Source: a virus | Lineage: Duplodnaviria > Heunggongvirae > Uroviricota > Caudoviricetes | Virus record (IMG/VR): IMGVR_UViG_2698536435_000009 | Length of the DNA stretch: 7,446 nucleotides | Reading direction: 5' to 3' (one strand) | Shown here: piece by piece, positions 1 to 7,446 of the stretch | Layout of the letters: each line of letters begins with the position of its first letter | Position numbering within the stretch: position 1 is the stretch's first letter | Made by a program: the position numbers and the translations under genes | Notes under the pieces: generated by a model | The model's input: only the letters and a program-made list of their open reading frames with translations | Told to the model about the DNA's origin: nothing | The model's database searches: none

Positions 1-354
1 ATCGGGCATTATCTGAACATAAAACACTATCAATAAGTTGGAGTCATTACCCGATATCCTGCTGAGAACATAAACACCCACGGATCGAGGCGTACGCTAT
101 CATGTTGCTGTGCACCGCCCAGTTTATAATTGGCGATGGTATCGATATCCATGTACCACACTGACATGTTTTAAAAAATGCAATAAGACATTGTATCTGA
201 AAGAAAAAACAGGATTTTAAGGCGCTTTTTTATACCGTTTTCCGTGTTTTTAACTGCCTGATTTTATTGAAATCTTTTTTAGTTTTGCAGAAAGGATTTT
301 TTGCTCGATCGCTTTAATTTTATACATTCCTGATAACGGAAATTTTTTTGCCCG

Positions 355-384
355 TTGACAGTTTTTGTTCTCCGGGGCTATATT
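355..384 (+). promoter_or_regulatory. Candidate sigma70 promoter (TTGACA, 18-nt spacer, TATATT) reading rightward toward the Rha-family gene
   Basis: Consensus -35 TTGACA at 355-360 and near-consensus -10 TATATT at 379-384, preceded by a very AT-rich, T-tract-rich region (about 170-354) that could act as an UP element or curved DNA. Sequence pattern only. Confidence 0.4.
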
Positions 385-444
385 CCTCACACAACCGCAA
401 AATCGGTTGTCGGGATTGGCGTCTCGGATAACATCACAACGCAT

Positions 445-466
445 AGCCGCGTTTGCGGTTTTTTTT
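445..466 (+). terminator. Terminator-like hairpin with U8 tract in the leader, about 55-75 nt downstream of the candidate promoter (possible attenuator or end of a short leader RNA)
   Basis: Short GC stem CCGC/GCGG (447-450 with 455-458, extendable by A-U and G-U pairs) with GTTT loop, followed directly by eight T residues (459-466). The stem is short, so this is weak. Confidence 0.3.
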
Positions 467-565
467 GCGTTAAGCATTGCCACATTCGCATTATGGTGGG
501 GCGTGCAGGGGCGGAGAAATCCGCGCCGGGTTTTGTGATGACCGGTTACGCCAACCCTGTACGTC

Positions 566-599
566 TCACCACCTCCCTGATTGGCGTCAGAGGTGGTGA
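566..599 (+). promoter_or_regulatory. Perfect 9-bp stem hairpin (TCACCACCT, 16-nt loop, AGGTGGTGA) immediately upstream of the Rha-family gene ribosome-binding site
   Basis: Perfect inverted repeat read directly from the sequence. The 3' arm is Shine-Dalgarno-like, and the hairpin ends 14 nt before the GGAG at 614-617. Confidence 0.3.
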
Positions 600-626
600 T
601 CATCCAATTAATTGGAGTCATCACAT

Positions 627-1184
627 ATGAATACAGCTATAACTTTTTCTAACGAGTCACCAAAAGTCTTTTTCAAAGATGGTCGCCTGGTTACCACCTC
701 TCAAGCTGTTGCCGACTACTTCGATAAACAACATAAACACGTTTTAGCTAAGATTGACACACTCGACTGCTCTCCCGAATTTACATCAGCCAACTTTTCG
801 GCCGATGTTCAGACTGTCGAAATTGGCAACGGCGCAGAACGTGAATCACGATGCTACCTGATCACAAAAGACGGCTTCATGTTCCTCGTAATGGGATTTA
901 CTGGCAAAAAAGCAGCCAGACTAAAAGAAGCTTACATTGAAAAATTTAACGCAATGGAAGAAGAACTCCACAAACGTCCTCCTGCAGCACAAAACTCCCC
1001 CGCCCCAAATAATGGATGCGCATTACTGATCCACTTCGATAAACACGGTCAGGTCGAGTTCACAGAAAAAGTCCCCGCCGATGCGATGGTATGCACTCTG
1101 GAACGGTTTAAATTTTATCTGGAGCAACATGGGTGGATCGTTGCCCGTAAAGAACAATTGGTGGAAAGGTTGATGCGGTTTTAA
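627..1184 (+). CDS. Rha-family phage regulatory protein (antirepressor-like), 185 aa
   Basis: ORF track 612..1184. The likely true start is ATG 627 with GGAG 9 nt upstream (612 is a TTG). The N-terminal region VTTSQAVADYFDKQHKHVLAKIDTL fits the Phage_pRha signature pattern (S-x-x-V/I-A-x-x-F-x-K-x-H-x-x-V-L-R/K-x-I) from memory. Stop is TAA. Confidence 0.65.
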   Translation: MNTAITFSNESPKVFFKDGRLVTTSQAVADYFDKQHKHVLAKIDTLDCSPEFTSANFSADVQTVEIGNGAERESRCYLITKDGFMFLVMGFTGKKAARLKEAYIEKFNAMEEELHKRPPAAQNSPAPNNGCALLIHFDKHGQVEFTEKVPADAMVCTLERFKFYLEQHGWIVARKEQLVERLMRF

Positions 1185-1310
1185 TGAATGCAAAACCCCG
1201 GATGATCACCGAGGTTAATTTTATCGAGCGTGATTGCCGCTAATCGCCATCGCTCTGATTGAGCGTAAATCATTCAGGTTATTCAGTTCTTCCTTCTGCT
1301 CTCGCTGACG

Positions 1311-1481
1311 TCAATAAATCCCATCATTGCGATCAACCTCATCCTTAACCATTGATGCGAGCAGTTCTTCCAGTTTCTGCGCTGACAGCTTTACCTGGTG
1401 ATCTTCAGCATCTTCCCGGGCTATTGTGGTTCGCGCAGTGGCTGATTTTGCTGACATCACCACAGGGGGCAGACGGACCAT
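1311..1481 (-). CDS. Hypothetical small protein (56 aa, MVRLPPVVMSAKSATARTTIAREDAEDHQVKLSAQKLEELLASMVKDEVDRNDGIY)
   Basis: Part of ORF track 1311..1592, whose listed start is a TTG inside the palindrome module. The internal ATG at 1479-1481 has GGAGG 10 nt upstream. No recognisable family; it could be a gene fragment. Confidence 0.2.
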   Translation of the reverse strand: MVRLPPVVMSAKSATARTTIAREDAEDHQVKLSAQKLEELLASMVKDEVDRNDGIY

Positions 1482-1547
1482 TGAACCATGGCCTCCGGAA
1501 CAAATAAGGGCAAAAATAACAACCACTATCGAAAGCTCACAAACTAA

Positions 1548-1581
1548 CCGCAGCACGTTCCTGCATACGACGTGTCTGCGG
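1548..1581. repeat. Imperfect 11-bp inverted repeat (CCGCAGCACGT ... ACGTGTCTGCGG) at the 3' junction of repeat unit A
   Basis: Read directly from the sequence. It is paralogous to the perfect palindrome at 4656-4688 and sits in a conserved roughly 70-bp module that also supplies the stop codon of the tfa-like gene. Confidence 0.5.
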
Positions 1582-1595
1582 CATAATCCCAATGA

Positions 1596-1865
1596 TTACT
1601 CCCTGACAGGATTTGCAGGCCACTCAATATCAGGTGCAGTTGATGTATCAACACGATTCAACAATACCCGATATTTATTCCATGCCTCCAGCAACGATCT
1701 TTCTTCCTCCGTTGCGATTTCCAGATCTACAGCATCCTGCAGTGGCGCAATATACTCACTAAATTCCTGGATGTAGAACTGTGTGGTGACGGTCTTCCAG
1801 CCATTCGGCTCCTGCTGTATCGAAGCATACTAGGCTATTTCAATATCGCTATGCTGCGGCAGCAT
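1596..1865 (-). pseudogene. Tail fibre assembly (Tfa)-like short protein, copy A, inactivated by an amber codon at codon 12
   Basis: About 90% DNA identity to the intact copy at 3654..3923. Translation gives [11 protein letters not shown] then TAG (plus-strand CTAGG at 1830-1834, where copy B has CCAGG). The rest stays in frame and keeps the conserved Tfa C-terminal motif ([25 protein letters not shown]). Confidence 0.6.
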
Positions 1866-1921
1866 TTAACCCCTTGTAATTCATCGCCATAATTGATTTA
1901 ATTCACAAATAAAACTATAAC

Positions 1922-2373
1922 ATGGTGAAATCAATGAAAACAAACACAGATGATGGGGCTAAAATTTACACACCACTTACCCTAAAGCTTTATGACTGGT
2001 GGGTTTTGGGAGTATCAAATCGGCTTGCATGGGGATGTCCTACAAAGGAACACCTTCTTCCACACTTTCTGGAACATTTAGGTAACAACCATCTGGATAT
2101 TGGTGTTGGAACTGGGTTTTACCTTACTCACGTACCTGAGAGTAGTCTGATATCTTTAATGGATTTGAACGAAGCTAGCCTGAACGCGGCATCTACAAGG
2201 GCTGGGGAATCAAAAATTAAACATAAAATTAGCCATGATGTTTTTGAACCTTATCCCGCGGCGTTACATGGTCAATTTGATTCCATTTCCATGTTTTACC
2301 TTCTTCACTGCCTGCCTGGAAATATATCTACAAAAAGCTGTGTAATACGCAATGCGGCGCAGGCCTTAACTGA
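1922..2373 (+). pseudogene. Class I SAM-dependent methyltransferase, copy A, truncated after codon 150 by the IS110-family element
   Basis: DNA is identical to 3980..4431 of the intact copy and the homology stops abruptly at 2373. The ORF track frame (1922..2461) reads on into the IS, adding an unrelated 29-aa tail. Motif I LDIGVGTGFY is present. Confidence 0.7.
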
Positions 2374-3653
2374 ATCAGGGAACTGGTTATTCTCATTTTT
2401 TATTTGTGACATTGTGGTTGTTGTGCGACAGACATTGCTATTCGGCCCATATCCCAGATAAAACCCGCCAGCTCACGTGCAACAGCAACAATTGTAATAT
2501 TGACATTCTTTCCTTTGGCCTGAAGTTTTCGATACCTCTTACAAAGCCTGAGTTGAGCATCCCATGCTCTGTCAATGACGGGGCGGGGTAAATTTTCCTG
2601 CCTTTTTTGTATTGCCGGACTGATGCGTGCCGGATGACGGTAACTCCACGCTGCCTCGACCAATAGCTTTCTGGCATAGCTGTTTCCGGCTTTGGTAATG
2701 CTGCCCTGATGTCTGCTTCCACCCGATGAATATTCTGATGGCGTGATACCAAACCATGACATCAGTTGTCGTGGATGTTCAAAACGGGTCAGATCACCCA
2801 GTTCAGAAATTAATCCAACCGCAGTAATAAACTGAATCCCTCGCATGGCTTGCAGCGCCTCTACTACCGGATACAGCCTCCATTCGGTAACGGCCTCCTT
2901 CAGGGCGGATTCCAGCCGTTCACATTGTGCCTGCCGATCTTCTATTGTACGACGGTGTTCGTCAAAAGCTAATTGTCGCCAGGGACTTTCGAATGAGTAT
3001 TTGCTGAGCCAGCGTCGGTGTGCAGGGCCCCAATCTGCTCGCCCGACATAATGGACCCCATGAACCAGAAGAAACGATTTCAGACGTTGCCTTGCATGCC
3101 GTAAATCATCGCGGGCAGATGCCCATGCCCGGGCCAAATCCCGGAATGCCTCATCTTCAATGCCGGGTACGTAGACAGCAGAAAGATCTCCTGCACGCAG
3201 TGAACGCACAAGTCTGATGGCATCACGGCGATCGGTTTTAACCCGCTCCCCCGGTTTTTTCGGGATAAGTGAGGGGGCGCAGACCATGCAGTCAAAACCG
3301 GATTTCACCAGCCGACGATAAAGTCCATAACCACAGGGCCCCGCTTCATAAACGATACTGACCTGCGATGACTTTGACCTGAGACGTTTACAAAGATTCT
3401 GAATATCAGTAGGTGATGTGCCAATTTTACCCATCAGTTCAACAGGTTCTGAATTGATAGCATAAGCGACAGTAATCGATTCTTTGTGAACATCTAACCC
3501 GACGTACAATGTGTTATTGTTGTTCATGCTGGCCTCCGTGGTGGAAATACCGGGGTGTAGCAACAGCTCACCCATGCGGCTCTGACAACGATGTTAACCC
3601 GCGTTAAATATCCCACGTTGGCCAGCATCTGTCTCACGGAAAGTCATACTGCC
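2374..3653 (-). mobile_element. IS110-family insertion sequence (about 1.28 kb, boundaries approximate) with no obvious terminal inverted repeats
   Basis: Bounded on the left by the break in methyltransferase homology at 2373/2374 and on the right by the tfa-like copy B (stop at 3654, homology to copy A resuming at 3676). It contains a single DEDD-type transposase ORF. The right boundary is uncertain within 3528-3675. Confidence 0.65.
2400..3527 (-). CDS. IS110-family (DEDD) transposase, about 375 aa
   Basis: ORF track 2400..3575. The preferred start is ATG 3525-3527 (MNNNNTLYVGLDVHK) with GGAGG 7 nt upstream. It has the N-terminal YVGLDVHK motif typical of IS110-family transposases and the C-terminal ITAVGLISELGDLTRFEHPRQLMSWFGITPSEYSSGGSRHQGSITKAGNSYARKLL region. 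Confidence 0.85.
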   Translation of the reverse strand: MNNNNTLYVGLDVHKESITVAYAINSEPVELMGKIGTSPTDIQNLCKRLRSKSSQVSIVYEAGPCGYGLYRRLVKSGFDCMVCAPSLIPKKPGERVKTDRRDAIRLVRSLRAGDLSAVYVPGIEDEAFRDLARAWASARDDLRHARQRLKSFLLVHGVHYVGRADWGPAHRRWLSKYSFESPWRQLAFDEHRRTIEDRQAQCERLESALKEAVTEWRLYPVVEALQAMRGIQFITAVGLISELGDLTRFEHPRQLMSWFGITPSEYSSGGSRHQGSITKAGNSYARKLLVEAAWSYRHPARISPAIQKRQENLPRPVIDRAWDAQLRLCKRYRKLQAKGKNVNITIVAVARELAGFIWDMGRIAMSVAQQPQCHK

Positions 3654-3923
3654 TTACATTGTGTCTGGTTCTTCCGGCCACTCAATATCAGGTGCAGTTG
3701 ATGTATCAACACGGTTCAGCAACACCCGATACTTCTTCCAGGCTTCCAGCAACGAGTTTTCTTCCTCCGTTGCGATCTCCAGATCTACAGCATCCTGAAG
3801 TGGCGCAATATGCTCACTGAATTCCTGGATGTAGAACTGTGTGGTGACGGTCTTCCAGCCATTCGGCTCCTGCTGTATCGAAGCATACCAGGCTATTTCA
3901 ATATCGCTATGCTGCGGCAGCAT
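3654..3923 (-). CDS. Short tail fibre assembly (Tfa)-like protein, 89 aa, intact copy B
   Basis: ORF track 3654..3923. The C-terminal 50 aa ([50 protein letters not shown]) align with the C-terminus of the full-length Tfa at 6583..7110 ([45 protein letters not shown]). The N-terminal 40 aa are unrelated. Confidence 0.55.
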
Positions 3924-3950
3924 TTAACCCCTTGTAATTCATCGCCATAA

Positions 3951-3979
3951 TTGATTTAATTCACAAATAAAACTATAAC
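3951..3979 (+). promoter_or_regulatory. Possible promoter for the methyltransferase gene (TTGATT, 17-nt spacer, TATAAC)
   Basis: Hexamers at 3951-3956 and 3974-3979 in the 56-bp divergent intergenic region. The -10 element abuts ATG 3980, so the real start may be the second ATG at 3992 on a very short leader. Weak, pattern only. Confidence 0.2.
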
Positions 3980-4648
3980 ATGGTGAAATCAATGAAAACA
4001 AACACAGATGATGGGGCTAAAATTTACACACCACTTACCCTAAAGCTTTATGACTGGTGGGTTTTGGGAGTATCAAATCGGCTTGCATGGGGATGTCCTA
4101 CAAAGGAACACCTTCTTCCACACTTTCTGGAACATTTAGGTAACAACCATCTGGATATTGGTGTTGGAACTGGGTTTTACCTTACTCACGTACCTGAGAG
4201 TAGTCTGATATCTTTAATGGATTTGAACGAAGCTAGCCTGAACGCGGCATCTACAAGGGCTGGGGAATCAAAAATTAAACATAAAATTAGCCATGATGTT
4301 TTTGAACCTTATCCCGCGGCGTTACATGGTCAATTTGATTCCATTTCCATGTTTTACCTTCTTCACTGCCTGCCTGGAAATATATCTACAAAAAGCTGTG
4401 TAATACGCAATGCGGCGCAGGCCTTAACTGACGATGGAACTCTATACGGAGCCACAATTCTTGGCGATGGAGTTGTGCACAATAGCTTCGGTCAAAAACT
4501 GATGCGCATTTACAATCAGAAAGGCATCTTTTCAAACACAAAAGATTCCGAAGAAGGCTTAACACATATACTCTCAGAGCATTTCGAGAATGTTAAAACC
4601 AGGGTTCAAGGTACTGTAGTAATGTTTTCCGCTTCAGGGAAAAAATAG
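3980..4648 (+). CDS. Class I SAM-dependent methyltransferase (Rossmann fold), 222 aa, intact copy B
   Basis: ORF track 3980..4648. Motif I LDIGVGTGFYL (hh-D-h-G-x-G-x-G), with an acidic residue after beta-2 (LMDLNEA). No DNA-methyltransferase catalytic motifs (DPPY/NPPY or PC) were seen. An alternative start is ATG 3992. Stop is TAG. Confidence 0.8.
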   Translation: MVKSMKTNTDDGAKIYTPLTLKLYDWWVLGVSNRLAWGCPTKEHLLPHFLEHLGNNHLDIGVGTGFYLTHVPESSLISLMDLNEASLNAASTRAGESKIKHKISHDVFEPYPAALHGQFDSISMFYLLHCLPGNISTKSCVIRNAAQALTDDGTLYGATILGDGVVHNSFGQKLMRIYNQKGIFSNTKDSEEGLTHILSEHFENVKTRVQGTVVMFSASGKK

Positions 4649-4655
4649 CATCCAA

Positions 4656-4688
4656 CCGCAGCACGTTCTTGCTTAAGACGTGCTGCGG
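4656..4688. repeat. Perfect 11-bp inverted repeat (CCGCAGCACGT, 11-nt loop, ACGTGCTGCGG) between the convergent methyltransferase and tfa fragment C
   Basis: Read directly from the sequence. It is GC-rich but has no adjacent U-tract on either strand, so it is not a canonical intrinsic terminator. Confidence 0.5.
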
Positions 4689-4702
4689 CATAATCCCAAT
4701 GA

Positions 4703-4797
4703 TTACTCCCTGACAGGGTTCGTAGGCCACTCAATATCAGGTGCAGTTGATGTATCAACACGGTTCAGCAACACCCGATACTTTTTCTAGGCTTCCA
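4703..4797 (-). pseudogene. Tfa-like C-terminal fragment, copy C, with an amber codon at the conserved Trp position
   Basis: Homologous to 3654-3745 of copy B. It reads EA then TAG then [27 protein letters not shown]. The TAG is plus-strand CTAGG at 4787-4791 where copy B has CCAGG. Homology to tfa ends at 4797. Confidence 0.55.
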
Positions 4798-4798
4798 C

Positions 4799-5029
4799 CA
4801 CCAGCACGACAAGATGCCGCATACAGTGACCCAGTCAGTCCAGTTTTCAGACAACCAGTGCGTCACCTTTTTGAAGGCGCTTTAAAGCACGTTTTAATCC
4901 AGGTCGGCCTGTCCTTGTTCCGCTTAATTTATCTTCAAATATTTGTTCATATCCTGCACAAACAAGAGCGTTTCGTTGCAGGTCTGTATTCTGGTCATTT
5001 GTTGATACCCTTACATAGCCAATCAGCAC
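4799..5029 (-). pseudogene. pin: Pin/Gin/Cin-family serine DNA invertase, N-terminal remnant (about 77 codons) with in-frame stops, fused to tfa fragment C
   Basis: From GTG 5027-5029 (GGAG 8 nt upstream) it reads MLIGYVRVSTNDQNTDLQRNALVCAGYEQIFEDKLSGTRTGRPGLKRALKRLQKGDALVV, matching the Gin/Pin N-terminus including the catalytic Ser in VRVSTNDQ. It then reads TGA-KLD-TGA-LGHCMRHLVVLVVEA against Gin WKLDRLGRSMKHLISLVGEL (Gin sequence from memory). The resolvase C-terminus and the helix-turn-helix are absent. Confidence 0.8.
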
Positions 5030-5083
5030 GCTGAATCTCCCGTCCAAAAGCACAAATCATGCCATGCAGGCCAGAAACCGCCA

Positions 5084-5109
5084 TTATCTAAAACCTCGGT
5101 TTACGAGAA
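5084..5109. other. gix/pix-type 26-bp recombination crossover site for a Gin/Pin-family invertase
   Basis: TTATCTAAAACCTCGGTTTACGAGAA, with the imperfect dyad AAACC-TC-GGTTT, closely resembles the Mu gix and e14 pix sites as I remember them. It lies between the invertase start and the tail-fibre variable segment, and the tail-fibre reading frame opens inside it at 5092. Confidence 0.7.
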
Positions 5110-5868
5110 CTCGGCACAAGCGGGGAGAAAATACCGTTACTCAGTACAGCGAATACCTGGACTAATCGACAAACATTCAGCGGTGGCCTTTCTGGTGAAC
5201 TATCCGGCAATGCTTCTACAGCTGCAAAATTAAAAACTGCCAGGAAAATAAGCAATGTGGCTTTTGATGGTTCCTCCGATATCACATTAAAAGCAAGTCA
5301 TGTTGGTGCGTTTGCCTTAGGGAAAACAGGAAGCACCGTTGCGAATGATAAAGCAGTTGGATGGAACTGGAGTAGCGGAGCCTATAACGCAACTATTAGT
5401 GGTGCATCAACGTTAATTATTCATTTTTATATGGGAGAAGGAAGTTGTCCTGCAGCTCAGTTTCGGATTAATTATAAAAATGGCGGTATTTTTTATCGTT
5501 CAGCCCGTGATGGTTATGGTTTTGAAGCCGACTGGTCCGAATTTTACACCACCAGAAAACCTTCAGCAGGAGATGTTGGTGCACTGCCGTTATCTGGTGG
5601 TCAACTGAATGGTGCACTGGGTATCGGAACATCCAGTGCTCTTGGCGGTAATTCGATTGTATTGGGTGATAATGACACGGGCTTTAAACAAAAAGGCGAT
5701 GGTAATCTGGATGTTTATGCTAATAACGTCCATGTTATGCGCTTTGTCTCCGGAAGCATTCAAAGTAATAAAACCATAAATATTACGGGACGTGTTAATC
5801 CCTCGGATTACGGTAACTTTGATTCCCGCTATGTGAGAGATGTCAGACTTGGCACACGAGTTGTTTAG
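5092..5868 (+). CDS. Tail fibre protein variable C-terminal segment (Sv, silent orientation), with no own start, ending at an in-frame TAG; the frame continues 5872..6018
   Basis: The open frame begins within the crossover site (NLGLRELGTSGEKIPLLSTANTW...) and covers ORF track 5257..5868 (GTG-initiated). It is Gly/Ser-rich and fibre-like. After TAG 5866-5868 the same frame encodes 48 more aa ending [17 protein letters not shown], homologous to the C-terminus of the minus-strand copy ([17 protein letters not shown]). Confidence 0.6.
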   Translation, partial: NLGLRELGTSGEKIPLLSTANTWTNRQTFSGGLSGELSGNASTAAKLKTARKISNVAFDGSSDITLKASHVGAFALGKTGSTVANDKAVGWNWSSGAYNATISGASTLIIHFYMGEGSCPAAQFRINYKNGGIFYRSARDGYGFEADWSEFYTTRKPSAGDVGALPLSGGQLNGALGIGTSSALGGNSIVLGDNDTGFKQKGDGNLDVYANNVHVMRFVSGSIQSNKTINITGRVNPSDYGNFDSRYVRDVRLGTRVV

Positions 5869-6020
5869 ACCATGAAGAAAGGCGTGATGTATGAAAAATC
5901 AGGCCATGTAATCACGGGGCTTGGTATTATCGGTGAAGTCGATGGTGATGATCCGGCAGTATTCAGACCAATACAAAAGTTAATTAACGGAACATGGTAT
6001 AACGTATCGCAGGTATAATC

Positions 6021-6554
6021 ATGCAGCATTTAAAAAACATTGTCGCAGGTAATCCAAAAACCGTTGAACAATACCAGCTAACAAAGAATTTTGATGTTAT
6101 CTGGTTATGGTCCGAAGATGGAAAAAATTGGCATGAGGAATTAAAAAACTTTCAGGAGGATACAATAAAACTGGCTTACACAGTTGAGGGAATAATTATT
6201 GCTATAGACAAGGATGTATCAGCAATTAATCCAGAAGGTTTAAGTGTCGTTGAGTTGCCTGATATTACAGCAAATCGCCGGGCTGATATTTCGGGCAACT
6301 GGATGTTCAAAGATGGTGCGGTGATAAAGCGAACTTATACCGAGGAAGAGCAAAGGCAACAAGCGGAAAATGAAAAGCAGAGCCTGCTGCAGCTCGTCAG
6401 GGATAAAACCCAGCTGTGGGACTCTCAGCTACAGCTGGGCATCATTTCCGATGAGAATAAACAAAAATTAACCGAGTGGATGCTCTATGCGCAGAAGGTT
6501 GAATCCACAGACACCTCCAGCCTGCCAGTAACGTTTCCCGAACAACCAGAATGA
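6021..6554 (+). CDS. Tail fibre assembly protein (Tfa), 177 aa
   Basis: ORF track 6021..6554. ATG follows 2 nt after the TAA of the upstream tail-fibre frame. It is paralogous to the minus-strand Tfa ([22 protein letters not shown] versus [21 protein letters not shown]) and ends with the conserved PEQPE-type terminus. Confidence 0.85.
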
Positions 6555-6557
6555 GAG

Positions 6558-6587
6558 AAGGCCCGCTATCGGGCCTTAATTTTTATT
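6558..6587. terminator. Bidirectional intrinsic terminator between the convergent tfa genes
   Basis: Perfect 8-bp stem AAGGCCCG, CTAT loop, CGGGCCTT (6558-6577), followed by AATTTTTATT on the plus strand, with a T-rich stretch on the other side for the minus strand. Confidence 0.55.
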
Positions 6588-7110
6588 CAGGCTTTTGTGG
6601 CCATTCAGGATTTGCCGTATCCACACGGCTGACCAGAACACTGTAGCGTTCCCATGCTTCCAGTCGTGTGCGTTCCTCGTCTGTTGCCATATTCAGCCTG
6701 ACAGCTCGTTCCAGCGGCTGGATGACTGATTCAGCTTCGGAAAGCAATGCGGCCTTTTGTGATTCGGCCTGTTGTTGCAGTTCCTGTTCTGTATATTCCC
6801 TCTTTACTACTTTACCATCCAGAAACATCCATTTTCCGTTATTGTCTGCGTGACGATTTGCCGTAATATCAGGAACTTCAACTATGCTTAGCCCTTCAGG
6901 ATTAATAGTTGAAACGTCTTTACTGACAGCAACGATGATGTTGTTCTCATCGTAAGCAATTTTTATGGTGTCTGGCTGAAAATTCTTTTGTTCCTCATAC
7001 CAGTTTTTGCCATCTTCGCAAAAGAGCCATACCACGCCCGCTTTTTTAGTTAGCTGGTATTGTTCCGGTGTTTTCGGATTCCCGGCCTTAATATTTTTCA
7101 GGTGCATCAT
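6583..7110 (-). CDS. Tail fibre assembly protein (Tfa), inverted paralogue, about 175 aa
   Basis: ORF track 6583..7146. The preferred start is ATG 7108-7110 ([11 protein letters not shown]) with GGGGAG 8 nt upstream, sitting 1 nt after the TAA of the tail-fibre gene. The C-terminus is [13 protein letters not shown]. Confidence 0.85.
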
Positions 7111-7111
7111 C

Positions 7112-7446
7112 TTAAACACTCCCCACGTTGTACCATATTCCCCCAATCAATTTCTGAATTGGCCTTCTGGCAACAGTGTCGACAATATCATCCGCATTGC
7201 TGTTAATTGCGGCTGTTAAAACATAACCTGACGCATCGCCAAAGCCGTAGTCGCGCCATACGTTTTTATATTCAATGCTGCCAAGACGAATATCCCGAAC
7301 GACATGATTATGCAGCCATGTGCTTAACCAGTTGTTTTCCCACACTGAACCATAAATATCGCCACTAGACGCAACTTGCGCACCACTTCCCAGCGCAAAT
7401 TGAGGTAGCCTGAGTTTAACGGACACTCCTTCCTGAAATAGAATGG
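7112..7446 (-). CDS. Tail fibre protein variable C-terminal segment (expressed orientation), partial, continuing beyond the right edge of the window
   Basis: ORF track 7112..7426 is only GTG-delimited, and the frame stays open to position 7446. The C-terminus ...[63 protein letters not shown] is homologous to the plus-strand silent copy but is not interrupted. Confidence 0.75.

Follow-up and report, generated by a model that had tools for sequence, protein, structure and literature searches.

Probable copying of a truncated insertion sequence and an adjoining gene end from a second prophage into a degraded Shigella sonnei-type prophage

Organisation of the locus and its repeats

The window (the whole 7446-nt stretch of DNA analysed) is a degraded trpA/ompW prophage of a Shigella sonnei-type genome; its features are listed in Table 1, where O-type denotes the local trp/ompW allele and I-type the ipaH-prophage allele. 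Self-comparison recovered the three direct repeats (copies A, B and C) reported by the first-pass annotation. Copy A has a hairpin homologous to that of copy C and to the one at the DinI terminator in the ipaH locus, a tfa' gene identical to that of the S. sonnei single-copy trp/ompW loci and the start of a methyltransferase ORF that continues into insertion sequence (IS) DNA as far as a stop at 2461. In copy B, the tfa' stop codon lies 1 nt from the end of the IS. The methyltransferase appears to be left with one intact copy and one dead 5′ fragment. NCBIfam offered no specific name for the methyltransferase or tfa', and a promoter/terminator scan of 1500–4850 returned nothing above shuffled expectation.

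Table 1. Coordinates of the features discussed in the text
Feature	Position	Strand	Remarks
Hairpin A	1548–1581	.	Imperfect palindrome ccgcagcacg...cgtgtctgcgg, local O-type allele; read from sequence
tfa' copy A	1596–1865	−	O-type, 89 codons, amber 1830–1832; Caudo_TAP C-terminal part
Methyltransferase copy A	1922–2373	+	nt 1–452 only, O-type
Orphan A	2374	.	Illegitimate junction; C in methyltransferase, T in ISSso6
Truncated ISSso6 (IS110/IS1111-type)	2375–3652	−	Element nt 241–1518 of 1518 bp; one end missing
ISSso6 transposase gene	2400–3527	−	Intact
I-type segment, probably imported from ipaH-prophage locus	3653–3889	−	CT core, 21 bp I-type flank, 3′ two-thirds of tfa' copy B
tfa' copy B	3654–3923	−	Intact 89-aa ORF, full-length match to phrog_2341
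Probable homologous crossover interval, I-type to O-type	3890–3978	.	B I-type at 3889, O-type at 3979, 3990, 3999
Methyltransferase copy B	3980–4648	+	Intact, 222 aa, class I SAM-dependent, O-type allele; phrog_2132
Copy C	4656–4797	−	Hairpin 4656–4688 and tfa'' C-terminal fragment 4703–4797 with in-frame amber
pin' serine-invertase remnant	4798–5053	−	~80 N-terminal codons, two in-frame stops; same-frame fusion to tfa''

The tfa'-methyltransferase unit is widespread, being present (at least 80 %) in 3425 of 5426 E. coli genomes. It matches a lambdoid-phage b-region module, seen for instance in Escherichia phages 2G7b and ev243, which carries both genes at 97–98 % identity, in the same divergent orientation and beside tail-fibre genes; the module is single-copy per prophage in the phages and most genomes, whereas it is partly duplicated in the window. 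Four loci from close relatives (L015, L020, L021 and L023; L020 is from S. sonnei 75/02, CP019689) contiguously match window 1–2373 plus 4432–7446 with only one or two mismatches and thus represent the recipient without the added segment. The same single-copy layout occurs in ST131. The ancestral locus would accordingly have held one module, in the order hairpin, tfa', class I SAM methyltransferase, hairpin, tfa'' fragment and pin remnant.

The hairpin of copy C is ~92 % identical to hairpin A, and its tfa part is nearer to B (3 mismatches in 73 bp) than to A (9 mismatches); hairpin and tfa together form 145-bp direct repeats at 1546–1690 and 4654–4797 (~89–90 % identity). An in-frame junction with the invertase remnant had been proposed for this end of the array: a single reading frame is indeed kept across it, but three stop codons interrupt that frame (...GDALVV-stop-KLD-stop-LGHCMRHLVVLVVEA-stop-KKYRVLL...). 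Because copy C and the pin fusion are also found in ST131, where pin' is annotated as a partial recombinase, both are old. Invertible tail-fibre segments are known from the e14 P region, Mu G and P1 C. The serine-invertase gene here likewise adjoins two opposed tail-fibre C-terminus and tfa cassettes, with a gix/cix-like site at ~5084–5109, as in Pin/Gin/Cin-type segments; unlike in those systems, the invertase is a stop-riddled remnant. The invertible segment has the opposite orientation in CP044151.1. This Pin-type segment is context, separate from the duplication.

Copies A (1618–2373) and B (3676–4431) align without gaps over 756 bp at an offset of 2058. Mismatches fall at 1656, 1661, 1665, 1674, 1677, 1683, 1686, 1698, 1699, 1719, 1740, 1754, 1761 and 1831 (A numbering), giving 91.0 % identity over 1618–1761 (13 mismatches in 144 bp), 99.8 % over 1762–2373 and 100 % over 1832–2373 (542 bp). 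The sharp, non-uniform divergence noticed from the letters alone is therefore real and exceeds chance (Fisher p=3.2e-9; change-point statistic reached in 0 of 2000 permutations). The right-hand ~580 bp, described as identical, are nearly so: a single difference right of 1761 (T/C at 1831/3889) produces the amber codon of tfa' copy A. Leftward of 1618/3676, the copies are unrelated for ~40 bp, and B has the IS in place of a hairpin.

A truncated ISSso6 and its source

ISSso6 is an insertion sequence of the IS110/IS1111 type, a kind that uses a guide (seek/bridge) RNA and targets specific sequences. Its transposase is of the DEDD/IS110 type (PF01548 and PF02371) and scores 274 bits, with a cut-off of 140, for NF033542 (IS110 family RNA-guided transposase); it is 99.9 % identical to that of other ISSso6 copies. 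The window's element also shares their CG-CT-TAC site, and its longer non-coding region lies on the downstream side of tnp, a feature of IS1111-type elements (PMC11187229). The lengths of the non-coding regions (265 vs 125 bp), read alongside that publication, suggest a location downstream of tnp for the guide-RNA region; a full-length ISSso6 copy had no match in Rfam. Seven independent ISSso6 copies share a further 240 bp on the side where the window's copy is truncated, so that the latter has lost 240 bp of the downstream non-coding region together with that end. With one end and most of the putative guide-RNA region missing, it is, unlike the full copies, a dead fragment that is presumably immobile.

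The CG-CT-TAC target holds for 7/7 independent copies, the empty site in EIEC reads ttcgCTtacattg, and the 3652/3653 end of the window's element sits in this same site. No CGCTTAC occurs anywhere in the window, nor is the target motif present at the methyltransferase junction, where the site reads ttaactga/cgatgg. A simple insertion would have left both element ends, contiguous flanks and the target motif at the site. Instead, only nt 241–1518 are present, and the flanks are methyltransferase nt 452 on the left and the ipaH-locus tfa' stop region, not methyltransferase nt 453, on the right. For comparison, a genuine insertion into the same methyltransferase is found in ST131 strain H1, in which a complete ISEc23 lies between both gene halves. 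The view that the IS had cut copy A does not hold: because the element is itself truncated at the junction, and because the sequence of its intact end and of the 326 bp that follow is base-identical to a second prophage locus, ISSso6 did not insert into this methyltransferase.

That second locus is an ipaH-prophage paralogue with the order btsS-DinI-IS1-ISSso6-tfa'-MTase-ipaH. The ipaH loci L008–L013 align contiguously to window 2375–4688, with mismatches only at 2937, 3979, 3990, 3999, 4432, 4602 and 4685. Across 2375–3978, which includes the IS/flank junction, the S. sonnei ipaH loci differ at one position (within the IS), and window 3653–3978 (326 bp) has no mismatch to L008–L012. The 3653–3889 segment, which holds all 13+1 differences from copy A, is also 100 % identical to EIEC ipaH loci. 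The donor most likely lay on the same chromosome.

Between the parental loci themselves there are already 13 SNPs within the 144 bp, vs about 7 in 869 bp elsewhere (~0.8 %). Comparison of the sequences suggests that the 91 % vs 100 % step reflects older mosaicism between the paralogues, predating the duplication: their tfa 3′ ends represent distinct alleles within a multi-copy gene family, but the cassette formed by the 5′ end of tfa' and the methyltransferase is nearly identical at every occurrence. A recombination breakpoint does exist, as proposed from the step; it falls in 3890–3978, while the step itself (~1761–1790) marks the border of a block in which the parental loci differed beforehand.

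The joins and the route to the duplication

Every diagnostic site in copy A carries the O-type base, 1921, 1932 and 1941 among them. In copy B, the 14 sites as far as 3889 have the I-type base and the six from 3979 onwards (3990 and 3999 included) the O-type one, so that the phase switches once, within shared homology. The corresponding interval in A is 1832–1920 and extends across the start codon of tfa' as well as the intergenic region. The 2373/2375 join is of a different kind, running from methyltransferase nt 452 through the orphan A to IS nt 241; usable microhomology is absent at the exact point, a shared GGAACT lies 5 nt inside and a CTGA-A-TCAG palindrome is formed. These two, a homologous crossover in 3890–3978 and an illegitimate join of methyltransferase nt 452 to the IS interior, are probably the only new joins.

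We therefore consider it likely that a 2 kb piece from the second prophage, comprising a broken insertion sequence and an adjoining gene end, was copied into the decayed prophage, partly duplicating the tail-fibre-chaperone/methyltransferase module. The DNA added in the source strain is probably a 2058-bp block (2374–4431), which would consist of (i) ISSso6 nt 241–1518, (ii) the DNA flanking the intact ISSso6 end at the ipaH-prophage paralogue, up to 3889, and (iii) a repeat of local sequence, from the 5′ end of tfa' through the intergenic region and methyltransferase nt 1–452. Donor, recipient, SNP phase, truncation of the IS and its canonical target are shown by the comparisons above. Judged from its product, the event may have been one non-reciprocal repair or replication event, in which a broken end in the local methyltransferase would be copied leftwards off the local template, switch template to the ipaH-locus paralogue inside the shared tfa'/intergenic homology, run into the ipaH-locus IS and then be sealed by end-joining without homology. 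Such an event would resemble break-induced replication or SDSA with a template switch, or homology-facilitated illegitimate recombination.

Paralogous lambdoid prophage regions of E. coli and Shigella undergo ectopic recombination and gene conversion. The window shares with such cases two near-identical modules in different prophages of a single genome that exchange sequence, an SNP phase switch in short homology and a mosaic allele; it differs in that DNA was gained (a 2058-bp duplication/insertion) and not replaced, and in having one non-homologous end, which lies within an IS. The definitions of homology-facilitated illegitimate recombination and of break-induced replication with template switching come from experiments, most of which used yeast or incoming DNA. 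Both likewise have one side anchored by homology, the other sealed without it and a duplication adjoining the anchor; here, unlike there, the donor is probably resident and the mechanism is read back from the product.

The same product could also have arisen in several steps, a route from which a single event cannot be told apart by the product alone. Unequal exchange between the 145-bp hairpin and tfa repeats (1546–1690 and 4654–4797) would first duplicate the local unit in tandem; the ipaH locus would then convert the left end of the second unit, bringing in a complete ISSso6; and a deletion of ~0.5 kb would finally remove everything from methyltransferase nt 453 to IS nt 240. The repeats (~89–90 %) are present, each step is a standard event and the end structure is identical to that observed. 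This route nevertheless invokes three events where one suffices, and no intermediate (a tandem duplication, or a local unit with a full-length ISSso6 ahead of it) was seen in the genomes read. As the copies show no divergence (no mismatch between A and B over 542 bp or between B and the donor over 3653–3978, and one within the IS), every step would also have to be very recent. We regard it as unlikely, albeit the strongest competitor to a single event.

The arrangement was absent from 5426 complete E. coli genomes, species-representative genomes and metagenome contigs, and from about 25 + 25 Shigella-type contigs that were read; exact look-up of the two possible junction ORFs returned no record. 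As it was found nowhere else, its reality rests on one assembly; a recent, strain-specific origin is more likely than the alternative of an assembly error. A false join of the trp/ompW and ipaH loci through shared repeats and a multi-copy IS would explain its uniqueness to the window among all collections searched: a multi-copy IS is involved, the two loci are ~99 % identical over roughly 0.9 kb and a chimeric read could have entered the consensus. A repeat-driven misjoin, however, tracks shared sequence, whereas no k-mer is shared at the 2373/2375 join, where there are just a displaced GGAACT and an orphan base. Moreover, the path rejoins local sequence on both sides, with 452 nt of methyltransferase duplicated exactly. 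An artefact is accordingly rather improbable.

Far less credible is the model that the first-pass annotation had favoured, of a prior three-copy array in which ISSso6 inserted into the copy A methyltransferase and gene conversion made the right-hand 580 bp of A and B alike. The window does contain three direct copies and an abrupt change in identity; however, at the point where it should have inserted, the IS is missing 240 bp and one end, the methyltransferase 3′ half does not follow the IS and the CG-CT-TAC target is absent from the site. Relatives carry a single unit and the old C fragment, and the other IS flank and the divergent part of B are base-identical to the ipaH-prophage paralogue, so that the left part of B derives from another locus.

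Off-pathway action of the guide-RNA-directed ISSso6 recombinase on an internal pseudo-end and a methyltransferase pseudo-target, mobilising 779 bp of flanking DNA, is highly improbable: the IS-internal breakpoint lies in ...tcgcCTtcaggg..., loosely like the target cgCTtac, but a CT-core exchange predicts ttaaCTtcaggg where the window has ttaaCTGAAtcaggg, the methyltransferase site is unlike the target and at the right-hand join there is simply a homologous crossover. If true, it would represent natural mobilisation of flanking DNA into a paralogous locus by an IS110/IS1111-type element.

Other candidates were rejected. A circle of IS plus flank entering by one homologous crossover predicts an I-type copy A right of the crossover, where A is O-type at 1921, 1932 and 1941. 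Insertion of ISSso6 in the methyltransferase followed by conversion, with the right crossover in the methyltransferase 3′ part, should have left an entire left IS end and I-type SNPs as far as 4431, and neither is seen. The left end of B cannot derive from copy C by unequal exchange, since the tfa part of C is only 73 bp and B is I-type for at least 144 bp. A CT-core exchange by the recombinase does not fit the junction sequence. Lastly, a pre-existing chimeric I/O allele matches at 100 % in none of the 5426 E. coli genomes (best 99.3–99.4 %).

Implications

The importance of the duplication beyond book-keeping is small: it is ordinary genome scrambling and no new system. For annotation, the IS at this locus is best recorded as truncated and immobile, and 1922–2373 as a dead methyltransferase fragment; the junction 25-mer GGCCTTAACTGAATCAGGGAACTGG could be used to mark the lineage of the source strain. 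A step in identity between repeats can come from parents that were already mosaic, and the recent breakpoint need not coincide with it. The window illustrates cleanly how Shigella genomes are scrambled by paralogous prophage modules and IS copies.

Parental loci of the repeated module

The repeated module is a strain-specific, IS-associated patchwork duplication arising from exchange between two prophage paralogues. The first of these is a degraded prophage that lies directly downstream of trpA and is inserted in ompW in ST131 and S. sonnei-type genomes. In ST131 strains, the counterpart of window 138-5852 takes up 3660 bp, ~2055 bp less, and four S. sonnei-type loci (L015, L020 [S. sonnei 75/02, CP019689], L021 and L023) contiguously match window 1-2373 plus 4432-7446, the only mismatches being those at 219 and 4829 and, in L015, a further one at 7000. 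As these relatives carry a single unit, the window consists of the S. sonnei-type locus and an added 2058-bp block (2374-4431). The short third copy, C, and its fusion to the pin invertase remnant occur in ST131 and all these single-unit S. sonnei-type genomes and are therefore old features.

The second paralogue resides in the same genomes, within a lambdoid prophage flanked by btsS and mlrA, and is ordered DinI, IS1, ISSso6, tfa′ (a tail-fibre chaperone gene fragment), methyltransferase (MTase) and ipaH. These ipaH loci align contiguously to window 2375-4688, differing from it only at 2937, 3979, 3990, 3999, 4432, 4602 and 4685; EIEC strains, whose ipaH locus has no IS, are 100 % identical to window 3653-3860. 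Designating trp/ompW-locus alleles O-type and ipaH-locus alleles I-type, copy A is O-type over its full length; in copy B, all 14 diagnostic sites as far as 3889 are I-type and those at 3979, 3990, 3999, 4432, 4602 and 4685 are O-type, which places the homologous crossover within 3890-3978, an interval covering both the tfa′ start codon (3923) and the intergenic region.

The first-pass annotation reported direct repeats with a sharp A/B identity step, and this observation was confirmed. Pairwise alignment was gapless over 756 bp at offset 2058 (1618-2373 against 3676-4431), with 13 mismatches in 1656-1761, giving 91.0 % identity in the initial 144 bp against 99.8 % in the other 612 bp (Fisher p = 3.2e-9; observed change-point statistic reached in 0/2000 permutations). 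The stretch described as identical has no differences in 1832-2373 and a single mismatch at 1831/3889, which creates an amber codon in copy A tfa′; the 89-aa tfa′ ORF of copy B is intact. The interpretation of the step as a recent breakpoint or conversion was partly right: recombination is apparent in the crossover, but the step at ~1761 is inherited mosaicism between paralogues, since the parental O and I alleles already differ in the 144-bp tfa 3′ block (13 SNPs versus ~7 in the next 869 bp), a pattern repeated when ST131 is compared with EIEC. What the recent event added is confined to the perfect identity right of 1831, where three otherwise-expected I-type SNPs are absent.

The amber site (9910 in L015-L023) is polymorphic among S. 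sonnei-type genomes, with T in L015, L016, L018, L020, L021 and L023 and C in L017 and L019. A stretch of the copy B tfa′ coding sequence (3697-3900, minus strand) scores 129 bits (gathering score 117) against Rfam IS009, a family predicted as an E. coli sRNA candidate, and the equivalent stretch of copy A gave no IS009 report at the gathering score; this 'RNA family' may be nothing more than the widespread tfa′ fragment itself. Most E. coli genomes contain sequences 90-95 % identical to this tfa C-terminal region. The tfa′ 5′ end and the MTase move together as a nearly invariant cassette, of which 3425/5426 E. coli genomes contain at least 80 % at 95-99 % identity and which also occurs in lambdoid phages (e.g. 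2G7b, ev243).

Prophage setting

Features of the window and hairpins of comparison locus L003
Feature	Coordinates	Strand	Remarks
IS1 end	1-51		left edge
ompW remnant			after IS1 end, left part of window
ash gene	355-630		
isrK-like RNA	391-465	+	Rfam, 72 bits, above gathering score
C4-like antisense RNA	489-576	+	Rfam, 76 bits, above gathering score
Rha gene	627-1184		
DUF4376 remnant	1311-1592	-	
Duplicated modules	1546-4797		
Bracketing hairpins	1548-1581; 4656-4688		L003: ~5950-5990; ~7000-7040
Copy C	4656-4688; 4703-4797		hairpin; tfa C-terminal fragment
pin invertase remnant	4798-5053	-	
gix/cix-like site	~5084-5109		
Tail-fibre-tip + tfa cassette	5257-6554	+	
Tail-fibre-tip + tfa cassette	6583-7446	-	opposed to 5257-6554

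The window starts inside an IS1 terminal inverted repeat, in agreement with the call of an IS1 transposase gene immediately to the left in L015 and L020. The IS1 end is absent from ST131, whose similarity begins at 138. Lying immediately upstream of the ash ORF and overlapping with it, before the Rha gene, the isrK/C4 matches represent a regulatory RNA cassette of P1/P7-immI-like or Gifsy-like type that the prophage remnant has retained. The tail-fibre segment right of pin (5080-7400) is reversed in Shigella-type L018 (CP044151.1, 11729-14048) although the local invertase is stop-riddled; hence, the inversion either predates invertase decay or was driven in trans by another invertase. Two copies of one ~35-45-bp hairpin bracket the tfa′-MTase cassette at both trp/ompW and ipaH loci, each followed at the latter by a terminator-like T-rich run, and the hairpin+tfa repeats could favour unequal exchange.

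The truncated ISSso6 copy

The complete ISSso6 element measures 1518 bp and has a CT core at either side, and its insertion sites read CG-CT-TAC in 7/7 independent copies (L024-L029 and L012; window site 3648-3657); the EIEC empty site is ttcgCTtacattg. All seven (six in unrelated contexts plus the ipaH-locus copy) extend 240 bp past the point where the window copy stops, the window retaining IS nt 241-1518 (2375-3652) with an intact transposase gene (2400-3527, NF033542 match). The 3652/3653 junction is the canonical ipaH-locus insertion, one base past the tfa′ stop codon. At 2373/2375, MTase nt 452 is linked to IS nt 241 through an orphan A, and neither a target motif nor microhomology was found there. 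The proposal that the IS had cut copy A therefore did not hold. A small palindrome, CTGA-A-TCAG (2369-2377), is created at this illegitimate join, and GGAACT (2380-2385), 4-5 nt to its right, occurs in both parental sequences; these may be a clue to the alignment of the ends.

As in other IS1111-type elements, the longer non-coding region of ISSso6 (265 bp; no Rfam match) lies downstream of the gene for the transposase. Within such elements this region encodes a seeker/bridge RNA and is needed for circle formation (PMC11187229). The window copy lacks 240 of the 265 bp together with one end and should thus be immobile. In contrast, ISEc23 (IS66 family) in ST131 strain H1 (L002, NZ_CP103710.1, 3785-6993) is a complete IS between both halves of the same MTase; given this independent disruption, the gene is dispensable and repeatedly hit.

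Origin and consequences of the duplication

There are only two new joins, one homologous and one illegitimate, and they are most simply explained by a single non-reciprocal event of repair or replication. In it, a broken end inside the local MTase would have copied from the local template, switched to the ipaH-locus paralogue, run into the IS and been sealed without homology. Each part shows approximately zero divergence from its parent, implying that the event was very recent.

A chimeric artefact is a possible, though less likely, source of the junction, which was found in 0/5426 complete E. coli genomes and was not detected in species-representative genomes, metagenome contigs, the gene-position index or ~50 Shigella-type contigs. 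The same product could also be reached in three steps, by tandem duplication via the 145-bp hairpin+tfa repeats, conversion and then deletion; however, no intermediates were seen among the genomes and loci examined, and we regard this route as rather improbable. Repeat-driven misassembly is unlikely because the partners share no sequence at the novel join. Circle-integration and insertion-then-conversion models predict SNP phases other than those seen.

Exchange of this kind between prophage paralogues is well known, and all components are already annotated in relatives. The outcome of the duplication would be an intact MTase gene with its native upstream region plus an intact tfa′ ORF in copy B, and a dead 150-codon MTase fragment in copy A.

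Follow-up and report, generated by a model that had tools for sequence, protein, structure and literature searches.

An amber codon at a Dcm site in a tail-fibre-assembly remnant of a Shigella sonnei-type prophage: probable deamination of 5-methylcytosine

In a prophage stretch beside trpA, a short remnant of a tail-fibre-assembly (tfa) gene is interrupted by an amber codon at a place where a second, nearly identical remnant 2 kb away encodes tryptophan, and the base responsible is the inner, Dcm-methylated cytosine of CCAGG. The question raised by this locus is whether the amber codon is the product of 5-methylcytosine deamination or of some other event, such as an ordinary mutation, a transfer from another cassette, a change in the opposite direction, or a sequencing artefact. 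Answering it involves the identity and condition of the remnants, the origin of the second copy, the ancestral state of the site, and the behaviour of the site among related genomes.

The prophage end and its tfa remnants

The window (the whole stretch of DNA that we analysed, 7,446 nucleotides) is the degraded end of a lambdoid prophage of the S. sonnei type, located beside trpA. It begins within an IS1 copy (1-51, identical to the IS1 end in S. sonnei loci) and continues with the ash and rha genes (355-1184). Next comes copy A, a tfaX-like remnant ORF of 89 codons (1596..1865, reverse strand) with an amber at codon 12, and then the 5′ 151 codons of a ybcY-like class I SAM methyltransferase gene (1922..2373, forward strand), which is severed at the junction with a truncated ISSso6. 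The ISSso6 copy (IS110 family; 2375..3657, reverse strand) lacks about 245 bp at its low-coordinate end, and is followed by copy B, a remnant ORF of 89 codons that is open (3654..3923, reverse strand), by a full-length gene for a class I SAM-dependent methyltransferase of 222 aa (3980..4648, forward strand), a protein encoded in identical form at the trp locus in S. sonnei, and by copy C (4697..4798, reverse strand), a third tfa copy reduced to a 3′ fragment, with an amber at the conserved EAW tryptophan. Farther on lie a truncated Pin-type recombinase gene (4847-5053, reverse strand), in which the resolvase domain is reduced to its N-terminal 68 aa, and an invertible tail-fibre segment (6021-7110) that carries two full-length tfa genes in opposite orientation. 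This segment has 159-nt arms that are 71% complementary and it adjoins the truncated recombinase gene; its inversion switch is probably frozen. At the other end of the window, Rfam matches above threshold were obtained for isrK, an Hfq-binding RNA (391-465, forward strand), and for the C4 antisense RNA (489-576, forward strand), both of them preceding rha and located within the ash-family ORF or upstream of it.

The tfa′-methyltransferase-tfa′ cassette is located at the tail-fibre end of lambdoid prophages, and near-identical versions of it are found at four or more prophage sites (at least trpA/ompW, ompT, potB, and the ipaH prophage near btsS/mlrA). Its methyltransferase gene is intact in most strains and frameshifted in K-12, and in Shigella it directly adjoins an ipaH effector gene. 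The E. coli counterparts closest to the window are those of ST131 and other B2 strains, which are situated between trpA/ompW and tail-fibre genes and contain a single-copy cassette. The DLP12 cluster of K-12 (tfaX - ybcY - tfaD, next to appY and ompT) resembles the window in gene order and in remnant status, and the two sequences are near-identical over the stretch that begins midway in the tfa remnant and includes the methyltransferase gene; it has CCAGG at codon 12, TGA at the EAW tryptophan, and the frameshift in the methyltransferase gene. Unlike the K-12 cluster, the cassette in the window lies beside trpA/ompW, retains an intact methyltransferase gene, and is partly duplicated around the truncated ISSso6.

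At 1830-1834 (forward strand) the window reads CTAGG, with a T at 1831 in place of the inner, Dcm-methylated C of CCAGG; in the copy A ORF (1596-1865, reverse strand) this produces the amber at codon 12 (bases 1832-1830). The corresponding Dcm site of copy B is intact (CCAGG at 3888-3892, forward strand), and codon 12 there is TGG for tryptophan, in the reading ...IEIAWYAS..., so that bases and translations both agree with an earlier note on this DNA, which had set the CTAGG amber at codon 12 of copy A against CCAGG and tryptophan in copy B. From 1813 to 2373, base 1831 is the sole difference between the two copies. Copy C also reads CTAGG, at 4787-4791 (forward strand), giving VEA*KKY at the conserved "EAW" tryptophan of Tfa; the counterpart of this second site is CCAGG in copy B (3737-3741) and CCATG in copy A. 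On the coding (reverse) strand both amber changes convert TGG to TAG within GCC-TGG, which is the same as a forward-strand C to T change at the inner C of CCAGG. Copy A carries one more derived change of this class, a synonymous G-to-A at 1761, which is a G:C to A:T transition outside any Dcm site.

Copy B had been taken for an intact gene, which it is not: only residues 31-86 match Caudo_TAP (PF02413), at profile positions 75-130 of 131, so that the last 43% of the tail-fibre-assembly domain is the only part represented. In an intact Tfa of 175-177 aa, by comparison, all of the roughly 131 domain positions are covered, and the full-length Tfa proteins of the window match profile positions 2-131. 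The equivalents of these ORFs are annotated in RefSeq as pseudogenes with the N-terminus missing, and most phage Tfa proteins align with them from residue 27-32 onward, which places codon 12 upstream of the Tfa-homologous part. The conservation of Trp-12 among phage Tfa proteins is uninformative, with 20 of 316 phage records covering at least 80% of the ORF. Since the ORF is already a C-terminal remnant, no functional consequence of the amber is expected. The same tfaX region as in copies A and B is also the basis of a candidate small RNA family, IS009 (RF02111), and copy B matches the whole Rfam model (3697-3900, reverse strand; 129.2 bits versus a gathering threshold of 117), with copy A (1639-1842, reverse strand, 110.8 bits) and copy C (4746-4825, reverse strand, a partial match of 46.4 bits) below the threshold. 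The Dcm site falls at about model positions 8-12, within a poorly aligned insertion of low posterior probability, and the change at 1831 is therefore uninformative on RNA structure.

The hybrid origin of copy B

An exact-protein look-up placed the window's methyltransferase at the trpA-side prophage of several genomes, including S. sonnei 75/02 (CP019689), in which the cassette is single-copy. Compared with the trp locus of 75/02 (locus 1), positions 1-2373 of the window have one difference (base 219), and positions 3676-7446 depart from it solely in the 3′ patch of copy B and at bases 3819, 3889, and 4829. The stretch from 2374 to 4431 is a 2058-bp insert relative to the single-copy S. sonnei trp locus, absent in nine genomes, and it contains, in this order, the truncated ISSso6, a hybrid tfa remnant, and a second copy of the 5′ part of the methyltransferase gene.

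The protein of copy B is encoded at another locus in S. sonnei genomes, in the arrangement ipaH - methyltransferase - tfaB - ISSso6 - IS1 - dinI - btsS side; this ipaH-prophage cassette lies about 300 kb from the trp locus, in direct orientation, and window positions 2375-4688 are collinear with it. The 3′ part of copy B and the right junction of ISSso6 are identical to the ipaH-prophage cassette in S. sonnei. The SNPs of copy B are of the ipaH-locus type up to 3819 (the 3′ part, 3658-3819) and change to the trp-locus type no later than 3979, with the crossover somewhere in the interval containing 3889. Copy B, called the intact paralogue in the earlier note, is thus not a sister duplicate of copy A, and is instead a hybrid with the ipaH-prophage cassette, joined through the truncated ISSso6.

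Two simpler histories were considered and rejected: a simple or recent tandem duplication with A and B as sisters, because the 3′ part of B and the IS junction come from the ipaH-prophage cassette, and a simple insertion of ISSso6 with target duplication, because the element is incomplete at one end. The full element is about 1.53 kb long and recurs in E. coli genomes and plasmids; given the approximately 245 bp missing from the copy in the window, the 2374/2375 junction is a deletion endpoint and not a transposition joint. The structure could plausibly have arisen when the two cassettes, lying in direct orientation, underwent unequal homologous exchange and the duplication then collapsed. Exchange between cassettes is also seen elsewhere, in an ipaH-locus sequence (L023) with the locus-1 G at 4602 and in another sequence (L026) with the locus-1 C at 3979. 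No record was returned by an exact-protein look-up of the 179-aa methyltransferase-ISSso6 fusion ORF, no match to the 2374/2375 junction by exact scans of species-representative genomes and JGI metagenomes, and no hit with at least 80% coverage of the whole window or of sub-windows among E. coli complete genomes. As copy B is not the parent of copy A, the proper comparison for the site at 1831 is with orthologues, and these still support a change from C to T.

Ancestral state of the site and its variation in S. sonnei

The ST131 orthologue (L001), which has the same locus and the same A-type 3′ end as copy A, reads CCAGG at the site. So do codon 12 of tfaX in K-12 DLP12, with a different SNP nearby, and the ipaH-prophage cassettes of Shigella (10 of 10). 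A comparison with orthologous loci had been proposed in the earlier note as the check on polarity, and in all of these loci it returned CCAGG, which is taken as the ancestral state. Among E. coli complete genomes, the exact 61-mer with CCAGG occurs in 1917 records and that with CTAGG in 50, and a further 245 records combine CTAGG with an adjacent 1-nt deletion; the T allele is therefore present in at least 295 records and is not rare. Among 816 E. coli genomes with the same locus context, the best match of the window is at most 99.5%, which amounts to three window-specific differences, including 1831. Together these alignments support a C to T direction at 1831, with CCAGG ancestral.

The T allele also occurs outside the trp locus: near-identical cassettes with CTAGG are found at the ompT locus (S88, L002) and at the potB locus (L003, L004, and L007), and the potB locus has both alleles, C and T, on near-identical flanks. 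It could be that the CTAGG of the ompT and potB cassettes and the allele of S. sonnei go back to one shared origin through recombination, so that independent events at this site might number just one. Many of the E. coli potB-locus cassettes (L007, about 1156-1170; 245 records) have CTAGG together with a 1-nt deletion three bases upstream, and RefSeq labels this spot as a fragment of a frameshifted "DinI family protein".

The T of copy C is common to the trp-locus copies of the window, S. sonnei, and ST131, and the nearest relatives of copy C, namely the potB-locus copy C (L003) and K-12 tfaD (L005), have CCAGG. Because ST131 and S. sonnei share this T at the trp locus and the nearest relatives lack it, the event in copy C is separate from the one at 1831 and older. 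The CTAGG at 4787-4791, which the earlier note had put forward as a second case, accordingly holds up as an event in its own right.

Within S. sonnei, the site at the trp locus is T in 7 of 9 genomes (L008-L016, position 5910) and C in the other two (L011 and L013). What had been regarded as a private change of copy A is therefore the common allele of the S. sonnei trp locus, present in seven of nine single-copy loci, and since it is the common allele at the trpA-side remnant, the T is older than the rearrangement by which copy B came to lie 2 kb from copy A. The lineage marker A at 1761 is present in all nine trp-locus sequences. L011 differs from L014 over 12,669 bp solely at the base equivalent to 1831, and two bases, this one included, separate L013 from L009; SNPs and structure assign L011 and L013 to different groups. 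Over 12.7 kb, the nine loci have 8 substitution sites, among which the 1831-equivalent alone is incompatible with the others (homoplasic); it is 1 of 46 methylated positions in the S. sonnei loci, and all other CCWGG sites are invariant. Such a pattern of recurrence might also be produced by gene conversion or an artefact. The C or T at the site is found in all four combinations with the markers at window-B coordinates 3819 and 3999, within 180 bp, and markers located 70 and 90 bp from the site show no co-conversion with the T/C switch.

Possible causes of this switching are recurrent C to T change, a return from T to C by very short conversion or by Vsr repair of a heteroduplex with the ipaH-locus cassette, and cross-mapping during polishing. 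ONT errors at Dcm motifs are unlikely to account for the T/C differences, because no other CCWGG site varies and because 75/02, which has the T, was Illumina-sequenced. If the switch is real, it might be the natural trace of very-short-patch repair by Vsr on a heteroduplex between two prophage cassettes about 300 kb apart (T:G in CTAGG/CCTGG to C:G), or else of exceptionally frequent recurrent deamination of 5-methylcytosine; we put this forward as a speculative reading, and a distinctly unlikely one.

Deamination at the Dcm site and its alternatives

Deamination of 5-methylcytosine at a Dcm site is probably the best explanation of the T at 1831. Dcm would have methylated the inner cytosine of CCAGG at this position, the 5-methylcytosine would have been converted to thymine by spontaneous deamination, and the resulting T:G mismatch would have evaded Vsr very-short-patch repair, with replication fixing the T. 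The change is similar to the lacI-type Dcm hotspots in that it affects the inner C of CCAGG, goes from C to T, has an amber outcome, and is found in a host species that almost always has dcm-vsr. It differs from them in strand and codon: in lacI, CAG (Gln) becomes TAG through a change on the coding strand, whereas here the methylated C is on the non-coding strand and TGG (Trp) becomes TAG. In addition, lacI represents a selected mutant spectrum and the present case a natural pseudogene polymorphism, for which Dcm dependence is inferred and not measured. The lacI amber hotspots were reportedly described by Coulondre et al. in 1978, and the am6 marker of lambda cI is another classical example of a hotspot of deamination at Dcm sites.

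As for the host, 5359 of 5426 E. coli genomes carry dcm-vsr, and the source strain of the window would have been Dcm-positive. A literature search on Dcm methylation in S. sonnei found nothing direct; Nanopore consensus sequences of S. sonnei are more accurate with a Dcm-aware model, and in this benchmarking the species behaves as Dcm-methylated (PMC6591954). CCWGG is a hotspot for G:C to A:T change at the methylated base, and a minor fraction of the E. coli transitions of this class comes from CCWGG sites (PMC13250602). The T:G mismatch in CTWGG/CCWGG is repaired by Vsr (PMC2715241; PMC3527292).

How often chance would produce such a coincidence can be estimated from the reconstructed ancestral ORF of 89 codons, which has 43 one-step routes to a stop codon; 14 of these are G:C to A:T transitions, and 2 of the 14 transitions are on Dcm-methylated positions. 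Given that it was the stop codon that drew attention, the chance expectation for an amber on a methylated position is 5-14%. Tryptophan codons are nonsense-prone anyway, both TGG-to-stop routes being G-to-A transitions. Across 28 cassette copies, 17 of 838 core columns are variable, comprising 2 of 8 methylated positions versus 15 of 830 others (hypergeometric P = 0.010 for all sites and 0.053 for G:C sites only). In 2236 bp compared between the window and ST131, one of nine substitutions falls on one of 10 methylated positions (P = 0.04). The enrichment at methylated positions appears modest in these alignments.

One of the two variable methylated positions is base 4602, where the change runs the opposite way, from CCAAG to CCAGG. 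At 4599..4603 (forward strand) the window has CCAGG, and all E. coli cassettes, as well as the ipaH-locus cassettes except L023, have CCAAG. The change is A-to-G (on the minus strand, T to C in CTTGG), replaces Lys by Arg in the methyltransferase, and gains a Dcm site; the G is specific to the S. sonnei trp locus and one converted copy (L023). A gain of a Dcm site in this direction would be expected from very-short-patch repair. Other changes in the family are not of the Dcm kind. At the EAW tryptophan, tfaX of K-12 (L005, about 2370-2385) has TCAGG, TGG having become TGA through the outer, unmethylated C, and L004 has CCAGA, a further non-Dcm event. The TGA of K-12 tfaX is a useful negative control for the Dcm argument. 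Of the mechanism advanced in the earlier note, the inner-C context, the C to T direction, and the probable mechanism itself are retained, while the attribution of a single event to methylation is a probabilistic one, as the K-12 TGA at the outer C illustrates. We infer that methylation, rather than background G:C to A:T mutation, was the cause of these particular events.

The alternative closest at hand is a G:C to A:T transition of the ordinary kind, unrelated to methylation (arising from a replication error or from the deamination of an unmethylated C), that fell in CCWGG by chance and was noticed through its conversion of Trp to a stop. The proportion of transition routes on methylated positions (2 of 14, a chance of 14%) leaves room for it, as do the outer-C event of K-12 tfaX and the CCAGA of L004, and the change of copy A at 1761 is likewise a G:C to A:T transition outside a Dcm site. 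A background transition nevertheless fits poorly with two separate TGG to TAG changes in the window, both on inner cytosines, with the 6- to 14-fold overrepresentation of methylated positions among the variable columns, and with the position of the only homoplasic site among the S. sonnei loci, and we consider it unlikely. It is also conceivable that the T was imported by a short gene-conversion tract from a CTAGG cassette of the ompT or potB type, with the C to T change at the Dcm site having occurred once, elsewhere and earlier. Near-identical CTAGG cassettes do exist at ompT (S88, L002) and potB (L003, L004, L007), and cassette exchange is visible in L023 (4602 G) and L026 (3979 C); but the T is flanked by the S. 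sonnei markers 1761 A (at 70 bp) and 1941 C (at 110 bp), which are absent in the sampled CTAGG donors, so that the conversion tract would need to be shorter than 180 bp. Import of this kind seems quite improbable to us.

The polarity could also be the reverse, with CTAGG ancestral for the A-type cassette and CCAGG produced by T to C change, through Vsr or by conversion from CCAGG paralogues. In the small S. sonnei tree, a T ancestor with two T-to-C changes (L011 and L013) is at least as parsimonious as a C ancestor, the change at 4602 goes in the same direction, and Dcm sites are maintained by VSP repair (PMC2715241). Against this reading, K-12 DLP12, the ipaH-prophage locus, and the ST131 orthologue all have CCAGG, which is the large majority allele; a T to C reversal may account for L011 and L013; it does not explain how the T arose, and we regard CTAGG as very improbable as the ancestral state. 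Finally, the T might be an artefact: Nanopore sequencing might have yielded a wrong consensus at a Dcm motif, or short reads might have been cross-mapped from one near-identical cassette to the other when the genome was assembled or polished. With older basecallers, Dcm motifs accounted for about 70% of the consensus errors of ONT (PMC6591954), the 70-90 bp of identical sequence on each side of the site in both cassettes permits mis-mapping, and the 2058-bp structure of the window was not found in the other sequences searched. However, the window itself has a C in copy B, whose flanks are identical, and its 13 other CCWGG sites are undamaged; no further CCWGG site varies across the nine S. sonnei loci, and the T is also present in the Illumina-sequenced S. 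sonnei 75/02. It is present, too, in E. coli S88, presumably a Sanger-era genome. An artefact is thus scarcely credible as the source of the T at 1831, although it could explain the two C calls in L011 and L013.

With deamination of 5-methylcytosine as the probable origin of the T at 1831, the mechanism is a textbook one, the best-known sequence-specific mutation hotspot of enterobacteria, and it acted on a gene fragment that was already non-functional; the finding is real but ordinary. Its value lies in being a clean and well-polarised natural example, with two separate Trp-to-amber events in one small gene family and, 2.7 kb from the amber site, a change of the reverse, VSP type that gained a Dcm site. 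The recognition that the "paralogue" is a hybrid of two prophage cassettes is a caution for inferring the direction of mutation from paralogues. As the sole homoplasic site among the sampled S. sonnei loci, the 1831-equivalent base may be of use for the study of Dcm and Vsr, or else serve as a flag for an assembly-polishing artefact. Should the T/C switch prove true, Dcm and Vsr would be visibly shaping polymorphism in a clonal pathogen, whether by very-short-patch repair of a heteroduplex or by recurrent deamination.

What the first reader, a model, noticed from the sequence alone, without database searches (positions are those of the whole stretch)
2374..3653. IS110-family element without inverted repeats that replaced about 270 bp between two repeat units; its 5' flank may encode a bridge RNA
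The element carries one DEDD-type transposase gene. I could find neither terminal inverted repeats nor a target-site duplication, which is typical for the IS110 family. It sits where the 3' end of the first methyltransferase copy and the palindrome module would be expected, so it either inserted with an adjacent deletion or targeted the palindromic module. IS110-family recombinases are known to use a structured non-coding bridge RNA encoded in a non-coding end of the element. Here only about 26 bp lie beyond the transposase stop (2374-2399), while about 125-150 bp lie upstream of its start (3528-3653/3675), making that flank the candidate. The exact right-hand boundary cannot be set from this window alone.
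Basis: partly seen in the sequence, partly recalled or inferred. Interest (0 to 1): 0.6.

Follow-up and report, generated by a model that had tools for sequence, protein, structure and literature searches.

The report
Truncated ISSso6 missing its bridge RNA
This is a broken copy of the known insertion sequence ISSso6: the recombinase gene and left end are intact, but the right end, which encodes its guide (bridge) RNA, has been deleted, so the copy is ordinary and probably immobile.

Summary
The element is real and is ISSso6, a known IS110-family element of the IS1111 group. It differs by 1 nt in 1283 from annotated E. coli copies, and its recombinase is identical to WP_001063816.1. But this copy is truncated. 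Complete copies run 240 bp further past the recombinase stop codon. They carry 14-bp subterminal inverted repeats and a 265-nt right-end non-coding region.

That right-end region, not the 5' flank, encodes the bridge/seek RNA. It is a ~190-nt structure closed by a 21-bp stem. It holds two hypervariable loop segments. In 23 relatives these match the DNA flanking each element: 101/138 and 76/115 positions, against 43 and 37 in permutations. A covariance model of this RNA scores 182-201 bits in complete copies and 62-102 bits in distant relatives. In the window its best score is 12 bits, and the 5' flank scores 1 bit. Durrant et al. 2024 already list ISSso6 as "RE, IS1111".

The window keeps 10 nt of this RNA. 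The 5' flank is a conserved leader that pairs the ribosome-binding site. The "270 bp replaced" model is not supported: E. coli alleles carry one methyltransferase unit. The window instead has a 756-bp duplication around the remnant.

The parts
2375..3654 (-). ISSso6 remnant: left end, leader, complete recombinase gene and the first 25 nt of the 3' non-coding region, plus the core dinucleotide. This is about 1278 of about 1518 bp; the last 240 bp are missing.
   Evidence: 99.5-99.9% identity to annotated ISSso6 copies. 1 nt difference in 1283 from L002. Complete copies extend 240 bp further.
2400..3527 (-). Recombinase (transposase) gene, 375 aa, intact.
   Evidence: Pfam PF01548 and PF02371. 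Protein identical to WP_001063816.1 in L001/L002. D12, E61, D99, D102 and S268-G269 are invariant in alignment A1.
3528..3652 (-). Left-end non-coding leader (125 nt). It is a conserved structured 5' UTR, not the bridge RNA. The stem 3620-3626/3528-3534 and a second stem pair the Shine-Dalgarno GGAGG (3533-3537).
   Evidence: Alignment A2 and its consensus fold. 96.4% of cells paired against at most 42.5% when slid; 5 pairs with compensatory changes. No cognate match to target or donor. Model R2 scores 119 bits.
3635..3648 (-). Left subterminal inverted repeat, TATGACTTTCCGTG. Its partner in the right end is deleted.
   Evidence: Both repeats are seen in complete copies, 4 nt from each end. 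No right-end sequence exists anywhere in the window.
3653..3654 (.). Core dinucleotide CT (AG on the recombinase strand). It is shared by the target and the element.
   Evidence: Empty sites L010/L011 compared with occupied sites L001/L003...GCG-CT-TAC.... The uninterrupted tfa site in L008/L009 reads ...TTTTTCG-CT-TACATTGTG.
3655..3675 (-). Left half of the insertion target: the natural 3' end of a tail-fibre-assembly gene (allele ending ...EEPDTM*), which differs from the other two tfa ends in the window.
   Evidence: Window 3658-3730 is 100% identical to uninterrupted tfa genes; 1021 E. coli genomes have a match covering at least 80% of it. Junction read.
2375..2384 (-). All that remains of the bridge/seek RNA gene: the first 10 nt (AGTTCCCTGA) of its 21-bp closing stem.
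   Evidence: Alignment A4 columns 1-10. No other match to the RNA in the window.
2373..2375 (.). Truncation junction: methyltransferase sequence ends at 2373, one unassigned A lies at 2374, and internal IS sequence starts at 2375. No shared core dinucleotide and no IS end, so this is an illegitimate junction.
   Evidence: Direct comparison with methyltransferase copy 2 and with complete ISSso6.
1618..2373 (+). Copy 1 of the 756-bp duplicated host segment (tfa' fragment plus the 5' two-thirds of the methyltransferase gene; the gene is truncated at 2373).
   Evidence: BLAST of the window against itself and against L006. Mismatch map.
3676..4431 (+). Copy 2 of the duplicated segment. It continues into the complete methyltransferase gene (3980-4648). 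Its first ~140 nt (3676-3812) come from a different tfa allele.

Best explanation
Window 2375-3654 is a 3'-truncated, probably immobile copy of the known insertion sequence ISSso6 (IS110 family, IS1111 group).

A complete ISSso6 is about 1518 bp plus a 2-nt core. It has 14-bp subterminal inverted repeats 4 nt from each end, a 125-nt left-end leader, a 375-aa DEDD recombinase gene and a 265-nt right-end non-coding region.

The right-end region encodes a ~190-nt bridge (seek) RNA. A 21-bp stem closes two modules:
- An internal loop whose 5' side (UUAGCGCUU) is complementary to the target top strand A-AG-CGCUAA, and whose 3' side (ACGUAAG) equals the target top strand left of and including the core.
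- A second module with AUAUCAG and UACUGC, which match the joined right and left ends of the element.

The RNA guides insertion at GTA|AG|CG-like sites, and the only duplicated bases are the 2-nt core (shown). In the excised circle the right end would supply TTGACA and the left end cAGTAT, 17 nt apart, forming a promoter (inferred).

In this locus the element inserted at such a site, spanning the stop codon of a tail-fibre-assembly gene next to a terminator hairpin (shown for the left flank). A later illegitimate deletion or rearrangement removed the last 240 bp of the element, including the right end and all but 10 nt of the RNA gene. It also removed the right half of the target, and it fused the remnant to an internal point of a methyltransferase gene.

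This copy therefore cannot make its own guide RNA and has no right end with which to be excised (inferred from the published mechanism). Its intact recombinase could act only together with RNA from intact copies elsewhere in the genome. The retained 5' flank is a conserved leader that pairs the ribosome-binding site and most likely limits recombinase translation (inferred).
For: Identity: megablast to annotated ISSso6 at 99.5-99.9%. Recombinase identical to WP_001063816.1. N-terminal stretch shown for the ISfinder ISSso6 protein is identical. Pfam domains present.

Truncation: five copies with different outer flanks share a further 240 bp beyond window 2375. No right end or RNA core is present in the window.

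Ends and core: two empty/occupied site pairs and the uninterrupted tfa site.

RNA in the right end:
- The fold has z = -4.68 against shuffles.
- The consensus structure has 48 pairs, 98.2% paired against at most 43.2% when slid, and 10 pairs with compensatory changes.
- Across 23 distinct guide pairs, the loop segments match the right flank at 101/138 positions and the left flank at 76/115. Permuted pairings give 43.1±5.6 and 37.0±5.0, and 0 of 20,000 permutations reach the observed values.
- Cognate matches exist for the 3' region (0/5000 permutations) but not for the 5' region (2173/5000).
- Covariance model R1 scores 182-201 bits in the complete E. coli copies and 62-102 bits in held-out relatives at ~50% protein identity, always downstream of the gene. 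In the window the best score is 12.4 bits, and the 5' flank scores 1.0 bit.

Literature: Durrant et al. 2024, Supplementary Table 5, lists 'ISSso6 RE IS1111'. IS1111 elements carry the bridge RNA in the right end. In IS1111 seekRNAs the top-strand match lies 5' of the bottom-strand match, as it does here.
Against: No RNA or transposition data exist for ISSso6 itself, so the RNA, its ends and the junction promoter are computational inferences. The right half of the target at this locus is deleted, so guided insertion here is inferred from uninterrupted alleles in other genomes. The order of events and the amount of host DNA lost cannot be reconstructed, because the source genome and an ancestral allele were not found. 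The recombinase is only distantly related to the core IS1111 cluster: full-length similarity only to IS1533 (33%) and C-terminal local hits to ISPa11, IS4321 and ISEc11. The function assigned to the 5' leader rests on structure alone.
Confidence: 0.9

Rival explanations
1. One reading: a complete IS110-group element without inverted repeats, whose bridge RNA is encoded in the ~125-150-nt 5' flank (3528-3675).
For: The 5' flank is non-coding, conserved and structured. IS110-group elements such as IS621 and ISEc21 do encode the RNA upstream of the gene.
Against: The element is truncated. The 5' flank shares no 6-mer with donor or target on either strand. It shows no cognate-specific matching across 23 relatives (p about 0.43). 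Model R1 scores it at 1.0 bit. The leader model fails in most ~50%-identity relatives, whereas the 3' RNA model succeeds in all of them. Durrant et al. place the ISSso6 RNA in the right end.
Confidence: 0.02
2. The left junction (2373/2375) was made by the recombinase itself, through an RNA-guided off-target or half-match recombination, rather than by an illegitimate deletion.
For: IS110-family recombinases can catalyse programmable deletions and inversions. A 2026 preprint title reports half-match off-target events.
Against: The junction retains neither element end. The two parental sequences share no core dinucleotide at the breakpoint: on the recombinase strand the IS reads CCCTGA-AG-GCG and the methyltransferase reads CCATCG-TC-AGTT. 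One extra nucleotide (2374) belongs to neither parent.
Confidence: 0.05
3. A pre-existing tandem array of tfa'-methyltransferase units was hit by ISSso6 in the middle palindrome module. One deletion then removed about 270 bp of host DNA plus the IS right end.
For: The repeat geometry fits: unit 1 stops 217 bp before the methyltransferase stop, and the palindrome module is missing between the units. The two palindrome alleles have the same length (71 nt), so a hybrid unit is conceivable.
Against: The E. coli alleles examined have a single unit. No E. coli complete genome has the methyltransferase followed by the GCTTAC-type tfa end that ISSso6 targeted; the best match is 91% and is the other allele. 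Positions 3658-3812 derive from a different tfa allele. This points to recombination with another prophage rather than a simple array.
Confidence: 0.3

Closest known systems
ISSso6 (ISfinder; IS110 family, IS1111 group; annotated by PGAP as 'IS110-like element ISSso6 family transposase')
   Same: Sequence identity of 99.5-99.9% over all 1283 bp present. Identical recombinase, same left end, same core.
   Different: The window copy lacks the last 240 bp: the right subterminal repeat, the right end and about 180 of about 190 nt of the guide RNA gene.
IS1111-group elements with experimentally shown seekRNA/bridge RNA (ISEc11, ISPa11, ISKpn4; Siddiquee et al. 2024, PMC11187229)
   Same: Complete ISSso6 shares the subterminal inverted repeats, the long non-coding region downstream of the gene, and an RNA in which the segment complementary to the target top strand lies 5' of the segment complementary to the bottom strand. 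It also makes no target duplication.
   Different: The recombinase is longer (375 against 330-350 aa) and only distantly related (C-terminal local similarity). The target is a short GTA|AG|CG motif rather than a long repeat. Nothing has been tested experimentally for ISSso6.
IS621 / ISEc21 (IS110 group; bridge RNA in the left end)
   Same: DEDD recombinase with a Transposase_20 C-terminal domain, a 2-nt core (CT for IS621) and a two-module guide RNA that reads both target and donor.
   Different: In those elements the RNA lies upstream of the gene, subterminal repeats are absent or only 2-3 bp, and the order of the top- and bottom-strand guides is reversed.
IS1533 (Leptospira; listed 'RE, IS1111' by Durrant et al. 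2024)
   Same: Closest characterised recombinase among those compared: 33% identity over 343 aa, E = 6e-48. Same predicted right-end RNA location.
   Different: Different host phylum. The DNA ends and the RNA were not compared here.

Membership tests
IS110 family (DEDD recombinase insertion sequences) | Recombinase with an N-terminal DEDD/RuvC-like domain and a C-terminal Transposase_20 domain carrying the G--P----SG motif | tested here: met
   PF01548 (2.4e-11) and PF02371 (8.1e-24). D12, E61, D99, D102 and S268-G269 are invariant in A1. The sequence reads GITPSEYSSG.
IS110 family (DEDD recombinase insertion sequences) | Site-specific insertion with no target-site duplication beyond a shared core dinucleotide | tested here: met
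   Two empty/occupied site pairs show only CT shared. The uninterrupted tfa site agrees. In the window itself only the left junction can be checked.
IS1111 group | Subterminal inverted repeats of 7-17 bp | tested here: met
   Complete copies carry a 14-bp TATGACTTTCCGTG repeat 4 nt from each end. The window retains only the left one (3635-3648).
IS1111 group | Right-end non-coding region longer than the left-end one | tested here: met
   Complete ISSso6 has 265 nt (right) against 125 nt (left). Whole-IS contigs of relatives show the same layout. The window copy has 25 nt on the right because of truncation.
IS1111 group | Guide (bridge/seek) RNA encoded in the right end, downstream of the recombinase gene | tested here: met
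   Guide-flank covariation, consensus structure and covariance model hits. Listed as 'RE IS1111' in Durrant et al. Table S5. Not met by the window copy, where the region is deleted.
IS1111 group | Recombinase clusters with IS1111-type recombinases | tested here: inconclusive
   Full-length similarity only to IS1533 (33%). C-terminal local hits to ISPa11, IS4321 and ISEc11. About 17-25% identity to core IS1111 members in the published matrix. No phylogeny was built here.
   No shared 6-mers with donor or three targets. Cognate matches equal non-cognate matches across 23 relatives (5.65 against 5.61; 2173/5000 permutations).
   Model R1 scores 1.0 bit at 3526-3628. Rfam 15 gives no hit in 3528-3675 at E up to 1. 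Rfam also gave no hit to the genuine right-end RNA.
Autonomous (mobile) IS copy | Both ends, the recombinase gene and the guide RNA gene all present | tested here: not met
   The right end and the RNA gene are absent from the whole window. The left end and the gene are intact.

The most novel reading that the evidence does not exclude
The 125-nt left-end leader retained in the window (3528-3652) may be a so far undescribed cis-regulatory RNA of the ISSso6 clade. Its conserved stems pair the Shine-Dalgarno sequence, and two positions of the closing stem show G-C to A-U compensatory changes. It could gate recombinase translation, with repression perhaps relieved by recombinase or guide-RNA binding. 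If so, the intact but guide-less recombinase gene here might still be regulated and act in trans with RNA from other copies.
Probability: 0.3. Interest if true: 0.3.

Novelty: already known. Interest (0 to 1): 0.15.

Why it matters
It matters mainly for correct annotation. The layout of an IS110-family element decides where to look for its guide RNA: left end in the IS110 group, right end in the IS1111 group. A truncated copy can mimic the wrong layout. This copy is a dead-end remnant that inactivates one methyltransferase copy in a prophage tail-fibre region.

The comparative analysis gives independent computational support for the published prediction that ISSso6 and its many Burkholderiales relatives carry a right-end bridge RNA. 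It also provides a natural 'reprogramming series' of 23 guide-target pairs. It reveals no new kind of system.

Tried and rejected
- Rfam 15 scans of the window and of a complete copy found no bridge-RNA family. I therefore built my own models.
- I tried to identify the source genome through the unique methyltransferase-IS fusion ORF, but it is not on record.
- The left-junction pattern was not found in viral contigs. The right junction was found once, in IMG/VR contig L092, which breaks inside the IS and adds nothing about the left side.
- No E. coli complete genome carries this insertion.
- I searched for the ancestor implied by the tandem-array model (methyltransferase followed by the GCTTAC-type tfa end) and found none; the best match was 91% and was the other allele.
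- I considered a recombinase-mediated origin for the left junction and rejected it: there is no shared core and no retained end.
- I considered that the variable pentamer after GGCAGGCUCA in the 3' RNA might be a further guide. I saw no clear relation to the flanks by eye and did not pursue it.
- I considered ISEc21-type (IS110-group) membership because of the 375-aa recombinase length. BLAST shows essentially no similarity.

Full report
**What is at 2374-3653.** The only long ORF on the minus strand (2400-3527, 375 aa from MNNNN) carries the Pfam domains DEDD_Tnp_IS110 and Transposase_20. Megablast of window 2330-3720 against 5,426 complete E. coli genomes hits elements annotated 'IS110-like element ISSso6 family transposase' or 'IS110 family RNA-guided transposase'. 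Identity is 99.5-99.9%, and the match always runs from window 2375 to about 3657. The protein is identical to WP_001063816.1, and the DNA differs from a plasmid copy by 1 nt in 1283. The N-terminal stretch shown for the ISfinder ISSso6 protein in the supplement of Siddiquee et al. 2024 is identical to it.

**The copy is truncated.** I fetched five E. coli copies with flanks. Beyond window 2375, past the stop codon, all five continue with the same sequence for about 240 bp before their flanks diverge. On the other side they diverge right after ...CTGCCTTAC. A complete element has these parts on the recombinase strand:
- a 125-nt left-end leader,
- the 375-aa gene,
- a 265-nt right-end non-coding region,
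- 14-bp subterminal inverted repeats (TATGACTTTCCGTG) 4 nt from each end.

The window copy stops after AGTTCCCTGA, 25 nt past the stop codon. Neither the right end nor the core of the right-end RNA occurs anywhere in the window.

**Ends, core and target.**
- For two insertions I found empty sites in other genomes. Empty ...GCGCTTAC... becomes ...GCGCT-[IS]-CTTAC... when occupied.
- Only CT (AG on the recombinase strand) is present at both junctions. This is the core dinucleotide, and there is no other target duplication.
- On the recombinase strand the target reads GTA|AG|CG.
- The window's right flank (3658-3730) is 100% identical to uninterrupted tail-fibre-assembly (tfa) genes, and 1021 E. 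coli genomes have a match covering at least 80% of it. There the sequence reads ...CTGCGGTTTTTCTTTTTCG-CT-TACATTGTGTCTGG.
- So in the window the core is 3653-3654 and IS DNA ends at 3652.
- The insertion point spans the tfa stop codon, 13 nt from a terminator-like hairpin.

**Where the guide RNA is.**
- The right-end region of complete ISSso6 folds far better than shuffles: -88 kcal/mol, z = -4.68. The 5' leader gives z = -2.18.
- I collected 80 relatives from genome contigs, mostly Burkholderiales, at 50-81% protein identity. They share the same layout.
- Alignment of the right-end region (A4) gives a consensus of 48 pairs. A 21-bp stem closes the structure. Inside is an internal loop flanked by stems, followed by two small hairpins.
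- 98.2% of cells are paired, against at most 43.2% when partners are slid. Ten pairs show compensatory changes.

**Guide segments in the internal loop.** The two sides of the loop are hypervariable between relatives, while the rest is conserved.
- In ISSso6 the 5' side is UUAGCGCUU. Its reverse complement, AAGCGCTAA, is exactly the target A-AG-CGCTAA at the hokC-nhaA site.
- The 3' side is ACGUAAG, which equals the left flank plus core.
- Further on, AUAUCAG equals the right end plus core, and UACUGC is complementary to the left end GCAGTA.

Across 23 distinct guide pairs the 5' segment matches the cognate right flank at 101 of 138 variable positions, where permuted pairings give 43.1±5.6. The 3' segment matches the left flank at 76 of 115, where permuted pairings give 37.0±5.0. 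None of 20,000 permutations reaches either value. An unbiased longest-match test gives the same answer for the 3' region (0/5000 permutations) and no signal for the 5' leader (2173/5000).

**Covariance model of the RNA.** Model R1 scores 182-201 bits in the five complete E. coli copies. It scores 62-102 bits in relatives at ~50% identity that were not used to build it. Every hit lies downstream of the gene on its strand. In the window, with filters off, the best hit is 12.4 bits, a short palindrome unrelated to the IS. The 5' flank scores 1.0 bit.

**Agreement with the literature.** Durrant et al. 2024 state that IS1111-group elements have long right ends, subterminal inverted repeats and a right-end bridge RNA. 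Their Supplementary Table 5 lists 'ISSso6 RE IS1111'. Siddiquee et al. 2024 showed experimentally, for other IS1111 elements, that the downstream region gives a seekRNA in which the top-strand match is 5' of the bottom-strand match. ISSso6 has the same order. The recombinase is closest to IS1533 (33% over 343 aa) and shows only C-terminal local similarity to ISPa11, IS4321, ISEc11 and IS621. It therefore sits in a deep branch, which I did not resolve.

**What the 5' flank is.** The leader (3528-3652) is conserved among the closer relatives. Its consensus fold has a closing stem GCUGGCC/GGCCAGC (window 3620-3626 with 3528-3534) and a second stem. Together these pair the Shine-Dalgarno GGAGG (3533-3537) just before the AUG. 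Two closing-stem positions show G-C to A-U double changes, in 2 and in 4 sequences. 96.4% of cells are paired, against at most 42.5% when slid. A model of the leader scores 119 bits in the window, but among the ~50%-identity relatives it finds only two. The leader is thus less conserved than the right-end RNA. It shares no 6-mer with donor or targets. My reading, which is an inference, is a translational-control leader. Joining the ends in a circle would place TTGACA from the right end 17 nt from cAGTAT in the left end. This is the kind of junction promoter reported for ISEc11 and ISEc21. It too is an inference.

**The surrounding rearrangement.** E. coli alleles of this prophage, a lambdoid prophage in ompW next to the trp operon, carry a single tfa'-methyltransferase unit followed by a full tfa gene. 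The window compares with that allele as follows:
- window 52-2373 equals allele positions 6001-8322 of locus L006;
- then come the IS remnant and 21 bp of a different tfa end;
- window 3676-4800 equals allele positions 7567-8691 of L006.

The net result is a 756-bp direct duplication bracketing the remnant. Copy 2 differs from copy 1 only in 3658-3812, which comes from another tfa allele. The left junction (2373 | A | 2375) has no IS end and no shared core, so it is illegitimate. The ancestor required by the 'tandem array, then ~270 bp replaced' model would be a methyltransferase followed by the GCTTAC-type tfa end. It was not found in E. coli. At least two events are needed: a guided insertion at a tfa end, then a deletion or recombination that removed the right end. 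The order of events and the amount of host DNA lost cannot be settled from the data I could reach. An IMG/VR contig shares the right junction but ends inside the IS.

**Verdict.** This is a known element in a defective state. The bridge-RNA-in-the-5'-flank interpretation is refuted, and the structural model is only partly supported. Novelty: already known. Interest: low.

Noticed in passing
window 378-576 (+), with ORFs to 1184: Rfam hits to c4-a1b1 (378-430), isrK (391-465, 72 bits) and C4 antisense RNA (489-576, 76 bits). They are followed by an 'ash family' ORF and a Rha-family gene (612-1184). This is a P1/P7-type immI-like antisense module at the prophage end next to an ompW remnant.
   Followed up: no
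window 1639-1842, 3697-3900, 4746-4825 (all -): Rfam family IS009 (RF02111) matches the tfa' fragments at 110.8, 129.2 and 46.4 bits against a gathering score of 117. This 'sRNA' family here coincides with the 3' part of tail-fibre-assembly coding sequence.
   Followed up: no
window 4801-7446: At 4800/4801 the tfa homology stops. A DNA invertase (Resolvase N-terminal domain) truncated to 68 aa follows (4847-5053, -). After it comes an invertible-segment-like tail-fibre cassette: fibre C-terminus (5257-5868), tfa (6021-6554), an inverted tfa (6583-7146) and an inverted fibre end (7112-7426), with 159-nt inverted arms at 6021-6179 and 6952-7110.
   Followed up: no
L018, L022, L024, L027 (relatives of ISSso6): In this Paraburkholderia subfamily the dinucleotide at the left junction is AG but at the right junction is AA, and the RNA guide matches AA. 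The two copies of the 'core' therefore differ in integrated elements.
   Followed up: partly
L078 2552-2742 and 2930-3120; L004 320-500 (-): One Desulfosarcina element has two tandem copies of the right-end RNA (87 bits each). In E. coli C311 a weaker hit to the RNA model (43.5 bits) lies next to a degenerate transposase about 1 kb from the ISSso6 copy.
   Followed up: no
window 1546-1617, 4654-4724; L008 ~3947-4000: The 71-nt region downstream of tfa genes exists in two alleles of equal length. One ends in ...GATTAC and the other in ...GCTTAC. Only the second contains the ISSso6 target GTAAGCG, so a two-base difference decides whether a tfa end is a target.
   Followed up: partly
L002 and L004: Two ISSso6 copies share the same right flank (the end of an IS66-family element) but have unrelated left flanks. 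This suggests recombination between ISSso6 copies, or insertion followed by rearrangement.
   Followed up: no
alignment A4 columns ~111-115 (ISSso6 3' RNA, CUCA-UAUGA-CGG): A third variable pentamer in the right-end RNA, outside the two target-matching segments, varies between subfamilies. In ISSso6 it resembles the subterminal repeat (UAUGAC). Its role is unknown.
   Followed up: partly

Follow-up and report, generated by a model that had tools for sequence, protein, structure and literature searches.

The ybcY/tfaX unit of DLP12-type lambdoid prophages: a class I methyltransferase gene beside a chimeric tfa fragment

The divergent gene pair in the window (here, the whole stretch of 7,446 nucleotides of viral DNA that was analysed) is already catalogued as ybcY/tfaX, a unit of DLP12-type lambdoid prophages, and does not represent a new two-gene module. 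We consider it likely that ybcY is a host methyltransferase gene captured as prophage cargo, and that tfaX is a recombination scar rather than the partner of YbcY. Evidence for the identity of the locus came from profile searches, in which PHROG 2132 and PHROG 2341 were matched over their full lengths, and from synteny: ybcY converges with tfa and diverges from tfaX not only in the window but also in K-12 DLP12 and in phages PhiR26_1 and 2G7b, and the annotation of PhiR26_1 names the methyltransferase gene YbcY. At least 80% of the unit was found in 3423 of 5426 complete E. coli genomes (63%), and the locus is carried in most lambda-like prophages of this species. Plaque-forming, inducible phages carry the methyltransferase unit as well. 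The preliminary description had placed the two genes on either side of a 56-bp spacer, and this arrangement was confirmed, with tfaX as an ORF of 89 aa on the minus strand (3654-3923) and the methyltransferase gene on the plus strand (Table 1).

Table 1. The ybcY/tfaX locus and neighbouring features, with positions in the window
Feature	Position	Strand	Evidence
Partial second copy of the unit: tfaX' with a nonsense change at W12, spacer, methyltransferase codons 1-151 to the IS junction	1618-2373		98.1% identity to 3676-4431
ISSso6 (IS110-family insertion sequence) parting the two copies	~2374-3655	-	DEDD_Tnp_IS110, Transposase_20 (Pfam)
3′ part of tfaX ORF: lambda-type tfa 3′ end, only the conserved C-terminal Tfa domain	3654-3819	-	Caudo_TAP, lambda tfa alignment
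5′ part of tfaX ORF: codons 1 to ~35, from HK225-gp28-like small phage gene (phrog_3893), not tfa	3820-3923	-	phrog_3893 match
Divergent spacer, 56 bp, with sigma-70-like promoter elements	3924-3979		Sequence, promoter scan
ybcY-family class I SAM-dependent methyltransferase, intact, 222 aa	3980-4648	+	ORF call, Pfam, PHROG 2132
GC-rich hairpin in the 54-nt gap between methyltransferase stop and convergent tfa-remnant stop	4656-4688		RNA fold
Second tfa 3′ end remnant, 27 codons plus stop, convergent with methyltransferase	4703-4797	-	Translation, repeat families D2/D3
Remnant of a Pin/Gin-type invertase: first 68 codons, joined to the tfa remnant by a deletion	4847-5053	-	Pfam Resolvase, residues 11-68 only

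The 222-aa protein matched the Pfam families Methyltransf_12, Methyltransf_23, Methyltransf_25 and Methyltransf_11 (best E=3.9e-9) and, much more strongly, phrog_2132 (E=9.3e-156, 516.7 bits), with residues 5-222 aligned to positions 1-218 of the 218-position profile. The true start of ybcY is likely the second ATG at 3992, giving a predicted protein of 218 aa, as M5 does not vary among 42 homologues, the majority of which have a length of 218 aa. YbcY of the window is 98% identical to the main E. coli cluster of 222-aa proteins, which has 6589 members; truncated clusters also occur, such as a 161-aa form with 445 members. Both hallmarks of class I SAM methyltransferases are present, namely motif I (hD/ExGxGxG), which reads LDIGVGTG at residues 58-65, and, in an AF2 model with a pLDDT of 90.3, a Rossmann-like fold of seven strands. 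A motif scan of the same protein detected neither [DNS]PP[YFWH] nor PC[QE], and catalytic motif IV, which together with a target-recognition domain marks N6A/N4C and C5 DNA methyltransferases, is absent. Its top structural neighbours were all small-molecule, lipid or RNA methyltransferases, and its best sequence-level structural relatives were small-molecule O- and N-methyltransferases. The previous assignment of this protein to the class I SAM enzymes, and not to DNA methyltransferases, therefore stands, and the data suggest that YbcY is a stand-alone enzyme of the small-molecule or lipid type. In the literature searched, we found no functional study of ybcY, tfaX, STM1638 or IS009; because this search also returned no substrate, expression or phenotype data for ybcY, the mechanism suggested for YbcY is one at the level of the enzyme class. 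A study of Hha reported that a ybcY mutant had no notable effect on Hha toxicity.

Analysis of the tfaX ORF revealed a chimeric origin. Caudo_TAP matched the 89-aa protein at residues 31-86 only (Pfam; E=2.3e-26), corresponding to profile positions 75-130 of 131, and phrog_3893 matched residues 3-37, which bears out the proposal that this ORF keeps only the C-terminal domain of Tfa under an unrelated N-terminus. The tfa-derived part aligns with lambda Tfa residues 131-191, and at the DNA level positions 3676-3819 of the window share 96.5% identity with the 3′ end of lambda tfa. The first 37 residues match the beginning of an 80-aa ORF in Citrobacter freundii with 76% identity; that ORF is divergent from a 90%-identical methyltransferase and contains no Tfa domain. 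In HK225, mEp390, and Klebsiella and Erwinia phages, genes of this 80-aa gp28-like family commonly lie downstream of tail-fibre genes. tfaX is best explained as the joint of a non-homologous recombination in which the first ~35 codons of a gp28-like gene, which would have been the original divergent neighbour of the methyltransferase, were joined to the final ~54 codons of a tfa gene of the lambda type. Such an event would have left the methyltransferase flanked on both sides by the conserved tfa 3′ end, as direct repeats. Two direct copies of this end do flank the gene in the window, and full or remnant tfa ends were observed ~50-60 nt past the methyltransferase stop in 60 of 77 distinct downstream contexts; in PhiR26_1, the downstream tfa encodes a full 194-aa Tfa. 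Since the gene is flanked by these repeats, homology of the tfa 3′ end could let the unit move among lambdoid phages with different tail-fibre modules.

The spacer and the region past the methyltransferase gene contained candidate transcription signals. An element resembling a sigma-70 promoter, TTGATT (3951-3956) and TATAAC (3974-3979) separated by 17 nt, precedes the methyltransferase, and a further promoter-like element, TTAACC-16-CATAAT, spans 3924-3951. Genomic SELEX in K-12 placed the spacer between ybcY and tfaX among the divergent promoter sites of RpoD, with H-NS also bound, and an identical TTGATT-17-TATAAC element is given for that spacer (PMC3946193). LexA/SOS control was also considered by analogy with dinI, which occupies the same slot in HK225, and was rejected on reading the spacer, in which no CTGT-N8-ACAG box was seen. 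On the other side of the gene, the GC-rich hairpin formed the main stem in the fold of 4640-4710 (-23.9 kcal/mol, z=-5.35), and 0 of 200 shuffled sequences were as stable. The 5′ arm and loop of this hairpin are repeated at 1546-1574, past the end of the copy-1 tfa. A terminator scan found no canonical intrinsic terminator; the hairpin may serve as a terminator or as an insulator of transcription.

In phages, ybcY occupies the cargo slot of lambdoid prophages, with tail-fibre genes on one side and ompT/int on the other, in agreement with the cargo position proposed earlier. The methyltransferase gene has a GC content of 41-42%, and the structural features of a moron cassette, that is, promoter-like elements, a hairpin after the stop codon, independent orientation and atypical GC, were all observed. 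The phage gene runs antisense to the late operon, directly after tfa in a cargo region shared with ompT. We suggest that it is a lysogenic-conversion ('moron') gene, probably transcribed in the prophage from its own sigma-70 promoter and subject to silencing by H-NS, and that YbcY probably methylates a host metabolite or envelope lipid.

Gene neighbourhoods of homologues were surveyed for co-occurrence of the two genes, as the preliminary description had recommended. Tfa-like sequence was absent from 72 of 80 species-level loci, which comprised all loci with 75% or lower identity to the methyltransferase. At 50-69% identity, homologues stand alone on the chromosome in many genera, Pseudomonas (50-54%) among them; in Salmonella (the STM1638 context), Enterobacter and Erwinia, none of the called neighbours was a phage gene. 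Homologues with 75-90% identity were located in islands or in prophage-like remnants of Citrobacter and Salmonella. When 1333 ORFs neighbouring the 80 loci were clustered, no neighbour was conserved across genera. A conserved operon partner of the methyltransferase was sought in the same data and rejected, as only lineage-specific synteny was found and the best neighbour occurred in 16 of 80 loci. The family itself is well conserved: an alignment of 42 sequences from many genera has 53 columns without variation. It appears that the phage clade took ybcY from a gammaproteobacterial family whose other members are single genes on the chromosome.

These observations bear directly on the proposal that the truncated Tfa-like protein works with or regulates the methyltransferase as a two-gene accessory module, for example by directing it to tail fibres or to receptor modification. 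Within the Escherichia/Shigella clade, linkage of the methyltransferase to the spacer and to the first ~75 codons of tfaX is invariable, promoter-like elements are present on both sides of the spacer, and half of the alleles keep an 85-89-aa tfaX ORF. However, the linkage is restricted to one clade with at least 98% identity, as expected of a single ancestral joint, and the closest outgroup has a different 80-aa protein instead. Among 63 distinct alleles anchored on the spacer, which are distinct sequences from prophage predictions and not independent lineages, the methyltransferase was intact in 61, whereas tfaX was canonical in 32 and altered in 31 (19 without the last 14 residues, 4 frameshifted and 8 truncated). 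In addition, the plaque-forming phage PhiR26_1 has a tfaX with a truncated domain together with its complete Tfa, and K-12 tfaX is a 61-codon form. Because homologues largely occur in contexts without tfa-like sequence and about half of the alleles carry an altered chimeric fragment, we do not regard the pair as a functional tail-fibre-associated module and judge that reading very improbable. The opposite extreme, that the whole unit including the methyltransferase is non-functional debris of prophage decay, would fit the window, where IS insertions and remnants of pin and tfa mark a strongly rearranged remnant of a prophage, and would also fit the K-12 pseudogene and the truncated clusters mentioned above. 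It is extremely unlikely, given the intactness of the methyltransferase in these alleles and in its main cluster, its carriage by inducible, plaque-forming phages and the invariant columns of the family.

A role of tfaX on its own, either as a Tfa oligomerisation-domain protein that hinders fibre assembly of superinfecting lambdoid phages or as the non-coding RNA IS009, also deserves consideration. A Shine-Dalgarno-like AAGGGG lies 5 nt ahead of the tfaX ATG, and RpoD binding was reported on the tfaX side of the spacer (PMC3946193). On close alleles, pN/pS was ~0.36-0.39 for tfaX, read as no higher than the value of 0.34 for the methyltransferase; taken separately, both halves of tfaX and the methyltransferase were all at ~0.35, so that the ratio did not discriminate among them. 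Because of the good Shine-Dalgarno sequence, the full frame in about half of the alleles and these pN/pS values, some constraint may act on tfaX, or gene conversion from real tfa genes may have occurred; the latter could account for the conservation, and the differences between the two copies in the window all fall in tfaX. The Rfam model IS009 (RF02111) matched 3697-3900 on the tfaX strand (minus) with 129.2 bits, above the gathering score of 117. This match lies within coding sequence, the model essentially spans the conserved tfa coding region, and weaker matches were found on other tfa remnants; most simply, it reflects the conserved tfa 3′ coding region rather than an independent RNA gene. 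A Ribo-seq study placed IS009 among the Rfam entries that were set aside since ribosome footprints are expected on them, e.g., RNAs inside same-strand genes (PMC5331693). Considering also the frequent nonsense, frameshift and 3′-replacement variants, we find an independent role of tfaX unlikely and infer that the TfaX protein is without function.

Defence or counter-defence had likewise been suggested for this locus, and YbcY could in principle serve it by acting on nucleic acid (RNA, tRNA or DNA) instead of a metabolite. No defence-system model was significant in a PADLOC scan, in which tfaX had no match and the best match of the methyltransferase was mad2 (E=0.0027, 14.6 bits), and no nuclease or ATPase partner was present in the window or in intact unit-carrying phages. 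Together with the missing DNA-methyltransferase motifs, the lone chromosomal homologues in many genera and the small-molecule character of the best sequence-level structural relatives, this makes such a factor unlikely, and the defence interpretation was not borne out. There is also a bolder possibility, that YbcY methylates a host envelope lipid or surface metabolite and thereby alters adsorption or host interaction, and/or that the Tfa domain of TfaX poisons fibre assembly of competing lambdoid phages. The envelope-lipid part is prompted by a weak structural likeness to phosphatidylethanolamine and phosphoethanolamine N-methyltransferases. We regard this combination as quite improbable; if true, it would represent an unrecognised superinfection or competition function in most E. 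coli strains.

In the window, the unit sits in a decayed prophage. The pair had been described as duplicated, and a second copy is indeed present with 98.1% identity over 756 bp, but it is partial: in its tfaX part, W12 is changed to a stop codon, and its methyltransferase is cut after codon 151 by ISSso6. The 14 mismatches between the copies are all confined to tfaX. Of the two copies, ST131 strains have copy 1 in their trpA-ompW' prophage remnant, and the element between the copies shares ~99.2-99.9% identity with ISSso6 copies of the E. coli genomes listed among its matches. Insertion of ISSso6 and recombination with a second allele may have produced a broken partial copy beside an intact one. 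Similarly, a Pin/Gin-type invertase sequence does lie next door, but only as a remnant whose proximity results from a deletion joint, and RefSeq annotates the invertase at the equivalent ST131 locus as a pseudogene missing its C-terminus. In the intact unit-carrying phages examined, no invertase was annotated near the unit; thus, the significance attached to this proximity was not upheld.

Our analysis is mainly clarifying, in that there is no reason to count the apparent pairing of a Tfa-like protein with an orphan methyltransferase among new accessory or defence systems. It also draws attention to ybcY as one of the commonest cargo genes of E. coli prophages, nearly always intact and belonging to a conserved gammaproteobacterial methyltransferase family. 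Its location between two tfa 3′ ends offers a clear example of how a chaperone domain could serve as a recombination handle in the shuffling of tail-fibre and cargo modules.

Among known systems, ybcY-tfaX of the K-12 cryptic prophage DLP12 (b0562/b0563) is like the window in genes, order and orientation, and shares the spacer element TTGATT-17-TATAAC. The K-12 arrangement is tfaD > < ybcY, tfaX >, with the appY/ompT cargo next in line. The K-12 copy of ybcY is a pseudogene and that of tfaX has 61 codons, whereas in the window ybcY is intact (222 aa) and tfaX encodes 89 aa; unlike K-12, the window has an extra broken copy beyond ISSso6 and belongs to a different prophage remnant (trpA-ompW' in ST131-like strains).

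Compared to lambda Tfa and Caudo_TAP (PF02413), residues ~35-86 of tfaX are nearly identical to the conserved C-terminal domain. The fibre-binding N-terminal two-thirds of the two-domain architecture (profile positions 1-74) are missing and an N-terminus from the phrog_3893 family is found in their place. The non-conserved N-domain of Tfa reportedly binds the fibre, and the tfaX fragment should therefore not be a specific chaperone. Its gene position also differs from that of tfa, as tfaX is not downstream of a fibre gene: in phages, the antisense methyltransferase separates it from stf-tfa, and in the window it has the methyltransferase before it and ISSso6 after it. HK225 gp28-like proteins (phrog_3893, ~80-99 aa) are homologous to residues 1-37 of tfaX, and their genes use the same slot just past the tail-fibre and tfa genes, where a cargo gene running leftward (dinI in HK225) diverges from them. 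Relative to gp28, tfaX retains the first ~35 codons only, and the remainder is replaced by tfa sequence.

The solved methyltransferases closest in structure to YbcY (JHAMT 7ec0, PmtA 8ys9, DhpI 3ou2, Coq5 4obw and phosphoethanolamine N-methyltransferases) have 12-22% identity and TM scores of ~0.55-0.65, values that do not lead to a substrate-level assignment. Much closer is the chromosomal family, e.g., Salmonella STM1638 adjoining rydC/cybB, which has 50-69% full-length identity to YbcY and shares the invariant motifs YDWWVL, HLDIGVGTGYY, FYLLHCLPG and YNxKGIFSN; unlike prophage ybcY, its members are lone genes with no tfa-like neighbour. Finally, ybcY resembles lambdoid morons (lom, bor and ompT cargo) and would belong with them as a single, AT-rich, H-NS-bound gene with its own promoter-like elements, placed between late-operon genes and the att/int end and antisense to the late operon.

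The divergent ORFs were found where the preliminary description had placed them. Pfam Caudo_TAP matched the tfaX protein (E=2.3e-26) over residues 31-86 only, against profile positions 75-130 of 131, in agreement with a C-terminal Tfa domain alone, and several Pfam class I methyltransferase domains matched the protein encoded by ybcY; these matches are not chance. In YbcY, a motif check located LDIGVGTG (residues 58-65) but neither a DPPY-type nor a PCQ-type catalytic motif, as expected of a SAM-binding protein other than a DNA methyltransferase. The AlphaFold model, built from a 42-sequence alignment, was confident (pLDDT 90.3), and its PDB neighbors were small-molecule, lipid and some tRNA methyltransferases. 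Foldseek matches included phosphatidylethanolamine N-methyltransferase (8ys9), JHAMT, phosphoethanolamine methyltransferases and polyketide C-methyltransferases; no DNA methyltransferase was among the top structural matches listed. Since identity to structural neighbors was 12-22%, a profile search of PDB sequences reached only JHAMT (E=1.4e-5) and NCBIfam and PADLOC gave no above-threshold match, the assignment is at the level of class rather than substrate: YbcY is best regarded as a predicted small-molecule or lipid methyltransferase.

A protein search yielded 2296 YbcY relatives, and a species-level genome scan 80 loci with the methyltransferase. A tfa-like sequence was present in only 8 loci, all of the Escherichia/Shigella clade (at least 98% identity); two of these are MAG contigs that carry the names Bacillus sp. 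and Planococcaceae, share 99-100% identity with the clade and are probably contaminants. The other 72 loci (at most 75% identity), from Citrobacter, Enterobacter, Klebsiella, Salmonella, Yersinia, Erwinia, Pantoea, Proteus, Pasteurellaceae, Pseudomonas, Xanthomonas and Dyella, lacked such a sequence, and clustering of all neighboring ORFs in the 80 loci revealed no partner conserved across genera, which speaks against the proposed two-gene module. No phage genes were among the called neighbors of the Salmonella (STM1638 position, beside cybB), Enterobacter hormaechei and Erwinia amylovora homologs. Homologs at 79-90% identity sit in islands or prophage-like remnants, beside dinI, perC or IS elements, with no Tfa domain in those loci that were examined. 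In Salmonella, the chromosomal homolog (L005, methyltransferase at 8001-8663) directly precedes the rydC sRNA gene and cybB. RydC is an activator of cyclopropane fatty acid synthase, which is also a lipid methyltransferase (PMC11340327); this proximity, the sole functional neighbor noted, is probably coincidental. Alignment of 42 family sequences gave 53 invariant columns; the invariant methionine corresponds to M5 of YbcY, suggesting that the real start is probably at 3992.

The N-terminus of tfaX is non-Tfa, as described, but its source could be traced to the gp28-like gene family (PHROG 3893), which matches residues 3-37. Window positions 3676-3819 are 96.5% identical to the lambda tfa 3' end, and the tfa-derived part aligns with Tfa residues 131-191. 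The closest methyltransferase outside E. coli, in Citrobacter freundii (90% identity), is divergent from an 80-aa ORF whose first 37 residues are 76% identical to tfaX and whose remainder is unrelated to Tfa. The 80-aa gp28-like family is common directly after tail-fiber and tfa genes in HK225 (where it is divergent from dinI), mEp390, HK140 and Klebsiella, Erwinia and Cronobacter phages. Thus, tfaX is a fusion of ~35 gp28-like and ~54 tfa codons, a typical lambdoid mosaic joint. IMG/VR allele L057 shows a further recombination joint at this site: the C-terminal peptide SAQKLEELLASMVKDEVDRNDGIY of a DUF4376-type protein, whose remnant in the window is an annotated pseudogene in ST131, is joined straight to the first 16 tfaX codons.

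Constraint was assessed in viral contigs anchored on a 30-nt spacer stretch, hence not selected for either ORF, which gave 63 distinct alleles with both genes wholly within the contig. ybcY was full length in 61, and tfaX canonical (85-89 aa) in 32; the last 14 Tfa-domain residues of tfaX were replaced in 19 (101- or 110-aa forms), and the gene was frameshifted in 4 and truncated or deleted in 8. Plaque-forming PhiR26_1 has the 101-aa form beside a complete 194-aa Tfa. A real two-gene module is very improbable given these counts and the neighborhood survey. pN/pS was ~0.35 for both genes, a crude estimate from close alleles that does not discriminate between them; an independent role of tfaX, as protein or as IS009 RNA, would be compatible with it and still seems highly unlikely. 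Rfam IS009 (RF02111) hits each of the three segments derived from tfa; the family seems to model conserved tfa 3' coding sequence rather than a separate sRNA, so that any lambda-type tfa, whole or remnant, will be flagged by it. The window's two copies differ at 14 positions, all within the tfa-derived part of tfaX, which fits exchange with other tfa genes. That the whole unit is pure debris, as its damaged copies might imply, deserves little credence beside a ybcY that is full length in 61 of the 63 alleles.

In Escherichia phage vB_EcoS-733R5 (94-3240), a retron-type reverse transcriptase gene, a Pin-like recombinase fragment and two hypothetical genes lie ~1.4 kb upstream of a gp28-like gene, which makes the slot after tail-fiber genes a cargo and defense hotspot. 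Despite this slot, ybcY shows no defense signature, and the defense reading of the preliminary description drew no above-threshold PADLOC match; a nucleic-acid or defense role is highly unlikely. By the conditions that the preliminary description set for its own refutation, the proposed module is largely overturned.

The convergent tfa stop, here of a 27-codon remnant, lies 54 nt past the ybcY stop, and a full or remnant tfa ended at about this distance in 60 of 77 distinct downstream contexts; with tfaX, it brackets ybcY with the conserved tfa 3' end, present as two direct copies. A stable hairpin occupies the gap (fold of 4640-4710, -23.9 kcal/mol, z=-5.35). Sequence inspection and a promoter scan detected sigma-70-like elements in the spacer, of which TTGATT-17-TATAAC is the element given for ybcY by genomic SELEX of RpoD holoenzyme, and H-NS was also recorded there (PMC3946193). 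ybcY is AT-rich (GC 0.41-0.42). We consider it probable that ybcY is a host-derived methyltransferase retained as a prophage cargo gene with predicted autonomous transcription, that tfaX is a scar of the recombination that brought it into place, and that flanking tfa homology aids movement of the unit between phages.

Features of the window
Feature	Coordinates	Strand	Basis or remark
isrK Hfq-binding sRNA match	391-465	+	Rfam, 72 bits, above gathering score
C4 antisense RNA match	489-576	+	Rfam, 76 bits, above gathering score
Rha-family regulator gene	612-1184		
DUF4376-type protein remnant	1311-1592	-	
ISSso6, IS110 family	2374-3655	-	exactly between two partial copies
tfaX, short Tfa-like ORF, 89 aa	3654-3923	-	ORF call
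Divergent spacer, tfaX to ybcY	56 bp		coordinates of the two ORFs
ybcY methyltransferase ORF, 222 aa	3980-4648	+	ORF call
IS009 matches	1639-1842; 3697-3900; 4746-4825	-; -; -	Rfam RF02111
Opposed fiber C-terminal tips	5257-6018; 7112-7426	+; -	
Opposed full-length tfa genes	6021-6554; 6583-7146	+; -	
Inverted repeat, 159 nt	6021-6179 / 6952-7110		71%

The window is a prophage remnant in which the claimed duplication and invertase hold in part. Segment 1618-2373 repeats 3676-4431 at 98.1% identity, but is only partial: codon 12 of its tfaX ORF is a stop, and its methyltransferase is interrupted after codon 151 by ISSso6; invertase sequence adjoins the unit, but as a 68-codon remnant, a RefSeq pseudogene in the equivalent ST131 locus. 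In ST131 strains, the left copy and the right flank have their match in a prophage remnant that adjoins trpA and a fragment of ompW; this remnant has one methyltransferase copy and shares the window's tfa remnants and truncated invertase. Compared to that locus, the window adds ISSso6 and a further tfaX/methyltransferase stretch from a different allele (with the ending PEEPDTM in place of PANPVRE), suggesting IS-associated recombination with another prophage. Simple tandem duplication is disfavored by the intervening ISSso6 and the differing alleles. ISSso6 points to a Shigella sonnei-like or IS-rich E. coli source; its relatives are labelled 'RNA-guided transposase' in some RefSeq records. 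Remains of an invertible tail-fiber segment occupy 5257-7426, probably frozen in one orientation as the cognate invertase is truncated. The isrK and C4 matches lie directly upstream of the Rha-family gene, and this stretch is reminiscent of a P1/P7 immI-like or Gifsy-type isrK/antirepressor control region that has survived in the prophage remnant.

The preliminary observation was accurate, yet the locus is ordinary and already known. A DNA search found at least 80% of the 1.1-kb unit in 3423 of 5426 complete E. coli genomes, and also in inducible lambdoid phages. Literature searches returned no functional study of ybcY or tfaX; what remains of value is that ybcY is a very common, well-conserved prophage methyltransferase, assignable to enzyme class but not to substrate. 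In PhiR26_1, whose annotation calls the methyltransferase YbcY, the order is J, lom, stf, tfa, methyltransferase (opposite strand), short 'tail fiber assembly protein', hydrolase and ompT; phage 2G7b has a similar layout, with int beyond ompT. PHROG families of unknown function exist for the methyltransferase (2132) and the 89-aa form of tfaX (2341). Together with the E. coli K-12 cryptic prophage DLP12, these identify the locus as the already catalogued ybcY/tfaX: DLP12 shows the same order, tfaD, ybcY, tfaX, appY, ompT, although its ybcY is a pseudogene.

Follow-up and report, generated by a model that had tools for sequence, protein, structure and literature searches.

The amber codon at 4787–4789 of the stretch analysed here is best read as a neutral change of the inner cytosine to T in an ancestral CCAGG, an event that occurred once, in a tail-fibre assembly (tfa) stump that was already dead, and most likely by deamination of 5-methylcytosine; we place the probability of this reading at about three in four. 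The stretch (hereafter the window; 7,446 nucleotides, IMG/VR record IMGVR_UViG_2698536435_000009) is the end of a decayed lambdoid prophage, flanked in ST131, NCTC86 and Shigella-type genomes by trpA and a truncated ompW. It begins inside an IS1 element, of which only the last bases are included; in near-identical loci the IS1 transposase ORF ends 36 nt past the position of base 1. Reading rightwards, ash and rha come first, followed by a DUF4376 pseudogene and, on the minus strand, tfa relic A; the 5′ part of a ybcY-like methyltransferase gene, ISSso6, tfa relic B and the full methyltransferase gene come next. After a hairpin and tfa fragment C, the window closes with the stump of an invertase gene, a site resembling gix, and a tail-fibre segment that is invertible and carries two Sv-tfa sets in opposed orientation. 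Shigella-type loci match the window at 99.6–100%, except for a block of 2,058 bp (2374–4431) that is absent from them. The features on which the analysis turns are as follows.

1596–1865, minus strand: tfa relic copy A, with an amber CTAGG at 1830–1834 (changed base 1831)
2374–4431, no strand assigned: 2,058-bp insertion-duplication, composed of an orphan base A, a truncated ISSso6, the 3′ part of the locus-2 tfa and a second locus-1 copy
2375–3652, minus strand: ISSso6 (IS110 family), with its transposase ORF intact but ~245 bp missing from the element end that lies past the stop codon of that ORF
3653–3923, minus strand: tfa relic copy B, an 89-codon ORF, with intact CCAGG at 3738–3742 and 3888–3892
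3980–4648, plus strand: intact gene for a ybcY-like class I SAM-dependent methyltransferase, with a 5′ duplicate at 1922–2373
4640–4690, minus strand: terminator-like hairpin followed by a U-run, just downstream of the tfa stop (fold −35.1 kcal/mol, z = −6.4)
4703–4797, minus strand: tfa fragment C, the last 30 codons and TAA stop (4703–4705) of a lambda-type tail-fibre assembly gene of 194 codons
4787–4791, minus strand: derived CTAGG, with TAG read as the complement of 4787–4789 and the mutation at 4788, formerly the inner C of CCAGG
4798–5053, minus strand: remnant of a Pin/Cin-like serine invertase, ~codons 1–82, fused in frame to fragment C; stops at TGA 4847–4849 (Trp position, derived in the ompW lineage) and TGA 4834–4836 (Arg position)
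5084–5107, no strand assigned: gix/pix-like crossover site, bounding the invertible tail-fibre segment on its left

The amber codon of fragment C and its ancestral state

A preliminary description of this DNA had reported an amber at the conserved LEAW codon of fragment C, and we confirmed CTAGG at 4787–4791, where the minus-strand frame reads EA-TAG-KKYRV. The CCAGG of copy B, given there as the intact counterpart, was likewise found at 3738–3742, at the Trp of the LEAW codon; copy B and fragment C differ at 2 of 73 aligned bases. The amber is followed by 27 codons, and no start codon was found downstream of it in the fragment C frame. With 30 codons and an internal TAG, fragment C holds no complete ORF over the whole Caudo_TAP domain. 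Its homology to Tfa is nonetheless close, 148 of 149 bases being those of the 3′ end and terminator of tfa in PhiR26_1 (PV340555). The hairpin of this terminator (4640–4690), overlooked by a simple terminator scan and revealed by folding, is conserved in K-12, ST131 and PhiR26_1.

PhiR26_1 represents the source architecture: stf, tfa (194 aa), terminator, ybcY-like methyltransferase and a tfa relic (101 aa). It differs from the window in that its tfa is full-length after stf, whereas the window keeps the last 30 codons, joined to an invertase stump. Against window 4649–4797, this functional lambdoid phage shows a single mismatch, base 4788, which is C in the phage; phage lambda matches the same interval at 85.7%. 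CCAGG was also found in all 31 matches of a pattern scan over one genome per species and in the downstream tfa of K-12 at the fragment C site, and base 4788 is C in the junction-bearing loci L009, L010 and L056–L058. The Trp at this codon is conserved throughout the Tfa copies of the window and also in PhiR26_1. Given that PhiR26_1, the 31 species-representative matches and K-12 all carry CCAGG, sequence comparison settles TGG/CCAGG as the ancestral state and TAG/CTAGG as the derived one. Two elements of the preliminary description, the derivation of TAG from a CCAGG state and the Dcm-site signature of the change, are thereby borne out: PhiR26_1, the junction copies and the species representatives agree, and relative to them the inner C of CCAGG has become T. 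The LEAW codon of copy B, which had served as the reference, comes from another prophage, yet it is a valid witness of TGG.

Lambda-type tfa sequence was also encountered in ~25 species-representative assemblies of unrelated bacteria, among them Streptomyces, Bradyrhizobium, Pseudomonas and Shewanella (L024–L054). The contigs were either ~48.4–48.5 kb or tiny, and many were labelled low-coverage; contamination with phage lambda control DNA is the most likely source.

Junction with the invertase and the order of decay

At 4797|4798, with a few bases of microhomology, fragment C is fused in frame to codon ~82 of the Pin/Cin-like invertase. Using 40-base queries in which the variant base lay inside every 28-base seed word, we found this junction in ~544 complete E. 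coli genomes, with CTAGG in 371 and CCAGG in 173; the latter form two haplotypes, of 74 and 99 genomes. All sampled junction copies with CTAGG lay at trpA/ompW, and those with CCAGG at prfC (Survcare253), bioA/ybhB (E1535, 99-3165, 2018-02-2CC) and potB (SEC470). Because the identical junction is present with CCAGG in 173 genomes, the genome sequences place the truncation of fragment C before the amber.

Upstream of the amber and in frame with it, the TGA at 4834–4836 (invertase Arg position) occurs in every junction copy examined except L056, the bioA locus of 2018-02-2CC. There, within 3433–3759, the Arg-position site reads TGG, and the fusion frame is otherwise open apart from one TAA at a Gln codon. 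The ancestral codon of this TGA was not recovered from phage invertases, which align only from 4839 rightwards; CGG to TGG to TGA and CGA to TGA are both possible histories. The ompW lineage added two changes, the TGA at the Trp codon (4847, in the non-Dcm context TCCAG) and the TAG at 4788, and each lineage has gathered different stops in the same invertase::tfa relic.

Since the relic frame was already dead, truncated earlier and bearing an in-frame TGA upstream, the amber inactivated nothing; it is a neutral change in DNA that was already untranslatable as Tfa. The view that two paralogues had been inactivated separately by their ambers does not survive this result, as fragment C was already a 30-codon stump, behind an in-frame TGA, when its junction still carried CCAGG.

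The invertase stump matches the N-terminal resolvase domain (PF00239, Pfam Resolvase; E = 4.6e-15, profile positions 2–69 of 145) and is 95% identical in DNA to phage invertase genes over 4839–5060. It ends at ~codon 82 and contains two in-frame TGA codons, so that no open frame spans the complete catalytic and C-terminal DNA-binding domains. To its right lies the crossover site at 5084–5107, which we take to resemble gix. Segment 5080–7400 is inverted in a 99.8% identical Shigella-type locus (L019) and in NCTC86 (L008), with the breakpoint inside 5080–5104. The arrangement resembles the Pin/Gin/Cin segments (e14 P, Mu G and P1 C) in having an invertase gene by a crossover site, two opposed Sv-tfa sets and both orientations among close relatives; it differs from them in that the invertase of the window is cut at ~codon 82 and carries two TGA codons. 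Recent flips of the segment would presumably need an invertase acting in trans, the local one being a dead stump. Within the segment, the C-terminal ORF of the tail fibre carries an amber of its own at 5866–5868, where CAG became TAG by a C-to-T change in the non-Dcm context GTTCAGACC. This amber is common to Shigella-type loci and absent in NCTC86, Survcare253 and E1535.

Copies A and B and the second amber

The only other CTAGG in the window lies at 1830–1834 in copy A, where copy B and ST131 have CCAGG. That the two ambers are separate events, as had been proposed, is upheld by their distribution: 4788 T is common to Shigella-type loci, ST131 and NCTC86, whereas 1831 T is absent from ST131, NCTC86, K-12, locus 2 (the ipaH-island prophage described below) and the Shigella-type locus L017, which has C. 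A 40-mer with 1831 T was found in 51 complete E. coli genomes, within the same module at other loci, including potB in B7A and in an O9:H10 strain and ompT in MS7163 (L021–L023), each with different private substitutions. The distribution of 1831 T may reflect recurrence, spread by recombination or reversion in L017, and such a reversion could have come about through Vsr or through conversion from locus 2. It is possible, though we rather doubt it, that both CTAGG sites are natural hot-spot alleles that have arisen repeatedly, and not accidents that each happened once.

Copies A and B match the Caudo_TAP profile only at positions 75–130 of 131 (Pfam; copy B against PF02413, 2e-26) and are preceded by ~35 unrelated codons; they are 5′-truncated relics. 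The same type of relic occurs in the functional phage PhiR26_1. As these copies match only the last 56 profile positions and the relic is found in a living phage, the amber at 1831 truncates a small conserved ORF of unassigned function, not a bona fide tfa. The LEAW codon of copy A itself falls within CCATG, which is not a Dcm site.

The DLP12 module of K-12, by appY and nohD, has the same order of tfa relic, opposite-strand methyltransferase, terminator hairpin and tfa, at 96–97% identity. The corresponding gene names are, we assume, tfaD, ybcY and tfaX, and comparison with PhiR26_1 also supports the label ybcY. DLP12 differs from the window in that its downstream tfa keeps ~145 codons and CCAGG, and in that its methyltransferase gene is frameshifted. 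It differs also in its upstream relic (L011, aligned to window 1680–1684), where the same LEAW Trp codon has become TGA through the outer C of a former CCAGG, now TCAGG. This TGA is the third independent stop at a Trp codon of these relics. A further observation concerns the methyltransferase gene of the window, in which a Shigella-specific A-to-G change at 4602 turned CCAAG (4599–4603) into CCAGG, a new Dcm site.

Copy B lies within the 2,058-bp insertion-duplication. From 2375 to at least 3889, the window matches an ipaH-island prophage near dinI and yehUT (locus 2) with one difference, at 2937 in ISSso6. Locus-2 alleles run throughout 3653–3889, and locus-1 alleles are found from 3979 at the latest. 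On these alleles copy B is a chimera, derived from the ipaH-island prophage from 3653 to ~3889 and, by 3979 at the latest, from locus 1. The ISSso6 copy is 99.9% identical to annotated copies, its 375-aa transposase is identical to theirs and matches Pfam DEDD_Tnp_IS110 and Transposase_20, and it comprises only 246–1523 of the ~1,523-bp element, one of whose ends is thus missing. In the duplicated locus-1 sequence, 1618–2373 resembles 3676–4431. No complete E. coli genome was found to cover at least 80% of the window, and exact searches with the truncated methyltransferase ORF (179 aa and 175 aa) had no hits; the insertion-duplication therefore looks rare or strain-specific. The near-identical loci, which carry ipaH and IS1, suggest that the host is Shigella or EIEC-like. 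At the left joint of the insertion-duplication, methyltransferase nt ~452 is linked illegitimately to an internal ISSso6 position; the right joint arose by homologous crossover, somewhere between 3889 and 3979. Both joints could stem from one template switch that ran from locus 1 into locus 2 and then returned. Three simple models were rejected, namely plain insertion, a crossover between two copies of the IS, and the integration of a circle after its excision, each predicting locus-2 alleles at 1921/1932/1941 or at 3979/3990/3999 that are not seen.

Across the window (3653–3657) and loci L002, L005 and L060–L064, CTTAC directly follows the same element end in all seven ISSso6 copies examined, and the empty site in L002 likewise carries CTTAC. 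CTTAC resembles a conserved target core, which an IS110-family element that inserts sequence-specifically would be expected to have.

Mutational spectrum and origin of the amber

The preliminary description had further suggested that the locus decays mainly by transitions at G:C pairs, citing its stop codons. We compared nine copies of the tfa-methyltransferase module over 956 gap-free columns, taking the majority state as ancestral, and counted 17 G:C to A:T transitions among 24 substitutions, the others being 5 A:T to G:C transitions and 2 transversions. Adding the pin′/tfa′ relic brought the G:C to A:T share to 22 of 31 polarised substitutions. The bias is thus real, and the use made of the stop codons falls away. 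Every nonsense codon that can be reached by a transition arises through G:C to A:T. Stops at Trp, Arg (CGA) and Gln therefore show only transitions as opposed to transversions, the genetic code allowing just G:C to A:T, and by themselves they are no proof of bias. The regional excess is the general bacterial one, G:C to A:T changes predominating throughout bacteria (PMC2936535). A hand count on the plus strand over 1761–2373 and 4432–5104 (301 C, 255 G) gave 16 C-to-T against 6 G-to-A changes, and a strand asymmetry of these events is possible.

Two of the 31 events fell on the 10 Dcm target bases of five ancestral CCWGG sites, within 1,286 bases, where 0.24 were expected (P = 0.025, post hoc). 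When only G:C to A:T events and only G:C bases were counted, the expectation at Dcm targets was 0.40 (P = 0.06, post hoc). CTWGG, on which, along with CCWGG, Vsr acts at mismatches, is three-fold under-represented in the window, with 7 occurrences observed and 22.6 expected; such scarcity is what active Vsr repair would be expected to produce (PMC2715241). The window itself contains neither dcm nor vsr.

The history that we propose begins with an in-frame illegitimate joint at microhomology, which fused the 30-codon tfa stump to the first ~82 codons of the invertase. The fused frame already carried its upstream TGA before the amber. In the prophage relic between trpA and ompW, a 5-methylcytosine made by Dcm at 4788 would then have deaminated to thymine, and the resulting T:G mismatch would have escaped very-short-patch repair by Vsr and been fixed by replication. 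This would have happened once, the allele now being found in Shigella-type genomes, ST131 and NCTC86. The ancestral state, the place of the change within the Dcm site, the order of events and the distribution are established by the comparisons; we infer the single origin of the T allele from 12 sampled loci, the allele being present in 371 genomes, and likewise infer that cytosine 4788 was methylated and that its methylation caused the change. A close precedent is provided by the amber hot spots of lacI (Coulondre, Miller et al. 1978, as reviewed in PMC12606429), in which the second C of CCAGG changes to T. As in lacI, a C-to-T change at the second C created an amber, and CTAGG is the product that Vsr normally reverses. 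The 4788 change differs from the lacI hot spots in being a natural, fixed polymorphism in a prophage relic, with no phenotype and found without selection.

The same base could also have changed by an ordinary G:C to A:T transition, arising from an error at replication or from deamination of a cytosine that carried no methyl group, and falling on a Dcm site by chance. The bacterial predominance of such transitions speaks for this origin, as do the 20 of 22 regional G:C to A:T changes that lie outside Dcm sites. The nearby nonsense changes at 4847 and 5866 are C-to-T in non-Dcm contexts, and in K-12 tfaX the same Trp codon was hit at the outer, unmethylated C (TCAGG/TGA). Chance accounts less well for two hits at the methylated base among the five ancestral Dcm sites in 1.29 kb, where 0.24–0.40 were expected, and for a T allele at the copy A site on several haplotypes and at several loci; CCWGG is moreover a documented hot spot, in lacI (PMC12606429) as in E. 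coli mutation data (PMC13250602). We regard an ordinary transition as unlikely, albeit a contender to be taken seriously, and 5-methylcytosine deamination as the best single explanation; the pattern fits a hot spot, short of the proof that a single event could not give.

Two other readings were weighed. Had fragment C been a working tfa paralogue, the 4788 amber would have knocked it out, and the conservation of the Trp in all Tfa copies of the window and in PhiR26_1 indicates that a full-length gene would indeed be inactivated. This is very improbable in view of the just 30 tfa codons that remain, the 173 genomes in which the junction, at three or more other loci, retains TGG, the in-frame TGA upstream and the lack of any start codon after the amber. 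An artefact of sequencing or base calling, arising at a methylated motif, is hardly conceivable. Nanopore base-callers do err at CC(A/T)GG (PMC6703438), but the errors reported there call A as G and T as C within the motif; an inner C called as T is not among them. Moreover, the exact 40-mer around 4788 T is present in 371 complete E. coli genomes and in all 8 Shigella-type loci fetched, at one chromosomal locus in every copy sampled. An allele carried by hundreds of independent assemblies is not a read error, and we rejected a nanopore methylation artefact on both grounds.

The 4788 change is thus of a long-known kind, most likely the classical Dcm hot spot, in a dead relic, and as a textbook Dcm-type C-to-T change in junk DNA it matters little alone. 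Fragment C, the invertase stump and both copies A and B are best annotated as pseudogene remnants. The locus serves rather as a worked example. The order of prophage-relic decay can be recovered from population data, here truncation first and point stops later; apparent paralogues within one window may be chimeras of different prophages; and stops at Trp, Arg and Gln alone cannot argue for a mutational bias. If the hits at 1831 are independent, or are reversions driven by Vsr or by conversion, multi-copy prophage relics of the tfa-methyltransferase type could act as neutral reporters of the rates of 5-methylcytosine deamination and of escape from Vsr in wild E. coli and Shigella.

Follow-up and report, generated by a model that had tools for sequence, protein, structure and literature searches.

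The G segment of Mu, served by gin, and the P segment of e14, served by pinE, share an architecture in which the constant 5' part of a tail-fiber gene stands before mirrored Sv/U and U'/Sv' cassettes, with inverted crossover sites of 26 bp and a serine invertase encoded alongside. A related system is Phi4 of E. coli ST131 strain EC958, for which Forde et al. (2014, PMC4134206) described a truncated invertase, EC958_1582, that has no C-terminal helix-turn-helix domain, and a 3106-bp invertible segment with the same 26-bp crossover site and flank as reported here. PacBio reads of one EC958 culture contained both orientations of this segment; trans action was concluded for Phi4, with the invertase of Phi1, whose own sites are nearly identical, as a candidate (PMC4134206). 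Trans inversion across prophages has been established by experiment: PinQ, encoded in Qin, acts on the P segment of e14 (Kirigo et al., 2025, PMC12529663); there the invertase of one cryptic prophage flips the tail-fiber segment of another, which is the mechanism that a Phi4-type locus requires. Whereas K-12 e14 retains its own pinE, the local enzyme is absent at a Phi4-type locus, and the switch therefore depends wholly on foreign enzymes.

The window, by which we mean the whole 7,446-nucleotide stretch of DNA analyzed here (IMG/VR record IMGVR_UViG_2698536435_000009), carries the same element as EC958 Phi4, with the same ompW/trpA site and the same methyltransferase cargo gene; in both EC958 and NCTC86 the element lies between trpA and a disrupted ompW. 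The invertase remnant and the tail-fiber assembly (tfa) fragment fused to it (together pin'-tfa) differ between EC958 Phi4 and the window at 3 of 384 bases, and the proximal crossover site with its flank, ccgccaTTATCTAAAACCTCGGTTTACGAGAA, is identical, the site itself being identical to 'Phi4_3prime' of Table 3 in PMC4134206. Whereas EC958 Phi4 keeps a full 2.9-kb tail-fiber gene and a second crossover site, and inverts, the window is without both. The window also departs from EC958 in that IS1 adjoins trpA, ISSso6 has inserted and is accompanied by a 756-bp duplication, the proximal fiber arm contains a nonsense codon, and the distal fiber allele is a different one, cut by IS600. Unlike in Mu and e14, the invertase is a dead stump, the window holds one crossover site, and the host prophage is lambdoid (J, Lom, stf-type fiber).

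Relatives of S. sonnei type were found through a look-up of the 177-aa tfa protein encoded in the window. Because relatives match the window at 99.6-99.96%, one of them being Shigella sonnei ATCC 29930 (CP026802.1), and because the IS110-like element in the window is ISSso6, the window is a S. sonnei-type copy of the element. Complete E. coli genomes yielded no match to the whole window at a coverage of at least 80%, and no collection searched contained its configuration with ISSso6 in exactly this form; scans of genome contigs for the exact Sv-b/IS600 and pin'/tfa joints gave no match, nor did a look-up of the methyltransferase ORF truncated by ISSso6. The remnant itself is already known: it was described in EC958 Phi4 by Forde et al. 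(2014, PMC4134206), and the PGAP annotation of the EC958 equivalent enters two pseudogenes, a 'recombinase family protein; internal stop; missing C-terminus' and a tfa pseudogene.

We consider it highly probable that the locus is the decayed switch of a lambdoid prophage, whose invertase died early, which is inverted in trans where two sites survive, and which in the window was broken by IS600. In a S. sonnei-type chromosome, a lambdoid prophage, since decayed, would have inserted at ompW, beside trpA, and the window would hold its right-hand end. The ancestral locus would have been a host-range switch of the Mu G or e14 P type: a constant tail-fiber 5' part, a pair of inverted 26-bp sites, and two mirror-image cassettes, each of which joined a variable fiber C-terminus to an assembly gene of its own, with a gin/pin-type invertase alongside. 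The parts of it that can be recognized in the window are listed below.

4703-4797, minus strand: 3' fragment of a tail-fiber assembly gene (tfa), last 27 codons and stop, continuing the reading frame of the invertase remnant
4794-5029, minus strand: what is left of a serine DNA invertase gene of the Gin/Pin family, starting with GTG and covering the first 80 of about 190 codons
4945-5008, minus strand: putative Fis-dependent recombinational enhancer (sis-like) in the 5' coding part of the remnant, proposed from homology and geometry
5084-5109, plus strand: 26-bp crossover site of the pix/gix type, TTATCTAAAACC-TC-GGTTTACGAGAA, on the invertase-proximal side
5110-6018, plus strand: silent alternative tail-fiber C-terminal arm (Sv-a'), promoterless and without an N-terminus of its own; gp37_C
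6021-6554, plus strand: tail-fiber assembly gene paired with Sv-a, 177 aa, intact; Caudo_TAP, E = 4.8e-34
6583-7110, minus strand: tail-fiber assembly gene paired with the opposite arm, 175 aa, intact, convergent
7112-7400, minus strand: second tail-fiber arm (Sv-b), C-terminal 96 codons, 5' part cut away
7401-7446, no strand assigned: end of IS600 (IS3 family) truncating Sv-b, the last 46 bases of the window

The invertase remnant and its joint with a tfa fragment

An earlier note on this DNA had read a Pin-like coding sequence of about 60 codons with an intact catalytic serine motif, and the translation of 4700-5053 (minus strand) is exactly as written there. From the GTG at 5029 (minus strand), upstream of which stands GGGAG, 60 clean codons follow (VLIGYVRVSTNDQNTDLQRNALVCAGYEQIFEDKLSGTRTGRPGLKRALKRLQKGDALVV), with the catalytic Ser9 motif YVRVST unbroken; the frame then continues as TGA, KLD, TGA, LGHCMRHLVVLVVEA, TAG, 27 tfa residues, and a stop. 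In this translation, the remnant accounts for the first 80 of the 193 residues of a Gin/Pin-type serine invertase. When the two TGA codons are read as W and R, the 80 remnant residues match PF00239 (Resolvase) with E = 9e-22, and residues 2-79 of Gin (PDB 4m6f, 193 residues) align with the remnant at E = 4.5e-41, YVRVST being conserved; by these scores, the similarity to Gin is far above chance. The first TGA (4847-4849) replaces W61 of Gin and the second (4835-4837) replaces R65. These are the Trp and Arg positions that the earlier note had proposed, in an alignment that proved right against the 4m6f sequence; when aligned with Gin and Pin, the invertase homology is found to reach past residue 60, as far as residue 80.

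Mu-like gin genes match the remnant DNA over the first ~200 coding bases, down to 4839, at 92.5% for Mu and ~95% for the closest Mu relatives. Beyond ~4839 and up to the joint, the remnant DNA follows e14 pinE almost base for base, and not Mu gin, so that the remnant is a gin/pin mosaic. The pinE-like stretch beyond ~4839 had been missed by the earlier reader, as had the IS600 break at ~7400.

The same reader had found the C-terminal half of the invertase and its helix-turn-helix missing, and this holds. When full-length Gin and PinE were run by tblastn against all frames of the window and of the 14-20-kb loci of ten relatives, residues 100-193 had no match, and the C-terminal half is absent from the window and from within 10 kb in the relatives. 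The helix-turn-helix DNA-binding domain (PF02796) was likewise without a match, whichever frame of the window or of the 20-kb regions of relatives was searched. A full-length invertase concealed by a frameshift, or lying in another frame, is ruled out by the tblastn searches, which covered the window and the loci of ten relatives. What is lacking, moreover, includes an uninterrupted catalytic domain and the E-helix (residues ~60-135), given the TGA codons at W61 and R65 and the end of homology at residue 80. Without R65 and what follows it, the E-helix on which dimers and tetramers depend, and the DNA-binding helix-turn-helix domain, the stump cannot act as a catalyst. Since the local invertase is a non-functional remnant, inversion needs a trans-acting enzyme of the Gin/Pin family, as had been concluded before.

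The joint between the invertase and tfa sequences had been placed at 4797/4799, which is right to within 2-3 bases; it falls within a 4-base microhomology, TGGA, at 4794-4797. The fused tfa fragment resembles the tfa 3' ends at 1546-1693 and 3676-3751, and a Trp codon in it has mutated to TAG at 4787-4789 (compare the intact copy at 3654-3923). Illegitimate deletion at the TGGA microhomology would have joined codon 80 to the tfa 3' end, with nonsense mutations at W61 and R65. The alignment with Gin/Pin is stretched by tblastn across the tfa fragment (4742-4790, minus strand) to residue 99; the tfa C-terminus looks like the invertase motif SIDTS(S/T)P, probably by coincidence. Three tfa 3'-end fragments, 89-96% alike, are found at 1546-1693, 3676-3751, and 4654-4800, and the class I SAM methyltransferase cargo gene (3980-4648) is bracketed by direct repeats of the tfa gene end. 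These repeats may be the way in which the cargo gene and the pin'-tfa joint were assembled.

Across the window, EC958, NCTC86, and eight S. sonnei-type genomes, the remnant differs at 0-3 of 384 bases, and the stops and the junction are identical. Because the stops and the joint are common to all these strains, the invertase died before the inversions reported below; its destruction would have preceded the acquisition or inheritance of the element by phylogroup B2 (ST131), NCTC86, and S. sonnei. Near-invariance across distant strains is also what might be expected if translation of the stump still yielded a product, either a peptide of 60 residues or one made by read-through of TGA, and this product had a function, for instance as a dominant-negative regulator of other invertases; the GTG start, the upstream GGGAG, and the 60 undisturbed codons that have been kept would fit such a role. 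However, recent common descent accounts for the near-invariance equally well, and the peptide would be without the dimerization helix needed to poison partner enzymes. A run of 21 codons contains three nonsense codons, and divergence sets in after the first of them (GHC vs. GRS), which argues that there is no selection on the protein. Read-through is further disfavored in that, to our knowledge, there is no efficient TGA recoding in E. coli and Shigella. We find a functional translated stump barely credible.

Crossover sites and inversion beside the same remnant

The site at 5084-5109 is the sole crossover site in the window and lies 54 bp upstream of the start codon of the remnant. A second, distal site, expected as TTATCGAATACCTCGGTTTACAGGAA, is absent from the window; a partner site exists in L001, L004, L009, and L010 (these numbers denote the loci of relatives), and relatives whose fibers are intact possess two sites. 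Mirror-image cassettes are present (5110-6554 on the plus strand and 6583-7400 on the minus strand), the proximal arm carrying a nonsense codon and the distal arm being truncated. This nonsense codon is an in-frame TAG at 5866-5868 of the Sv-a' arm, where NCTC86 has CAG. The constant 5' tail-fiber region is also absent from the window; it is present in L004, with a fiber of 918 aa, and in L010, with one of 875 aa, in which IEYLGLRE is read across the crossover site.

Where a switch has lost its own invertase, it is natural to regard it as locked, as the earlier note did with the word 'probably', and the reading in its general form is that the switch is frozen in one orientation wherever the remnant occurs. 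The remnant is certainly non-functional, and within the window nothing is able to invert, both of which speak for such a reading. It can be compared with the orientation of the segment in other genomes. To obtain the sequence expected of the inverted state, the two EC958 sites were exchanged in silico at their central TC, which gave a junction of 899 bp. The predicted junction is found in 143 complete E. coli genomes at a coverage of at least 80%, with 100% identity over the full length among the matches listed, and these genomes include the ST131 strains JJ1886, JJ1887, JJ2434, and MNCRE44. The native junction beside the stump is found in 239 complete E. coli genomes, and native and inverted junctions each reach up to 100% identity. 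Even similarly named isolates differ, 4/0 being inverted, and 4/1-1 and 4/4 native.

In E. coli SCAID WND1-2021 1/128 (NZ_CP082831.1, 5.45 Mb), native and inverted junction matches both occur, at ~2,246,845 and ~4,765,651. Either the locus is present twice in this genome, once in each orientation, or a contig of the alternative allele was integrated by the assembly, an artifact of which Forde et al. warned (PMC4134206).

The window, L004, L009, and L010 share the 384-bp remnant without a single difference, and yet the segment of L010 is inverted, with breakpoints at positions corresponding to 5080-5104 of the window. The crossover sites of these loci are as follows.

L004 and L009, site 1: TTATCTAAAACC-TC-GGTTTACGAGAA
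L004 and L009, site 2: TTATCGAATACC-TC-GGTTTACAGGAA
L010, site 1: TTATCGAATACC-TC-GGTTTACGAGAA
L010, site 2: TTATCTAAAACC-TC-GGTTTACAGGAA

The sites of L010 are reciprocal hybrids of those of L004 and L009, swapped at the central TC, and reciprocal hybrids are the product expected of a serine invertase that cuts at the central dinucleotide. In S. sonnei ATCC 29930, the stump is identical, the segment is inverted, and the crossover sites are hybrid; this inverted state is proof of a past trans event and not of a current one. The nonsense codon of the proximal arm also truncates the expressed fiber in ATCC 29930.

A switch frozen wherever the remnant occurs is contradicted on each of these counts: both orientations flank an identical remnant in ST131 (239 vs. 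143 genomes), both were present in one EC958 culture (PMC4134206), and both occur within S. sonnei, with reciprocally hybrid half-sites. For loci that keep two sites the frozen reading is refuted, and in its general form we hold it to be very improbable. The word 'locked' is thus wrong for the family of loci that retains two sites, in which the switch is, to judge from these junctions, driven in trans, because the local enzyme is dead and yet both orientations flank an identical stump.

The two orientations might also have arisen by homologous recombination, or by import of whole cassettes from other prophages, and not by site-specific inversion in trans. Tail-fiber regions are indeed mosaic, as is the remnant itself, with its gin and pin parts, and NCTC86 has Sv-a-like sequence on both arms and is no simple inversion of the window. 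However, the breakpoints fall exactly inside the 26-bp sites, the half-sites are reciprocally swapped at the central TC, and the predicted 899-bp junction is 100% identical among the matches listed, in a set of 143 genomes at a coverage of at least 80%. Both states also occur together in reads from a single culture (PMC4134206). On this evidence, recombination or import as the source of the two orientations has very little to recommend it. Under the preferred account, trans inversion, a locus that has kept two sites would be open to the invertase of another prophage, which would recognize the near-identical sites and exchange strands at the central TC.

NCTC86 had seemed inverted relative to the window and was considered as an example of inversion; BLAST shows that both of its arms are Sv-a-like (L002, 6001-6770 and 8223-8965, 94% and 98.5% identical to window 5110-5852), and it was dropped as a mosaic. 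The alternative fiber tips of NCTC86 would be nearly alike.

The IS600 break and neighboring decay

For the window, the conclusion of the earlier note that the switch is probably locked stands, though with a different cause, namely IS600 and not the loss of the enzyme; for the locus elsewhere it fails, since both orientations lie beside an identical remnant. Homology to the intact 918-aa tail fiber of L004, and to E. coli tail-fiber genes, ends at 7400. Five relatives (L003 and L005-L008) match the window through its last base, 7446, and in these the element continues as an IS of ~1.27 kb; the E. coli annotation of the equivalent element reads 'IS3-like element IS600 family'. Beyond IS600, the same five loci carry unrelated prophage lysis DNA, in an arrangement that is different again in L007, and no second crossover site is present within 9 kb in any of them. 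These data suggest that the switch in the window is immobile through a physical break at IS600 and not through a missing enzyme, because the cut at ~7400 detached the second crossover site and the constant tail-fiber region; we infer the DNA beyond 7446 from the closest relatives. The lost crossover site may survive elsewhere on the chromosome.

In the lineage of the window, IS600 would have inserted into the distal arm, or a rearrangement would have taken place at it, with loss of the second site and the constant region, and a CAG-to-TAG mutation would then have struck the proximal arm too. The locus would be reduced to an invertase that is dead, an enhancer and a single crossover site that are both orphaned, and two cassettes in decay, and would no longer be a switch.

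The neighboring prophage region of L007 (11445-20534) lies in reversed order and orientation relative to L003, L005, L006, and L008, and is bounded by another IS3-family copy, so that otherwise identical S. sonnei-type genomes differ past IS600. The arrangement in L007 is consistent with an IS600-mediated inversion.

Decay also extends to the other side of the remnant, where the methyltransferase cargo gene, tfa 3' fragments, the ISSso6 insertion, a Rha/Ash module, and an IS1 end are found. ISSso6 (IS110-like, 1302 bp, 2374-3675) interrupts one copy of the methyltransferase gene and is flanked by a direct duplication of 756 bp (1618-2373 and 3676-4431), far longer than any target duplication. 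The two 756-bp copies differ at 14 positions, all within 1656-1831, in the tfa 3' fragment, and this clustering suggests gene conversion from another tfa copy. Neither the insertion nor the duplication is present in any of the eight related S. sonnei-type loci or in EC958. Positions 1-51 of the window, which abut the prophage remnant, we take to be a terminal inverted repeat of IS1. A full IS1 stands next to trpA in L003 and L005-L008, in place of the ompW fragment of EC958.

A putative enhancer in the stump and what the locus means

Wild-type Hin is inactive in the absence of a 65-bp enhancer, whose two ends bear Fis sites and whose usual distance from one hix is ~100 bp (PMC3798978). The corresponding element of Mu, 'sis', lies 'within the invertase gene', in the words of the title of Kahmann et al. 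(1985), as cited in PMC3798978 (also PMC3820752). At 4945-5008, within the remnant, 63 of 64 bases match Mu gin, and two 15-bp G...C cores of Fis type, GTATCAACAAATGAC and GTGCAGGATATGAAC, stand 49 bp apart, the first ~96 bp from the crossover site, centre to centre. This geometry agrees with that of the 65-bp enhancer of the Hin system. The positions of the two cores are presumably homologous to those of the two Fis sites of the hin enhancer. The stump thus probably still bears a Fis-dependent enhancer in its retained first 85 bp, and this enhancer in the dead gene would probably help a foreign invertase to act. Forde et al. make no mention of an enhancer (PMC4134206); that the stump coincides with the presumptive enhancer is only a modestly new point.

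If the enhancer is real, a foreign invertase would owe its efficient action to a cis element within the stump, which would explain how switches without an enzyme remain efficient substrates. A more extended proposal is that the locus is a 'client' switch, which consists of crossover sites and a cis enhancer but no enzyme, and whose flipping is governed wholly by the invertases of co-resident prophages. On this view it is the enhancer that would have kept the first ~240 bp of the dead gene, in which it lies, nearly constant in E. coli B2, NCTC86, and S. sonnei, and the switch would be maintained by a host-beneficial role of the alternative fibers, as for PinQ and StfE2. We offer this last proposal tentatively, as possible but rather unlikely.

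In the window, the locus is prophage wreckage that is being dismantled by IS600, ISSso6, and IS1, as is typical of genome decay in S. sonnei. Elsewhere, a dead local recombinase does not imply a fixed switch, as the Gin/Pin-family enzymes of other prophages serve heterologous sites. Because these enzymes act across prophages, orientation calls and tail-fiber annotation can differ between the assemblies of near-identical ST131 or Shigella isolates.

Follow-up and report, generated by a model that had tools for sequence, protein, structure and literature searches.

Described Invertible Cassettes and Their Likeness to This Locus

The G segment of phage Mu with its invertase gene gin (AF083977) shared with the present locus the order of invertase, 54-bp spacer, 26-bp site, S′-type segment, U′-type gene and, in the convergent direction, U-type gene and S-type segment; in complete form, a second site lies inside the fibre gene. 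The stretch of DNA analyzed here, referred to as the window, is 7,446 nucleotides long. Its invertase stub was identical to Gin at 57 of 60 residues, and its two chaperones were 85% (U′) and 82% (U) identical to those of Mu. The DNA identity was 92.5% over the gin 5′ end, the spacer and gix (4839-5104 in the window) and 81.6% over the chaperone pair. However, the cassette here belongs to a lambdoid side tail fibre, whereas that of Mu serves the S protein, and the variable segments were mostly unrelated in sequence to those of Mu. The window also contained an invertase stub only, and neither the second site nor the constant part of the fibre.

The B segment of Shigella with its invertase gene pinB (Tominaga et al., 1991, J Bacteriol 173:4079; D00660) is reportedly similar to G-gin, with a different 5′ constant region. 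Its sites, bixL and bixR, were found at 26 of 26 positions in Shigella sonnei-type sibling genomes of the window. According to PMC3241671, D00660 is an S. sonnei segment that works in this species. Its two sites span 3,189 bp and its pinB is intact (PMC3241671, Table 4), whereas the sibling segment was 2,942 bp long and its invertase was truncated.

The P segment of the cryptic prophage e14 likewise carries tail-fibre parts that can be inverted, with both orientations among sequenced E. coli genomes, and it is flipped by PinE and also in trans by PinQ from another prophage (PMC12529663). It differs from the present cassette in its AA core and other half-sites (pixL and pixR; PMC3241671, Table 3), in its length of 1.8 kb and in its intact PinE. 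A role in phage defence has been shown for e14, whereas such a role is impossible in the single-site state of the window. A cassette in a P2-like prophage (E. coli DFK.1, NZ_CP104848.1) had ~88% DNA identity to that of the window, and comprised a 199-aa recombinase, a silent fibre fragment, two convergent chaperone genes and two inverted sites, one of which was a single base from the site in the window. It differed in its myovirus-type (P2-like) tail module and its complete invertase. A prophage of the DFK.1 type is plausibly the source of the cassette, or of an enzyme acting in trans, in E. coli.

We consider it highly probable that the region is the invertase-proximal part of an invertible cassette of the Mu G-segment/Shigella B-segment type, which is dead in this genome. 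What the analysis showed directly was the nature of the site, an anatomy like that of Mu, the defects, a single site in those genomes that share the right-hand joint, and, in relatives, inversion with exchange of half-sites. The basic design is already known, and the region is an ordinary fossil of a flip-switch for tail-fibre tips.

The Crossover Site

The 26-bp Din-family crossover site, TTATCTAAAACCTCGGTTTACGAGAA, was located at 5084-5109 (unstranded) and was the sole copy in the window, even when three mismatches were allowed (expectation from shuffles, 0.00); no second Din-type site was found in the window at the same tolerance. Its reverse complement was TTCTCGTAAACC GA GGTTTTAGATAA. The site fitted the family consensus (TTC...AAAC, core dinucleotide, GTTT...), with a GA core as in gix and bix, and was equal to the published bixR at 24 of 26 positions, differing at two (reference sequences of bixL and bixR from Table 3 of PMC3241671). 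Among the siblings, the partner site was identical to bixL (TTCCTGTAAACCGAGGTATTCGATAA), and the invertase-side site of a flipped sibling was identical to bixR. The gap between the site and the start of the gin-like gene was 54 bp, the same as in Mu. The stop codon TAA at 5089-5091 lay inside the site, and the fibre frame began at 5092.

Judged by its sequence, 5084-5109 is a true Din-family (Gin/Pin/PinB) crossover site. The earlier note on this DNA had described a 26-bp gix-like site at this place, a tail-fibre frame opening inside it and a system of the Gin/Pin type; all of this was confirmed, the family assignment by the match to published Din-family sites and by the Mu G-gin gene order and gap. 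A shufflon, with an Rci tyrosine recombinase and multiple sfx sites, was rejected, given a single Din-type site and a stub of the serine (Resolvase) type.

The Invertase Stub and a Candidate Enhancer

The 5′ remnant of a gin/pin-family serine invertase gene occupied 4793-5029 on the minus strand (Pfam Resolvase and Mu Gin match). From the start codon GTG at 5029, 60 codons were intact (4850-5029). They were followed by TGA at 4847-4849 in the place of a Trp codon of intact genes, and by another stop four codons later. The homology stopped near 4793 (about codon 79), where it was joined to a tfa 3′ remnant, and the 3′ two-thirds of the invertase had been replaced. The stops and the truncation were read from an alignment to the intact 199-aa recombinase of the P2-like prophage. 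The Pfam Resolvase profile was matched (E 2.9e-15) at positions 2-69 of 145 only, and neither Pfam nor the alignment to the intact recombinase found anything left of the C-terminal DNA-binding domain in the stub. A full small serine invertase, with both catalytic and DNA-binding domains, was therefore not present next to the site. On the evidence of these stops and the truncation, the neighbouring invertase is a pseudogene stub, which was overlooked when an invertase gene was reported here.

A candidate Fis-dependent recombinational enhancer was detected by motif scan at 4940-5010 (unstranded) within the stub. Two Fis-like 15-mers were centred at 5001 and 4952 with a spacing of 49 bp, which is similar to the native enhancer geometry of Hin, and the middle of the crossover site was ~95 bp away from the nearer one. 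The enhancers of Gin, Hin and Cin are situated within the invertase gene. The stub may still supply a Fis enhancer.

The Silent Fibre Segment and the Convergent Chaperone Genes

On the plus strand, 5092-6018 (308 codons; Pfam gp37_C) encoded one of two alternative C-termini of a lambdoid side tail fibre, the silent one. Its product was nearly identical to residues 626-934, the last 309, of an intact 934-aa E. coli prophage fibre. An in-frame amber codon (TAG) was found at 5866-5868, a position occupied by Gln in the E. coli homologue. In the flipped siblings, the counterpart of this segment was fused to the constant part to give 875 aa, and a separate 48-aa ORF followed. The claim that the set adjoining the invertase is the silent copy was borne out, while the amber codon in it had been missed.

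The silent segment was followed at 6021-6554 on the plus strand by its cognate tail-fibre assembly chaperone gene, the counterpart of Mu U′ (177 aa), whose product matched the full Pfam Caudo_TAP profile (E 4.8e-34) and was equal to Mu U′ at 150 of 177 residues. A further gene of this kind, corresponding to Mu U and encoding 175 aa, was located at 6583-7110 on the minus strand, with a full-length Caudo_TAP match (E 7.9e-37) and 144 of 175 residues equal to Mu U. Two alternative fibre C-terminal segments, each with its own Tfa/U-type chaperone, were thus present as had been proposed, the right-hand one being shortened; the two sets converged, lying tail to tail rather than head to head. Pfam bore out each component of the anatomy. 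In the gap that separates the two chaperone genes, the consensus scan detected a terminator-like hairpin at 6558-6577 on the plus strand, with a fold of -22.5 kcal/mol (z = -3.9). The shared terminator of the earlier reading was present to this extent, but it was not demonstrated to be bidirectional, because the T-run was limited to the plus strand, and only this strand passed the scan.

The Right-hand Segment and the IS600 Joint

The 3′ end of the other alternative C-terminal segment, consisting of the last 95 codons and the stop, was found at 7112-7400 on the minus strand. The whole segment has ~301 codons, as translated in full from sibling L006. In sibling L002, whose fibre gene is 2,757 nt long, nt 2469-2757 were 100% identical to these positions. 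The following 46 bp (7401-7446, unstranded), which start with TGAGGTAGCC..., were the terminal part of IS600 (IS3 family). In sibling L001, the element continued from the joint of the window and was complete, with matching terminal inverted repeats and 99.7% identity to copies annotated as "IS3-like element IS600 family transposase." The minus-strand fibre set had been drawn to 7446, but the fibre sequence stopped at 7400. The last bases of the window therefore lay inside IS600, the joint at 7400/7401 fell 600 bp short of the predicted position of the partner site, and the constant N-terminal part of the fibre was missing from the window.

Partner Site and Orientation in Sibling Genomes

Thirteen distinct S. 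sonnei-type sibling genomes were compared, including CP026802 (S. sonnei ATCC 29930); eight had the IS600 joint and five did not. The five siblings without the IS600 cut had two sites each, two in the orientation of the window and three flipped, and the same invertase stub was found in all five. In whole-element siblings, the inverted partner site was located 2,916 bp rightward, inside a 918-aa fibre gene, which predicts a window-equivalent position of 8000-8025. The constant part of the fibre (Pfam phage_tail_N) was present in L002 (918 aa), in L006 (875 aa) and in the E. coli relatives. Two inverted sites with the same core around the segment were thus found in five siblings and in the E. 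coli relatives but not in the window. In siblings of opposite orientation, the half-sites had been exchanged inside a central stretch of 12 bp containing the core dinucleotide; the crossover was mapped to this interval (site positions 10-21), which is broader than the dinucleotide.

The IS600 joint was identical in its eight siblings. Of the 2,757 nt of the fibre gene, these kept only the final 289. No second crossover site was found within 10 kb in any of the eight, all had the same orientation as the window, and the same sequence flanked the site on both sides in each of them. The right flank beyond 7446 was deduced from these eight genomes. The earlier note had placed the partner site and the constant part to the right of 7446, and had named beforehand the lack of an inverted partner within a few kb rightward as the observation that would count against it. 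The placement was correct for the whole-element siblings. For the genomes with the IS600 joint it failed by the note's own test, since eight same-joint siblings had a single site within 10 kb. Both orientations were found in siblings and E. coli relatives; in the lineage of the window, a single orientation was found in 8 of 8 genomes, as an element with one site would lead one to expect. The genome of the window probably has no partner site elsewhere, but an IS-mediated inversion instead of a deletion could have moved the partner site, along with the 5′ part of the fibre gene, to a distant place in the chromosome.

Here, three explanations other than a dead cassette were weighed. The first is a host-range switch that still works under the control of the adjacent invertase, its partner site and constant part lying slightly beyond the right end of the window. 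The complete architecture of close relatives and the occurrence of both orientations in nature speak for it. However, the invertase is reduced to 60 codons followed by stops, IS600 cuts the right-hand segment at the end of the window, the same-joint genomes have one site in 10 kb, 289 nt of the fibre gene and one orientation throughout, and the silent segment carries an amber codon. A working switch was therefore largely refuted and is very improbable.

We instead propose the following history for a dead cassette, which forms the end of the stf-tfa (side-tail-fibre) operon in a defective lambdoid prophage next to trpA, on an S. sonnei-type chromosome. In the complete element, a Din-family serine invertase would work on two inverted 26-bp sites ~2.9 kb apart, cutting at the central GA/TC dinucleotide and rotating the segment. 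Two fibre C-termini of ~300 codons, each with a chaperone gene of its own behind it, would be available, and the rotation would join one or the other to the constant N-terminal part. In the window, there remain the 60-codon invertase stub, one site and the silent segment with its amber codon. The IS600 joint apparently marks the loss of two-thirds of the right-hand segment, together with the partner site and the constant part. Because of the stub, the single site, the loss at the joint and the amber codon, the cassette appears to be locked in its present orientation as a relic in decay, with no fibre expressed. The window represents a well-understood phage device in advanced decay, of the sort that IS elements typically bring about in Shigella prophages, and its best use is as a negative control, as the one-site genomes were all fixed in a single orientation.

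The second explanation also takes the cassette to be locally dead, but supposes that its orphan site and enhancer pair with a Din-type site of another prophage through an invertase encoded elsewhere in the chromosome, leading to large chromosomal inversions or deletions. Din invertases do cross systems and prophages, since the P segment of e14 is also inverted by PinQ, which Qin encodes (PMC12529663), and a B segment-pinB with matching sites is functional in S. sonnei (D00660; PMC3241671). The site was well preserved, as were the first 180 nt of the invertase gene, and large rearrangements were found around the locus in S. sonnei siblings L004 and L013. However, the joints of these rearrangements fell at IS copies and not at the crossover site, and both sides of the site were unchanged in all eight single-site genomes. 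For an invertasome to assemble, moreover, a single supercoiled domain must normally hold the enhancer together with both sites (PMC3798978). We regard such a role of the orphan site as quite unlikely.

Relatives in E. coli and Proposed Inversion by a Borrowed Enzyme

E. coli strains 4/1-1 and 4/0 both had the same trpA-adjacent element. Their flanks were 100% identical (6,455 and 3,228 bp), and a 3.1-kb segment was inverted between them. The invertase was truncated in both of these E. coli loci, with the same stub as in the siblings. Among complete E. coli genomes, the junction of the window type was found in 239 and the flipped junction in 143; both queries contained the DNA that replaced the 3′ part of the invertase. 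About 380 E. coli genomes kept both sites, in both orientations with swapped half-sites.

The third explanation attributes the differences in orientation to RecA-dependent recombination between short inverted repeats, or to assembly choice. The two sites are indeed imperfect inverted repeats, and the first codons of the variable segments are alike (NLGLRE vs. NLGLQE). However, the joint identity was only about 12-14 bp, which is far below what RecA needs for efficient exchange. The exchange also fell inside Din-family sites that are already published, where their core dinucleotide lies, and the same reciprocal products were found in S. sonnei and in complete E. coli genomes. Neither RecA nor assembly is at all likely to account for these differences.

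The same cassette still flips in E. coli ST131 and S. sonnei despite the stub invertase, and the whole-element relatives were probably inverted by an invertase from elsewhere. The 3′ half of a Din invertase gene was found in 3,166 of 5,426 E. coli genomes, which shows only that donors are frequent in E. coli and does not imply their possession by particular strains. In S. sonnei, no trans-acting enzyme was identified, as a protein search for an intact invertase with the 60-aa stub gave only fragments of ≤105 aa. The candidates for a borrowed enzyme are PinB in S. sonnei and the invertase of the P2-like prophage in E. coli. Our proposal is that the relatives in S. sonnei and in ~380 complete E. 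coli genomes form a switch family that has no recombinase of its own and is flipped by a borrowed prophage invertase, the conserved first 180 nt of the stub being kept for the Fis enhancer that they hold in cis. Within this family the window would count as dead, and its orphan site and enhancer might still be recognized by the borrowed enzyme. We hold the chances of this proposal to be evenly balanced. A 2025 study showed that a cryptic-prophage invertase flips the fibre cassette of another prophage, blocking the adsorption of phage T2 (PMC12529663). Together with the stub-bearing relatives in both orientations, this cross-prophage flipping suggests that trans-driven inversion of "dead" prophage fibres may be common, and this is testable.

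Left-hand Surroundings

The joint of ISSso6 in the left-hand part of the window was absent from all loci examined, and the two possible products of the methyltransferase/ISSso6 joint had no exact-protein match. Neither this joint nor the IS600 joint had a match in DNA scans of GTDB representatives. The ISSso6 insert itself occupied 2374-3675 and was surrounded by a 756-bp repeat. An explanation of this repeat by a single Campbell-type crossover was rejected, because its left copy carried none of the SNPs of the second locus.

Layout of the Prophage Remnant

The window was a decayed prophage end within an IS-rich chromosome. Insertion sequences bounded it on both sides, with an IS1 end (1–51) on the left and the terminal 46 bp of IS600 (7401–7446) on the right. 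Ash-like and Rha genes (355–1184) were followed by a SAM-methyltransferase cargo module (1546–4800), which carried 3′ remnants of tail-fiber chaperone genes at both flanks. Its class I SAM-methyltransferase gene (3980–4648) was bracketed by three such remnants (1546–1865, 3654–3923, and 4654–4800), and ISSso6 of the IS110 family (2374–3675) interrupted the module. Exact-protein look-ups with both complete chaperone proteins retrieved 16 sibling loci from 13 distinct genomes (4.8–5.0 Mb), including Shigella sonnei ATCC 29930 (CP026802). These loci matched the window at 99.6–100%, and the element adjoined the trp operon in all of them. S. sonnei is thus very probably the organism from which the window came.

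Crossover Site and Fiber Cassette

The 26-bp site at 5084–5109 occurred once in the window with three mismatches allowed, and no copy was expected by chance. Its reverse complement, TTCTCGTAAACC GA GGTTTTAGATAA, was identical at 24 of 26 positions to bixR, the crossover site of the Shigella B segment that is tabulated among the Din-family sites (PMC3241671). The upstream frame was closed by a TAA within the site, and the fiber frame opened at 5092. The layout copied that of phage Mu, in the order of gin, a 54-bp spacer, gix, S′, U′, and convergent U and S. The DNA identity to the 5′ end of Mu gin plus gix was 92.5%; the invertase stub shared 57 of 60 residues with Gin, and the two chaperones were 85 and 82% identical to U′ and U, respectively. 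The element descends from cassettes of the Mu G-gin and Shigella B-pinB kind and shares their mode of action. The earlier note was right to assign it to the Gin/Pin family, a design that is already known and holds nothing new, and also to call the fiber set adjoining the invertase the silent copy.

The 308 codons from 5092 in the silent segment (5092–6018, plus strand) were nearly identical to an intact E. coli prophage fiber of 934 aa over its C-terminal 309 residues, and a TAG at 5866–5868 replaced a Gln codon of this homolog. Both chaperone genes (6021–6554, plus; 6583–7110, minus) encoded full-length Caudo_TAP proteins. The minus-strand fiber segment (7112–7400) ended at 7400 with 95 of ~301 codons left. 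The site, the silent segment, and the chaperones were as the earlier note had described. The two gene sets, said to lie head to head, are actually convergent, the hairpin at 6558–6577, said to be bidirectional, passed as a terminator on the plus strand only, and the defects had been missed.

The invertase gene (4793–5029, minus strand) ran for 60 codons to a TGA at the Trp position of intact genes, and a second stop followed four codons later. Its homology ended near codon 79, at the fusion to the third chaperone remnant (4654–4800); the cargo module took the place of the 3′ two-thirds of the invertase. Identity to intact pin and gin genes was 92–96% over the first 180–190 nt of the stub and only ~65% over nt 190–237. 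Selection for the enhancer, conversion by intact gene copies, or a mosaic ancestry could explain this sharp change. The stub held a pair of Fis-like motifs as a candidate enhancer, a motif match only. They were separated by 49 bp, with the nearer one ~95 bp from the site, and this geometry matched that of native Hin.

The switch had been taken as live, which is wrong for this genome given the stub invertase, the amber codon in the silent segment, and the IS600 cut at 7400/7401. Three defining features, an intact invertase, two sites, and the constant part, were missing from the window. The element is best called a remnant of a Din-family cassette, not a functional member of the family.

Partner Site in Sibling Loci

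All sibling loci were scanned for the site, allowing up to six mismatches. The window orientation was found together with a second site, inverted and at a distance of 2,916 bp, in two genomes (L002/L010 and L015). This second site was identical to the published bixL at 26 of 26 positions and would fall at 8000–8025 in window coordinates. It lay within an intact 918-aa fiber gene in L002/L010, and the fiber gene of L015 was itself broken around nt 350 by an IS copy. The segment was flipped in three other genomes (L006, L008, and L016).

Eight genomes (L001, L003, L004, L005, L007, L009, L012, and L014) shared the IS600 joint exactly as in the window, and all eight had its orientation. Each had one site, and no second site was found within 10 kb on either side at up to six mismatches. 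Their fiber gene was reduced to the last 289 of 2,757 nt, and lysis genes or other rearranged DNA lay past IS600. The right flank of the window was deduced from these eight siblings with the identical joint rather than from its own DNA. Thus, the partner site and constant part predicted just to the right belonged to the ancestral element, as in L002/L010 and L015, and the prediction failed for the lineage of the window. The DNA beyond IS600 varied among siblings, with lysis genes found in L001 and genes of the hok/rem region in L004 and L013, which pointed to further IS-mediated rearrangements.

Inversion in Relatives and Proposed Source of the Invertase

The two sibling sites differed at positions 6, 9, 22, and 23, and their outer and inner half-sites were recombined reciprocally in the flipped genomes. 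This placed the exchange within positions 10–21, including the central GA/TC dinucleotide. E. coli strains 4/1-1 and 4/0, Swedish isolates of which one was faecal and one came from a urinary tract infection, carried the same trpA-adjacent element and appear alongside ST131 reference genomes (PMC10866875). Their flanks were 100% identical (6,455 and 3,228 bp), and a 3.1-kb segment was inverted with the half-sites swapped; this fiber cassette inversion (6435–9541 in loci L019 and L020 of these two strains) was the sole difference across the 12.7-kb locus. Two-site genomes in both orientations and single-site genomes that are all locked constitute a natural experiment, which, together with the indicated flipping in the absence of an own invertase, is of mild interest.

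In a set of 5,426 complete E. coli genomes, the window-type junction was found in 239 and the flipped junction in 143. Both queries took in ~200 bp of the DNA replacing the 3′ part of the invertase, so these numbers count only elements with a window-like truncated invertase. The stub sequence of the window was present in all five two-site S. sonnei siblings, the recombinase gene of both inspected E. coli loci was annotated without its C-terminus, and both orientations occurred among these stub-bearing loci. Once the gene was truncated, inversion would therefore depend on an enzyme from another source, and we infer that the relatives use an invertase encoded at another locus. Precedents and candidates for such an enzyme are known. 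Din-type invertase 3′ halves were detected in 3,166 of the 5,426 genomes, and intact relatives were found in P2-like prophages. The e14 segment is inverted by PinQ, which is encoded in prophage Qin (PMC12529663), and the B segment-pinB entry D00660 is from S. sonnei and functional there (PMC3241671). Both orientations among stub-bearing loci indicated that a widespread cassette goes on flipping without its own invertase.

In a complete element, a Din-family serine invertase bound to both sites would cut at the central dinucleotide and turn the segment around with the help of a Fis-bound enhancer, the established mechanism of Gin and Hin (PMC3798978). Inversion would swap the last ~300 codons of the side tail fiber together with the cognate chaperone. 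This mechanism cannot run in the genome of the window. With one site, no fiber gene to serve, and no enzyme at the locus, its cassette is locked and silent.

Cargo Module and ISSso6

Within 1618–4431, a 756-bp imperfect direct repeat flanked ISSso6 and consisted of a chaperone-gene remnant and the 5′ part of the methyltransferase gene. Its right copy was a chimera, in which 2375–3819 was of the type of a second S. sonnei prophage remnant (L024–L026, beside ipaH and dinI) and the sequence from 3979 resembled the trpA locus in type. The joint on the left (2373/2374) was not found in 26 sibling loci or any searched record; it reflects either a genuine rearrangement that involved two paralogous cargo modules or a chimeric assembly. 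The module was shared by E. coli prophages at the trpA and potB loci and by the S. sonnei ipaH locus. In L024–L026 (7317–9944), the paralogous methyltransferase module directly adjoined an ipaH-type effector gene (LRR_TTSS and NEL domains), a position held at the trpA locus by the invertible cassette. Two chaperone remnants carried a TAG (1830–1832 and 4796–4798) at a codon that read TGG in the third copy and in the siblings, and the change at 1831 was one of just two differences from L001 over 1–2373. These TAG codons are minor signs of ongoing decay.

Follow-up and report, generated by a model that had tools for sequence, protein, structure and literature searches.

Opposed fibre/tfa cassettes with an adjoining invertase characterise the Mu G, P1 C and e14 P invertible segments, which belong to the Din family (Gin/Cin/Pin/Hin). 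In such a segment, each of two opposed cassettes encodes a variable fibre C-terminus and has its own tfa gene, a 26-bp crossover site sits at the junction between the constant and variable parts of the fibre, and the serine-invertase gene lies directly outside the segment, with a Fis-dependent recombinational enhancer in its 5' part. For the P2-like phages P88 and pro147, swapping the 31-aa hypervariable block HR2 near the fibre C-terminus alters host range (PMC5285337). Tfa chaperones are described, in the passage of PMC9608196 that cites the Mu S–TfaMu structure (5YVQ), as using a variable N-terminal domain to bind the fibre and as driving its trimerisation.

The stretch of DNA analysed here, 7,446 nucleotides in length and referred to as the window, is Shigella sonnei sequence. 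By exact look-up, the 203-aa ORF at 5257–5868 is identical to Q3Z104_SHISS of S. sonnei Ss046, and the 48-aa ORF, both tfa products and the transposase of the IS110-family element ISSso6 are S. sonnei proteins as well. The locus represents the end of a lambdoid prophage, between trpA/ompW and the tail genes J and lom. In terms of architecture, it resembles the Din family in having two opposed sets of fibre C-terminus and tfa (5092–6554 on the plus strand; 6583–7400 on the minus strand), a 26-bp site at the constant/variable junction, an invertase gene directly outside the segment and a tip homologous to that of Mu S. Unlike the members of that family, the remnant in the window is non-functional, with an invertase of 60–68 aa, one crossover site, IS600 in place of the constant part of the fibre, and a nonsense codon in the plus-strand cassette. 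The element descends from a Din-family invertible tail-fibre segment with a Mu S/P2 H-type tip and is now a remnant of one.

Table 1. Features of the invertible-segment remnant, in positions of the window.
Feature	Position	Strand	Evidence or remark
Pin/Gin-type serine invertase remnant, first 60–68 codons	4847–5053	-	Pfam Resolvase N-terminal domain
26-bp crossover site TTATCTAAAACCTCGGTTTACGAGAA	5084–5109	+	invertase-proximal segment border; overlaps LGLRE junction codons
Plus-strand cassette body, variable C-terminal tail-fibre part	5092–5865	+	translation; Pfam gp37_C; promoterless
Amber codon TAG, from CAG (Gln) by a C-to-T transition	5866–5868	+	CAG in loci L001 and L002; TAG in 6 of 6 S. 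sonnei loci
Orphaned fibre end, 49 codons and TAA: hypervariable receptor-binding tip, conserved C-terminal end	5869–6018	+	
tfa, intact tail-fibre assembly chaperone, cognate to plus-strand tip	6021–6554	+	Pfam Caudo_TAP, E = 4.8e-34
GC-rich hairpin, likely bidirectional terminator	6558–6577	.	between convergent tfa genes; flanked by T and A runs
Second tfa, cognate to minus-strand tip, 175 aa from ATG 7110	6583–7110	-	Pfam Caudo_TAP, E = 9.8e-37
C-terminal stump of about 96 codons, copy in expression orientation	7112–7400	-	cut by IS600
End of an IS600 copy (TGAGGTAGCCTGAGTTTAACGG...)	7401–7446	+	continues, as in L004, into IS3-family transposase

The plus-strand frame that starts at 5092 reads ...SRYVRDVRLGTRVV, and its next codon, in the same frame, is the TAG. 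Downstream of this stop, the frame continues for 49 more codons to a TAA at 6016–6018, 2 nt after which the ATG of tfa opens a 177-aa ORF. From an ATG at 5872, 3 nt past the TAG, a 48-aa ORF is called. The first-pass annotation had proposed that an amber codon splits the plus-strand tail-fibre copy, and translation of the frame reproduces both its coordinates and its peptide exactly. It had further proposed that the 49 residues beyond the stop align residue for residue with the C-terminus of the minus-strand copy, ORF 7112–7426. The match itself is real (BLASTP, 19/41 identical, E = 3e-09), but the alignment is not strictly residue for residue, as a multiple alignment with the stop masked places a one-residue gap between the two tips immediately before the stop position. 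The stop position opens the block that separates the SRYVRDVRLG motif from the conserved C-terminal end, and it is in this block that the three tip types of the multiple alignment differ most.

The state of the codon in relatives was assessed at the DNA level by megablast of positions 5060–7446 against 5426 complete E. coli genomes. In six genomes (several NCTC86 assemblies, B-2207 and OZ040035), 86% of the query is matched, with an identity of about 94%. In the DNA alignment, the codon is CAG (Gln) in the closest of these relatives, NCTC86 and OZ040035; the homologue in OZ040035 is the end of one uninterrupted 2805-nt tail-fibre gene that stops 2 nt before tfa, and NCTC86 differs from the window at 17 of 1477 positions over 5084–6560 (98.9% identical). 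A 59-nt query with the TAG at its centre matched the same six genomes and no others, always with at least 1 mismatch, so that none of the 5426 complete E. coli genomes has the TAG. An exact-pattern scan of genome and metagenome contig collections for GGCACACGAGTTGTTYAGACCATGAA gave no match, a result that is silent on the frequencies of TAG and CAG there.

Protein-level comparisons give the same picture at greater distance. Among proteins clustering with the 48-aa ORF, five long fibres with unrelated bodies (P0017; P0020, 1401 aa; P0023; P0028; P0029) have Gln at the stop position, all within the motif TRVVQTM. A tblastn search with an 80-aa query across the stop returned 109 phage records, of which 107 cover at least 80% of the query; gpH from P2-like phages, Yersinia phage L-413C among them, matches best (95% identity). 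L-413C gpH and the tail fibre of pro147, translated from the fetched records, carry an unbroken TRVVQTMQKG in a single H/tail-fibre CDS that ends directly before gpG/tfa. Residues 424–502 of Mu S (PDB 5yvq, 504 aa) align across the stop position within one chain (E = 5e-16), and two further tip types, those of the ST131 silent copy and of the minus-strand copy of the window, are uninterrupted too. The homologue alignment that had been proposed earlier thus finds a sense codon elsewhere: CAG or Gln occupies the position in every relative examined outside S. sonnei, and none of them terminates the fibre at 5868. These comparisons bear out the claim of a nonsense mutation, and the TAG arose from CAG by a single C-to-T transition.

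The plus-strand cassette resembles P2-like gpH/gpG (L-413C, pro147) in that the reconstructed cassette is 92–95% identical to gpH over its last 80 residues, with tfa/gpG directly after, and the pro147 tip is 92.5% identical to that of the window. It differs from these phages in that their genes are uninterrupted, with Gln at the position of the TAG, and in that the window copy lies in a lambdoid prophage remnant. Homology to the Mu S/P2 H tip is therefore present (5yvq, E = 5e-16; L-413C gpH, 95%), but the polypeptide is broken by the TAG, and the plus-strand tip would count as a member of this group as a pseudogene only. If the cassette were expressed, a product ending at 5865 would be without the receptor-recognising tip and most likely non-functional; the predicted loss of receptor binding draws on the data for Mu S and the P2-like phages, including the HR2 host-range block, with HR2 of P88 placed on the window tip by position only. 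Considered on its own, the stretch 5713–6554 holds a lambdoid-prophage tip whose protein sequence shares 92–95% identity with gpH of P2-like myophages, the plague-diagnostic phage L-413C among them, and shows a fibre tip common to different phage families.

Within S. sonnei, the TAG is present in 6/6 independent assemblies fetched (L004–L009, including CP023645 and strain 53G, which is L007). The exact 203-aa and 48-aa products each occur on at least 1000 contigs, and the index of the assembly collection lists the 48-aa ORF in 2201 blocks. Over 3676–7400, the window shows one or two differing positions relative to the six S. sonnei genomes outside a mismatch patch at 3714–3889. As far as these assemblies show, the TAG is a lineage mutation fixed in S. 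sonnei. Comparison with the E. coli relatives reveals other S. sonnei-specific changes in the cassette, namely a 3-nt deletion at 5546 (YTTTRK to YTTRK, with one Thr lost) and an N-to-K substitution at 5694, in KQNGDG. The derived changes number only six in all, about three of them probably synonymous, so that the case for relaxed selection rests on context and not on a substitution-rate test; the neighbouring tfa, which is still intact, speaks against it. Since S. sonnei is a young clone, fixation likewise says little on selection in either direction.

The context in question is that of a disabled switch. Functional serine invertases are about 185–190 aa long and consist of a catalytic domain and a C-terminal HTH; the 60–68 codons that remain here, from a gene whose 5' 180 nt is still present, match positions 2–69 of the 145 in the Resolvase profile (E = 4.6e-15), corresponding to half the catalytic domain and no DNA-binding domain. 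E. coli annotations give homologous stumps as a 183-nt "recombinase family protein" or a partial pseudogene. The crossover site, which closely resembles Mu gix, is the single match to its sequence in the window when as many as 3 mismatches are allowed (chance expectation 0), and no second crossover site was found in the window at that tolerance, so that 5084–5109 stands alone where two inverted 26-bp sites would flank an active segment. In strain 53G, the partner site TTATCGAATACCTCGGTTTACAGGAA lies in inverted orientation inside the full-length fibre gene, at the EYLGLQE junction; it is missing from the window, where it would fall beyond the IS600 junction at 7401. A sequence scan upstream of the plus-strand cassette found no sigma-70-like promoter. 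Both chaperone genes match Caudo_TAP (PF02413), scoring 117.8 and 126.5 bits where the gathering cutoff is 22.1; the first differs from its NCTC86 counterpart by 4 nt, and gene calls in S. sonnei genomes give the second a length of 175 aa.

At the far end of the segment, homology of the minus-strand copy to the 918-aa fibre gene of 53G stops at 7400. The sequence beyond is an IS3-family element, as in four other S. sonnei genomes, and E. coli annotation names this stretch "IS3-like element IS600 family transposase" (99.8% identity). IS600 thus lies where the constant N-terminal part of the fibre and its promoter would be, outside the segment, and the junction at 7401 varies between S. sonnei strains, as a deletion or insertion polymorphism; the full 918-aa fibre gene, lom and J are retained in S. 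sonnei 53G and L009. The minus-strand copy, which had served as the intact reference for the lesion, is uninterrupted at its C-terminus but is itself a stump. The earlier scenario in which inversion of the segment would yield an alternative fibre without its tip cannot occur in this strain, as it retains neither the partner site nor the constant N-terminal part; with a stump invertase, a single site and the IS600 cut, both inversion and expression are impossible here. In 53G and L009, the J tail-tip gene is present as two ORFs of 513 and 547 aa (14816–17994 in L007), which suggests another frameshift or stop in J of the same prophage.

The remnant at trpA/ompW in E. coli (NCTC86, OZ040035 and ST131) has the same truncated invertase as the window, the same methyltransferase and tfa-fragment neighbours, and a cassette body in common with it at 98.6–98.9% identity. 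Positions 3676–5852, through the invertase stump, are contiguous with ST131, NCTC86 and OZ040035 at 98.6% identity, and as the same truncation junction is found in E. coli, truncation of the invertase predates the split of these lineages. The window differs from its relatives at the tip, which NCTC86 and OZ040035 bear intact, with CAG, on the expressed copy, and which is replaced in ST131 by a different tip after window position 5852. The notion that NCTC86 and S. sonnei are inversion isomers of one segment was rejected because the other cassette differs, NCTC86 having the same body with an ST131-type tip and S. sonnei a different body and tip. Taken together, the junctions and alignments point to an order of decay in which the switch was locked first, point lesions came later and IS damage came last; truncation by IS600 and insertion of ISSso6 both occurred at the level of strains.

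Several other accounts of the stop have to be weighed against these observations. A one-base difference from the nearest E. coli relatives is the sort of change that a sequencing or assembly error in one record would introduce into a gene that is really intact; with the TAG recovered from six independent assemblies and each truncated product on at least 1000 contigs, such an error has practically no chance of being the explanation. The first-pass annotation had also raised the opposite reading, in which fibres normally end at 5868 and 5872–6018 forms a small conserved gene of its own. A 48-aa "phage tail protein" is indeed annotated in S. sonnei by gene callers and some depositors, and the ATG only 3 nt past the stop would suit such a gene. 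Among the homologues, though, no such arrangement appears: all of those examined outside S. sonnei read through with Gln, 107 phage records span the position, L-413C gpH and the pro147 fibre are single CDSs, and in Mu S the stretch is inside one chain, all of which makes a separate gene exceedingly improbable.

The change of CAG to TAG is exactly the one that a glutamine amber suppressor reverses, and the codons downstream of the TAG, like tfa, are intact; the amber could then be tolerated through read-through or suppression, for example by a Gln-inserting supE-type tRNA, with the cassette still usable. Yet downstream intactness is expected of a recent mutation in a young clone, and the stop is conserved in no relative, CAG or Gln standing in all non-sonnei homologues examined, so that it is no programmed read-through site. 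The cassette is, moreover, without promoter, invertase, partner site and N-terminal half here, and a usable cassette is accordingly very unlikely. Fixation of the TAG across S. sonnei might instead reflect positive selection for the knockout, for example against a fibre or tailocin-like particle or against a self-binding tip, and Shigella lineages are known for convergent gene loss. Against this stands the timing: the cassette was silent and locked before the TAG arose, the invertase truncation being common to E. coli ST131 and NCTC86, and a cassette already in this state exposes no phenotype to selection. As drift or hitch-hiking explains fixation in a clonal species, we see only a slim chance that the knockout was selected.

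We favour the reading in which 5866–6018 is the tail end of a pseudogene in a decaying S. sonnei prophage and the TAG a neutral nonsense lesion, with a probability of roughly 0.93. On this account, 5092–6018 would be the promoterless alternative C-terminal half of a Mu S/P2 H-type fibre in a Gin/Pin-type invertible segment, in which a C-to-T change would have turned CAG into TAG where the hypervariable tip begins, with 49 codons left to the natural stop. The TAG would have arisen and become fixed in the S. sonnei lineage after the invertase was already a stump in an ancestor common with several E. coli lineages. The cassette, having no promoter and no invertase and here also no partner site and no N-terminal part, would have been without selection; because IS600 removed the partner site and the N-terminal fibre part, there is nothing for the cassette to join. 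In an unselected cassette, the stop would be without functional consequence or a mechanism of its own and would represent neutral decay. The earlier suggestion of relaxed selection on a locked switch is upheld by the homologues, the invertase stump and the lone site, but it was drawn too narrowly, as the whole prophage end decays and not the switch alone.

Other parts of the window show rearrangements of their own. ISSso6 (2374–3675; IS110 family, transposase 2400–3575 on the minus strand), inserted in a gene near the cassette, lies between two copies of a 756-bp stretch, at 1618–2373 and 3676–4431, and a SAM-dependent methyltransferase gene is present twice, truncated at 1922–2461 and whole at 3980–4648. 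In six other S. sonnei genomes, the duplicated stretch is found as one copy, with no ISSso6 at this point; the doubling of the 756-bp stretch could have arisen by IS-mediated tandem duplication or could reflect an assembly problem. The patch at 3714–3889 comprises 14 clustered mismatches in the second copy relative to the first copy and to the other S. sonnei genomes. It sits in a tfa-fragment repeat family (1576–1693, 3634–3751 and 4683–4800) and looks like a gene-conversion patch that may derive from a paralogous fragment. At the left of the window, a Rha-family regulator gene (612–1184) and an Ash-family gene (355–630) of the prophage remnant are present; in related genomes, the Rha and Ash genes adjoin ompW/trpA. 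Several short tfa and DUF4376 fragments separate the two genes from the methyltransferase.

The plus-strand cassette is also mosaic. A breakpoint lies at about 5852, just past the codons for SRYVRDVRLG: before it, the sequence matches the ST131 and NCTC86 silent copy at 98.6% identity, and after it, another tip and tfa type follow. The position of the break suggests that tip-plus-chaperone modules are exchanged by recombination at the SRYVRDVRLG motif. The mosaic break is only 14 nt upstream of the TAG, the tip and tfa share 92–95% identity with their counterparts in viable phages, and silent cassettes could conceivably be a store from which superinfecting P2-like or Mu-like phages draw by recombination, with the fixed amber as an accidental or selected trap; if so, an amber at the exchange point would poison any phage acquiring this tip from S. 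sonnei. We consider this idea a long shot.

The TAG in the cassette is a case of ordinary gene decay, already known in kind, and not a new mechanism. IS-driven pseudogenisation in Shigella is described in the abstract of PMC8072062, and the locus is typical of Shigella pseudogene and IS accumulation in combining a nonsense codon, IS600, ISSso6, a truncated recombinase and a split J in one prophage. In this respect, the TAG matters little, adding one lesion to a cryptic prophage of a lineage already known for pseudogenes and IS elements. For annotation, many S. sonnei records list the 203-aa and 48-aa ORFs as separate "phage tail proteins", and these should become a single pseudogene. The C-to-T change, present in every S. 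sonnei genome examined and in 0/5426 complete E. coli genomes, could mark the S. sonnei lineage, and the locus illustrates an order of decay from the invertase lesion common with E. coli, through a point lesion, to strain-specific IS600 and ISSso6.
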